A stretch of DNA of 63,992 bases, filler included, from Dimargaris cristalligena (Eukaryota), in assembly GCA_003614675.1 (NCBI GenBank). It is 10 parts of 10 records of this genome, joined end to end, with 100 filler letters (N's around TTAATTAATTAA, not from the genome) between each part and the next. Parts side by side here need not be neighbours in the genome. Positions count along the whole stretch, not along the records: positions 6,519 to 12,923 come from ML003521.1; 9 more parts are not named here. The stretch is one strand, 5' to 3'. The translations under genes were made by a program, and so were the position numbers. Within the stretch, counting starts at the first letter, position 1, and every line of letters starts with the position of its first letter. The notes under the pieces were generated by a model. It had not been told where the DNA came from, did no database searches, and saw nothing but the letters and a program-made list of their open reading frames with translations. This document shows, in pieces, positions 1-63,992 of this stretch.

Positions 1-798
1 CCACTAGAGTGTGCTGGTCGAATTGGTCAATCCGTAGGAACTGTTCCACCCATTTGTCACTAGGTTCAATGGCCGCCATACCCAAAAAATAGTCGTAGAC
101 CGGGGCGGATCGTTTGGGGCCAGAAGTACGTAGTCGGTTCACCACTGGCCCCATGCATTGGGCATCTTCCCCCGATAACAGGTAGTTGATTAACCGACGA
201 AAAATCTATCATTGAGAAATATAGTTATATATATATATATATATATAGATAGATAGATAGACGGGGGCAGGTATGAGTAAGAGAGTATGGGTCCCACTGT
301 ATGATATACCAGTATAAAAGTGGACTTTGGGGTACATATCCATGCAATGGAAGTCTCATGGATTAGTGCGGAATGAAACAAATAGCCATCGACTCTGCCA
401 CTTACATATTCGCTATCCTGCTGGCGCTGGGGTCTAGTGACAAACATAACCTTACCCGACTTTAGTGCTCCAAAGCGACCCTTAGAGGCGTCAAGTACGT
501 TGTGCAGGGACTGGTTAATAGCCTCACACGCAGTATCCGGCTGTTCCTCCGTTAGCAGATTCATATCCCCCCATGACATCGAAACCTCCGGGTCCACAGT
601 TTGGGTCGAGTGCCGCAACTTGCTAAATTGCCGGATAATTCGGACCATGCTGGACAGTGAGTCTCGCGACACAGAGGTATTATCCGCCGCAGTTTCAGGT
701 GCCGGCGAGTCAGGCGTGGAAACCGGATAGGCCTTGGTATTGAGTTGGCCGACACCTGCGATAGCCAAGGTGGTCATTATAATAGTAGATAGCCGCAT
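1..798 (-). CDS. Predicted secreted protein, paralog A (exon 1 798-406, intron 405-206, exon 2 205 to window start; 3'-truncated)
   Basis: ATG at 798 begins a hydrophobic signal-like N-terminus (MRLSTIIMTTLAIAGVG). The GTAAGT donor at 405 and AG acceptor at 207-206 join in frame to IFRRLINYLLSGEDAQCMGP. Paralog B at 3745-5218 has the same exon structure. Confidence 0.8.
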
Positions 799-1901
799 GA
801 TTAGTTTAAAGAATTGTCGGGCAGAGTATTAGGAAAATATTAAGACGGTAAGAGGAGGTCGGGGATTGGAGAAGGCGGTTCAAAAATACAAGGTTGGCAC
901 AAAATTCAATTTCCGTGGTCTAGGTGAAATATAAGGATTTCTTATCAACCAATTAATTCATTGATGAAATTGAGGCGGAGGGGCCCATTTATAAAAGACG
1001 TAGGCTTGGCGGCCTAAACTCTGTGAGAGGAATGTGGGGGGAGAGGGCGACTTAAAGCTCGAGGTTGCTTAATTGGTCCAAAGGACCCGAATTGTTTTGC
1101 ATAAGGGAAGTGGTCGATGCTATGGAACTGGCCAATCTAGTCCATCTCTACTAAACAAAGAAATAGTTAAATAATATTTTAATATATAGGGGCTACGAAA
1201 ATAAAGTTTAATGTGCCATTGTTCAAGTATGCCATGGGCCATAGTGGTATATGAGTTAGTCCACCGTTTAGTGTAACCAGGCCAACCCAGACGGGCTAGC
1301 TTAATGAAGAGATAGTCCCTTCCCCCACTCCCCTTCCTTCCCTGCTAATGATATCGAAGTGTCGCTGTGGGAACTACGGTAGGACGAAACTACATTGGAG
1401 AAATCATGTTGAAATTATCGTTCGTTCTAGTAGCACCCAATGTAAAAGTGCATCCGCCGGTTTCAATGGAAAAAATAAAAAGGGGAGATGCGTTTAGTCT
1501 TTTCCCCATGTCCAACAGTTAGCCATGTTTCCATATTTTTAAAGCCGTGGAATCCACTATACTCCAGCTTGCCTTTAAATTCACTTACCTAGCGCACACG
1601 TACTATTTTATTTTCATATTTTATATATGTATAAATATATTAATTGGTCCCCGCCTAATATGTAGATTCACCATTCCGCAACCGCTCGTGGTCGACCTTT
1701 TAAAATAAAATGATCCATTAACTGCATCAACCTCCCTAGAGCATAAGCAAAATAGTTCACCATGAGGAGATCTCCGCAGGTACATCAGCCTTGCCTCGGT
1801 CTGTTAGCGTCATTTCATTATCCGCTCGGGGAAACACTTTCGCATATCCCCCGACAGTAATTGGTGCATCCTATTCTATTTATTTAAACTGGTAGTATGG
1901 A

Positions 1902-2976
1902 CTAGGTGGAAAGATATAGGACACTAAAAATAAGCATATTCACATTCCTGGAATCTCTTTTTGGTGAAAGCCGATTGGATCCATAGGGAGACTCTTGGAT
2001 TCTGGGAATTGGACCGGGTGCTACGATAAACGCCCCTCTCGAATTGTCCTCTACACCCTCCACATAATAGTTAGGCCATCCCCCCATGTATCCATACGAT
2101 TAGGTATAACCGTGTAGCCATCCCAACCGCTCATCGCTAAAGGTCCTAATGCCAATTACAGCTCCCCCATTTTTGGTATCGAATAAACTAAATGTATACC
2201 CTTGAATTGGGAAGTTCGGGGACGAGGGCCAAATAGGTGGCGGGAAGAGGGGGGTAGCTAAGCCATTAGGAAATTCAACAAGCGGCATAGTGGTACCAAG
2301 ATTCCTCAATGGTATCAACATGCTCAAGTTACAAACGACCCTCAAGCCTTTGGCTAAACGAAATCCTCCACTATTCGCCCTACTGCACCAAGGTAAGACC
2401 GTTTCTGCGTGTCAGTAGCATTGGGCAACGGCTTTCGCCAGGGGGGCAGTTCGCATGGCCCAATAGTCCCTGTGCGACCCCTAACGGAACCGGCCTTAAT
2501 TCGCGACAATATACCTCTCGTCTCCCTCTTACCCCCCCCTGCTTGACAGCTGGCTGGGTTTTCCATTTACACAACCAACTCCCCTCATAGGCTGTATACC
2601 CCTCGTACGAGTTTCTACTGGGAAAGGTGTGCAACCATAACAAGTATAGTCAGCCGGAATGTCACATATAGTCTAGGGTAGTTTAGTGAGGACATCATCA
2701 CAATTCGCTCCGTCTGTTCCAACGGAATAATGAGCGTCCAGGTCTATGCAGGTAGCCAGTGAACTATTGCTTTTCCCAAATACGGCGGGTTGTCGATCGA
2801 CTGTTCAATGGAATGGCAGTCTCCACTCCTATATTGAGCTGAAGTCTAGGTCGAAGCCGGTCGAATGAGCGACACTGACTGAGTGACTGCAACCGCAGGA
2901 TAAATCCAACCACCATTATCCCGCCGCCTGACCTAACCATCAAGACCGCTCTACTAAGGTAGATGCAAACAGCCAC
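1902..2976 (-). pseudogene. Fragmented reading frame of unknown family, second gene of the tandem unit
   Basis: ORFs 2100-2345 and 1902-2087 are one frame split by a single TAA (WLHGYT*SYGYMGG). ORF 2380-2643 continues through TAG codons (VQ*GE*WRISF). The 3' part is conserved in the second repeat unit (~6300-6418). Confidence 0.4.
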
Positions 2977-3744
2977 TTGCCCAATTGACCACGCAAATGA
3001 ATCTGGGGTAAAAAATTAACTATAGATTATGTCATCCTAAGCCCGTCAAGTATAAATATAATATTAGTATTATCTTAAATATATATACCCTACTTAGTAA
3101 TACCATTCTTAAGGCCGTCATTTCCCACCCCCTACCGGCATGTAGCCATGGCTATATTGTGCCACTCCCTATTTAGTGACCCTTCATACATAGACATCAT
3201 GGTATTCATGAACATTGATCTATATTGGTGAATCTAATCATAGACCAGCATGATATTAAAATATAAAAGGATGCGAATATAGGTAGGTTGGTATGTTTAA
3301 CCAGTTAGATACACTTCATTAAACGGGTTGTTTATTATACAGTTTGATTTAACATATCCCATAATACATATTCAAGCACGGAAATATACAAATAAAAAAA
3401 AAGCGTAGAAATCGTGGCCGGTAAAGAACAATAGCGCTAGGCCGAGGGGGGTCGGGATTGCTGTTGAAAATTTTGGATTAAGTAGAAATATAAAATAACT
3501 AAGTTTTTAGATAGAAATCTAACCATTCATTTAATTTGCTGAAATGTGAAGTACCCGCGATGACGTGTGTAAACTCCGGTTCATTACTTGGGTCCGTTGT
3601 GTGGGCTAAGCGGGTCGGTAATTATTCGCCGCTCGGCTGCCGGCGCCGGCACCATCGGGAGTTCGAGCGGCCTTTCAGCCCCGTGGTTATTGGCATCGGC
3701 CAGCGGTTGTTTATCGGAGATATTGGTCCTTATGGAGGTTGTTT

Positions 3745-5218
3745 TTAGTATCTTGGGAGGGGGTTGTTTCGGACCATCGCTAAACTTATTTTCTGGGCAT
3801 TCCCTAAAGCGCCGTGCACGGAGAGGGTTCTTTTAACAATGGCGTCCCAGTTAGTCATTCCCCCTGGCATTCCCCAATACTCCTTCGCCATACCATTAAT
3901 CGCCATCACCAGTATCTGGTCTACTGTCAGATGTTCGGCCTCAAGGCGCAGTACTTCTTTGGCGGACAGGGTCATCACACGATAGGGTACCGAGGAGGAG
4001 CCCAGGGCAGTGGTCATTTCATTCACAGATTCATCAATTAAGTGCCACTTTTGGTCCTCCGACATTTGGTCGATATCTGCCTTGGTATATTTCGCCCTGC
4101 CCCAGGATTCTCTTAAAACAGCGGGCTCACTATTTGGGGTATCGCTGGTGATGGGTGAGTCATCTAAAGCCGGAGGGTTCTGATCTTTGCGAAACTCACA
4201 TAACCTCTCTAGTACTTTCATGGCCCGGTCCTGTTTCCCGACTAAAAAGTTGAGAGGGTAGAATGCCTTCAGCCGAGCCACAGCGGCTTGATCACAACGC
4301 AATGCAGAGTACCGTAGTAATTCGTACAGGGTCTGGCGTAGGGCCACTTTTCGCCCCTCCCTCAGTTTGCCGGACTGGACAGCATTGTAAACGTCTTGGG
4401 TGAGCTCATGGATAGCTTCAGTTTGGGTACCAGTGCTATGAAGAGCTACCAAGGGATAGTCCACTAGAGTGTGCTGGTCGAATTGGTCAATCCGTAGGAA
4501 CTGTTCCACCCATTTGTCACTATGCCCAACGACTGCCATACCCAAAAAATAGTCGTAGACCGGGGCGGACCGTTTGGGGCCAGAAGTGCGCAATTGTTCG
4601 ACCACTGGCCCCATGCATTGGGCATCGTCCCCCGATATCAGGTAGTTCATTAGCCGACGAAAAATCTATCATTAAGAAATGCGGATATATATATATATAT
4701 ATAGGTAAATAGATAGGCGGGGGCAGGTATGATTGAGGGTATATTAATTCCATCGTACGGCGTATATTTAATCTAAATAATGGGCGTCGGAAGTCAACAC
4801 CGGTTTGTTGTAGTCACATGGTGTTAGGGTGCTATAAAGCATAGATATATACATTTCGACTTACATATTCACTATCGCCCTGGCGTTGGGCTTTATCGGG
4901 GACCTTGAAGAACGGCTTTAACAAAGCCTTAAAGGGACCTCTTGGGCCCTTAAGCACATTAGACAATGCTTGCTTAATGGCCTTGCACTTCGTGCCCGGC
5001 AGTTCCTCTGTTAGCGGATACATATCCTGCCGCAATACCAACTCCTCCGTATCCACATTTGGGGCGTTGGATGTCCGCGAGCCCTGCGGCACGGAGATTT
5101 CTTCCACCGCAGTTCCAGGTGCTGGTAAACTAGGCGTGGTATCCGAATTAACATTGTTATTGAGTTGGCAAAAACCTACGGCAACCAGAGTGGTCCCAAT
5201 CACTAAATGAAGTCGCAT
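3745..5218 (-). CDS. Predicted secreted protein, paralog B (exon 1 5218-4865, intron 4864-4666, exon 2 4665-3745)
   Basis: Signal-like N-terminus MRLHLVIGTTLVAVGFCQ. A GTAAGT donor follows ...DSEY, and the AG acceptor gives IFRRL-MNYL in frame with ORF 3745-4650. No recognisable domain. Confidence 0.8.
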
Positions 5219-6418
5219 GGTTAGTTTAAAGAATATTCGAGTGGAGTAGTGGGGAAAGGATTGGTTGAAGAGCTGAGTTTGGGGATTAGAAAAGACAGTT
5301 CAAAATAAATTTTGGTGTATATAACAGTATCCATGAACTGTGCGAATTGTTGAGTATCTAATAAAAAATAAAATAAAAGTCATGGACGTAGCAGGGGCGG
5401 AGTGGACCGTTTATAAAGGGCGTGGATTAAACGGCCTAGTTCCTGCGGCAGAAAGAAAGGGGTACAGTTTAAAACAAGCAGGTGACCTAGATTGGCTCAA
5501 AGGCCCAAGTTATTTTAAATGCCGTATGTGCATGATATACGAGTGGTGAAGGCACAGGCCAATCTGACTCGCTTCGCCAAACATCCAACGATCCACTAAA
5601 TAGTGCAGTATCATAGACAAGAATTAAAGGATACAGCAAATTGAAATCATTGGTATAATTTCCCAAGAGTCATGGTGATGTATTGGCTGGCCCCAGTTTT
5701 TGTATAATCAGGCCAGCGCACCTGGACTGGCTAGGTGCGGTGATTGTCCTTCCCACCCCTTCCCTTACCTACCGATTGTATTGGAGCGTCACGGCGGGGC
5801 TAACTTTAGAGCAAATTTGCATTTATATATTCATTCCTTTTAGTGGTACTCATGGTGAAGGTGCATTGGAACGTACCGATGGGGAATAGAAAAAAGGGTG
5901 AGGCTTTGGCCTTTACAATGTCCTATGGTCGGCCGATTCCCGCACTGAAAAACCGCTGATCCCACTACGTGCAAACTTGGCCTTAAGTCAACTCACCATG
6001 TTCACACGTAGCATTTATATATATATATAAATATATATATTATATTTATACAAATTATGCTCCGCCTAACGTTAACAATACTAAATTGCCGACCACAACT
6101 GGTCGACCATTTAAAGTATAATGTCCCAATAACTACACCAACCTCACTAGAGTATAATCTAAACTGTTTCTAAAAGGGGACTTCCGTAGGTACACCAGCC
6201 GTGACTCGTTGGTTCGTAAGCACCAGTTCATTTTCCGCTCGAGACGGCACTTTCGCTTATCTCCCCGTTGGTGATTAGCGCACTACGCCCTCTTTAAAAT
6301 AGTAGTATGGACTTGGCGGAAAGATTTGACACTAAAAATACCCATATTCACATTCCACATTCTTGGAATATCTTCTAGGTGAAAGCCGATTGGAACCGGA
6401 GGGAGGCTCTTGGATTCT

Positions 6419-6518
6419 NNNNNNNNNNNNNNNNNNNNNNNNNNNNNNNNNNNNNNNNNNNNTTAATTAATTAANNNNNNNNNNNNNNNNNNNNNNNNNN
6501 NNNNNNNNNNNNNNNNNN
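6419..6518. other. Artificial contig spacer
   Basis: N44-TTAATTAATTAA-N44. Confidence 0.99.
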
Positions 6519-6594
6519 ATGTAGTTTTAACTAGTAATATTGGCCGAATCTAATGGATTTTTCGTTATACAGCTTGGATGAACTTCTCTCATAT
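6519..6594 (-). mobile_element. Partial copy of ~145-bp MITE-like element, cut by contig start
   Basis: Reverse complement closely matches 19902-19975 (e.g. cgaaaaatccattagattcggccaatattactagttaaa). Confidence 0.75.
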
Positions 6595-9256
6595 CCTCCT
6601 TTGGTATCCTTGTGGCTGTCCTGGTGCGAAAACCCGGCCCAATTCCCACCACAACTACCACTGCTAGTGAAGGGAGGTCCCACAGTGAAGCTTTTTCAGA
6701 ATATGGCTCTCCGCTTATATAGCCTGCACCAAGGCATCACCGTCCCACTCTGTTTCCAGGCCCGTATATAAATAAATACCATTCACCGGCTATCTGGAAT
6801 GGAGTCAATCTCCTGGCACAAGTTGTTTCAGCACCATAAGCCGATCCCTAGCTATGCCTCCCCACCGGCTGCCGTGTTTTCATGGTCTGGGTGTCACGGG
6901 TGGGCACCTCTTCCACTGGTAGTGGGTGGTTACTCTCGACTACAGTTGCCTTTTTGGGGCTATGGAAGGGGTTTCTACCTCCATGTATTTTGCTTATCAA
7001 CCTTACTTGAAACTGGAGGGGGGGAAGCAATCCATCTATCGGGATGGATCCAGTTTACCTCACCATATACAGGAGGACGGGGGGTCTCTCCTACTGCATG
7101 AAGCTCTCGGTGTACCGACATCTTATCAAGAATCGATCAAACGGAACGTGAAGCACAGCCTATTGTCGATTAGCAAACACGATTGGAAGTGGTGCCGGAA
7201 TACCGTTAGGTGAGAGTAACACAGCCTAGGCCAAGTGCTAACTTAACCACACTCCCCCCTCCTCTATACCATGATTAAGGGGTTCTTAAATAAATAGACA
7301 GCATGTCCACCATCTGTTGGGCTGACCAATCATACCCCCCACAAGAGGCCGGCGTGGACTATTTTCCCCACGATCCACAGACCAACCAAGAAGTCTCTAT
7401 ACTCCAGGGGAATCCCCGCCCAGGGACCTCGAGAAGCCATGGTTGAAAAAAATGCCGATGCTTCGCCGATGCGCTTAACATTTTACCAAATAGTAAGGGT
7501 GCCTGCGATAGAAGACATGTCCGCCTCGTCCATGGAGGGTCGATTTCGAAAACCCCTCCTCTACCTTATCAAACTCCATGGGCCCACTTCGATGCCTGTA
7601 TGTAGCTGATGGGCAAGACAAGAGATAAGCCATAGATTGCCTTTTTTTGGCGGAATTCTGTTAGGCTTGCAGGACGTTCCCATTCCCCTTCCGGCACCGC
7701 CCCTACACTTCCTCCTTGGTGCCAGTACACGGATGTGGACACTCACCGGCGGAGGGGGGTTTCCCCGTTGGTGACCCGACTGTGGCTGGCATATAGAGAG
7801 CCCTTCCAATTCGAGCCATTGTCCCCCTCCCGTATATTCCAATACCCCCTTCTTCTCTATCCATGCATACATGCTTAGCCGAATGTCTCAAAGTGCATAT
7901 ACTCTGTTCGATGTGTAATTTCGGCTTTGCATAGTCTGCCGATCCCCGAGTTGGTCTGGTCTCTTATTTAAAGGCCGGACCACCCCCACTTGGGATCTGA
8001 TCTCTTAATCCTTTCCCTTCTCGCCCCCCCTTTCTAAATCATCGGCGCAGTTTCTTATTTTTAAAGAACGCTGACTAGCCCGTATCGTTTCATCGGACCG
8101 AACAGACCTTCTTGGTTCTATTAGAAATACATTTCCTCCTTGCGCCATTATCCATCCATCTGTACCTAAACATCGCCCCGGCAATCCGCCGTTTCTGAAT
8201 AGTCGATTTCGCCGTATTAACCCCCCCTTTCCAATAGCCCTTTATTATGCGTCCAACCAAAAGCTTTGAGGCAAGCCAGCGCTCAAGCCCAAATTCCATC
8301 GTGAGTTGGCTGTGTCACGAAAGCGTTATCCCCAACGGTAAGTGTCCCCTTCCTCTCCATCTCTTCCCACCTTCCCCCGGATGCCCTTCCTTTTCCTTCT
8401 TCGTTTGTGCCGGTAGCGAGCAGTTGACTTTTGTGACACATTCGGTGTTCGGATGTGTTTATCGGGGTCCCCGCATCAGCAACTTGGCCGGCATGGTTGG
8501 ACCAATTCTGAAACATCCCTCCGTATCTCTCTCCCTGAATGCGCCCATCCGTCGAACTCTTTGGAGAGAAATAGATGGATTCGCAGCCGATCCCCCACTC
8601 CCCCTGGAAAATGTCAAGTTGAGGAAGGGAACGGAGGGGGAAGGATATCTCCACTGCCACTCCATTTTTAAAATCTTCACCTTAGCTTAGCGTTGGCTGA
8701 CCTGTTGAACAAATCAGTTGGGTTGGAACTATTAAGTCTGAATCATACCCAGTGGTAGGGAATGCTAGTCTAGTGGCAGTTTGGATGGGGCTAAACCGAA
8801 TATGGGATCTTCTTCCCAGCTGCCCCCCCCCCAACTTCACTTCGGAATTCACCTTTCTTCCTATTTCGGCTGCATTCAGTTTTTACCTTTACTGTTTATT
8901 AGCATATTTATTTATTTTGCCGATGTGAGGATCTCTATGAGTGCTGGAATGCATCGGCATGTCCACGAGTAAACACGAAACTGGTATATTGGAGGTGGCC
9001 TCCCCTGTCCCATACTCATGCGCTTTGCATACCGCAGCCTAGGCCTGCTATGGGTTAAATGACTACCCAGGTAGCTCCCATCGTTCAGACATGTCCATAC
9101 CAGGTGGATGCGCTGAGATTCTGCTGGGGGATCTGCCCAACCCAAGACTCTAACCTTTCGGCCAAGTTTCCATATATCGGCATATATTAGGGTGGCCAAA
9201 CTAACCTAACATCTGATTCCCCCTAATTTTACCTTATACTTTGACTCATCTGACAG

Positions 9257-10541
9257 TGATACCGTACTTTACGCCTCGATGCACCCTGACCATTATGTAT
9301 AACAACACTGCGGCCACTTGTGGCGCCTATCTCTCCGCTGGCGGTAAGTACCTCAACCGTGACCGTTCGTCAGCCTTGACATCCAACGGCCCTTATGACA
9401 GGCGACTCATGTGTCAAACCATACCCAATCCTACCATTATCCGAAATATTTTTATTTAAACTCATCAAAATTGACGTGTATATGTATGACTGACATGTCC
9501 TCAATTAACCCTTCACCAACCCCCAGATACTGTGTCACCGCCCTTTGTTACCCATAACTACGACAATCGGCAGGCCAAATTCACTCTAATTATGGTAAGT
9601 TAAGAGCTGGCCCGGGATCAATCCCTCAAATGCATGCAGTCTTGTTTAAAATCGGATGCGTTATTTGGATTAGGCCGGAACTAATACTTGGACAATCACG
9701 CTTATTAGGATGCTGTTCCCAACCTCCAAATCCAAACAAGCACCAACCAGGCAATTATGCATGTTTGTTATTTTTCTAAGGCATTGAAATTCCATCCCCA
9801 AGTTTCCCCTTTGCCGAGATCCTCTCGTTTCTAATTCTCTTTTTTACGACAACTATGATTGTGCCCCATTCCCCACCCTGACTCTAGGTTGACCCGGATA
9901 TGACATCTTCGAATGGTCGTTCCAGGACCGAATACCGCCACTGGGTTATAAAGAATATCCCTGGTAAGGACCCGTCCATGAGTTCAGAGGGGGGCAGCAC
10001 TGTTAACAAAACAAAAAGTGCCAATGTACGAGGGCTAGGGTTATGGCTATAACTAATCGGCGACCAGTGGTTCTATTCAAAATTGTTATATTTTTATTTT
10101 TCATACGTAGGTAACGATATCTCACAAGGAGAAGTGGTCACGGGCTACGAGGGAGTCAATCCCATCAGTGGAGGGGGGGCGCACCGGTACGTGTCTCTTC
10201 TTTACCGCGAGGCCTACGATACCCAGCACCGTAAGTACAATTATCTTACAGCACTGTCTGAAATTCAGCATACTACGTAATCTAACCATAATAGTATAGT
10301 TTTAGCAATGTATTCCTGAATACCTGAAGTTCATCATTTTATATTCTACAAATTCTGTATATTTTGCATTGCCCTACCCCCCTTCAATTGCCACGCCCCT
10401 TGTCTATGTAACCTACTGGATGTTTGCCAATGAGTAGGGGATTTACCAGACGAGCGACTCAACTTCGGTGCCAACGAATATGCCCTCGATGCCGGTCTAA
10501 CGCTGGTGGCGGCTGATTTTTTCAATTGCCATCATGCATAA
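9257..10541 (+). CDS. PEBP (phosphatidylethanolamine-binding / TFS1-RKIP family) protein; exons 9257-9343, 9527-9594, 9888-9963, 10111-10230, 10438-10541; first exon unresolved
   Basis: Five exons with phase-compatible GTAAG/AG sites splice to ...FTLIM-VDPDMTSSNGRSRTEYRHWVIKNIPG-NDISQGEVVTGYEGVNPISGGGAHRYVSLLY...LVAADFFNCHHA*. This carries the PEBP DPD, HW..NIPG and GxHRY motifs. Confidence 0.9.
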
Positions 10542-10801
10542 AAATGCGCGAGTCCATCACCCCAATTACAATTGAATATTAAGATTAAGTGCTCCGAGTT
10601 GCCCATTTCAATTTAAGGGAATAATACACATGCTGTGTATTTAAATAGGATTCCATGGTGTATGCTCAATGTGAGGTGTTGGGGAAGTGGTGTATTGTTT
10701 GGATGCTATTTATCCAGCTAAATACAATTTATTACGGGAGAGGGTGTTTAAGAGATTAACAAGGCTAGTCTAAGTGATCAGAGTTCATGGTGAGCAATTC
10801 G

Positions 10802-11563
10802 TTAGAGCCCTTGAATTCGCTTTCGGTTTCGTTTCCGAATACGCCTGCCTCGTTTTTTTGGAGGCGGTTGATCAGGACCAACCCCTCTAAGAGTAAGGGA
10901 AATGTCAGAAGGGGCACCCGGCTCATCTTCATCGCTCGAAGCAAGCTCCGACTCATCGCTGGCCAGCCGGGGATCTCGCCGCACTGCTCGCTGGGGAACC
11001 GGTACCGACACGGGTACGGATGGCACCTGTAAGGGGGGACGCTCATTCGCCATAGCTGCCAATGGTGAACTCAGCTGTAGTGGGGGTTTTAATGGAGCCA
11101 TCAACCCCGGGCGGATGAGGAAAACCTTGGCAAATTGTGTTAGTCAACTGTTCAAGGCGGCGATTATTTTTAACGGCTCGCAAAAGTATCTTGGGCCGGT
11201 AAGTATTTAGGTGTTAAGACAGATAGAACAATGTGAGGATGGGTATCTTTATATTAATTGCAGAACACGTGTATTTACCCAGGAAGGGGCCGGGGCTGGT
11301 ATATCAAATGGTGGTGGAAGGTTCATTTTGTTCATGAGGTGTAATACTTGGGTGTACAAAGCCGGGACCGCTGCAATGGAATGTATTATGTTGGTGAGGA
11401 TCATTGGGTTCGGTGGTGGGTATTGGTAGTAGTACATGGGGGCTGGAGGCCCTAATGGGGGACGGTACATCGGAGTACCCCGATCCGTGGGACCGGATGC
11501 GGATAAGGAGGGCTGGGCTCGCAGGCCAAGGTTATAACCGTTTGGTGGGATCCTGTTAGACAT
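10802..11563 (-). CDS. RNPC3: U11/U12-65K (RNPC3)-like protein, central region only, ~202 aa, no RRMs (exons 11563-11279, 11125-10802)
   Basis: YPPPNPMILTNIIHSIAAVPALYTQVLHLMNKMNLPPPF matches, from memory, the conserved inter-RRM block of RNPC3. It is followed by the acidic ASDESELASSDEDE and a basic NLS-like tail. The intron GTAAAT...CTAAC...AAG keeps the frame. Confidence 0.8.
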
Positions 11564-12174
11564 GGATACTAAGGAAACTAAAGGATAAAATACATTAAAT
11601 ATACGGAAGAGAAATGTTGGTATAATTCACGAATGGGGAATTTCAACGAGCTTAAGGGTGTATGTAATAGTGGGCCGCGTATTGCTACGCTACTGCAACT
11701 GTAGGGGGGAGGTGCCAATTGCCCAGACGACTAAGCGGTCACCTGACCCTTCAAATGAACAATACGCCGCCAAGAAAGCGGAGAGCAGTTACTAGCCCCG
11801 TCGGTCTTATCGAACAAATCGGGGTATAAATTCGGAATTAATATATACCATCCCAGTTAAATCACTTCTTAATAAAAACCTAGTTATTTACCCCAAAATT
11901 TGCCTATCTAACTAAATACACCCTACTTGGTACATTCGGTAATTCTTGGTCTCCCTCGGCCTGAGTGTAGCACTAAGCACCACCATCAATCTCTTTTTTT
12001 CTATCCTAAGATTAGAACAAATGGCATGGCACCAAATTAACCTGGTTTGACCAAGTAAAATTGTATAGTCAATCACTCACACTAAAAACATGTCCCATAG
12101 TTAAGCACATTTATACACTGGCCTATTACATTCCATACCATCCTGTAATAATAAGGCTTAGAGGTCAGTCAGGT

Positions 12175-12724
12175 TGTTGACCCACCTAGTCCATCCTAAA
12201 TATGGAAAGCTGATTGTCCTATCCTATCCAGCCTTATAATGCCATATTACCCCTCCCTTAACTATATTACTTACTATGACTAGGTCCTAATGCTTCTTAC
12301 ACCACACTCCACTGGCTAATCCAATGTTCCTCCTTTCCCAGTAGAGTCTTCTGGAAGCAAGCCCCTAGCTAAGACCCCATCCCCCACCTCTTTATCTAAT
12401 CATCCCATTCTCTTAAGGACCTCTTGTTACAAATGGTCCCTGCATATAAATAACTGGGCCCCTCTGGGACTAGTTCAGTTAGTAGCTTATTCTTATCCCC
12501 CTCAGTTTACTCAATAAACTCTATATATGCTCACCTGCCCTTGTACTGACCAGTAAGTGTGTACTGCTGCACATCCCTTACATAGTTGCTGCACTTGCCC
12601 TTATTGGGTTAGTACCACCCTGTACCTGACACCAGTAGCTGCTTGGCTAAGCCTAAGCCCACCTACCATTAGAAGCCTACCCCTGGGACTCTTGACAGAC
12701 TAAGAGTAGATAACCCAGGTGATA
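12175..12724 (+). mobile_element. Solo LTR (550 bp) with 5-bp target-site duplication CAGGT
   Basis: CAGGT at 12170-12174 and 12725-12729. Termini TGTTG...TGATA are consistent with decayed TGTCG...CGACA. Internal TATAAA and AATAAA are present. Homologs lie at 27216, 32330 and 51306. Confidence 0.8.
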
Positions 12725-12860
12725 CAGGTTAATCTATACTGAAGGTTTTCTCATGACATTTTGCCCAGAGGAGCTAAAGTGCCCATTATGGTTCTAGAGT
12801 AGTAAAAGGGTATCAATAGCTAGTCATACTAAAATACCTAAGCAGGGGGGTGATATTATT

Positions 12861-12923
12861 GGTATCTGTAAAGAACTGAAATCAAATCCTTGAAAACTGA
12901 ACTTTATTTGAAAAGATAGATAA
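12861..12923 (+). repeat. Second dispersed repeat, cut by contig end
   Basis: tgtaaagaact...aaaactgaactttatttgaaaagatag recurs as a reverse complement at ~51990-52045. Confidence 0.65.
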
Positions 12924-13023
12924 NNNNNNNNNNNNNNNNNNNNNNNNNNNNNNNNNNNNNNNNNNNNTTAATTAATTAANNNNNNNNNNNNNNNNNNNNN
13001 NNNNNNNNNNNNNNNNNNNNNNN
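12924..13023. other. Artificial contig spacer
   Basis: N44-TTAATTAATTAA-N44. Confidence 0.99.
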
Positions 13024-14481
13024 CCAAGAGGCGGTCTCCTTGTCGGAACGGACTTCCGGTACCATTCAGCCGGGCCCTCGCCTGGTGGTGATCGGGGCCA
13101 CTAACAGACCCAATGCGCTCGACGACGCCCTGCGGCGCCCTGGTCGGTTCGATCGCGAGCTAGAAATCGGCATCCCCGACCGGCTGGCCCGCCTTTCCAT
13201 TCTCCAAACCCTTCTGCGGAACATTCCCCATGCGCTCACTGAGGCCGATTTGGATGCCGTAGCGAGCCGGGCCCACGGCTTCGTTGGGGCAGACTTGGCC
13301 GCGGTGTGTCAGGAGGCCGGACTCACTGCGATCCAACGGCATGTCACCGCTACCTCTACTATCCCAGCGGACCGGGTCCTACCCCTCCAACTGACGGCTG
13401 ACGATTTAGCGGGGGCTATGAAACGTATTTCACCTAGTGCAATGCGGGAAATGGTCGTGGAGGTACCCAAAGTGCGCTGGTCGGACATTGGCGGCCAAGC
13501 CGAGGTTAAACAGAAACTCCGGGAATCCGTGGAATGGCCCTTACAACACCCCGAGGCTTTTCGGCGGATGGGGATCAGTCCGCCCAAGGGGGTGCTGCTC
13601 TACGGCCCCCCCGGGTGTAGTAAAACCCTCATGGCCAAGGCGTTGGCTACCGAAGCGGGTCTCAATTTTATCGCGATTAAAGGGCCCGAACTGTTTAATA
13701 AGTGGGTGGGGGAGTCCGAAAAGGCCGTCCGCGAAGTGTTCCGAAAGGCCCGACAAGCGTCACCGTCGATTATCTTTTTCGACGAAATTGACGCCTTGAC
13801 GGTGAAACGGAGTGGCGGGGATGGCGGTGGTGGCGGTGGTGGTGGAACGTCGTCGGTTGCTGACCGAGTGCTCTCCCAACTATTGAATGAATTGGACGGT
13901 ATCGAACCACTGGTCAATGTGACAGTAGTCGCTGCTACCAATCGCCCTGATATTATTGTAAGTGAATTCACCTCTCGGCCACCATTCTATACACCTATCT
14001 TTTACTAGGACTGCACCATATATATATATATATATATTTGGGTGTAACTGTAATCACTTCGCGTCCCCTCTCATTTGATTGACTCTTTCCACTTACCTTG
14101 ATAATTTATCATCTTTCTCCACGATTTTTGTAGGACGACGCCCTACTTCGGCCAGGTCGTATCGACCGGGTTTTGTATATTGGTCCACCGGACGAACTGG
14201 CCCGCCGGGACATCTTCCAAATTCAATTATCCAAGATGGCAGTGGATTCGTTGGTGAATGTCGATCAGCTTGCTCAGCTCACTTTTGGGTTTTCAGGCGC
14301 TGAAATTGTAGCCCTTTGCCAGGAGGCCGCCTTCCGAGCCTTGGAAGAGGACTTGCATATTCAGGCAGTATCCCAGCGCCATTTTGAAGAGAGTTACCGG
14401 GGATTCCATCGCCGTATTACGCCTGAAATGTTGGCCTTTTACGATAACTACCGGTCCCAGCGGGCGCTCCGCTCCTTGTAA
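13024..14481 (+). CDS. AFG2: AAA+ ATPase AFG2/DRG1/SPATA5, 5'-truncated (intron 13958-14133)
   Basis: End of D1 ([21 protein letters not shown]), then D2 Walker A GPPGCSKT and Walker B IIFFDEID. After splicing it reads [20 protein letters not shown]. The GCSKT Walker A variant is typical of the AFG2 subfamily. Confidence 0.9.
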
Positions 14482-16151
14482 CGAGTTGAAGACGGGCGTT
14501 TCTAGAGAAGTTGAGGCTAATTGATTCTAAAGTACCACAAAGGTTCGCAATAAAAATGAGCTAAAATATTGTAATTGAAAAGGAAGCTATTGAAAGGAGG
14601 GACATACCGAGATATAGACCAATTTTTAAACTGCTAGCTGTACTATGGTATATGTGGATGGATAAATAATGGCTTTGCCTTCTGAGTAAGAGCAGGTTGG
14701 TGTAACACAAAAGTTAAGATCCGATTATATAGCCACAGTCACGTCATAATAGTTGCTGGGTGGTTTTTTGGATCCGGCCCCTGCAATCCAGCTGGGCCGT
14801 CGTAGGCCTTGCTTTAGACTAGTGCCATGCCATAGTATTGAACAACTGCTATTATTATGGTTAATAGTATGATGCAGCTGGACACTACACTATGAACCAC
14901 CGCCACCTTCGATTGGTATCGACTTAGTCCCCATTGCCAGTGACCTCTGGATTGTAATTCCGAGCTTTAGCCCGACCGGGTTATCGTAAATGAGCCTTGA
15001 AATGCTTGCTAGTGGTCTATTCCATAGCCTTGTCACAGGCAAGCCACTAGACTTGATAGCCATCTAGCCGTGACGGCAACCCAAGGTTTAATTAAAGCGG
15101 GGTAGCTGCGACCCATTTATGGCAACCCTTTGGGACTAGAGCAATTACATCATTTATCCACTTGCTATTTTGGCACGTGCCTCTTTTTCCCTGGGACCTC
15201 AAAGTTGATTATTAACTGGTGCCTATCGAGCCTACCTTGTTAGGTGATTTGTCACAGGATAGACACAGTGAACGTTGGCTAGCGGCCTCGCTCTAACTTG
15301 ACTTGGTATTGGTTTTTTACTTGGGAGGACATCATTTTATTGACTGTCAGCAGCAAATACCACTTTACTGCTGCCCCCTTCCATTCACTCCCTGAGCAGG
15401 CATTGTTTGGCGTCCCTAAATATCCGGCCTTGCTATAGTAACTGATTTGCCAAATATATATGAGGCCTAGAATCGGAGCTGTACGGTGCGATACGGCTTC
15501 CGGTGATTGGCCCTAGGATGCGCCCGAGGCGGTGAATCAGAGCCTTGGAATGAGAAAAATCAGTACCGAATTCGATGAAAGGAAGGGGCCTTTATCCGAT
15601 TTTCCCCACTGGGATGACGATGAGGTTATGCATGCATATAGTTAGTTGGAGGCCATCTTATCGCAGCCTGGATCATTGTAAAGGAAGGCAGTTCTTCGCT
15701 GTTATAGCCTTTACCTCTCTCTCTCTCTCTCTCTCTCTTCTTCTTCTCTTCCTGTTTATTCGGGTTCTTATAGTCTCGGTTCTACCGGCTTACCTGTCCT
15801 TCCCGTACTTTCGACTCTCCTGCTCTTTTGGATTAGTGGTTTCAGTGTCCGAAACAGCCTGCCTCGACTCCCCCTGTCCCCCCCCATTCTGCCTCGTTTC
15901 AGTCCACTTAGCCTTCTCCCCCTACTTTGAGGCCCCGCACCAGCTGCGTTACCTATACTCACTGTCTGTACTTGCCTGGGTCCCCTCCTACTGTACTCCG
16001 CTGCCCGTTTCGCCCTTCAACCCATAGGTCCCTCTTTTAACTCAAATCCCCAGATTCCTTTTAGTTCTTGCTCGCTTCAACCTGTCTTCACCGTCTCTAT
16101 TGGTTCAATACCACCACCTTTAGTCTCCAGTTTAATTTCACCTCAATAAGC

Positions 16152-19100
16152 ATGCCCGAGGTCACTAACAGTCGTGTGTTGGTCGTTGCACTATTTGCTC
16201 CCTACACCGTGGACCTGGTTCCGTCCACTTCCGACCCCGCTAGTGCTACCGCCGCCGCTTTGGCCCACCCGGTAGTTCGCCACCAACGGAGCTCTAGCCT
16301 TCGCCGGGCTTCCATTCGCCCCCGGGAACGCCTGCCCGTGCTCAGTGCCGAAGCCCAACTCAAACCCACCCGGCCCTTCAACCTGCGTGAGAATGGAGTC
16401 AACCGCATCGGCGACCTGGCGGGAGGAGCGCACAGCCACCGTCCTACCCAGCGTAACAGCCCCCCTCTCCCACCACGGGCCGAGCCACCGGGTTCCATTC
16501 TCACCCGGACGCAAAGCAATGGTCCCGACGGTATCACCTCCGCCAGCCAAGTGGGGGTTCCCATAAACGGTCCTGCGGGGGACTTGGACACCACCGCCGC
16601 TCTTTTTGGCAATAATGCTGCCTTTGGTCCCGATATGAGCATCCCTCCGCTGGAACTAGAGAAACCCCTAGACCCCACCTCCCTCTGCTTTACCAAACCG
16701 CGCGCGCCCCGCGTGTCCTTTGCCCCCAATGAAAAACCCGATGGCTCAGCTCTCAATACCCCCCAGGCCCGGCCAGTTCAGGCCCCCGTGCTGGAAAAGT
16801 CCCACTCGTTTACCAAGGACCCCGCCCCGTTTGAAGTTGCCCCGCTGAATGTCGGTAATATTGGTCTATTCAATGCCATCAACGCCAGCCCACGCACGGC
16901 TACCAACCGCCTGTTTGTGGGCACTCTGGGCATCGAAACGGATGACTGGGACCGGGCCACCCGCCACGCTGTGTCCGACACCCTCTACCGCCGCTACGAC
17001 ACCTTCCCCGTCTACACCACTAGTAAGGAGATTGACGGCCACTACAATCAGTTCTGCAAGCAGGCCCTGTGGCCCATGTTTCACTATATGCTGCCGGAGT
17101 ACCCCACCTCGATGGGCTGGGAACACGATGCGTGGGAGGCTTGCCTGGCTGTGCACCGCCGCTTTGCCGAGGCCATCGTAGAGGTGTACCAAGAGAACGA
17201 TATTATTTGGGTCAACGACTACCACCTGATTCTTTTACCCGCCATGCTCCGCCAGCGACTGCCCAATGCCAAAATTGGGTTCTTCCTCCACGTTCCCTTC
17301 CCCAGCTCGGAAATATTCCGTTGCCTACACGTACGTAAGGAAATCCTGCGCGGTCTAGTCCGTGCTGACCTCATTGGGTTCCAGACTTTCTCATTCGCCC
17401 GTCATTTTACCCACACCTGCTCCCGCATCCTGTCCTACGAGACCTCACCCAAGGGAATCCACCTGCCGAACTCGGATGTGGCAGTGGGTATCTACCCCAT
17501 CGGTATTGATCCCGAAGTCCTCAAGGCCAAGAAAAACCAACCCCAGGTCCAGGAAATGGCCCAGTTTCTACGTGAGAAATACGCCGGCAAGAAAGTCATC
17601 ATTGGACGTGATAAGCTCGACCACGTCAAGGGGGTTCGCCAGAAGCTGCTCGCCTTTGAGAACTTTTTGGTTCGCTATCCCGAATGGCGCGGCCGGGTGG
17701 TGCTTATCCAAATTGCTCTCTCCACGGCGGAGCACAACGAGATTCAGAGCCACGTCTCCGATGTGGTTGCTCGTATCAATTCCCGATTCGGGAGTATCTC
17801 GTACCAGCCGGTTGTGTTTTTGCACCAGGATATCCCATTCGACCAGTACCTGGCCCTGCTCACTTTTGCCGACGTATTTATCAACACCAGTCTGCGCGAT
17901 GGCATGAACTTAACCTCCCACGAGTACATTATCTGCCAAGAGCAGACCCACAACCCACTCATCATCAGCGAGTTTGCCGGAACTTATGGTCTACTCGGGG
18001 TGGCGGCTATCCGGGTAAACCCCTGGGATGTGACCGAAACTGCGGAGGCTATGCTGGAGGCTCTGACCATGGGCCAGGAGGAGCGGTCGGTGCGTTGGTC
18101 GGAATTGTACCGCCATGTAACCACCACCACCTCCCGCTCCTGGGTGGACGGCTTCCTCACCGATGTGGAGAAGGCCCATGGAGACATTTATACTCGCTAC
18201 GACAAGGCCCTGCCCCGCCTCGATGAATCAACCATATACCAACAGTTACTTCCCACCTACCTTTCCGCCACCCACCGCCTGTTTCTACTCAATTATGACG
18301 GCGTCCTGGTACCCTACCAGGCTACTCCGAACGCTACCGTTCTGGTCACCCCAGCTCTGCGGGACTGTCTGTGTCGCTTAACCGCGGATCCCCGTAACCT
18401 GGTCTATATTCTGAGTGGCCGAACCAAGGCTTCACTAGAGACTCAACTGGCGGGAATCCCGCACCTGGGCCTCATGGCCGAACACGGATGCTTTACCAAG
18501 CCACCCAGTTGGTCACTCGCTTCTGATTCCGATACCGGCGCGGCCGAATCCGTCGAAAATTCCAGTGCGGGCTGGGAAGACTACGTCCAGTCGAGCGACC
18601 TGACCTGGCACGAACCTGTAATGGAAATTCTCGAATATTATCTGGAGCGGACCCCGGGTTCCTGGATCGAAAAGAAGGACGTGGCCGTCGTATGGCACTA
18701 TTACAACTGCGAGAACCCTTCCTACGGAGCCTGGCAGGCCGGTGAATGCCAGAATCACATCGAGGACTCTTTGGCCCCCACCTACCCCATCCACGTCATT
18801 CGAGGCAGCAAATGCATCGAGGTGACTCTGAAGGGTATGACAGCCGCCACCGCTGTGCAAAGAATTCTCGACCACCCCCGGTGGAATAATACCACGGGCA
18901 CGACGTCGATGACTCCGACGAGTGAATCCCCTGCGACCCCCACCACCGGATCGTCCACGGTAGCCGCGGATTTCTGCCTGGCGCTGGGTAACGACCGGCC
19001 GGATGAGGATATGTTCAAGGTTTTGGCAGGAGGTCCCCGCCCGTCCCTCACCCATCACCACCACTCGTCTTCGTCTTCCTCGTCCGTCAGTGCACTCATG

Positions 19101-19289
19101 AGCCCCACCGCCACCGCCCCTTCAGGTATTACGACCAGCGAAGTTCCGGAAGTGCCGACCAAATCCCACCTTTTCACCTGTTCCGTTGGGGCACCGTTTG
19201 TCAAGGCCCAGTACTTTATTCCCAATACCACCCAAGTATTGGAATGCCTCGAGGCTATAGCCAAGACATCTGAGGAGCGATTGGCCTAA
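16152..19289 (+). CDS. Trehalose-6-phosphate synthase complex subunit (GT20 + HAD phosphatase-like domain); TPS2/TPS3/TSL1-like, probably regulatory
   Basis: GT20 motifs WVNDYHL, GFFLHVPFPSSE, RDGMNL and SEFAG. The C-terminal TPP domain reads LFLLNYDGVL, ILSGR, AEHG and LGNDRPDEDMF. Likely start is ATG 16152 (MPEVTNS). Confidence 0.9.
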   Translation: MPEVTNSRVLVVALFAPYTVDLVPSTSDPASATAAALAHPVVRHQRSSSLRRASIRPRERLPVLSAEAQLKPTRPFNLRENGVNRIGDLAGGAHSHRPTQRNSPPLPPRAEPPGSILTRTQSNGPDGITSASQVGVPINGPAGDLDTTAALFGNNAAFGPDMSIPPLELEKPLDPTSLCFTKPRAPRVSFAPNEKPDGSALNTPQARPVQAPVLEKSHSFTKDPAPFEVAPLNVGNIGLFNAINASPRTATNRLFVGTLGIETDDWDRATRHAVSDTLYRRYDTFPVYTTSKEIDGHYNQFCKQALWPMFHYMLPEYPTSMGWEHDAWEACLAVHRRFAEAIVEVYQENDIIWVNDYHLILLPAMLRQRLPNAKIGFFLHVPFPSSEIFRCLHVRKEILRGLVRADLIGFQTFSFARHFTHTCSRILSYETSPKGIHLPNSDVAVGIYPIGIDPEVLKAKKNQPQVQEMAQFLREKYAGKKVIIGRDKLDHVKGVRQKLLAFENFLVRYPEWRGRVVLIQIALSTAEHNEIQSHVSDVVARINSRFGSISYQPVVFLHQDIPFDQYLALLTFADVFINTSLRDGMNLTSHEYIICQEQTHNPLIISEFAGTYGLLGVAAIRVNPWDVTETAEAMLEALTMGQEERSVRWSELYRHVTTTTSRSWVDGFLTDVEKAHGDIYTRYDKALPRLDESTIYQQLLPTYLSATHRLFLLNYDGVLVPYQATPNATVLVTPALRDCLCRLTADPRNLVYILSGRTKASLETQLAGIPHLGLMAEHGCFTKPPSWSLASDSDTGAAESVENSSAGWEDYVQSSDLTWHEPVMEILEYYLERTPGSWIEKKDVAVVWHYYNCENPSYGAWQAGECQNHIEDSLAPTYPIHVIRGSKCIEVTLKGMTAATAVQRILDHPRWNNTTGTTSMTPTSESPATPTTGSSTVAADFCLALGNDRPDEDMFKVLAGGPRPSLTHHHHSSSSSSSVSALMSPTATAPSGITTSEVPEVPTKSHLFTCSVGAPFVKAQYFIPNTTQVLECLEAIAKTSEERLA

Positions 19290-19417
19290 ATTTACCTCCG
19301 TAAACGGTTTAATCATTCCCCACTGGCTTAGGGATTCGGTTCGAAAGGAATTACCACAGGGCCAGTCCATTTACTCTTTAAACCCCCCCCCCCCATATTT
19401 GAATAGACTTTGGTTAA

Positions 19418-19517
19418 NNNNNNNNNNNNNNNNNNNNNNNNNNNNNNNNNNNNNNNNNNNNTTAATTAATTAANNNNNNNNNNNNNNNNNNNNNNNNNNN
19501 NNNNNNNNNNNNNNNNN
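19418..19517. other. Artificial contig spacer
   Basis: N44-TTAATTAATTAA-N44. Confidence 0.99.
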
Positions 19518-19901
19518 GAATCGTTCACATTGAATTTATAACCAGAAGGCTTTACACACCTTTTACACAGCATTGTACCAGGTGAATCCCAGCGAATTTA
19601 GACAAATACCATTGTTTCGGTTCATGAAACTATTGATGGCTATAAATTATTTTATTTACTACATTCACGATTATACAACAGCTCTTCCCAGTCTATTGAC
19701 CCCATGGCCATATGACTCTACAATACTGGCACTTCACCTTGGAACTATTACTATGGTGATGTATTATTTTTGAACAAAATGCTACCGCCATAGGTTCCTG
19801 TATTCTTTGGATACTCGCCTATCTGGTCGTTTTATTATTCTACCTTTTGTATTCATGGCTTCAAGCACCAAATTTATAGTTTACAATTGCCTTAGGGCTA
19901 C

Positions 19902-20045
19902 ATATGGAAGAAGCTCATCCAAGCTATATAACGAAAAATCCATTAGATTCGGCCAATATTACTAGTTAAAAATAATTTTCCCATATATTCTCCCATACAC
20001 GTATAACGTAAACCCTTTTATAGCTGGGCTGAATTTCACTCATAT
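19902..20045 (+). mobile_element. Full-length ~145-bp MITE-like element
   Basis: Imperfect ~30-bp terminal inverted repeats: left ATATGGAAGAAGCTCATCCAAGCTATATAA, right (reverse complement) ATATGAGTGAAATTCAGCCCAGCTATAAAA. Five other copies occur in the window. Confidence 0.75.
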
Positions 20046-20246
20046 TGAGCCAGACCTAGTCGAATAAAACCCCGCATTACCTCTACATACCATTGGGGTG
20101 GTCAAATCTTAGCCCCAAATTACAAGGCGGGCTAATAGACTTTTATAAGGCATATTGTTTTTCGAGACCATGCATGGACGAGATACAGTGTGATTTGCAA
20201 ATGTCGGAGCGAGGAAGATAGAGAGAGAGAGAGAAAAGCACTATTT

Positions 20247-22285
20247 TTAACAAATATGCATTTCGGATGGATCCTGGTGAATGAACCGATAAATAGCTAA
20301 AGTCGGACTCAGAAACAATACACAAATACCGAACCCCAACAACAGCCACAGGGGCAGTTTGGCTCTAGTTAGTAGAGGGCCTGAGCCCAGTTTAAGATGA
20401 CAGGCCGCCGGAAGAATGAATGCCAGAGCGGTGGCCGAAACCCCACCGGTTAATTCAATAATAATCCCGAGGTCGCACACCGATAGGGCGACGAACAGGG
20501 TGGCCAAAACCATAGCGGTGGTGACTCCAACGTGGCGGGTCATGGAAAAGGGAACTTCGGCTAATTGGGGCATGTGGCCGGAGGAGGGAGGTGGTGGAGT
20601 TATATGTAGAGGCGTGGTTAACGGATTGGTCAGGGAATTGATGTCGTCGAGGTCGGGGTCGGGGTGGTTGGCCGAATTTGGATTTGGAATCGGATTCGGA
20701 CTTGGATCTGGGTCTAGGTCAGCCATATCGGTGAGCTGGACGTATCCCGTACTGTGGTTAGAGGCGGACTTGGGTTGGCTGTAAAGGCTCACATAGCCGT
20801 CGATGACTTCTCGGGCGACCAAAAGCTCCATGGGGAAAGTGGTGATCATGTTGAACCCGAAACAAAATCGGGCAATGTTGATGAGTAGGTTATTGTCGGG
20901 GAAGTTGTTGAGGATATTACCTGGGGGATTAGAGTAGGTTGGAAAAAGGAAGGATATCAAATAGATGATCAGTATGGCAATATTAGTTAATGGAAATGTG
21001 CCTACGTCGGTTTTAAGCGTCTTTATACTATTCTAAATAGTGTTTGAAAAGAATCAAGGGATGCTCGGGTGGGATTCAATCTACTTGGCGTCTAGGTATA
21101 AATGGGGTGGGGTTTGGTGAGATAATGGACCATTCTGAACACAATTTTTTTAATAAAAAAAATTGCCCTAGAACAACTACCCCTATATATCCGAATCATC
21201 CGAGGAAACCATGACCTACCTCGAGTTTTATCGGTGAAGTTCAAATAGCCCACCGAAGCCAGCACTAAGCAGACAGTGGCCGACAGAATCGTGCTCAAAC
21301 GAATGACCCGGGCGTACCGATCGAGGGTGGGAGTTTTCAGCGCACTATAAATCATAAAGCTATTATGATGGCAAACAAAAGCGAAGCCCATGACTCCGAT
21401 AGCCTGGAACACATCCGGTTTCATGAAGGCCCATTTACCGATATTATTACCGCGTAGTTCGGGGGCGGCTTTGGGGGCTTCGATGACTACGGCGACGACG
21501 ATGACCAGCATCGCCACCAGGGCCAGGGCACTCGTTTTGGCCAATTTGCCCATATCGCGGTACAACGACAGCGGAAAGGATATAAACAGAGTGATGAGGG
21601 TGATCATGGCCCGCCGTGAGGTGAGGAACGTTAGGACGGGGGAACTGAGAACCCCGGGAACTACTGACCGAATGACATGGGGGACTGTGTCCCCAATGAT
21701 GACATTAAAGGCGCACATGCCACCGAACGCAAACACGAATTGGAAGAAGGAAATGGCGTGAAACCCGATGCGACCGAAACAGAAGCACACCAACTCCTGG
21801 TAGGTGCTCCGCCCTGACAGTTTGGTGGCGTGGGCCAATAGGCGCAGGGTCCAGTCGGTGATATAGGCCAGGGTGAGTAATAGGATCATCCCCGTGAAAT
21901 AGCCGGCTTCTTTAAAAGCAAAGGGAAGGCCGATGATACCCGCACCGACAATGGCATTGGTCATGTTGAAGAAACTGCCCAGTACGCTGGACTCGGCAGT
22001 CTGGATGAGCTGGGGGTAGGCCGAAGCCTGGAAGTCGCTGCCCTGGTCGGGACCGTCGGCCTTGAGGGGATCGAACTGGTCGAATGGGGTGGGGTCGGTA
22101 AGGGCTATGGAATCGGCATCGAAGAGGGAATCGGGCGGGCCGTCCTCGTCGTATGAGGGGTGCCGAGTGTGGTGGGTTGGAGGCGTATCGGCGGCGTAAT
22201 GGATATTGGAGAACCGGGTAGATGTTGTCCGACTGGTGTGACCCGGGTGGTCGTCGATATTCAGAATAGTAGTATTGGTGGGCAT
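20247..22285 (-). CDS. AVT2: Amino-acid transporter, Aa_trans family (AVT2/SLC38A11-like); exons 22285-21220, 20920-20247
   Basis: Motifs FFNMTNAIVGAGIIGLPFA, IIGDTVPHV, FAFVCHHNSF and GNILNNFP, with many hydrophobic helices. A GTAGGT...CAG intron joins KTR-G-NILNNF. Confidence 0.88.
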
Positions 22286-24603
22286 GAGCACGGAGCGGGA
22301 CTTTGAAAAACAATACAAAAAATACGACCGCGGGCGAGTGTGCTTATGTATAGAGGTCGCGTAGTAGACGACGGGGTGGTAAAATCTGCACCTAACGAAG
22401 AGGGAGGAGGCACAGACCCGTAGCGGGAGAAAGAACAAGGTGTGTTAGAAGAGTGCTCCCTACAGGCGCTCAGAGTAGGTAAGAAGCGGCTGCCCTTGCT
22501 TCCGTTATATGGGAAGGTTAGAGGAATAGAAAGGTAAGGGGCTCGGTTTGAGTTGGTTTCATAAATGTCAAGAAGGACGCGGGGTTAGTCGGAGAGGAGA
22601 AGAGTAAGGTTTTTGGGGTTTGGGTTAGGGTTAGGGCTAGTAAGGTATTCAGTGGAAAGGTTTACGAGTACTAAAGAAACAGAGTGCCGTCTCATTCGGA
22701 ATGATGCCAGAGCCCAAACATAAGCGGATGGAAAGGAATGCAGTAGCAAATATTACTGGGCGAGTTTCCAAACCCAGCCGACGGAAGTGCGGCCGGTGGA
22801 TGTGACGTAATGATAAGGAAAGGCTGTGGAGTGTGCCTAGCTACTGGCGTATTCTTTTCTATAGAGCCGCGAATAAACACACTCATTGGACACGCTACAG
22901 TTTGGATGCACAGTAGAGCCTACTACAACATAGCTGCTGTACTGCAACCCACTGTTCCACTTATGGGTGGGCGGCAACCTCCAGCACGTTAGCCATATGC
23001 CCTGTTCTAGAACTAACCGGGATAGTAAGGATTCCCAAAGTAACGTCTTTATAACAAGCGTCAACGGATAGAAAAATCGAATAGCATGGCACCAGGGTTA
23101 GCCTGTCTCGGCTTATTACCATTGCAGATTATCCTAATTTGATGCTTACACACCTCTATTAGCATGACAGATGACTTACATCTGCCGGCACTATTTGTTG
23201 TGATGGGGATAGTGCACCGATGAGTTTACGAAACCAAAGAGGTTGATCATTTGGTTTAAGGCAATTCCTTTACTTTAAGTAATTGCTAGGTTAGCAGAAT
23301 GGTTTTCAAAAATCGGCCATGCGCAAACATCTGGATAGGGCCCACAGTTCCAGGGATGGGCGCCATCCTAAAACTTAATTTCAAAGGGGGGAAGACCTGG
23401 GCGGCTTTCAGGGACTTGATGCAGTCAAATGCAATGTGGTAAGATTCCTAATTAATTGTAATTCATATGTCAGTTAAGGAGGGGAACGCAGTGGCACTTT
23501 CACACTACATATAGGCCCAGGACAATGGGCTGCGTTAGACCTATTTTAAAGTTGGACTTGTTACCCCAATGACTCTAACGGTAATACAAATTACTGGAAT
23601 CTGCCCCCAGCTCACTACAAATGCCCGTAATTTGATGGTTGTAATATTACAGTCAGCTATACCTTAGAGGTATAAAACGCATTTATTACTATCAGTAATG
23701 AACCTAAATTCCCGGAATAGTCGATTGGGTACAGAGATGTCATATAGAGCCACTTGGAATATGTTTCGAGTAAACCATATTGATGAGATTAGATAGTCTA
23801 ATTGGTACTTGTTCGCTACTATTAAAATTGGCTACTTCCCCACCTGGGAAGGATTAGAACATACGCCCAAGGTCCCTTGCTTATGCCTCAATGTGAGGAC
23901 TATTTAACCAAGATAGGACTGTAACAGACTGGTAATACTTACATCGTTAGCCGGGGTTATTCAATAACAGAATGCCAACGGGCTCTGTTTAGGATGCTTT
24001 TCAATTAGGTTCTATGTCTTTTAGATACACCGTATATTAAAGGGTCGCTGACGTATCGTTGTTGATCAGCGGTCCCTTTTATATGACTATCGAGCTGCCT
24101 TGGCCATATCGCTTTGGTTCGAATGCAGCCATCCGTTCATCTAATTAGTGGTGATTGGGATTCCCAGTCTCCTGCATGTCGAGACCTATCACGTGACTTA
24201 CTATGACTGGGCTGCTTTCCACTATACCAGGCACTAATGGCCCACGGTCAAGGCCACTTATTATTAGCCGCCCGTGAGATGTGGTGAACGGCAAAAGGCT
24301 CAGAGCACTGCTGCATCATACTCGGATTTTTCTTTGAATTCTAGCGAGAAAAAAAACCAATCTCTGCCACCATTTTTATCAGTCTTTATTTTTTTTATAT
24401 GACTTTACCCGCTGTTTGTCATTGAGAATAGCCCAGCTAGTTAGCTATACGACTGGAGAAAGATTCCTTGCCCCGCTCCTCCATTCTTCACCTCTGCTAA
24501 AACCACCCCTCAGTCGTTGACTCCACTACATTTTCCCCTCGCATTGCCTCTACTTCTCCCATACAATATATATATATATATATATTAAATATACATTCCG
24601 ACA

Positions 24604-25891
24604 ATGGCCAAGGGGTCTTTTTTCGAAACGGCCAAGAAATCCGCGGGTCGGAGCGGCGGTGGTCCCCGCCATGGACAGCCCGCCAAAGCGGCCGGCCACA
24701 AAGCCGGCCGCGGCGGGTTCTCCGGCACTTCTCGTCCCCCCAAGCGCAAGGCCCCGGCCCATGGGGACAGTGAAATCGAGAGCGGATCCGATTCCGACGA
24801 CAATGTCAATTTACCCGGTACCCTAGACGAAATGGACCTGCGGCACCGGTACAGCGAATCCGAAAGCGAGAAGGACGAGGACGAAATGCGCTACGGTAAG
24901 GAATCGGCCGCGGCCAAACGTCTGCGTTTGTCCAAGCAGTATCTGGCCTCCGTTAAGGCGTCTGTGCAAGGCAGTCGAGCGGCGGCGGCTTCAGGTGAGG
25001 AGGGACCAGCTGTCCAATTAGAAGAAGACGCGGAGGAGAAAGAGGACGATAACCCTCTGACCGCCCTGCAATCCGAAATGGCCTACACGGGTGATTTCTT
25101 TGCCGACGATATCGACCGTGGCCTCATTGCATCCCGTTTGATTGCCGATGTGCGGGAAAAGCACGGACAGGCCCAACGCAAGGTGGTCGATACCGTTCAG
25201 TGGCCCCTCGATATAAACAGTGTCCGTACCCTCCGCGCGCATTTCCTCACCGTCACCGCGGTGGCCGTGGCCCCCAGCGGGCGCTTCATGTACAGTGGTT
25301 CCAAGGACGGCTCGATCTACCGCTGGGACCTAGCAACCGCACGCAAGACCCTCGTGGTCAAACGGGGCGGTGATGGTGGTAGCGGTGCCCCCCCCCTCCT
25401 CCAAGAAGGGCCGGAAAGGCGCCCCGGCCCGGGTCAATCCCGAAGTGTTGTGTCTCGCGGTGAGCCACGACAATAAATTCCTGGCCAGCGGGGGCCGGGA
25501 CACGAAGGTTCGCATCTGGTCCACATCCAGCCACCAGTGCCTAGCGGTATTCCACCAGCACAAGGACGCCATCACGGGCCTGGCCTTTCAACAAAGCGGA
25601 CACAACGGCAACCAGCTGTACTCCTGCTCGCTGGATCGGATGGTCAAACTCTGGAACGTCGACCAACTGAGTTACATGGAGACCCTCTTCGGTCACCAGG
25701 AAGCCATCACCGATATTGCCACGTTGAATAAAGACCACGCCGTCACCACCGGTGGTCGGGACCGTACGCTCCGGCTCTGGAAAGTTGTGGAAGAATCCCA
25801 GCTCGTGTTCCGGGGTGGTGCTAACTTTAACCCCCGGCGGGGTAAAGCCCATTCCCAGGTGGGTGTGAACCCGCCCACTTTCCCCCTTTGA
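24604..25891 (+). CDS. RRP9: U3 snoRNP WD40 protein RRP9/U3-55K; frameshift at C9 run 25388-25396; 3'-incomplete
   Basis: ESAAAKRLRLSKQYL and WD repeats YSGSKDGSIYRWD, LASGGRDTKVRIW, LYSCSLDRMVKLWN, YMETLFGHQ and RDRTLRLWKVVEESQLVFRG, spread over two overlapping frames. Confidence 0.9.
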
Positions 25892-25904
25892 AATTAAGTT
25901 TCAC

Positions 25905-26004
25905 NNNNNNNNNNNNNNNNNNNNNNNNNNNNNNNNNNNNNNNNNNNNTTAATTAATTAANNNNNNNNNNNNNNNNNNNNNNNNNNNNNNNNNNNNNNNN
26001 NNNN
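25905..26004. other. Artificial contig spacer
   Basis: N44-TTAATTAATTAA-N44. Confidence 0.99.
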
Positions 26005-26180
26005 CAGTCGCCATTTTCAAAGGCTTGGCAAACTCTCGGCTATTTATTCTACCCCCTATCTATAGACGGCCAATTGCATTACCCAGTCCAATAGCTAGGG
26101 CAGTGACCGGGCCCCGCCTGATATGATTGTTCGAACAGAACGGGTCAAGGCAATCATATGGGTATACGGACGCAAGCCCA

Positions 26181-26323
26181 ATATGGGAGGGATTCAGCCA
26201 GGCTATATAACGAAAAAGCCTTAGGATGAGGCAAGCATTACTAGTTGAAAATTGATATCCCCCTTTTGACCCATCTACATAGTTTGCTAAACCTTACAAA
26301 ACTGGGCTGAATTTCGCTCATAT
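26181..26323 (+). mobile_element. MITE-like element copy
   Basis: atatgggagggattcagccaggctatataacgaaaaa...actgggctgaatttcgctcatat, collinear with 19902-20045. Confidence 0.75.
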
Positions 26324-26988
26324 AGACAAGTGATTACCGAAATTAGTTATATTAAAATTTATTGGAGTACAATTTATGTCCAGGACATAATAACTAAGCG
26401 ATCAATAAAGACGAATCTAAAGAGGTGTGTATTCAAAGCAAACATCAGAGTGGTGGCTTGTTACTCAGTCTCCTAATAAGTAAAGGTCTACCAACTTACA
26501 TGCTCAATTGGCGTGCCAGATAAGATGCAATAGGCTATCCGCGCTGACTGCCTTACCCGTAGACTAGTGTCTCTCGGTTCAGGCCTGTGGTTTATCATCA
26601 GGTCAAAAAGGCACATGAATATACCACGATAATTGAACATAGACCTACCTTAAAACTATAGCATTGTGCGGTACGTAATGATATTACAGGAATAGGAATA
26701 CAACATATGGATAGAATAAAATTACATTGAAGTTAGTGCACCGGTTGATTTATAGGCTGTGAGGCATTAGTGATGACTAGGTACAAATGCTAAGACTGCG
26801 AGAAATTCGATGAACTTTTCTAATTTATTTTATTTTATCAATTAAAAAATATATAGATACAGTGTGAGGTTTCCTCTAACAATTTTTTAGTTAGTGGATT
26901 CTAGCCAACCACAGCCATCAAAAATAGCATTAGTGGTCTTAGGTTTATCAAATAAAGGCGAATTTTGGTATTACGTCCTCTGTAAAGG

Positions 26989-27138
26989 ATATAGGAGAAG
27001 TTCAACCAGACTGTATAATCAATAAAAAATCTATATGGTTAGGCAATACTACTGGTTGAGAAAAAATATATTGCATATTCTCATGTACCCATATCATTAA
27101 AAATTCAATACTACTGGGCTGCTGAATTTCACCCATAT
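26989..27138 (+). mobile_element. Older, CpG-free MITE-like copy
   Basis: atataggagaagttcaaccagactgtataa...ctgggctgctgaatttcacccatat. Confidence 0.65.
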
Positions 27139-27215
27139 ACCTCACTAGGGTAATACATACCCTTAATAAATTCCTTTAATCTAACTTATGTAAATTAATT
27201 TATCAATTTCCTAGC

Positions 27216-27797
27216 TATCAGACTATCTAATCCTCCTTAATCCAGACACCTTAGTATCCATCCCTGTTAGGCCTTATAGCACCATATTAACCTTCCCATT
27301 ATCACCTTTGGTACTATGGGATCACCCTATATCATATAACCCCTCCCCTTCTGGATTCCACCTCTTTAAACTAATTACTCAAGTGCTGATCCAAAGACTC
27401 TTCCAGTTACCATGAGAGTCTTCCAGATACTAGTGATTATCCAGTTAGCCTATTTACCTTTACTGTAGCCTCAGTAGTATTCTTCCCTTGGGACCTCCAT
27501 CTGGAGTTATCCCCATGTATATATAACCAGGCCCCATTGGGACTAGTTAGATTCCTTAGCTTATTCTTACCCCTTAGTTTACCCCAATAAACTCTATATA
27601 TACTCACCCCCTTGTACTAACTAGTAAGTGTGCCTGCTGTACATCCCCTGCTTATACCTGCACTTAAGCCTTTATTAGTTAGTACTGTGTCTGTACCTAA
27701 TGCTAGTAGCCTACTTGGCTAAGTCTAAGCCCTGTCTACTATTAGAGGCCTATCCTTGGGACTCTTGATAGACTAAGAGTGGTAAACCTGGGTAATA
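27216..27797 (+). mobile_element. Degenerate LTR, same family as 12175-12724
   Basis: Collinear blocks such as agcttattctta, caataaactctatata, cttggctaag and gggactcttga.agactaagagt. No intact TSD seen. Confidence 0.75.
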
Positions 27798-28784
27798 AGT
27801 ATACTTAAAAAATAAAACTTTGGTAAAGGTAAACTAAAGGGGATTAATGATTAGAATAGAGGGAATATCTAGTTTGAATTATAATCTAGGTAATCAAAAT
27901 TCAATTCAGTTAACAAATCTTATATCCAGGCTATGCAAGTCAACAATTTTGAATTGTGTTTTTATATATATATTTATAATTATATGGAACCTGGAACAAC
28001 CAATAGACTATTTAGCCCATAAATCCCATTGTATTTGTACCAAGATGCCATTGAATGCCTGGGGTGGCAACTCAAGTGAGCTACTGTAGATAATCAAGAA
28101 GGGTTGGAGGATGGATATCCCCCCTATAGTTATTCAAAGGGAATACACTGTTTGAGGAAGAGTAGGCAGCCAATGTGTGGGGGGTTTTTTTTTGAGGGGT
28201 CAAGGGTCATCTCCAGGCAACTTGGGATATAGACCCTTCTGGCATAACACAGTCACTAATTAGTTATCAACTGACACCTTATTAACCACTTCATATTGAA
28301 AACATGGACTTTGCATTTTACCTACCCTAAATCAAATTATTTACTATTACAATGGCCCAACTCTACATAGACATTTCTATATATTATATATCTATTTTTG
28401 ATGTTTGGATAGACTAGTCAAAAAGGCAGTGGGTGCCATTGAAACCCAGTGGTAAGTAGGAGTGTGTGCCCACTTCAGTTGGATCTTCCCCATCCTAATT
28501 ATGTAGGCAGGTTAGGAAGGCTTACCCAGTGAACCTATTATTAAAAGCAAAATCGGAGAACTGTTTTATTTAGGTCCTATGTAATCAGCCAGTATGCGAG
28601 AAGAAATTAGGGACTGTGGATATATATCCGGATGCAAAAGGGATAGGGCCTCAATAATGGAAAGTTGTCTCCCGATTTAACAAGTTATGTCAGTGCAGCA
28701 GGCAGGCCTATTTCAGTTACGCTCGCTAATATGGGTAATGTACTGTGGGGAAGGTCAGTGTAGTTTCTAACATTTCCTGGTTTC

Positions 28785-29245
28785 TCATTTTTGGTCCGGA
28801 ATAATAAAAATAATAACATCCAAGGGTTTTATAGTAGTGGTAACCCCTTCCCTATTTTTCATGGTAACCGTATGGGCCTTCTTGTCTATTTTGATAACAA
28901 AGCCATCAAACCACGTCTCGGGCGTTAAGCGATAGGCATATTGGAAATACACTAGACATCCGGGATTAAATTAAGGTACGAACCAGCGCATAGTTAGACA
29001 TTTATACATAAATACATAGCAATAGTCCATGTGGTATTAGTATACTCATTCATCTCACCATGTTTAACCACCCCAGTCGAGTATAATATTCACATAAAGA
29101 TGATGGTGAAACTATCAGCGGAAGATTGGGGCTGGATAAAGTGACAATGTATTTCAAATGTAATGACAGGTTCGGTAATAGTCATAATAAAGAAAGAGTT
29201 CACTGCCTTACGGTTAATGTATATATTTTTCCAAATGCCAGAATT
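28785..29245 (-). pseudogene. Possible small multi-exon gene or pseudogene of unknown family
   Basis: Candidate exons 29245-29212, 29131-29059 and 28951-28785 have GT/AG ends. The last reads VYFQYAYRLTPETWFDGFVIKIDKKAHTVTMKNREG...PDQK*. The middle exon has an in-frame TGA at 29092-29090. Confidence 0.3.
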
Positions 29246-32200
29246 CTGTTGAAGGTACATGTTACTTAGCAATACAGCTTCAAATATGGTTGGTGAGCGG
29301 CAGGGTGACAGGGTGTATTATTGAACTAAACCGGAAGGTTCAGTTGAAGAGAGTCAAGGGAATTCGATTGTCAAAATCGTAAAGCGTAAGTGAGAGGTAG
29401 ATAATCAACATCCTATTTTCTACGGGGCGGTGGCATGGCTTATATACAAATTAAGCTAGACTTGGTCGTCAAGGCTGGACCAGCCGAAGAATTTAGCAAG
29501 TGATGTAAGGAATTTAAAATTAAAGTATTAATTGATTTCATAAGGGTCGCTTAAAATTGCAGGCATTAGTGGATTTCCCTTGACTAGTTCCTTCATGCTA
29601 CAAGGTGTGCTGAATTTGATGCGATGATGGCACTGTTGGCACCTGGAGGCTAGTCACACCACCATTAGAGAAATTATAATGCTTTGACTTTCAAATGAGC
29701 ATATTCAGCTAAGGGGCACTGATGTCTGCGATAGATGCATGAAATTAATCAACTTAAGAAAAGGCACAGCCCGATTCGGACTTTTGCAATAATAAACATC
29801 ATTCTTACTATAATTTACAATGGGATGTGCGGCCTGGGCGAAGTGTGTAGGCAATCTGCCATGTGAACACATCAGGTTGTTGAAAAAATGCCAAGTAGAA
29901 CTAATTAGAAGTGTGGTGTGAAGGGAGACACCAACTTACTGGCCATCAGCCGTCTATATTGCAGTTGATCAAATCAGGCATGCTCATAGAGTATTGGTAA
30001 TGCAATTTATGTATACATCAAGTTTTATATATCGCCTAATTGTTGATTAAAAAAAGGAATGTGGATGTAAGATCAAAGCTGTTATATTTTGGTCGAGTAG
30101 TCCAATAGGCCAATTAGGAAACTATGGCGATATAGAAAGTATGAGATACATGATGGATCTAAACAGGATAATGCCTATCCACTTCTATGTCAATTCGCTG
30201 ATTGTGCCATTTGTGTTGGAGTTGCCAAGTTAGACCCATGGCTATGGGAACAAAGACGCATTAGTCCTGTAAATAATTGCACAGGGCGTGGGCGAATTTT
30301 ATTCCAACTGTATTGGTTTTTGAATAAAATCAATAATGGATAACTAGGTGAGAATACTATATTTGACGAATATAATCGGGCATTTCCAACTAATTTGACG
30401 CTACTAGACCTCACCCACGTTCCCCCATTCACGCCTGCGGAGACCTTTGTAGCTTTTTTAAAGGGCCTTTTACATATCGAAGTGCACTCTCTTAGCTACA
30501 CCAACCAGGACATTTTTACCAACTAGAATGGAGTAGTACCAATCCAATTGATTGCGGATCTGCTCAATATCATCCAGTTTTTTTAGTAATATTGGCTGGG
30601 AGAACAGCAAACCTGGCGAAGCCGAGAATACCAGATTAACACTAGCAAGGTATCAAGCGTAGGTGCACATAGTAAATTGTTATGTATACGAGTGCGTTTA
30701 GTTTGAAGATATTGGGCAGTGGATTTTGAAGTTAGTCAATAATACTTTTTTCCTGGGGTTACAAACCCACCAACACAAAAGTAGTTATATAATAGCTTCT
30801 AATTAATGCACAAATATCAAGATGAGGCAGATTTTATCTAAAGACACAAGCAAAACAATGTATGGCTTGGTTTGGGATATACAGTGGAAATTTTATAGGT
30901 AATTAGATAGTTTGAATGGTAAACATCCAATATTATACAAACTGACAGTCTAATATGACTTAGAATAGTGATAACCATCATGGTGTATGTGTTAGTAAGG
31001 CAATCCAATCCCCTAGTAGTCCACACATGTTGGTTTTTTAATAATTCCGGCTGTGTGAGGCCCCTTGACCTTGACCTTTCAAAAAGACATATGAGGGTGC
31101 CATCAATCTAGATCCCTAAGTACATAGTAATATCTAGAAAAGGGAGTGTTTGTCAGTGAAGATGACATTAGAGGGCTTCATAGGAATTTAAATGGAAGAA
31201 TCAGAAAGAATCTGCTGAGATATAAAGACAAAACAATAAAACTGAAAGTAAAGGAAGAAAACAGCTAGTAGATGGTAAGTGCCTCTATATAAGTTTTATT
31301 AAATGGTGAGGTGCTGAACTAAACAAAACTAGGTAAAAGTGTAATTAGCACCTGAAGCCAAGGTGATAAAATGTGACTTTTTCTGGGTACAAGGAGAAAG
31401 AAGAACAGGGAGGTAAACTGAGTAGTAGCTAATAGTCACCTGAAGCTAAGGTGGTATTAGTGTCCTACAAGGGGTCAAAGGGTCAGATAACAATGTCTAG
31501 GAAGTAAGGGGCCAAAGTTGTCTGTCCTTTCAAGGGGATGGATAAGGGGTGTATTTATAGTTTTTCATCAGAGGGGAAACATAGGGAGAATCAGAGGGAA
31601 ATAATAGATTAGTCATTAACATGAGAACTTATGCATATGATAGAACTATAAACTAATCAGACTAGACTAGGCACCTGGAAAGGCTTAGTATAAACAGAAA
31701 GTCCAATCAGTGGGATAGTGGGCTGGTAGTTATGTGAAATATAGCCAATGGACAGAAAAAACCAATCAGTGAGCTGGTGGTATGTGGTTATGTGAAACAT
31801 GGCCAATGAATAGAAAAGAGAGAAGGTGAGAGGAATGGAAAATGTAATGTGGTGTAGGCACCACAACAGTGTGATCAGTAGTGTGAATTATAAGTGGTTA
31901 AAGTGAGAGTGGTCACAGGTTAACTAAATAAACTAACATGGTTAGTGGAAATAGGATAGGACAAAAGACCCACTGGGACATTTTTTTTAACAAATTCACC
32001 ATTGTCAACTTTTGAGTAGCCCATTTGCCAAGTGGCAGCAGTGGTCAGTTTATTTGGGCCATAGTAGGCCATATGCCTTGCACAACTCCTATTTCCCAAT
32101 AATTTTCCAAGCATGGCTCCCTCAGTATGGCCTAGTTAGTCTTATGTTGAAGAATTAAGTAAGAGTGGATTATATTGAATATGTGAGGAGTATAGCAGGG

Positions 32201-32329
32201 CAGTGCTTCAATTTCGCACTACCTAGTAGGGTGCTGGATGTAATGGATAGAGGCAGCAATGACTATTTATATTTCAATATAGTGTTATAAAGTAAGGTAT
32301 CAAAGCTATGATAAGAATAATGATATTAA

Positions 32330-32389
32330 TGTCGCCCCTCCTAATCCGTCCTAATCCAACCGATATGACCGCCGTCATATCAGGCCGTA
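32330..32389 (+). mobile_element. Start of a CpG-retaining LTR copy, cut by contig end
   Basis: tgtcgcccctcctaatccgtcctaat aligns with tgttgacccacctagtccatcctaaa (12175) and tatcagactatctaatcctccttaat (27216). Confidence 0.65.
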
Positions 32390-32489
32390 NNNNNNNNNNN
32401 NNNNNNNNNNNNNNNNNNNNNNNNNNNNNNNNNTTAATTAATTAANNNNNNNNNNNNNNNNNNNNNNNNNNNNNNNNNNNNNNNNNNNN
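32390..32489. other. Artificial contig spacer
   Basis: N44-TTAATTAATTAA-N44. Confidence 0.99.
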
Positions 32490-32562
32490 AACTTTTGACC
32501 AGTAATATTCACCTCATCAAATGGATTATTCGTTATACAGCCTGGATGAATATCTGCCATAT
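32490..32562 (-). mobile_element. Partial MITE-like copy at contig start
   Basis: cagtaatatt...aatggattattcgttatacagcctggatgaa matches 6533-6582. Confidence 0.7.
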
Positions 32563-34025
32563 TGAACTATACATGCCCTTCCTTGGTCGCCTCTTATATT
32601 TACAGTATAGTTATAGCCATGTATCGTGTATCCCGCTATCGCTGGGCCAGGGTCTACGTTCACCCTGGTATAGCTTATGCATGAGTAGTAATCCCAACTG
32701 CCCCCCCTCCGTTCTTTTGAGGATTTCTTACACTGTGCATTTAGTATTTGCATTTATTCCTACTGCAGTCGCATTAATACTTGCGGCTCTCCCGTTCTAA
32801 GAATAAACAAATGACTAAACCCTTGTTATAGTTATGAAATATTTATATTTCGAGTATTTTTATTATTATTATGAATGCCTCTATTTAGATTCCCAGATGC
32901 CCAGTGGCAGAGATCCTGATACTAATCCTCATTGGATTCGTTTTACTTAGTTCCCCCGCTGCCTAAAAAGCTCTACATGGATCGCATGGTTTGCCATTAT
33001 AGCAAGTTAAAGCTTAGGTTCTTTAGGGGAAAAGCATGGCTGGCCTTGGGATCAATCCTGGTTATAAAGGGGGCTAGCTGAGACGTGCATTCACCAGTGC
33101 ACAGGGCTAACCTTAAGTCGCCAAGTCAACAATCAGGTTCATTTACTAATCAATATTAAATGGGCCAAATACGGTACTCGGGCTGCATAATTAAATGAAA
33201 TCGGGGTCGGTTTTATAGGCTACACTATTATAGCGAAATAATGGACCAGCATAGGGGTTATACATGAGCAAATGCCATCCGGGGATGGGCTAAAGAAATA
33301 TGAGAAATTTGCCAAAATAGTATGGGTGTTCTGAGCCGCCAATTGGAATTGTGGACATGTCAGATTATACCAATTCAGCCAATGGTAGGTGGTGTTGTTT
33401 AAAACAAATAGAGCTGGTGGAAAGTGAACCGTAAATATAAAATAACCAAGGTATAGCAACTTAAACGGTCGGTGGTAGTCGTGTTATGGGAATAAGGTAC
33501 ACATACGTATAGATATGTATATAAGCGTAATTTGATCAGTGCATCTGGATAATTTAAATAAGAGAAGGAAAGAAAGAAAAGACATTAGAGGAATTAGTAA
33601 GAGTGGTCATTACAAGAGACCGGCTCAACCGCCGAGGAACAGCACTGGGGTGTCAATCAAGGTAAAAAAAGCAGGCACCATTAAGGACGTGTTAACTGAA
33701 TGACTTCGGATAAAGGAAAATGAAATAAATCATGAATAAAAAATAAAATCGAAAAAGTAGCAAGGGGAAAAAATTGACAAACAATGTGCTAAAAATATTG
33801 CAAAGTCAATACCTAAATGTCCGAAGGATAGGTACTACCCCGGCAGTATGCTAAAATATGTATAACTGTAGCGAGGATAACGGGCACCCGTCATTCGGGT
33901 TATCTTCTACCCGGCGGGTTAAACAGGAAGGTACACGGTACGAGCAAGGTGTAAATAAACATGGTACGGCTATGGCCTTATACACTTGCATCAAAAGGTA
34001 AGGGAGTGAAGCTACTCCACAAGGC

Positions 34026-35204
34026 CTAGTGCTTAGAGGACGAGGGAATAGTCGTACACTGGGAAAAAGGACCCAGCATCTTCTTCCATAAAGAAAGACG
34101 CGGGGGGAGTTCGGAAATCGAGACTCGAGATTCCGCATCAGAGTCCTGGGCAGCCGTGGTGGAAGGGTGGAGGGATGGGCTAGACGGAGGCGCAAGAGTA
34201 AGGGGCGGGTCCGTGAATTGTAGGAGTTGGGAGGTCGGAGTTGGAATCAAGGGGAGGGAAGGGGCACTCGATACGGCCGAATCGCAAGGGGGTGGGTTGA
34301 TATCGGCGGTGAATGGTGGGTCGTGAAGAGCAGTTTCAACTATAGACACGGGGGTTATTGGGTCGGAGCCCTCGTCAACCGCGGACGAAGGGACTGGGTC
34401 GACAAAAACCGGTTTGGCAGAGGTTGCGTGGGCCCGTTTAAACCCCCGACGGGTCCAGGTGCCGGCCTTTTTAAAGGAGGATGAGAGTGAAACTAGATTA
34501 CCGATGGAGTGGCGTTTGGCTATGGGGGACTCGGGGGCGGGGGTCGAGGGAGTTATAGGGGTGATTGGGGACTCTGGCAGCTCATCCGACGGCTCAGGCT
34601 CCGAAATAGACTCCGAGCTGAGAGCCGAAGGGGCATTGATGATAGATTCCCGCTTGCGTCGGAAAGGCAGGGACCAGCGTTTGCCGCTGCCAATGGAGGA
34701 AGCACCGCTACCACTACCACTACCACTGCCCGTGCCACTACCGCCGAGGGAGTCGTCTATAAGGTGGTCGGGTGGGAGCCAGGCAATGGAGTCGGCCCGG
34801 GGCGACAGGGGCGGGACCTCTTGTCGGATACTGGACTTGCGGGTGGAAGGCTTTTGACTAATGCAGCTAGAGCGGAAGACGTTTTGCTCCTCAAAGGAAT
34901 CGCGGGGGTCGCTAGGAAAAGCTCTGAGGTTCAGTTCCGGATGGATATACCCCTGCAGGTCGGTAGTGAAGGTAGCGGGTACGCTCGTCGCACCGGTCGG
35001 GCGGGGCTCCTTGGATGTGAGTTTGGCATGGGCGGCGCGGACATCTGTTAAAGCGGAAGTATCCTCGGCACTCAGGTCGGCGGTGGTGGTGGAATCCAGG
35101 TATTTTTCAAAAGCGGACATAAGTTCGGTAGAGAAGCTCAGGGTCATGGGACGACCGGCCCCCAGCCGATAGGTCTGGGGCTCAATGTAGTAGGAGGTGT
35201 TCAT
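34026..35204 (-). CDS. Hypothetical Ser/Pro-rich, probably disordered protein (~392 aa)
   Basis: Long GC-rich ORF; plausible ATG at 35204 (MNTSYYIEPQTYRLG); no recognisable domain. Confidence 0.7.
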   Translation of the reverse strand: MNTSYYIEPQTYRLGAGRPMTLSFSTELMSAFEKYLDSTTTADLSAEDTSALTDVRAAHAKLTSKEPRPTGATSVPATFTTDLQGYIHPELNLRAFPSDPRDSFEEQNVFRSSCISQKPSTRKSSIRQEVPPLSPRADSIAWLPPDHLIDDSLGGSGTGSGSGSGSGASSIGSGKRWSLPFRRKRESIINAPSALSSESISEPEPSDELPESPITPITPSTPAPESPIAKRHSIGNLVSLSSSFKKAGTWTRRGFKRAHATSAKPVFVDPVPSSAVDEGSDPITPVSIVETALHDPPFTADINPPPCDSAVSSAPSLPLIPTPTSQLLQFTDPPLTLAPPSSPSLHPSTTAAQDSDAESRVSISELPPRLSLWKKMLGPFSQCTTIPSSSKH

Positions 35205-36644
35205 GACGGGGTTCGCCTGGGGGAATATAGGGGAAATAAAGCGGAGGAAAAGGGGTCCAGAATAGGCTGGCTGGGGTATGAAGGGGACAGGCTCCCACGC
35301 AAAGTCCAGGGTAGCGAGTGGAAAATAACTGCAAGAACAATCAATAATAACAATAATAATACTACTAATAGTAATAATAGTGGCCAAGGTAGCTATGCGG
35401 AAATAGAAAATAAAAGGAGAGGAGAGGCTAGAGTAGGCATAAAACCAAAACAACTAGCGAGGCAGTATTTATAATATATATAAAAAAAACTCGAAAGGTG
35501 GGACAAGCGGTACTTAAAAACCAGCCGGACGAAAATGCGGGCACACAGTTTTGGCGTGGGCGGCAAGGTGGATGAGTCGTTAGGAGAGAAAAGAACCACG
35601 GCTTGGCCAAAGGGGTCACGGCTGGTGTAACGCAGGACAATCGCGGGGTATATGCGCATATAGACGGAGGCCACAGTGGCGGCAATAGTCTTCACGGGCA
35701 GTCAGTTATAAGGAAGCCCAACAGGAGCGGGCTGCCGCTTCATTTCTTCTTACTCTTCTTCATATTATTAATAATAAAGAACATGTTCTCTGCGAACTCC
35801 TCGCCCTCTTGGAGCTTTGCAGATGGATGCGCTCCTTTGCTTTGACTTTGGCTTTGATACAGCTTCGAGCCCCAGACGCCGTATCTGTGCGCTGGTGAAT
35901 ACCCACTCTCACTGAGCCCAGTGTGAAGTCCCCCCACCCAACAACCCACGGATCTGGTCAATCTGCACCCCACTGCTTTCTTCGGCGCCTGAATGGAGAG
36001 AAAGAGAGAGAGAGAGGCCCTCAGCCCGAGTGGTATTCCAGACAGCGTCTCCCTGTACCATCGGTCATCGCTCGATGACTTCTCCATGACTAGGCTACGA
36101 TGTCGAGCGCCACCCAACGTACACTCGGGACTTTCCGGCCAGGCATTCGTGCCTGGATCATGCAACGCCATCCGCACGACGACCAGCCTGGGTTCCTTGT
36201 CTGAGCACCCTCCTTATCTCTGACTGACAGGTATTTTATGAAAAAAGCGGCTGCGCATACAGCGCGCTCCTGTCTCGTAGAAGATGTATATTATATACCC
36301 CACTACCCCTTCATTCTACCCCCCTCCTGGTTCGACGTATGCGCAACTCAAATAATCACATCACCCCCTGCTGTGAACCTTCCTTCAAAGGTTCACCCCC
36401 CTCAGACGTATCCTTTGACTCGTAGACTGTCTCCGAATCCACTTCCTACTCAGGAATGTCCCCTTCGGCGGGCCGATTAAACCCAGATATTCCATGTATC
36501 AGCCCAACCGGTCTTCAGATGTACATACGGCGGTATTCATTGATTCGTAAACTTTTCATTGTTATTTAACTACGGTCAATTTAACTTTAAAATGACTGAT
36601 TTTCCAATGCAGAAACGACCTTCTAGGCCACAACCATCGGCCAG

Positions 36645-37911
36645 TTACACTCGCTCGGATGCGTATTTATGCACCCGGGGATACCAGCGGGACTGGGAAT
36701 CCATTTGGGGAACCACATGTGCCACCAGTCGGCCGACACATTCCTGAAGTTCATCGTAGACTGATTTAATTTGGTCCACATCCTCCTCTGACCAGATGGC
36801 ACATACTGCCTCGTCCACTGCTTCCGAGACGAGCTTGCCCTGTTTCAGCAGCTCATCTTGCCAGCCCACCTGCTCCGTCGAACCACTGCCACCTGTCCGA
36901 CTAAGCACCCCCTTGTCGATGGCACTGTACAGGCCCGGAAGTTTCTGAATATAGCTCAACATCTTCTGGGCAAACTCCTTTTTACTCGCCGACCAGGACC
37001 CCGCGTCAGTTACGTTTAACCCAAAGTTGTCGTCGAACTCGTCGGCGCCATCCTCCGATGAGGACTCGGGGGCAGCCAACGCTTCCGCCAGTTCCTGAGA
37101 CGCATCCGCTATCAGAGGGGCAACATCGGTGACCCACCGCTGGCGTACCGCTTGCAGATTGTTCTTGGACCCCGAGCGCAGCCCCTGGCAGGCATCCCAC
37201 GTAAGTTGCGATTGGCTAAGCACCCGCTGTTCCAGTTCCGCGCCAATAGGCCGCTGGGCCACCGACCGTTCAAAGGCCTGGCGAACGGAGTCCGCTACGT
37301 TGGATACGGCGGTCAGCAACCCCTGCACCAATCCGTAGTATTCGTCAAGCAGGGTGGCACCAGCCCCCGCCGGAAAGGTCTTAATAAAGGAGACAACTAG
37401 TGGCAAATGGTCTTTGATGAACCGATCGCACGAGACTTGGCCCAGGGAAGCGACGGCGACATTATTGAAGCTCAGGGCGATTTTGGTGCAGTCACTTTCC
37501 ATTTGAGTAGTCAGATCCTCTGTTTGAAAAATAACAATAGGCAAGGTACATACAATCATATTAGATACTGGTTTTAGTAGAGGGTGGCGGTCCACTATAC
37601 GTGATGGAGGCATGTAGGTCCTTAGTATCCTTTGCCGATAGGAGTCGAGAGCAGTTAAGTGTCCCCAAACCTGGCCAGTTGAACCCGGGAGAATGTCTGT
37701 CCTCGGGGGACAGCATTATATGGGTATATTGGTGGTTGAACTTACTCACAATTAACTCGAGCGTTTGACCTTCCGCATCTAGCTGGAGATTGGATTCCTG
37801 GTTATACCGGCGGAATCCCGGGTTCTCGACCAGAGACGCCAAAGCAGACCCCTGCTTGGCTAACTGGGCCAAGGAGGACTGGTAGCGAGCGATGGCCTCG
37901 GGGGTTACCAT
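36645..37911 (-). CDS. GCIP / cyclin-D1-binding protein 1 family protein (exons 37911-37746, 37519-36645)
   Basis: A GTAAGT...CAG intron joins ELIV-K-DLTTQ. Helical protein with CTKIALSF, GATL, TWDACQGL, N....QRW, IADASQEL, an acidic linker and SEAVDE, resembling GCIP_N/GCIP_C. Confidence 0.65.
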
Positions 37912-38812
37912 GTCGGGAATGAACTGACCAAGTAAGGTGGACAACGGCTGGGAGCTTGTACGGCAAATGTGAGAAGAGTAAAGTAGCCAACCTCTAATGG
38001 ACTTAACAAACAAATGTCTAGGGAATTCAAACAAGCTAGCCAAAGCGGTTATTTTAACGGAGGAGAAGGAAAAGAGGAAAGTGAAGACAGTGTAAACATT
38101 CTACTTGTTGGATACATTCAAGTAAAAAAAAATCACAGAAATAAAAAAATTGAATGTGGTCTTTAAATTATAATCAATTAAGTTGCTTTGGGATGGCCTA
38201 TTAAACCGATTATAGAGCAATATTTCCTAACTATTCTCTACTGACCCAGTTATAGAAAATCGGATAATACTACTCTTACCTGCATGACAATCATAAACCG
38301 TTTGTCGGCCTATGCTCTGAAATCACTTTTAAGGCCCCAATTTGAAGCGGGCCCAGTATAGTATTATAGATTTCTCCAGGAAGCTAAGCTGAGCTAACTT
38401 ACTCCCTTTCTAGACGGATAGTACTCGTGATCAGCCTGTGTGGTACGGCTTAAAGGCAGGTTTTCATATTCACCCAAAAGCAATCTAAAGTAGGTGGCGG
38501 CCATGTCTTATAAATGCAACTCGGGTTTCGATCATTAGCTTAACTTGGTCCGTCAAAATAGATATGGCTTGTTTACAGCCATAGGTGGGGAATACCACAT
38601 TAACCATCGCGTGAATTGAAAATACAGGAGCCCATATCCGGGACATTTACCCTTTAAAAAACACCTTAGCATAACAATCTCGACAATAAATCCCCCCTTT
38701 TTTTTGCAATACATAATTGAAGTACCACCAATAGACTCCCTGCTCAGAATGAACGATATTTAAATAATTATATAGATTCCTCTGCTAAGAATGGAAAGGG
38801 GCGATAAAAAAC

Positions 38813-38867
38813 ATATGGGTGAACTTCAAACCAGCTGTATAAGGTTTTACATAATACGTGTATGGGC
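38813..38867 (-). mobile_element. Partial MITE-like copy at contig end
   Basis: Reverse complement cccatacacgtatta...tacagctggtttgaagttcacccatat matches 19992-20045. Confidence 0.7.
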
Positions 38868-38967
38868 NNNNNNNNNNNNNNNNNNNNNNNNNNNNNNNNN
38901 NNNNNNNNNNNTTAATTAATTAANNNNNNNNNNNNNNNNNNNNNNNNNNNNNNNNNNNNNNNNNNNN
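38868..38967. other. Artificial contig spacer
   Basis: N44-TTAATTAATTAA-N44. Confidence 0.99.
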
Positions 38968-40335
38968 ACTAATAATAATATATTAAAAATAAAAAAAAAT
39001 ATAAAATAAACTTTATAAATTAATTTTTCATATTTTAAAAATTTTTTTTATAAAAAAAATTTTTTTTTTCAGCAAATAATAAAGTTTAAAGAGGGCCCTA
39101 TAAATTAAAAACTAAATATTATAAACTTAAATAATATTACAAAAAATAAAATCATCAAAATAATTTTATATAATAAAATTTAAATTATTAATAATATAAA
39201 ATAAAATTATAAAAAAAAATATTCATTTATAAAAAATTAATACTAAAAATAAAAAATAAAATAATAAATTTTTTTTATAAATAATTTCATTAGATAATTT
39301 TACTATTTTTAACAATTAAAAATAACAATTTATTATTTTTTATTTAAAGTAAAATAAATTATTCAATAAATTAAAAGAAAAAAAAAAGAATAAAAAAAAA
39401 ATAAAATAAAAAAAAATAAATATTTAATTTAAATACAATAAAAAAAAATAAAAAAACAAAATATTTAATTTATAAGTCATAAATAAAATAAAGTAAGATA
39501 TAATTACAAAAAAAATAAAGATTATCCAACTCAATTCTAAGTTATATTTTTCAACAAAAATTTATGTAATTACTTATTTATTAATTGATAATAGCAACTA
39601 AACCAAAACTAGAAAAAAATATACAAATAAATAATTTAATTTCTTCTAATAAAAAATTATTTGTACATAATCTAATAATAGAACCATCCCAATAATAATT
39701 ATCCATTATCTAATAAACCAAAATTCCCTATGGAAAGTTTTCATATTAATTTAATATTAGTAAAAATAATTTTAATTTTTGTTTCATTAAAATTAATATA
39801 CCATGATGTATATAATTAAATAATAAATAGAAAAATCTTTATAACAAACCAATATAAAGTTAGTTCTACTTATAATTTTTTAGAATATAATGTAAGAGAA
39901 GTAAAAGTACAAATAGAAAAATATATAACTTTTTTAAGATATTAAAAATATCTTCAATATTTTTAAAAATAAAAGTAAACTCTATTTAATAATTAGAACT
40001 AATATAAGTTAAATTTAAGAAAATATTTCAACATCATAGATACTTAATTAAAATCTTTTATAGAATCGAAGTAACACAATACTTAGATAAAGATTTAAAA
40101 TTTAAAAGAGAATTACTAGAAACTTATATTTCCTTAAATATTAAACCTTTATTAAAAAATACTAATAATATTGAAAAAATAAATATAACTCTAAAATACT
40201 CAATTTTAATTAAAAAAAGAACACCTATAACTAAAGACTGAATATTAATATTATAAACCCAAATTAAACTTAAAATAACAAACTTATAATAATAATTTCC
40301 TACCTTATAATAAAAATAAATAACAAATAAAACTG
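38968..40335 (-). ncRNA. nad5 intron 3 (after CDS nt 717), putative group I, runs off contig
   Basis: Follows exon ...GAG GGT (U-ending). The expected nad5 continuation PTPVSAL is absent, and a LAGLIDADG remnant lies inside. Confidence 0.7.
39500..40330 (-). pseudogene. Decayed LAGLIDADG homing endonuclease ORF in nad5 intron 3 (boundaries approximate)
   Basis: GILVY*IMDNYYWDGSIIRLCTNNFLLEEIKL (~39730-39635) resembles the LAxWIMDDG...LxTxxF..EE..L motif, with TAG replacing Trp. Confidence 0.6.
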
Positions 40336-43095
40336 ACCCTCCCGGGTTAAGGGCATTTATGGGATCCTAAAAATTTAATTTCTATAAACATTTTCAATGT
40401 AATTTTTAATTTTAAAACAATAACCATTTATTCATCAAAGAAAAATAATATATTTATTTCATAATAAATTAAAAAAATATTACAAAAATCTTTTAAAATA
40501 GAATTACCCATTCCGTGACTTATCATATTTTATATTTTCAGTCACTAAGCTTGCCTTTTCATTTAAAGTAATCGTTATACCAACAATCTGCTGTATTTTA
40601 GCGATTACACCACTTTCATGGCTGCCAGAGCACACCTTAACCGATAGTTTCTAAGGAAAATTAATCCTCACCGTCTCCTCTTCGGAGTCACTACGGCCAA
40701 ATCCATCTGCTCGTTGCTCTTTTCCAATAAATTCAAAACACATCTATAATGTGTCTTTAAAGATAATAAAATATTATCTTCAAATTATTAGGTTAGATCC
40801 GCGATTACCCATTTCCTATTACTAGGCTATACTATTTAAAATATATAATTTTTTTCTATTTATAATAATACTATAATGAAACCAATATTAAAATAATATT
40901 TTAGCTTTTATAATTAATATTATATATCAAAGAAACAAATTCAAAAGAATCTTTAAAATTAATTTATAGTACAATCCTCATACTTATTACATCTTACCAA
41001 ATTAATATATATATTTAAAATTGGACTTACCGTATTCATTACAATACGCCGCCTTAAAACTTTTCATTTAAGGTTTAGTATATGAGGCTTTAGGGGATAC
41101 CCGGAGTTTGGATTTGTATAGACCAATCCCCTCTTGCTTAAGGAGGGATAAATCGCATTAGGTAACCAAATATGTAATGGCATCTGTGCACTTTTTGCCA
41201 TAGCTCCTATTAATAATAATAAACAAATAATTAAAATAGCATTACTATTAATAATTGGAGTCATTGAAAAAATTGTTGAAAAATCTAAATTACCAAAAGT
41301 TAAAAACATAAAAAAAAGTCCTAAACTAAATCCTAAATCACCTACTCTATTAACTAATATAGCTTGAATTGCTGCTTTATTAGCTTGTAATCTTCTAAAC
41401 CAAAAATTGATTAATAAATAACTGCAAATACCAACACCTTCCCACTTTATTATTATTAAAAAGATTTTTTTTTTTAGCCATTAACTATATTTGAATTTAA
41501 AGTAATAGATAGTAATTATAAAAAAAAGATAAGTGGATATAAAAGAAAAGGGAATTAAGAATAAAAAAAAAAGAACACGAAATCCAAGATTGAAAAATAA
41601 AAATTTGAAATATAAACTAAAATTAAAATAAATATGTTAATTAATTTTATAAGACATAGAAAAATGTATATAAGAAGATGTTAATAATTTAATTTTGACT
41701 AATTCTCGTTTTGATATCAAAATTACCCATTGTTTAGATCTTCTCAATATAACCTTTCATACCATATTAAATTTTTTTCTTAAAACTGAAGCTAATAATT
41801 CAACTTTTACTCATTTCGTAAATCTTAATATGTAATAATAACTCTCCCCGAAAATTTCTCCTACCATAATCCATAATCCAAAAAACTAAACCAACATTAA
41901 TTAATAATTTCTTAATGTTTTAAGAAATAATTTAAAATTTATTAGGATAAAATAATTCATGATACTTATTAAAATAAGGAAAAGCTAATGTTTTAAAAAT
42001 TAAACTATCGTAAATCAAATCAATTTTTTTATCTAGTTTCCAATTAGTAAAAGTAGGAGATATTCCAATAAAAGGTTCAAATAAGCTGTATAGATAATAT
42101 AAGTAATCTGAATATTTATAATGTATTTCAGCACAAACTAATCTAGTATAACCATTAGCCTTTTATCAATTGACATAAACATTTTTTAAAATTAATCCAA
42201 TTAATGCTTCTTCTAAAAACAAAATTAATTTCATATATTGTTTATAAAATTTAGAATATTTAAGATTTTTTAGATTTATAAATATAATAGAACCATTTCC
42301 ACCAGAAGTTGTATTCATATTTAAAAAATTATAAAAACAAATAAACATCAGCATCCTAAAATATAAAATATAAAATATTATTAAATTCAAAAAAAAATCT
42401 ACTAATAATAAAAATTTCCCCACTTAACTTATTTAAGAAAAGGGAGGTTATATAAGGATTATAAATCAAAAATCACTATAGCGATTTTTTATCATGTTTA
42501 ATCTCTGAGGAAATAATTAATTAAACCCTAAAGCAACGCTTTGGACTTCCAACTTATATCCTGCTGATTACCCTTTATACCTAAAAGAGTTCAACAAAGT
42601 TAAACTTTTTTTAAGGGTGTTCCAGCAAATAATGATTATTTTAAAAATTTATGAATGCATAATTCCATAGGCCGGGCAACCTACAAATAAAATAAGAAAA
42701 TTATTAGCTGTAACTAAAAGAATCATAAAAAAAGTAAATAATGATAAATAAGAAAAAAATCTTGGGATATGTGCATCATTTGACATATATCCTATAGAAT
42801 AAAGATGTACACATGAAGATACATAAATAACAGGAATTAACATAGATACAGTTAAACTATCTAATTGAAAACTCCAAGATAATTGTATACTTTCTGAATC
42901 TAACCAATTAAATAATACTATGGATAATGGTGACTCATTAAGACCAACCTCTATAAACGAGATAGTAACTAAAATAGCAGTAAAGCAAATAAAAAAGCAA
43001 CTCAAAAATTTTACTCCTGAAAGACCTATAGATCTAGCAGAAAATCCAGAGATAATAGCACTTATTAAAGGGAGAAATATAATAGTTAAATACAT
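40336..43095 (-). CDS. nad5: NADH dehydrogenase subunit 5, 5' part (exons 43095-42679, 41444-41152, 40342-40336)
   Basis: [10 protein letters not shown]...DSLTVSML...[14 protein letters not shown]...LFVG | [15 protein letters not shown]...NRVGD...[19 protein letters not shown] | EG. Cumulative exon lengths are 417, 710 and 717 nt. Confidence 0.95.
40343..41151 (-). ncRNA. nad5 intron 2 (after CDS nt 710), group I, 809 nt, no ORF evident
   Basis: Upstream exon ends in U and the intron ends in G. GC-richer core segments: ccaaactccggg, ggtaatcgcggatct, gagcaacgagcagatgg, aaggtgtgctct. Confidence 0.8.
41445..42678 (-). ncRNA. nad5 intron 1 (after CDS nt 417), group I, 1234 nt
   Basis: Exon ends GGU and the intron ends in G. 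P/Q/R/S-like elements: atttgctggaa, aatcagcagg, tcagagatta, aaatatagtt. Confidence 0.85.
41700..42423 (-). pseudogene. Decayed LAGLIDADG homing endonuclease ORF in nad5 intron 1 (boundaries approximate)
   Basis: EEALIGLIL... interrupted by TGA-TAA, then [18 protein letters not shown] and [10 protein letters not shown]-like segments across frameshifts. Confidence 0.65.
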
Positions 43096-45343
43096 AAATT
43101 AATCATAATAAAAAATTTTTTTTCAAACTTCATTATTCTATTAAAAAATTAACCACCACTCTTTAAGGTAGTATAATTAAATATATTACATAAATATATA
43201 AAGAAAAATATATCTCCCACTAAAAAAAAATTAAGTGGGAGATCTCAATAATTATTAATATTTAAATATCTTTAAGCATAAATCAAAAATTTTTTTTCCT
43301 AAAAAAAGAAATATTTTTCACATACATCTTAAAAAATGATCGAAGATCAAGGTATACAAGTCTTTTAAGTATTTAAAAAAAATTATTTTTTTTATTAATT
43401 ATTTGTTTATAACAAAAATAAAAAAATTTTTTTATAATCTAACTTAAATATTAAATTAAAAAATTTTATATTAATTTAATATATTATCAATTATATTTTT
43501 AATCACTAAAAATCATTTATATCTCCTATAAATAAAATTATTAAATTTATTTTATATTATATTATATTATATTATATTATATTTAAAATTAATATATCAT
43601 TATTTAAATAATTTATATAATTTAAAATATCTTAACTTACTTACGTAAGCTGATATTATAAATTATATTATAAATTATAAAATAATTACTTAAAAATAAA
43701 AAATAACTTAAAATATGTTATACACATTATTAAAATTTAAAATAAAAAAAAAATTAAATATTATTATTATATATTAAATAATATTAAAATATAACTTATT
43801 ATAAAAATTATTAAAATTATAAAAAATATTAAATAATTTATATCTAAAATATAATTAATATAAATAAATTATTTATAACATAATAAAGTTATACTTATTT
43901 ATAATTAAATATAATTTATAAAAATAATTACTATATTAAAAATAAAATAATTTTATATGTTATATATCTAATTTTCAGTAATAAATATTAAATAAATTAT
44001 TAATAAAATTAATACAATTTGTACTAAAGATAAAACTTTATAATAATTATAAATTTAAATTAAAAATATAATATAATATTATTATTATAAATAGTAAAAT
44101 ATAATTTATTAAAATAATAAAAATAATTATAATATTTTTAATAAAATAATTTTATATATTTAATTAATAATTATAAATATAATTTATATAATTAATTTAA
44201 TTATATTTATATAATTTAATTAAAGAAACAATTTCATTGTAAAAAAAAATATTAATTTGAAATATTATATAATATAATTTCAGTAAATAATTAAATTCAA
44301 TTAATAAGAATAATAAAAATAATTATAATATTAAAAATATAAAAATTTTGTATATTATTAATTTATTTTATAGTAACAAATATAATTTTTATAATTATTT
44401 TATAATTTTTCTTATTTAAAATCTTTTTATATAATTTAGTTATAATTATTAAATTTCAAATAAATCTATAATTAAAAATAAAAAAATAAATATATATATA
44501 TCTAATAAAAATTAATAATTTTTATTTAAAAATATAAGAATAAATACTATAAAGATTAAAAAAACTATTTAAAATTTTTTATTATTTTTTTTTATATAGA
44601 AATTTTTAAAATATTTAAAATATTTCAAAAGTTTTAAAAAATCTATCTACATTGATTAAATTGATTATAAAAAGAAATTAAAAAATAATATTAAATTTAT
44701 AACCTTTATAATATTCATTAAAATAAGCACTAAAATTAATAACTAAACCAATATATAAATTATCATTTTAAATACAATATATATTATAATATATTTTAAA
44801 AAGTAAGGGAAAAGAATATTAAGTATAAAAAATTATATATTTAAATAAAAAAGATTATTAATAATAATTTATAATTCTATAATATCAATATCATTATAAT
44901 TAAAATAATCATTTCCACTATCATTATTACTATCAAAAGGAAAATAATTAAAATTATAAAAAATATCAAAATCACCATTTTTCATTAAATTATTTACTAT
45001 TAAAATAATTTGAATATTAATACCATATTATTTAAGAACTAAAAAAAAATTTTTTACAATAAAAATATCATTACTATAAAAATAAAGAAAAATAATATTA
45101 TCATAATAATTATAATATAAATTTAAAAATAAATATAATAACTATTCTAGAAAAATATATTATATAACATTATTATTAATATCTCTTAAAAAAATTCTAA
45201 AATTCTTATTTATTAAAAATAATAATAAATATAAATTATATAACAAATTTATAAAATAAAGATAACCTATTCCAATAAAACCACTACTTAAAATAGTTAT
45301 ATTATATAAATTATTAATTAAAGTAACAGCATTAATTATATCT

Positions 45344-45443
45344 NNNNNNNNNNNNNNNNNNNNNNNNNNNNNNNNNNNNNNNNNNNNTTAATTAATTAAN
45401 NNNNNNNNNNNNNNNNNNNNNNNNNNNNNNNNNNNNNNNNNNN
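45344..45443. other. Artificial contig spacer
   Basis: N44-TTAATTAATTAA-N44. Confidence 0.99.
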
Positions 45444-45496
45444 AGAGCGTGAGACTCTTAATCTCAAGGTTGCGGGTTCGACCCCCGCATTGGGCT
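45444..45496 (+). tRNA. tRNA-Lys(CTT), 5'-truncated by contig start
   Basis: Anticodon arm TGAGA-CT-CTT-AA-TCTCA, T arm GCGGG-TTCGACC-CCCGC, 3' acceptor strand ATTGGGC, then a T-run Pol III terminator. Confidence 0.92.
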
Positions 45497-47737
45497 TTCA
45501 TTTTTAATTCTAAGATTATTTTTGGTGCCGATTGCACTCAAACCCCAGGGTAGTCAAGCGTTTAGATAATAATGGTATGACTTACTGGGAGCTTAGTTTT
45601 GGTTATCCGTCGAATAATTTGTCGGAAGTGAGAATAGTCCCCCTTTTTTTATTTCTGGAATTGCAAATCGCCCCTTTCAGCAAATTGAAGAGATACTCTT
45701 CAATAAAACGAGGTCAGTATAGTGTTTCAGCACCGTTTGGCTATTATGGTCTATTGCTGGATCAGCCGGCTCTCTACAGCGACCACCATACGGGTTTAAA
45801 AATATGATAATACATAGAGTAGCGATCCTGTGTTTGAATAAGATAGAGAGAACATCTATATATTTTCGGGTGGGGGTTGCTGCTTTTATTATCCTTTATC
45901 AACTCTTTGTACATTCTGTGGTCCAGTAATTCCTACACCTTATTAGCGATGTTCCTATATTGGTTACAATGAAAGAGTCAGATACTGAAGCCATTTATTT
46001 AGAAAACTAGGCTATCACTGTTCTAAAGTTCTATTACAGGCCTGGGCAATCCCGTGGGAACCATAATTGTAGGTAGATGTGATGGCCATGATAAGCAGCT
46101 TTAGATTTTCTTGACATGTTAGCCATAGTTTGTTTTAGGAATCCTAGACCACAAGGCTAAGTTTTTTATGTATTTATTTGGGGGGTCACTAGTGGAATGA
46201 CTACCAATTTAGGTATTCTTTGGAAAGGTAATGGCTGTAATTTAATGCGGTTTTCATTCAATAATGGAGCTTTTTATTCATTGTGTTTCTTTAGATGTGG
46301 TATACCTTAGTATGGCTACATTTCGGGGCTAGCGAGTGAGTGGTGGGTAGTCAAATATCTGATCATTGACCTGAGAGTGACTCTAATCCATTGTAGCCAT
46401 GTGGAACCCACAGTCGGTTGGGTTTTTGATGCGTACGAGATAAAAACCAAAACAAATAATACCCACACTATACTCTGACAATTATACGCCCAGTGTGTTG
46501 CAGTACCGATACTTTCCTTTGTCTTTTTCCCCCAGTTCTCCTAAAGGAAATGCACGGTGCAACTTGTGGCAGTCCACCAATTACTGACTACCCGTTTGGT
46601 GTAATACTCTTAAATGTTTGGCCAGCAAGTCGACTTAATTGGAAACTGTTGTATGACCTAGTTATATCCCCTTTCCCATTTATACCCACCCACCCTGGCA
46701 TTAAGAAAATGTGGCTCGATTGTAATGACTGTATCTTTCTTTTCCCAGGTAGATGCTGTTCCCCCCTCGCCCTGCGAATAAGGATCAACCTGGGTAAATA
46801 TGGTTGGGTGATTAAGAATCTTAACCGGTTGCACATTCTACAACCTATTGGGCAGCAACACCAAAGATGGATCACCCCAGGCGTAACCTTTCTCACCCAT
46901 AGTTCTTCGGACTGGAAAGAAGGTTGGGGAAAAAAGCTGTTGTTGGTAGTCCTGGGGGTGTCCCTCTACCCTCTTAATTCCTTGAAAGGCAGCGGTTGAT
47001 GGAGACTGAATAGAGAGGGAGGATATGGTCAAAGTACCCATGGTTTGTGTGGGGGTCGGTAACCCTGAGGACTACGATCGGCTAAGTACACCATCGCAAA
47101 TAGTAAGATTGGCATTAAGTCCATGAAATCCCCAGTCGGCTAAGTGACAAGTGAATATATAAAAAAGGGGGGAGGATTGTGGTATACCAACATGACGAGA
47201 GAGAGAAACTCCCACACACACACACGCACTGAAGTAAAATAGGCCAGTGTTGTTTTAGCGCAACTCAAGCCCGCGTTATAAAGGCAGATTTACCCCCCAC
47301 GAATTAAATGGTCGGCGAGTCTGCTCACATCGAATCCCAGCGACGCTGATTTCGGTTGTTAATCTGTTCCGTCCCAACACTGTATGATTTTCTCATGCTT
47401 ACCTTTCCTGACCATTTGATAGACCAAGGTTTAAATCGGCACAGGCAAGAGGCCATTATCGACTGGCCACTGCATTATCCGGGAATAATTATTTATACCT
47501 AATGCCTCCCCCCTCCCACTTCTATTTTCTGATTCTTTATATCCATCCGCTTTCTTCATCACCTCTCTTTTAGTGTACCTTAGTTTATATTTAGTGTTTG
47601 CTAGCACAATTACTTTTAATTAATTTATTTCCCCAGCCACTTCCATTACATTGCCTTGATTATTCCATATTGTTAACTCGAGGTGTTTATTAAGCATACC
47701 CCTCCCCTTCCTCCCCCGATTCCGTGTCGAGCCTTTC

Positions 47738-48838
47738 ATGTCGCTTCTACTACCACGGGAGGCCAAAGCCGTACCTCAGTTCGACCCTTTCGGGCCCTGG
47801 GACATGGCCAGTATTATCATCGGCTGCATTTGGTATTTCGTTGATTTCATCGTTATTGCTGTTATTCTTTGGAAACGTTCCTCTTACCTCCCTTTCCGCG
47901 TCAAAAATGTGCCCCTTCTCGCTGCTCTCCAAATATCTGGTCTCTTTTTTTGGCTTTTCCCTTTAATCTCCTACAATACGCGGTCCCTCGTCTACCCTTG
48001 GGTCACGTGCTATTTCCTCGTACCCTTTCTCTCCTTCGGCCTAGGTATCTATTTATACCTCAGTATTATGAATTACCGCCTCTATATTCTGTACTGGTTG
48101 ATTGTCCGGAAACGGCCGCTAGGGGGTTGGTTATACCACGCGCTGTTTTCCCTGGTTTGGCTGCCGGTGCTTTTATTCGTCATTATAACGGCGGCGAACC
48201 CCTCTTTCGTCGGAACCACGACGGGTAATCGGAACCCCGGCATTTGCACCTATCCCGGACCCATGCAAACCTTCATGAGCGTAGTACTCAACTACCTAGC
48301 TGCCGTCGCCATCATCATCAACATTCTGATCCGAAATATCCGGAAAACCTTCAACGAATACCGGGAGACTCTATTAAGTACTATTGCGTTAGTTGCCATG
48401 GCCATTTTCATCGGGGTATCCAACTGGCAGTATCTGCCTTTTTACTCGTGGGGCCGCTTTGTGACCTCCACAGTCACCCTCCTGACGGTTCATGTGTACT
48501 TTTGGACCATGTTGGCCCGACCCCTCTACGCGTACCTCTTTAACCGGGAGGCTTACTTGGTGACCTTCAAGGAACATTTAAGTCGCGACGGATTTAGCCA
48601 CTTCGCTTCAAATAGTAATCGGTCCCGGTCGGTGGATACCACGGTCCTTGGGATATCAGGATCTTCTCGGAGTAGATCGGTACCGGACCCTCAGGACAAT
48701 ATGGCCCACCATATTCCACAAGGCCATGACCAGTGCAGTTCGTTGTATGCCACGGAGGTGTCCGAGGTGGAATTGACGGATGTTAAGTCTCTATTTAAGC
48801 CACTCCAGCCGATGAGTGAAAAGAACTACATTCCATGA
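47738..48838 (+). CDS. Seven-transmembrane GPCR-like protein (class C / 7tm_3-like), no ectodomain, intronless
   Basis: About seven hydrophobic segments. KRSSYLPFRVKN follows TM1, Cys residues sit at the start of TM3 and in ECL2, and RNIRKTFNEYRE lies between TM5 and TM6. The tail is Ser-rich. Confidence 0.7.
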   Translation: MSLLLPREAKAVPQFDPFGPWDMASIIIGCIWYFVDFIVIAVILWKRSSYLPFRVKNVPLLAALQISGLFFWLFPLISYNTRSLVYPWVTCYFLVPFLSFGLGIYLYLSIMNYRLYILYWLIVRKRPLGGWLYHALFSLVWLPVLLFVIITAANPSFVGTTTGNRNPGICTYPGPMQTFMSVVLNYLAAVAIIINILIRNIRKTFNEYRETLLSTIALVAMAIFIGVSNWQYLPFYSWGRFVTSTVTLLTVHVYFWTMLARPLYAYLFNREAYLVTFKEHLSRDGFSHFASNSNRSRSVDTTVLGISGSSRSRSVPDPQDNMAHHIPQGHDQCSSLYATEVSEVELTDVKSLFKPLQPMSEKNYIP

Positions 48839-49944
48839 CTCTTCACATACAGTTATCTTTACTATTCAGTTAAAAAAGGGTAGCTCCCCTAAATTGTACA
48901 ATTTTAGTGGTTAATATGCTAGTGTGAATAATAAATGTGGAAATAGCTCAGTGGATCCGGTATGTTACATTTATCGATTCTCTCATATCAAGTATTGCTC
49001 TTCATAATAAATTATATATTCCCCGAAGTACCCCCACCTGTCAAAATACAGAGAACTGTTGGTAAAAGATCAACTAATGAACGTACTGGGCCACCCTTTC
49101 TAAAGCTATTATTGGATGAAAAACCATGCGTTTAACGTGTTAGATAAGTCACTCTGGTCACATCACTCCTATACCGAAATTATGAAAGGCGATGTTGCAA
49201 TCCACTCAGCTATATAAAAAGCAACTCACTGGTTAAGTAGGGTTTGCCAGAATATACAAATGGCGGATAGTGATCCTGCGGATATTTCGTTCAGAATTGT
49301 ATAGAATCGTGGTAAAAATATGCTGTATTATTTACATCTAACAAAGACAAACTAAAAGGCTGAATATAGTAGATACACCAAAATTTAGGATACGACAGCT
49401 TGGCTCTATAAAAAAAAATCTACATTATATCTTCTCCATCTAGTTTACTGCAATAGCTGGCCAGATTATCCATTTCACATTATTATATATCACGACCGTC
49501 GCCTTCGGTCTCACGCTTTCACTACAAAGTAATTAAATTATTGATCAAACAATGAATTGGGCGAATTGGGCGCTTGGTTTATATTAATGCTGTCAATATG
49601 GCTTTATATGATCACCTTTTCAATCTTTGGAACATAATGGGGTTTTTTACTACATAACTGGGTCACGGATAACCACCAATTCCACATCTTCATCATTACA
49701 GGTACCCCCACAAGTAAATAGGCACGCCAAGGCTTGGCAGGGTGTGGCTATGAATATGCTGTAAAATATGATAGTAATCATGAAAACAGCGGCACCTAGA
49801 CATGCCCCGCAGGTGTTGGACCCACACTGATCTTCTGCATTCTCACAAGGGTAGATACACTAAGCTACATATTCACCATCCAAATGGCAGTGTAGTTTAG
49901 TCTAAGGCGAACTACTATCCCGCTCAGCGAGGCTATTATTAGCT

Positions 49945-50829
49945 GTGGCCGGTGTATGAGGCATATGGTACGTCTAGGCATCTAATACCCCCCCGGGTAC
50001 CATACGCCTAGGAATATAGCACCCATCATAATGTAATTGCCCACCCGTCCAATAAAAGGGTTAGTGTAACAACTAATAGGGTGTGAGGATTTGTCCTCAT
50101 TGGTTGTTTTCAAAACTAACAGCCCCCGCCTCCCCATGGTTCTGGGTGGTTTCTTTTAAATATCACTGTTTAATAAACCGCTGATACTCTACCTCATTTG
50201 ACTCCGATTGGCATAAAACCCTATAAAACTACTCTTTATTTGGGTTCACCTATACCATATATTATTTAATTACACTAGAATGACCATAAAAATTCTATAA
50301 TTACCTAAGGGTTATATTGGTAAATATGTCCCGGGTCCAGAAATGTCGAAATCTGTCACATACTCTGCATAATGAAATAACCATCAATAGGTCGGTATTA
50401 TCTGTCTGTAGCATGGGTTAGGGAGGGTTGGTGTGCGTATAAAAGCCCGACAGGGCTATGCAGGGCGCTCTAATTTAGGTACCTATACTCTTATCGAAGT
50501 TGGTGAAATTGGCCAATGCTCTTTGAAAAATCAGTAGGAAGTAATTCTTGAAAGAACATGAACTCTTTCTCGTCTAGAACAATTTATTTCAAAACTGTGT
50601 AGCCATTTATGAGAGACCTATTTACATATTTGAATTGGCTATTGAACTTTTTAATTATTTCATATTATTATCCTCATTATAAATTGGTTATTTTAAGACC
50701 ATTTGGTTTAAAATTGCATACTGAATTAGATAAAACGACTTTTTTGTACTGTGTATTAGGGGGGGTACCTATTGCTTTAGTGGGGGTACCATATGCCTAG
50801 ACGTACCAAATGCCAGTTACACTGGCACC
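49945..50829. mobile_element. Non-coding element with ~50-bp imperfect terminal inverted repeats
   Basis: Left gccggtgtatgaggcatatggtacgtctaggcatctaatacccc versus right (reverse complement) gccagtgtaactggcatttggtacgtctaggcatatggtacccc. No TSD identified. Confidence 0.65.
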
Positions 50830-50850
50830 CTCCACTGGGCCACCGAATTG

Positions 50851-51090
50851 CTAGTCATGTGATTGGCCAGTGTAGCCCTTTACTTGCAAATTTTTTTCTA
50901 GAATAACCCAGGCCTGGGGCATGCTAAAATGGTCAAGTATATCATTCAGTTCCACTACCACTAGTTTCAGTTCATGAATAACCAGGGGGGAGCACCAGAA
51001 TGAGTTGGTGGTACTCAGAATGGCAAGGAGGCTGCTGGTGAGGGTGGACAAGATGGTGAGGGCTAGGATTCTAATGGTAAACAGCTTCAT
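50851..51090 (-). pseudogene. Small signal-peptide ORF in a CpG-free tract; possible decayed secreted-protein gene
   Basis: MKLFTIRILALTILSTLTSSLLA... The ORF contains no CpG and lies between the TIR element and an LTR fragment. Confidence 0.4.
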
Positions 51091-51305
51091 AATGGTCAGT
51101 ATGCAAATAGGAAGGTGATTGGGTGGGTTCCTATGAAGGGTATGAGGTGACCAGTTGTGATTGCAGGTTTTGAAATCCAGTGGGTTGAGAAGTAAATGAT
51201 TGGACTGTTAAGGAGAGGTGAATCCCAGCATTCATAAGATGGGGCTGGAAGCAATATACATTAGTAGCTTTAGATGAATTCTGGAACTGGGTATTGGTAT
51301 ATCCC

Positions 51306-51470
51306 TGTCACCTGGGTTAACCACTCTTGGTCTGTCAAGAATCCTAAGGATGGGCTTTTAATAGTAGGTGGGGCTTAGGCTCAGCCAAGCAGGCTACTAG
51401 TGTTAGGTATGGGGTATGGTACTAACTAATAAAGGCTAAAGTGATAGGGATATGCAAAGTGTAGTGAACT
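51306..51470 (-). mobile_element. LTR 3'-end fragment, same family as 12175-12724
   Basis: Reverse complement reads cttggctgagcctaagccccacctactatt...cttgacagaccaagagtggttaacccaggtgaca, ending in CA. Confidence 0.75.
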
Positions 51471-51812
51471 TACCACATTTTTTTACCTACCTTTATTTTT
51501 TTATCTATTTTTTGCACTTATTAGAAGTACACCCCTGACAAGTGAATGAGCCCCTGCCCCTGCCCCTGATGAGTATAGTCATTTTTCCTCCATTTTTATT
51601 AGTATAGTATTTTTCCTATTAGTATATTATATACCCTTGACTATGATCCACCCCTACCCCTAACTGGACTATACCCCTGCATTCACACTACCCCTGGCCC
51701 GACTGTACCCCTATTCAAAGTACAGTTAAAAATAGCTTTCTCCCTTTCCCTTTTTTCCTTTTTCCCTTCTATTATTTCACATTGAATTTATTAGTTACCC
51801 AAGTATTACCTA

Positions 51813-51912
51813 NNNNNNNNNNNNNNNNNNNNNNNNNNNNNNNNNNNNNNNNNNNNTTAATTAATTAANNNNNNNNNNNNNNNNNNNNNNNNNNNNNNNN
51901 NNNNNNNNNNNN
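51813..51912. other. Artificial contig spacer
   Basis: N44-TTAATTAATTAA-N44. Confidence 0.99.
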
Positions 51913-51989
51913 CTCTTTCAAGTATAAATACTCCCCCTTGCTGCCACCTCTTGGAACAGCAAGTCTATCATCACCTTTCCCTTTTTTTC

Positions 51990-52045
51990 ACCTATCTTTT
52001 CAAATAAAGTTCAGTTTTTAAGGGTTTGAGTTTAGTTCTTTACAC
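51990..52045 (-). repeat. Second dispersed repeat, copy 2
   Basis: Reverse complement of the block at 12868-12920. Confidence 0.65.
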
Positions 52046-53431
52046 CAGGTAACAGATACCTCTTTTAAATAAGGGCTGATACTAATACAGTATCTGTCTA
52101 ACACTTTAGTATAATCTACAGGGATTATCTATGGGAATATATAGGTTTGATACTGTCAAGTGCAAGTATATATGAGCATAAATAACTAGGGAAAAATGGT
52201 ATTTTTCATAATACTATAAAATGAGAGCATGAGGTGTGTAAGTCTGGTGATAGTAAAATAATGTGAAGCAATCAGGATCATAGTTGTCTAGGGTTTTTAT
52301 CAGTGTAGACCAGTAGCTCATTTTATACTGGTTAATTGTTTGACCCACCAGCACTTATGTGGTCTTTAGCCCAGGGCCCAATTATCAAGAGGGGTAATGG
52401 TTTCAGTGCTCTTGGGAGACTGGATAGAACCTTCTGGTATTGTACTGAGTGTTACTGTGGCAAGGTTACCCTCAGTTGGTACCCTTGTAGTATCACCAGG
52501 AGTATCAGTGGCTATGGGTGGACTAGGGCTCTGAATCAGCCTAGTAGGGACCACAGCTGCATGGGGTGGTTGACTAGTGTCAGACCCCCTCAGTGGTGCA
52601 GCTTCAACAATACAACAGCTTAATGGATGCCAAGCTGCAACAACTCACTTGGCCAATAGCAAAGCTGGTGTAATAGCCAGCAGGGCTGGTGGATATACAC
52701 CCCTATCAGTTGTTATCAAAGCTAATAGCTCCATCTAGTTTTTGGATGTTTTTTTGTTTAGTATGCCTACTCCATAAACCAGCTATATGCACTTGTTCCT
52801 CTTATCCCACTTATCCCAGTTGACACATATTGGCATGTGGCAGAACTGCTAATTTGTTTTAGTTTTTTTTTTAAAAAATAATATAGTTTAAAATAATAAG
52901 TGTATGAAATTTATAAGGCAAATATCCTCCCTGTTCTGAGATGTCTTACTGTTAATTAGCGAGCGGAATGGGCGTGTTTATTGAAAGGGAATGTGAAATA
53001 TAGAACTAGCAGAAGCGCTGTGATCGCTAGTAAACTAAGAAATTAATGAGTGCAGTTGGTACGCTTTTATATGACCAATTAGTATCCTCAGTTAAGAACG
53101 AGTAAGGGACCGCATATATTGTTGTCGAAGCTAATGAATGGCTGTAACTCACTCTAGTCTGCTGTTGGAACTTCCGTGGTTATGGTCTCGGTAATAACAA
53201 TGGGATCCAGGGAGGCCAGGTAATGCGGTGTCCAGGGTCAGCTACAGCTCTAGCTGTAGGTGTAACAATAGAGCTGATGGAGAGGGCGTAAGGGCAACGT
53301 GGTGCTGAATATAGTCTCTTGATTAGGAATAGCGGCCTATAGTCGTATTTGATGACGACTCATAAAGGGTTAAGGGTATTGGTCAAATTACTACGGTGAT
53401 ATTTTTCATGATTAAATGAAGCAAAGTGGGT

Positions 53432-56400
53432 TTAAAGGAGAGATAGTTCAAGAAGACATTCTTTCCAATGAGAAGTAAAAATTCTAATGGAATCAGCTCG
53501 AAACTGTTTCGTATTGAAATTGGTAACAATTTCCAATCCCTCAGTGGTGTTCCAGGCTCCAAAATCGAACAAATACGGATACTTGTTTTGACTCTTGGCA
53601 GCGCGCAAATCATTAAGCAGGGCGGGCCGCTCAATCAAGAGTAGCTCACTGGCATAGGAGTCATGGACGGAGAAATCATCCAAATATGTGAAACCGAATT
53701 GGGGCTGAACATCAAATTGGCGCTGTAGGTCGGCTTGATCCTCGGTGAAGGAGCGTAGGTTTTTGACTACTGTATATAGGAAACCGTTATCTACGCCCGC
53801 GCCTAGCGTATTTTGAACGCTACGTAGGGTGCTTATCAAATCATTATTGGGTGCACCCTGGAAAATTAATGGGAACTGACAAGCAAAGAATCCGACAGTC
53901 CGAGAGACATCGCACTGGCCACGGGGGTCCTTGCGCCCATGGCCTAGATACGCCAAATCCATTTGGGACAGTCCGAAGTGACGGTGGTAGGCGCATACCA
54001 GGGTCGTCAAAATAAGTTCAACTGGGGTGGCCCCGAGTCGTTGAGCTACCGTGGTCATGATGTGGTGAGTGGTTTTCTGATCAATCAAGTCAGCCACGCG
54101 TTCCCGGGTTTCGTTGGTAATAGGTAAATAATCTGTAGGAAGCTCTAAAGACAGAGAATTGGCGGATATGGGTAAATCAACGCTGCACAGGTCAATAGAC
54201 TGGGCCAGGGACCAGAGGTGGTCAGCCCACGCCTTATACGAAAGGGACAGGGGCTCGAGAGGCTGGCCAGTTAAGAAGGCTGAAAAGTCTTCCCGGACAA
54301 TCTGGACGGACAAATAATCAAAGACCAGATGGTGGACGGAAATATAGACGTATTGGGCACCGTTAATGTCGAATACCCGAATCTGGGAGATCGGACCAAC
54401 CTCGAAATTAATCTGATGGTTAATGCCGTTGAGTTGGGCCAGTGCATCTCGGATATTACCCATCTTGCGATATTCAAAACAGGTCGTCAATGAGTCATCC
54501 AAATCAGCAAACTTGATGACCGTTTCCCCATCGATAGACAGGAAGCGGGCCCGGAGCATATCGTGGCGCTGAACCACCTTGGTCCAGGCGGCCTGCCACT
54601 GTTGAGCGGTGAATCGCGTGCTCGATTCAAATAGAGTGGCTAGGGGGAAGAAATGGGGATCAGCCAGTTGGAGGGCGAGTAGTTCGAGTTGGGGTGGGGT
54701 GAGTCGCACTATCCGAGTTTCCGAATCAGCGGGGCCATAGGCGTCCCCATTAAGCAATATAATAGAATCGGGCGGAGTCAAGGCTAATTGGACCAGATAG
54801 GCAATCGTGTTGGACCGGTTGATATCCATCAGGGTCAGCTGCAGGTTCTGGCGACGACAGCGGGATACCAATTGGATGGCCGACAGTGAGTTACCACCTA
54901 CTTGGAAAAAGGTGGCCGCGGGTGAGATAGCGCCCGGGTCAATCCGAAGAGTTTCGGCGACCAGCCCAATAAGCTGGGCCTCGGCTGGGCTAACCTGCAC
55001 GGTCTCATGATTGTTGCCACTGACTGTAAAATTGTGTTTGGACAGGGCCTTGCGATCCACTTTACCCACCCGGGTCAGCGGAAATTCGGTTAGTTCGACC
55101 AGAACAGACGGTATCATATAGTGAGGCAGCCGAGACCGCAGAGAGTCCAAAATAGTGGCGACCTGACCAGAAGGGGGAACAATATAACCGACCAAGTGGG
55201 TATCGTCCTGAACCACAGTGCAGGCCTGGTTCACGGCGGGATGCAGCTCCAGGGCACTCTCTACTTCCCCCAGTTCAATCCGGAACCCTCGCAACTTCAC
55301 CTGGTTATCAATGCGTCCGAGACATTCAATCTGACCATTGGGTAGCCAACGGGCCAGGTCACCGGACTGGTAGATGCGCTCATCCGTAAACGGACTCAAA
55401 ATGAATTTGTCTTGGGTAAGTTCAGGGCGGTTGAGATAGCCACGGGCCACGCCGCGACCGCCTAAATAGAGCTGGCCTACGGTACCAACAGGGACAGGGC
55501 GCATGTAGGTATCTAGAATAATGCCAGTGGCATTAGGTAGCGGGACGCCAATGGGAATCACTGAACTGGTGGACTGGAGTCGAGTCCAGTGGGATCCACA
55601 CGCCACTTCGGTGGGACCGTACCAGTTGATGAGCTCAACCGAATCGGCCCATTTATTCACTACCCCCTGGTTGGCCGGCTCACCAGTTATAATGACTTGG
55701 CGCAAGTTGGGGAAATTGGTTGGATCGAAACTGGAGAGTAGGGAAGGGGTGCAGCAGGCTCGCGTAGCATGAGCAAGGGTAATTTCGTACTCGCCTTGAT
55801 TAACCAAAAGGGTACCGCCGAAGGACAGCGTGGTCCATATTTCAGATAGAGATACGTCGAAGGTGGGAGTAACGAGAGTGGGGGTAACGGTGCCGGGGGC
55901 CATGTTTGTAATACTGCCCATGCCCCGCCAGTGGTTGGCCAGAGCGTGGTGTTCGTGCATAACGCCCTTGGGGGTACCAGTCGAACCCGACGTGTAGATA
56001 ATTGCTGCCAAATGGGAGGGATCAATGGCCGGCGACGGGTATGCGCTAGTCGGCCCATCGGCAAATAGTGCTGCACTGTTAATTGGTACCATAGGTATAG
56101 TCAACCCGAGAGAGCCTAATGCCGAAAGGTGGGATGGCTTGCCCATAACGACGATTGCTTGTGTGTCTTCTAAGATTAGTTGATGGCGCTCAAGTGGGTA
56201 GTCGGGGGCCAGAATCACAAATGCACAGCCGGTCTTCCAGATGGCCAGTTGTCCTACAATGAGTTCTAGACTGTTGTCAACGACCAGGGCCACTATCTGG
56301 TCAGTGTCACAAGGTGCTTTCAGGGCCAGCGAGTGGGCCAGCCGATTGGTAGCCGTATCCAGCTGAGCGTAAGTGTAGTGTTGGCCATTGTAGGTGAGGG

Positions 56401-58277
56401 CTGTAAGGCGAGGTGCATTCTCGCATTGTTGTTTGAATAGGTCGTGGGCCAGGACTCGGGGGGTATCGTGTGGGTTAGTGGCCCAACTTGACAGCAGTTG
56501 TTCGCGCTCAGCTAAAGTGAGAATCTGGATACTTGTAAGTGGGCTACTGGCATCCACTGACACTAGAGACGATAAAGCGGCAATAAAGTGGTCAGTAAAT
56601 GAGTTAATAAAATCAGGACTAAAATCCAATGTCCGATAGGATACTCGGAATTGAAGCTGGTCTCCTTGAGCATGAGCAATAACCGCGAGCGGGAAGTCCG
56701 TGGGATCCCAGAAGCTGTCCAGTTCCATTTGGAAAGGAAGCTTTGGATTTGTGGGTGTTTCAGGGTAGTTTTCCAGCACCAGAAGGGTGTTGAATAGTGG
56801 ACGCTCTTGCCCAAGACCGCTCCAGCGATGAATGTCAGTCAGCCGACAGTGTTCGAAGCCGTGGGCCTGGGTGCTCGTCGCGTACACGGCCTGTAGAATA
56901 TCCCCCACAGAAGGGTTGCTGCCCAGTGCCACTCGGCAGGGAATGGTATTGATACATGCACCGATAATGTTTTCGACACCTTCCACAGGGACATTCCGAC
57001 CCGAGACGACCACACCAAAGACCGGGTCAGTAGATCCGGTGTGGTGCTGAAGTACAGCCGCCATTGCCACCCGTAGCAGGGTTGAAAGGGTAACCCCGTG
57101 GTCGCTGGTTAGTCTATTGATCTGTTCGAGAATATGCACAGACTTTTCCACAGCTCCATAAAATGAAGCGTCGCTAGGTCGCAGATCGGGGAAAGTAGGG
57201 TGGTGATAGTGCGGCTGTACTAGTAAACACGGTTCCTCAACTCCGGAGAACTGATGAGTCCAGAACTGCTCGGCCGCACTGGTATCCTGGTCCCCAATAT
57301 GGTCGACGAAATCACGGTACTGTACCGCTGTAGGAAGCGTGTCCCCGATGTAGTTACTGCATACACTATGGAGTAATAGCCCGATGGACCAACCATCCAC
57401 CAAAGCATGGTGAACCGAAATCATCAATTTAAACAAATCAGGGGCCGTACGGCAAAAACCGAACCGGATCCAGGGCCGGTCGGGGGTGAACCCAGTAGTC
57501 CGCTCTTCTTCGAAGAATTGGTCACGCATAGTGTCAACATGGCCTTTTTCCCAGCTTCGAATGAGCCAATGGGCATTAAAATTTTTAGTCACGACCTGAA
57601 GGTTCTTGTTAGCGTCACACCCACTGGCCATTAAGAAGCGAGTACGAAGGATGGAGTGGTCATGGGCAGTTTGTTCCCAGGCTCGATGGAAACGGCCGAC
57701 ATTGAGCTGACCTTTAATAGTGAATCCCAGTTGGACCATGTAAGCGGCCGGGTCCTGAAGTGTGGCAAACAGTAGGCCTTCCTGAACGGGTAGGCAAGGG
57801 TAAATGTCCTCGATATCGACCAAGGCCAAGTCCAGTAAGGGTAGGTCGCCCTGGACCAACTTGCAAAAATCGGATTCGGCTAGTCCGGCGGAGGAAAAGT
57901 CGCTGGCTGTTACGATAGATGGTGCGGGAACGGTCTTGCATTCGAGAATGAGCTCCTCAAGAGAAGTGCGCCACTGATCAACTACTCGTTGGATGGTACT
58001 TAAACAGTGTAGTTGGTTGGAGTATATTACACTTAGCACGAGGCCTTCGTCGACACTGTAATCACAAGCCACACTGAGCACTCGACTGAATACTTCATCT
58101 TTGTTCCAGGCATCGGTCCATCCCATTTCAATGTGATGAGGGCGCCAAAAGGCATCCTGGGCCTCTAGTTGCTCGAAGCGACCCGAGTAATTAAACGTAA
58201 TACAGTTCCAGTCAGCTGAACGAATCCTAACCGCTTCTGGGGCCGTTCTGTCGATGGATGGTGTTGATAAGGGAAAA
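53432..58277 (-). CDS. Non-ribosomal peptide synthetase, 3' part: (E end)-C-A-T-E/C; 5'-truncated
   Basis: Frame is open to the contig edge. E-domain end and linker FNYSGRFEQ and TASDF. C domain IEDIYPCLPVQEG and HHALVDGWS. A domain YTSGSTGTPKG, YGPTE, SGDLARW, GRIDNQVKLRGFRIELGEVE and GKVDRKAL. T domain FFQVGGNSL. Terminal domain HHLVFD, GHGR, RTVGFF. Confidence 0.95.
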
Positions 58278-58377
58278 NNNNNNNNNNNNNNNNNNNNNNN
58301 NNNNNNNNNNNNNNNNNNNNNTTAATTAATTAANNNNNNNNNNNNNNNNNNNNNNNNNNNNNNNNNNNNNNNNNNNN
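58278..58377. other. Artificial contig spacer
   Basis: N44-TTAATTAATTAA-N44. Confidence 0.99.
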
Positions 58378-59201
58378 GCAGTTGATGTGATTGCTGACTA
58401 CCGCTATTGGGAGGGCAAAAGGCAGGACGAGTCGGGGTAGACAATTCCAAAGGGGGGTCAGCACGGGTAAAGTAGGGGATGGAATAAAGCGAGGCGGGGG
58501 CAGCGTCATCACCCCGGCGATGGTGGGTATCAATGCCGGGACTTACCAATATGAAGAGGGGTGTTGCCCAGGACATCGCGGGTATTAACGCTGGCGCCGG
58601 CACGAATTAATAGGATGAGAATGGCCACATTGCCCTTGGAAGCGGCAATGTGCAGACCGGATCGCTGACTGGCATCGGTAACATTGGCTAGATACTGGGG
58701 AGAGTGTACATCGAAGGGCGGGCCGGGAGCGGGGCTGCTGGGTCCCGGCAGCGATGACCCATCAAGGGCGAGCTCTTCGAACTTGGGCAGTCCCAGCGAA
58801 GTGGGTCGGGTGGAGAACGAGGGGGACGCGGACGATGAAGAGGAGGAGGGGGAAGAGGAAAGGGGCGTGGACCGGAGGAGGTGGGACTCGGCCAGAGTAT
58901 GGGGGTGGTGGCCGCCGAGGGAAGGGAATAGATACGCAACGACCTTGGGCAGATTGCCCTCGGACACGGCCTGGAGGAATTTGTCGGCGCGGGACGGATT
59001 TAGCAGCTCCAAGGCAGCCAGGCGGAACTCCCGGCGGGTCCGGGACGGCTTGCGGGGCCAGTGGTGGTGGGGGCTGGAGTAAATGGCGGAATGTTGGACG
59101 CGGTGGAGGAAGTCGTCGAGGGATCGGGAAGCGTGGCGGGCGCCGGCGGTGGTGGGTGGCCGTGGTCGACCGCCTGCAAACGGAGGGGGCTTGGAGTCCA
59201 T
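58378..59201 (-). CDS. Ankyrin-repeat protein (ANKRD54-like), 3'-truncated (exons 59201-58547, 58403 to contig edge)
   Basis: DASQRSGLHIAASKGNVAILILLIRAGASVNTRDVLGNTPLHI-AVVSNHINC after a GTAAGT...TAG intron. Confidence 0.8.
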
Positions 59202-60577
59202 GGTGGCTGGGCTAGAAAGAGGGGCGGGGATCCCAAAGAGTTGGAGGGATGAAGCAAAGGTTAGAGGGTGGAATGGGATGAACTGGAAGACAAAATAGAG
59301 AAATGAAGGGAGAAGAGACATGCGGCCAAATATAGTTTGAAGGGAATAAGCTGGGAGGGAAGGATATATACAGTGGTAGGGGGGGCTGCTGTGTTGTGTC
59401 GTTTAGTGTATATGTTAGTGGTGCTAGTGGGTGGGTGGGCAATATGGCTCCCCCCCTGCTCGAAGCCATGACCCCCTCCTATTCCCCGTCCACATAAGTG
59501 CATGTCAGTAGTAGTAGGTGTGTGGGGCTTATAAAAGGCCATTGGCGCAGTTATTATTATTAGTTTCCAATCACACACATTATCATGGCATGGCCTCTTT
59601 TCGGAATACGCCTGGCCCAGAAGGCCACCACCACCACACACCCACACCCTTTGCCGCTGTGAATTTTCGGTAGTGAATGTGCAATAGCAGAAGAATTCGT
59701 GGTTAATCGACGAGGACACCCCTTCATAGTATACCCACCCCACTAACGGCTTTAAAGCACGGCTGCTCTGTCCAGACCACAGGGCGCCCCTCCAGAACAA
59801 AGTGGACCAGATGATAATAATACATACAAATTCCCTCCTTTTCCTACCTATAAGCTGTACTGCCCCACCCCCATTGGCGAATAGGGAGGGAAAGATGCGA
59901 TGCCCAATTCCTGCCGTGGCGGGGCGGCTGTATATAACCAATATCTCCTCCCCCACACCCTTTGTTTGCTTCGGAAGGAGGCAGTGACATTCTTTGGATT
60001 CACCCTACCCATTTACCAACACATCAAAGATATATATATATATATATACTTACCATACTGCTTATGTTTTACCCTCCTCCCCTTTGGGGTCCCCCAAACG
60101 AGCCCCGCCCGCCGTATGCAATCATTAAGTATACCACACTCTGTATTAGCCAACAAGGCCGTCAGATGACATAATGACGGGGCATTTTCTCGCCTGCAAT
60201 CCTAAAACCGGGTGTGTAGATCCATGCTATACCTAACCTGTAATAGTTATATAATACCCAGAACCATACTAGGGGACGAAGGGCGGCTCTTCAGGGCAAG
60301 TTGTTTATACAACGGTATATACTCATTTAATCTATAGTCCCACCGCCTACGGCTAAATTTCTGCCAAAAAAATGGGGGTCCCACACCACCACCACTCCCC
60401 GACCATACTGAAAAAGATATTACAAACGTTTGTTGGTTTTGGGATCGATTCCTATAATATGTTTTATTCAGAGCATATCTATATGTGTGTGTGTATATAT
60501 ATAAATAAATAAATCGAAATAGAAAGACGAAAATGGTACAGCTTGGCTAAAGGCTCGGGATCTCAACCACGGTTAGT

Positions 60578-62314
60578 TTACACCACAAGGTACTGCTTGG
60601 TCCAGTCGTAAAAGTACCGGACCACCAGGAAAGGCTGGCCCAAGATGCAAAAGGATATCCAGAAAAAGATATTGCCGATGCTCGAGTCTTTCCCGGTGTA
60701 TTGGGCCAATAAATCGGTAAAGAGCACCAAGGGCACCTGGAAAAAGATGCCCCAAAAGGCGTGGCCCCGCAGATTGTGCGTGGGTATGCCCACCACCAGC
60801 TCATGGAGAAGGGCTGAGATGAAGAAAATGAGGACCATGGAGGTGTGGGGGGAGAAGCCGGCCTGGAGGCATGGGATGTAGACGTGGCGCTTGAAAAAGA
60901 AGTGGACCGGCTGGTTCCACAGGCGCCAGTAGCGGGCCAGGGTGCCACTATTCCACCAGGGCAGATAGAACGACCGGTCGCCGAAATGGAGCAGCTCAGC
61001 CAGGGCATTCAGGAAAGCGTGGAAGAAGGCGTAGAAGCCCAGCAGCCAGATCAGTACGCTCGTGGTGGATAATTTAAACACGCGCTCGAGGATCTGGGGC
61101 ACGTTGAGCTGCTCCCAGGGCGTAATGGAGTTCTTCAGAGTGGGGATGGCGTACTGCTCCACCAAAAAGTAGATCATGACCGTGGCGATGGCCCCCTCGA
61201 GGCAGCGCTTGAGGAAAAACGATTTGCGGAAGCGCTGGTTGCGGGGGTAGCTGGGTTGGTAGCACAGGGTCGGCACCCAGAAGAAGTAGAGGGAGTCCCG
61301 CAGGCGAATATTGGCGGGATAGTGCACGGTATACTCGGCCGGCTGGGGGATGCCATGGACCAGGTCGTAGCGCAGGCACCGGTTGACCAAAGCATACGAG
61401 ATGAGCTTAAGGGACTGGATGACCACCGTGAACACAATGGCCATGCCCAGCAGGGGGTGGTACATTTTTTGGTACACCACATACGACGGGAAGGCCAGGG
61501 TGACGGTGATATTGGCGGCGTGGATCCAGCCGGACCAAACGGTCCAGCACCGGTAGGTTTGCTCGTCGGGGCGGTATGATGAGGTGCGCTGCAGGGTCCG
61601 CAGCAGCGGGTAGGCGTAATAGTCGGCCACGACGCGCTCCACGCCCAGGGCCACCAGGATGTTGACGGGGAGGAGGGCTGACGCAATCAACGTAAAGACC
61701 CAGTCCTGCGGGGGGACGTACTGGCCCGGGATGGAAATCAGGAAGCCGTACTTCATGTAGTTTTCCACGACCAAACGAACATTGGTGACGAACAGGAGAA
61801 GCAGGGCCAGGTTCATCATGCCCTTATAGCTTACCTTGCTATTTTCGTAGGATAGCACCGAGGACCGCAGCTCGGTATGCACGGGTAGAATATGGTTGGC
61901 ACCGGGGTCGAGGGCCGAGGTTTGAATGGGAACGGTGTGGGTGGAGACATCACTCTCGTAAAACTCCGAGGGGGGATTGGCGTCCAACAGGTCCAGGCGC
62001 TGGGTCAGTGATGAGGTGGTCGAAGAGGAGGGAGGGCTCGACCGCTGCCGCAGCCCGGTATGGACGGGGGCGCGGTGGCTGGACCGAGCAGAGGTGCGGT
62101 CCGGGGTGACTGGGGGACAATCGGTTAGAGTAGCGGTGGACGACGACGGGGACAAGGCAGACGAATCCCGGACGGGTATCGGGGGGGGAGGGCCTTTACC
62201 GGACGGAGGGGACTCGTTCCAATCCGGATGTGTTAGGGACTGGGAGTCAGGGCCGCCTGACCCTAAGGAGGAGGAGGGGCCTTCGGATATATCCCCTATT
62301 ATTTTCCTGGGCAT
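60578..62314 (-). CDS. DGAT1: Diacylglycerol O-acyltransferase 1 (MBOAT family)
   Basis: NVRLVVENYMKYG, LKLISYA, PTLCYQPSYPR, LNALAELLHFGDRSFY.WWN, YWRLWNQPVH and the catalytic His in SALLHE. Confidence 0.9.
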   Translation of the reverse strand: MPRKIIGDISEGPSSSLGSGGPDSQSLTHPDWNESPPSGKGPPPPIPVRDSSALSPSSSTATLTDCPPVTPDRTSARSSHRAPVHTGLRQRSSPPSSSTTSSLTQRLDLLDANPPSEFYESDVSTHTVPIQTSALDPGANHILPVHTELRSSVLSYENSKVSYKGMMNLALLLLFVTNVRLVVENYMKYGFLISIPGQYVPPQDWVFTLIASALLPVNILVALGVERVVADYYAYPLLRTLQRTSSYRPDEQTYRCWTVWSGWIHAANITVTLAFPSYVVYQKMYHPLLGMAIVFTVVIQSLKLISYALVNRCLRYDLVHGIPQPAEYTVHYPANIRLRDSLYFFWVPTLCYQPSYPRNQRFRKSFFLKRCLEGAIATVMIYFLVEQYAIPTLKNSITPWEQLNVPQILERVFKLSTTSVLIWLLGFYAFFHAFLNALAELLHFGDRSFYLPWWNSGTLARYWRLWNQPVHFFFKRHVYIPCLQAGFSPHTSMVLIFFISALLHELVVGIPTHNLRGHAFWGIFFQVPLVLFTDLLAQYTGKDSSIGNIFFWISFCILGQPFLVVRYFYDWTKQYLVV

Positions 62315-62686
62315 GGCGGGGGGGAATGTGGCACACTCTTGCTGGCAGTATATATGTATATGTAAATGGGCTAATGCTAATGCGAAAGGGTAAACCCACA
62401 GGAAGAGTAGAGTTGTTGTCGGGTGTAACTGGTAGTAGTATATGGTAAAGTAATGGGGACGAGTTGGTTAAAGAATGTTAAAATGGGGAGGGAGCACAAT
62501 GAGCGCACGCCCTTCCCATATGTGTGGCCCGCACTCAAGCCAAGTCGGGTAGAAAAGAGGGGTGCTTTAACAACGCAACATCAGCCCCAGGGCTCGTGGG
62601 AAAGGGCCCCGGTGTGGTTGGCTGAGAGAGAGTCTTCGACTTCTCCTAGTGGAGGGGCCTCGGATAGGCATGTGCAAATTGACGCC

Positions 62687-62765
62687 AATAGTAATAATAA
62701 TAATAATAGCAATAGTAATAGTCATAATAAACAATAGTAGTAGTAATAGTAATAATAGTAATAAT
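62687..62765. repeat. Compound (AAT/AGT)n microsatellite
   Basis: aatagtaataataataataatagcaatagt...agtagtagtaatagtaataat. Confidence 0.8.
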
Positions 62766-63202
62766 CGCCCGGTGGGGGGGAGTGTCCCACACCCTGTCGT
62801 ATAAATAGGGTTTCTCTGCCCACCTGGCCGCTCGACTTTCACCACTGGTTACCAGGAATCATTTTAAATATCCTGATTAGTGCAGCGGAACAATGCCAAT
62901 ATGGGGCTGGCTGGGAGGAGATAGAACTGTTAGTATCTCGTAAATCAAGAGCCCCAAAGCCGCACGTCTTCCTTTACGCCTGACAAAAGCCCTCGTGGTG
63001 ATAATTCCTGATTTGATACTATTTAACCACAGCTGCCGCATTTTCGGCTAACCACACCCTGTCCCATGTGATTAATAAATAATCCTCTAAACCTTTCTCC
63101 CAAGTTCTCCGACCCTCACTTTCTTTCCCACTCACTCACGCATTTCGCTTATTCAATCTCATTCGCATTCCCTGGGGACCTTTTTCCTTGGCTTGGTCCG
63201 CC

Positions 63203-63992
63203 ATGCAGCCCATTCCCCTGTCCGTTTTACCCCAACCCGTCGTCTCTCGAGCCAAGCAAGTGTGCAACTATTGTCGGGACCGTAAAATAAAATGCGATAG
63301 GACGCTGCCCACCTGCTCCAGTTGCAAGCTCCGCCGCCGAAGTTGCCACTATGGACTGCCTCCAGTCAAACAACGCCGCTCCGAAGGACAGCTCCGTCGC
63401 CACGTTTTGGTGCCCATTCGCCCTGGCTCCCAGCCCGCCCGCCCGCCACTACCAGCCACGGCCCCCGGGCCCTCCCCTAAAACCCGACCATGCACCACCT
63501 CGCCCTCCGGCTCGTCCAATTCGGTCTCTCCCGAAGGCCCAGCTACTTCCGACGAGTTCCGCCGCATCGAAGCGAACCCCCCCAACCCCTCGCGGTTCGC
63601 CAGCGATTGGCTTGCCAAAATGTTAAACTCCAGCGCCTCCCATAGTGCCCACCGTCCCGCCGAACGTCTCTTCCGGCGCCTCTTTGACAAAGTGTACCAA
63701 CAGAACCCGCTACCACTGGAGTCGCCGAGCCCTTCCGTCGACTGGCCGGGCTACATCAACTCCCTCCTCGGCTCCCTCCCCCGGTGCCTCTATACCACCA
63801 CTGATTTACTGTTCCATTCCCATGTCATTGACGAACATATCTTCCTGTTTTGCCGTTTTCTCTATCCCGGCCTGGAGGTGCCCCACTATCAGCGTATCCT
63901 GCACCGTCGTAAGATCGGTGTCGTATCCCCCGTCTTTGCCCTGGCCGTGGCTGGTAGTGGCGGGCGGGCGGGCTGGGAGCCAGGGCGAATTA
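63203..63992 (+). CDS. Zn(II)2Cys6 transcription factor, 3'-truncated (absent from the ORF track)
   Basis: MQPIPL...CNYCRDRKIKCDRTLPTCSSCKLRRRSC fits C-x2-C-x6-C-x6-C-x2-C-x6-C. The frame stays open to the window end. Confidence 0.92.
   Translation, partial: MQPIPLSVLPQPVVSRAKQVCNYCRDRKIKCDRTLPTCSSCKLRRRSCHYGLPPVKQRRSEGQLRRHVLVPIRPGSQPARPPLPATAPGPSPKTRPCTTSPSGSSNSVSPEGPATSDEFRRIEANPPNPSRFASDWLAKMLNSSASHSAHRPAERLFRRLFDKVYQQNPLPLESPSPSVDWPGYINSLLGSLPRCLYTTTDLLFHSHVIDEHIFLFCRFLYPGLEVPHYQRILHRRKIGVVSPVFALAVAGSGGRAGWEPGRI
63943..63990 (-). repeat. Perfect 48-bp inverted copy of 63416-63463
   Basis: ggccgtggctggtagtggcgggcgggcgggctgggagccagggcgaat is the exact reverse complement. Confidence 0.95.

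What the first reader, a model, noticed from the sequence alone, without database searches (positions are those of the whole stretch)
10802..11563. Minor-spliceosome 65K (RNPC3)-like gene lacking both RRMs
Seen: a two-exon ~202-aa ORF containing YPPP...ILTNI...VPALYTQVLHLMNKMNLPPPF, an acidic SDESE...SSDEDE patch and a basic tail. The stop lies only ~260 bp from the convergent PEBP stop, leaving little room for a C-terminal RRM. I see no RRM exon upstream before the CpG-free/LTR tract. Known: canonical 65K has two RRMs; the C-terminal one binds the U12 snRNA 3' stem-loop and the N-terminal half contacts U11-59K. Inference: this is either a fissioned 65K with the RRM supplied by another gene (RBM41-like), or a repurposed relic that outlived the minor spliceosome. 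All spliceosomal introns modelled in the window look U2-type.
Basis: partly seen in the sequence, partly recalled or inferred. Interest (0 to 1): 0.78.

Follow-up and report, generated by a model that had tools for sequence, protein, structure and literature searches.

The report
Trimmed 65K (RNPC3) gene without RRMs
A small, unannotated fungal gene keeps only the middle "docking" piece of the minor-spliceosome protein 65K/RNPC3; its U12-RNA-binding end is certainly missing, but the short DNA piece it lies on cannot show whether its front RNA-binding domain is missing too.

Summary
A two-exon, 202-aa minus-strand ORF (11563-11279, 11125-10802) matches the central region of U11/U12-65K (RNPC3) proteins (best E 1e-14 for exon 1; 2e-28 for the spliced protein in a local blastp). 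It keeps all 16 invariant core residues.

The window is not one locus. It is ten ~6.4-kb contigs joined by N44-TTAATTAATTAA-N44 linkers. The gene's contig is 6519-12923 and ends 1,360 bp upstream of the ATG, inside a CpG-free, LTR-like tract. One other contig is 97% identical at protein level to Dimargaris cristalligena (Kickxellomycotina).

Family profiles find no 65K-type RRM anywhere in the window. The same method found RRM2 exons in 24 of 25 control loci. Loss of the C-terminal, U12-binding RRM is solid: stop codon, AATAAA, and a convergent PEBP gene 260 bp away. It has precedent, because Basidiobolus, Syncephalis, Absidia and other zygomycete 65K models also end after the acidic/basic patch.

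Loss of the N-terminal RRM is unproven. 146 of 150 homologues have it, and the contig ends too soon.

The retained core folds as one confident helix. This is probably the segment predicted in human to dock on PDCD7/ZMAT5 in U11 snRNP. Whether this genome has a minor spliceosome could not be tested.

The parts
11279..11563 (-). Exon 1 (95 aa). Residues 1-38 are a disordered linker. The conserved 65K core follows.
   Evidence: Translation. Hits to RNPC3/65K. In-frame stop 21 codons upstream of the ATG (ORF 11249-11626).
11300..11434 (-). Coding region for the conserved core (residues 44-88: YYYQYPPP...VLHLMNKMNLPPPFDI). It is predicted to form one helix (53-79) flanked by proline motifs.
   Evidence: All 16 invariant columns of the 36-sequence alignment A1 are kept. 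AlphaFold2 gives helix 53-79 with block pLDDT 92-95.
11126..11278 (-). Intron of 153 nt: GTAAAT donor, CTAAC branch-like motif about 15 nt before the AG. It looks U2-type.
   Evidence: Read. Exon 1's frame stops inside it. Homology continues in another frame after it.
10802..11125 (-). Exon 2 (107 aa plus TAA stop): variable proline-rich spacer, acidic patch, basic tail.
   Evidence: Translation. It matches positions 6-52 of the 65K C-terminal profile at E 0.002 and nothing beyond.
10922..10981 (-). Acidic patch RRDPRLASDESELASSDEDE, colinear with the K/R-rich then DELLASDESE(L/I)ES block of 65K proteins.
   Evidence: Weak tblastn matches (E 0.03-1.7) of 10 of the 12 full-length 65K queries to 10978/10981-10919/10928. 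Alignment.
10817..10858 (-). Basic tail KKRGRRIRKRNRKR, NLS-like (inference).
   Evidence: Canonical 65K has a basic patch at the same place (profile consensus).
10728..10733 (-). AATAAA poly(A)-signal-like hexamer about 69 nt after the stop.
   Evidence: Read from the sequence.
10434..10541 (+). Last exon and stop of the convergent PEBP-like gene. It closes off the 3' side of the 65K-like gene.
   Evidence: ORF. Pfam PBP matches to the two upstream exons.
11960..12923 (.). CpG-free, LTR-like tract running to the contig end. CpG o/e is 0.28 in the 11919-12118 window and 0.00 from 12119 on. It holds TATAAATA followed by AATAAA on the + strand.
   Evidence: CpG profile. Sequence. Not repeated elsewhere in the window. 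'LTR' is inferred, not proven.
12924..13023 (.). Artificial linker (N44-TTAATTAATTAA-N44) between two unrelated contigs. It is not an assembly gap within a locus.
   Evidence: Nine identical linkers split the window into pieces of 6418, 6405, 6394, 6387, 6385, 6378, 6376, 6369, 6365 and 5615 bp.

Best explanation
This is a real, intact but unannotated descendant of the U11/U12-65K (RNPC3) gene in a Dimargaris-like zygomycete. As modelled, it encodes a ~22-kDa protein that has shed both RRMs. It keeps three things: the central proline-flanked amphipathic helix, the acidic SDESE patch and a basic NLS-like tail. The retained helix is most likely the element that docks 65K onto the U11 snRNP; in human it is predicted to form a composite domain with PDCD7/59K and ZMAT5/20K. 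The protein would therefore still sit in a reduced U11 or U11/U12 particle as a structural subunit. It could not itself bind the U12 or U6atac 3' stem-loop. Shown here: homology, exon structure, absence of RRM2 from the gene, absence of any RRM on the contig, and a confident helix. Inferred: the ATG at 11563 is the true start, the gene is expressed, it binds PDCD7/ZMAT5, and a minor spliceosome exists in this organism.
For: Exon 1 matches 65K proteins (best E 1e-14; 375 hits). The spliced protein aligns colinearly across linker, core, acidic patch and basic patch (blastp E 2e-28 and 7e-28). All 16 invariant core positions are kept, which argues for continuing purifying selection. Splice sites are canonical, and homology lies on both sides of the intron. 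The stop codon, an AATAAA about 69 nt later, and a convergent PEBP gene 260 bp away leave no room for RRM2. Family profiles built from 106 full-length 65K proteins were searched against all 2,628 six-frame ORFs of the window. They found no RRM1 (best E 11) and no RRM2; only exon 2 matched, at C-profile positions 6-52. The same procedure found RRM2 exons in 24 of 25 control loci. An ATG sits at the start of the homologous region, with an in-frame stop 21 codons upstream. The three introns read on this contig are about 150-210 nt, so an RRM1 exon more than 1.36 kb away would be unusual. AlphaFold2 gives residues 1-26 disordered and helix 53-79 at pLDDT 92-95. The bioRxiv preprint 10.1101/2023.12.22.573053 (passages read) reports an AF2 high-confidence interface of human RNPC3 175-190 (143-192 modelled) with PDCD7 415-450 and ZMAT5. 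Precedents exist. Single-RRM, RRM2-less 65K models occur in Basidiobolus (2), Syncephalis (2) and Absidia (2), confirmed by Pfam; an Rhizopus model tested alongside them does carry a C-terminal RRM. The same architecture appears, by my profiles only, in a third Absidia, Halteromyces, Chlamydoabsidia, Gongronella and Lichtheimia. A 299-aa Calcarisporiella model has no RRM at all.
Against: 146 of 150 homologues with at least 99 residues before the core carry RRM1, so a form lacking RRM1 is rare. The contig ends 1,360 bp upstream of the ATG inside an LTR-like repeat, so upstream exons cannot be excluded. The ATG context is poor (T at -3). The pyrimidine-rich TTTTATCCTTTAG/TTTCCTTAG just upstream could be a 3' splice site. 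No transcript evidence could be obtained. No predicted protein in two very large collections contains this exon (0 hits at E<=1e-30). No Kickxellomycotina protein appears among the 120 listed hits (about a third of them unnamed) or the 20 looked up, 11 of which carried an organism name. At least 7 Kickxellomycotina proteomes are in the collection, so orthologues in sister species are unconfirmed. That human residues 143-192 are this same core rests on position and my recollection of the human sequence, not on a call. Taxonomic assignment was tested only for a different contig of the window.
Confidence: 0.45

Rival explanations
1. The gene model is incomplete at its 5' end. One or more RRM1-coding exons lie beyond the LTR-like element and the contig end. 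The real protein would then have the Basidiobolus/Syncephalis architecture: RRM1, core and acidic/basic tail, with no RRM2.
For: RRM1 is present in 146 of 150 homologues with a long enough N-terminus. The nearest phylum-mates with models (Syncephalis, Basidiobolus) have exactly this architecture. The contig ends 1.36 kb upstream in a repeat. A splice-acceptor-like pyrimidine/AG stretch and a weak start context sit directly before the ATG.
Against: It needs an intron longer than 1.36 kb that holds a retroelement, in a contig whose introns are about 150-210 nt. An in-frame stop lies 21 codons upstream, and the ATG falls exactly where homology starts. No protein with this core at high identity, whole or partial, exists in the collections.
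Confidence: 0.28
2. The gene is a non-functional remnant. A 65K gene was recently truncated by the LTR-element insertion or another rearrangement, or by a chimeric join in a fragmented assembly, and it has not yet accumulated disabling mutations.
For: An LTR-like tract lies about 400 bp upstream of the ATG. The gene is unannotated and has no detected orthologue in related proteomes. The assembly is highly fragmented, with contigs of about 6.4 kb.
Against: Both exons are open, splice signals are canonical, and there is a poly(A)-like signal. All 16 invariant core residues are kept. Lack of RRM2 cannot be explained by an upstream insertion, and it is shared with other zygomycetes.
Confidence: 0.15
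3. The gene is a repurposed relic. The lineage has lost the minor spliceosome, and the helix module survives because it was recruited to another complex.
For: No Kickxellomycotina 65K appears among the listed or looked-up hits. No minor snRNA and no convincing U12-type intron was found in the 64 kb at hand. PMC10639083 (passages) infers pronounced minor-intron loss in the Zoopagomycota ancestor.
Against: 64 kb is far too little to judge. The core is 76-88% identical to chytrid and blastoclad 65K and keeps every invariant residue, which is what continued binding to the same partners would give. The per-species tables of the surveys are supplements I could not open.
Confidence: 0.12

Closest known systems
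Canonical U11/U12-65K (RNPC3 / SNRNP65) of animals, plants, chytrids and Glomeromycota
   Same: Central YPPP...VLHLMNKMNLPPPF core with all invariant residues. The same order of linker, core, acidic SDESE patch and basic patch.
   Different: The window protein has no N-terminal RRM on the available DNA and no C-terminal U12/U6atac-binding RRM. It is 202 aa against about 430-530 aa.
RRM2-less 65K gene models of zygomycetes: Basidiobolus ranarum and B. meristosporus (256/258 aa), Syncephalis (320/328 aa), Absidia, Halteromyces, Chlamydoabsidia, Gongronella, Lichtheimia (207-264 aa)
   Same: The protein ends shortly after the acidic/basic patch, with no C-terminal RRM.
   Different: All of these keep RRM1 (Pfam RRM_1 in the six such models tested). 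The window gene shows none. These are database gene models whose 3' ends I could not verify.
Calcarisporiella thermophila VTP21DRAFT_4611 (P0027, 299 aa)
   Same: Core plus acidic/basic patch, and no RRM by Pfam or by the family profiles.
   Different: It has a 135-aa proline-rich N-terminus with no counterpart here. It belongs to a different phylum (Mucoromycota). The model is unverified.
RBM41 (paralogue of the 65K C-terminal RRM; PMC11039992, passages read)
   Same: It belongs to the same minor-spliceosome protein family and is a possible in-trans supplier of the missing RRM.
   Different: RBM41 shares only the C-terminal RRM with 65K and has an unrelated N-terminus. The window protein has the opposite part.

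Membership tests
U11/U12-65K (RNPC3) | Conserved central core (YPPP ... VLHLMNKMNLPPPF) between the two RRMs | tested here: met
   Best E 1e-14. 375 hits. All 16 invariant columns kept.
U11/U12-65K (RNPC3) | Acidic SDESE patch followed by a basic patch after the core | tested here: met
   Exon 2 matches C-profile positions 6-52 at E 0.002. Alignment.
U11/U12-65K (RNPC3) | N-terminal RRM | tested here: inconclusive
   No match in any of 2,628 six-frame ORFs (best E 11), nor by tblastn with 12 full-length 65K proteins. However, only 1,360 bp upstream are available before the contig ends. The method recovered RRM1 in only 6-7 of 15 control loci with more than 600 bp of upstream flank.
U11/U12-65K (RNPC3) | C-terminal RRM with N-terminal extension that binds the U12/U6atac 3' stem-loop | tested here: not met
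   A stop codon and a convergent gene lie 260 bp away. No RRM2 match anywhere in the window. The same method found RRM2 in 24 of 25 control loci.
U11/U12-65K (RNPC3) | Binding to U11-59K (PDCD7) and residence in the U11/U12 di-snRNP | not testable with these tools
   No PDCD7 or ZMAT5 sequence of this organism was available. Only the helix prediction and the human AF2 report bear on this.
U11/U12-65K (RNPC3) | Co-occurrence with minor snRNAs and U12-type introns in the genome | not testable with these tools
   The genome is not held. Within the 64-kb window there were 0 Rfam hits and one chance-level U12-like candidate.
RBM41 | 65K-type C-terminal RRM | tested here: not met
   No RRM in the gene or the window.

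The most novel reading that the evidence does not exclude
The central helix module is the only indispensable part of 65K. In this fungus it would exist as a free-standing ~22-kDa protein without any RRM. In several other zygomycetes, including Basidiobolus (the fungus richest in U12 introns), it would lack the U12-binding RRM. These minor spliceosomes would then join U11 to U12 in a way different from the textbook 48K-59K-65K-U12 snRNA chain.
Probability: 0.3. Interest if true: 0.7.

Novelty: new variant of a known kind. Interest (0 to 1): 0.5.

Why it matters
In the accepted model, 65K is the bridge of the U11/U12 di-snRNP. Its N-terminal half holds U11-59K and its C-terminal RRM holds U12 snRNA. 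A natural 65K reduced to the docking helix would show which part of the protein is truly essential. So would the wider set of RRM2-less fungal 65K models, if they are real. Together they would point to an alternative way of coupling U11 and U12 in fungi. The case also flags a conserved, Pfam-less module that gene callers missed here. In addition, this window is a concatenation of contigs, so apparent gene neighbourhoods across the linkers are not real.

Tried and rejected
- Own genome: not held. I therefore could not search for PDCD7, ZMAT5, SNRNP25/35/48, ZCRB1, RBM41, a second 65K copy or minor snRNAs.
- RNA evidence: no RNA holder was listed for 10560-11700.
- Pfam on both exons: 0 families.
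- PDB sequences with exon 1: 0 at E<=10.
- ESM Atlas: no usable hit.
- Rfam on the whole window: 0 at gathering threshold.
- U12-intron pattern scan: 17 5'ss-like sites and 1 full candidate (47026-46794, minus). That is at or below my rough by-hand chance estimate of a few (no shuffle was run), and there is no coding support. Rejected.
- RRM2-directed protein search (P0222 residues 98-212, proteins of 119-380 aa): 10 hits among only 62 candidates, none fungal. This is uninformative on fission. The query turned out not to be fungal.
- Metagenome loci with the core (25 loci): none is a close relative, best about 60-67% identity over 50-60 aa. They were used only as a positive control.
- Earlier-findings look-ups: nothing relevant.
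- Benecke et al. 2005 (PMC1201347) is not held. The 59K-binding statement is taken from passages of PMC11039992 and of the U11 snRNP preprint.
- Literature searches found no paper on RRM-less fungal 65K or on Dimargaris/Kickxellomycotina minor splicing. The per-species supplementary tables of PMC10639083 and PMC11347168, which may list this species, were closed.
- Fold search was not run, because the model is a single helix with disordered flanks.
- Complex prediction was not used, because no partner sequence was available.

Full report
**What is in the sequence**

On the minus strand there is an ATG at 11563. It opens a 95-codon exon ending at 11279. A 153-nt intron follows (11278-11126), with a GTAAAT donor and a CTAAC motif about 15 nt before the AG. 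A second exon (11125-10802) encodes 107 residues plus a TAA stop. Exon 1's own frame runs into a stop inside the intron.

The stop codon is 260 bp from the stop of a convergent PEBP-like gene. That gene's exons give Pfam PBP matches at E 4e-4 and 9e-3. An AATAAA lies about 69 nt after the stop on the gene's strand.

**The window is not one locus**

All nine N stretches have the same form: 44 N, TTAATTAATTAA, 44 N. They cut the window into pieces of 6418, 6405, 6394, 6387, 6385, 6378, 6376, 6369, 6365 and 5615 bp. This is a list of small contigs in order of size, glued by three-frame stop linkers.

The gene's contig is 6519-12923. The AAA-ATPase after 13024 lies on another contig and is not a neighbour.

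A trehalose-synthase ORF on the next contig is 97% identical to a partial Dimargaris cristalligena protein. That protein is recorded on a 6,394-bp contig, which is exactly the length of that window piece. The assembly is therefore most likely D. cristalligena or a very near relative (Kickxellomycotina, Zoopagomycota). I tested this only for that contig, not for the one carrying the gene.

**Homology**

- Exon 1 has no Pfam family and no relative among PDB chains.
- It matches 266 of 326 candidate proteins at E<=1e-3. The best is 1.0e-14, to a chytrid protein named RNA-binding region-containing protein 3. Others in the list are named U11/U12-65K, RNPC3 or RBM40, from chytrids, Blastocladiomycota, Mucoro-, Glomero- and Zoopagomycota, plants and insects.
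- An exhaustive phmmer run gave 375 hits at E<=1e-3, 47 at <=1e-10 and none at <=1e-30. I set aside its top row, P0123, a 2,759-aa proline-rich protein matched in 12 stretches.
- The lack of any hit at <=1e-30 means the gene itself is not among the predicted proteins of either collection, so it is unannotated.
- The spliced protein was joined only inside scripts. It aligns colinearly with 65K proteins through the pre-core linker, the core, the acidic block RRDPRLASDESELASSDEDE and a basic patch. Local blastp gave E 2e-28 and 7e-28.
- In a 36-sequence alignment all 16 invariant columns are kept in the window protein.

**Are there RRMs?**

I built two profiles from 106 full-length 65K proteins. 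One covers everything before the core (RRM1 plus linker, 144 positions). The other covers everything after it (acidic/basic region, linker and RRM2, 287 positions).

I searched both against all 2,628 six-frame ORFs of at least 15 aa in the window:
- The N-terminal profile found nothing better than E 11.
- The C-terminal profile hit only exon 2, at positions 6-52 (E 0.002). It found nothing for RRM2.
- tblastn with 12 full-length 65K proteins agreed.

As a control, I ran the same procedure on 25 metagenomic loci that contain the core. RRM2 exons were found in 24 of 25. RRM1 was found upstream in only 6-7 of the 15 loci with more than 600 bp of upstream flank; the misses were intron-rich genes whose core is itself split.

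The genes read on this contig have exons of roughly 100-320 nt and introns of about 150-210 nt. An RRM1 within reach should therefore have been seen.

**What the two ends mean**

The 3' end is firm. The stop codon, the poly(A)-like signal and a convergent gene 260 bp away leave no room for RRM2, and no RRM2-like ORF lies anywhere on the contig. This gene does not encode the U12/U6atac-binding RRM.

That loss is not unique. By my profiles, 36 of 146 homologues with RRM1 and the core lack RRM2. Some of those are fragments. They also include complete-looking models that end 38-130 residues after the core:
- Basidiobolus ranarum and B. meristosporus
- two Syncephalis species
- three Absidia species
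- Halteromyces, Chlamydoabsidia, Gongronella and Lichtheimia

Pfam finds a single N-terminal RRM in the six RRM2-less models tested (two Basidiobolus, two Syncephalis, two Absidia). A seventh model in the same call, from Rhizopus, gave one RRM_1 match, at its C-terminus.

B. meristosporus is reported to have the highest minor-intron density known in fungi (0.554%, n=249; PMC10639083, passages). If those models are right, losing RRM2 does not mean losing the minor spliceosome.

The 5' end is not firm.

For absence of RRM1:
- The ATG sits where homology begins, and an in-frame stop lies 21 codons upstream.
- About 400 bp of CpG-normal unique sequence follow upstream. Then comes a tract with CpG o/e 0.28 (11919-12118) and 0.00 from 12119 to the contig end.
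- That tract carries TATAAATA followed by AATAAA, like a retroelement LTR.
- No RRM1-like ORF occurs in those 1,360 bp.

Against absence of RRM1:
- 146 of 150 homologues that start with Met and have at least 99 residues before the core carry RRM1.
- The ATG context is weak, and TTTTATCCTTTAG/TTTCCTTAG directly upstream could be an acceptor.
- The contig stops inside a repeat.
- One database model, from Calcarisporiella thermophila (299 aa), has the core and no RRM at all. This is a possible second RRM-less case, but it is unverified.

**How it probably works**

AlphaFold2 on exon 1, using the 36-row alignment, gives a disordered N-terminus (residues 1-26, pLDDT below 50). It also gives one long helix, residues 53-79, with block pLDDT of 92-95, flanked by the YPPP and NLPPPF proline motifs.

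The U11 snRNP cryo-EM preprint (10.1101/2023.12.22.573053, passages) reports a high-confidence AF2 interface. It joins a disordered region of human RNPC3 (residues 175-190; 143-192 modelled), PDCD7 415-450 and ZMAT5, and it is consistent with fuzzy density on U11.

PMC11039992 (passages) restates two points. The 65K N-terminal part binds 59K, and the C-terminal RRM binds the U12 and U6atac 3' stem-loops.

That the human segment is the same conserved core is my inference. It rests on its position between RRM1 and the acidic patch and on my recollection of the human sequence; no call shows it.

On this reading, the window gene keeps the U11-docking module and nuclear-targeting charge patches and has dropped RNA binding. 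The perfect conservation of the core fits continued binding to the same partners better than a long-orphaned relic.

**What could not be settled**

- The genome is not held. I could not look for PDCD7, ZMAT5, other minor-spliceosome proteins, RBM41, a stand-alone RRM or the minor snRNAs.
- No RNA run was listed.
- Within the 64 kb there are no Rfam hits and only one chance-level U12-like intron candidate.
- The RRM2-directed search returned 10 proteins, none fungal, from only 62 candidates.
- No Kickxellomycotina protein appears among the 120 listed hits (about a third of them unnamed) or the 20 looked up, 11 of which carried an organism name. At least seven Kickxellomycotina proteomes are in the collection. 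Orthologues in sister species are therefore absent, unannotated or ranked lower.
- Four literature searches found nothing on RRM-less fungal 65K or on minor splicing in this group.

**Verdict**

The claim 'lacks the C-terminal RRM' is established. The claim 'lacks both RRMs' is the more likely reading but is not proven.

My probabilities:
- 0.45: intact RRM-less docking subunit.
- 0.28: 5'-incomplete model with RRM1 off the contig.
- 0.15: fresh non-functional remnant.
- 0.12: repurposed relic in a lineage without minor splicing.

It is a new variant of a known protein. It is of moderate interest in itself, and more so together with the RRM2-less 65K models across zygomycetes.

Noticed in passing
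window 6419-6518, 12924-13023, 19418-19517 and six more: The window is an artificial concatenation of ten contigs (6418 down to 6365 bp, the last cut at 5615). They are joined by identical N44-TTAATTAATTAA-N44 linkers. Any gene neighbourhood read across a linker is not real.
   Followed up: yes
proteins P0034, P0040, P0008, P0014, P0033, P0081, P0096, P0024, P0064, P0148, P0152: Annotated 65K/RNPC3 homologues of Basidiobolus, Syncephalis, Absidia, Halteromyces, Chlamydoabsidia, Gongronella and Lichtheimia have RRM1, the core and the acidic/basic tail but no C-terminal RRM. The Absidia, Halteromyces and Chlamydoabsidia models end at the same alignment position. The Rhizopus protein continues from that position into RRM2, so an unpredicted intron there is an alternative to true loss.
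   Followed up: partly
protein P0027 (Calcarisporiella thermophila, 299 aa): A database model with the 65K core and acidic/basic patch but no RRM by Pfam or by the family profiles. It is a possible second RRM-less 65K.
   Followed up: partly
window 38968-45343: A contig with 16-23% G+C carries nad5-like ORFs (Proton_antipo_N at E 6e-19, Proton_antipo_M at E 4e-25). It is probably a mitochondrial fragment rather than a RIP-type AT-rich block.
   Followed up: partly
window 53432-58277 (minus): A 1,614-aa open frame with Condensation, AMP-binding and PP-binding domains: a non-ribosomal peptide synthetase module. It fills most of its contig and runs into the linker at the contig's high-coordinate end.
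   Followed up: no
window 11960-12923: About 900 bp with no CpG at all at 35-49% G+C, holding TATAAATA followed about 70 nt later by AATAAA. It is LTR-like and lies at the contig end. It is not repeated elsewhere in the window.
   Followed up: partly
window 1-301 / 4461-4757 and 1941-2003 / 6356-6418: The first contig holds direct repeats 4.4-4.5 kb apart (81-90% identical). This suggests a tandem duplication or a retroelement with terminal repeats.
   Followed up: no
window 6522-6594, 19902-19982, 26181-26261: A short dispersed repeat (73-81 nt, 74-93% identical) occurs within about 400 bp of the starts of three different contigs.
   Followed up: no
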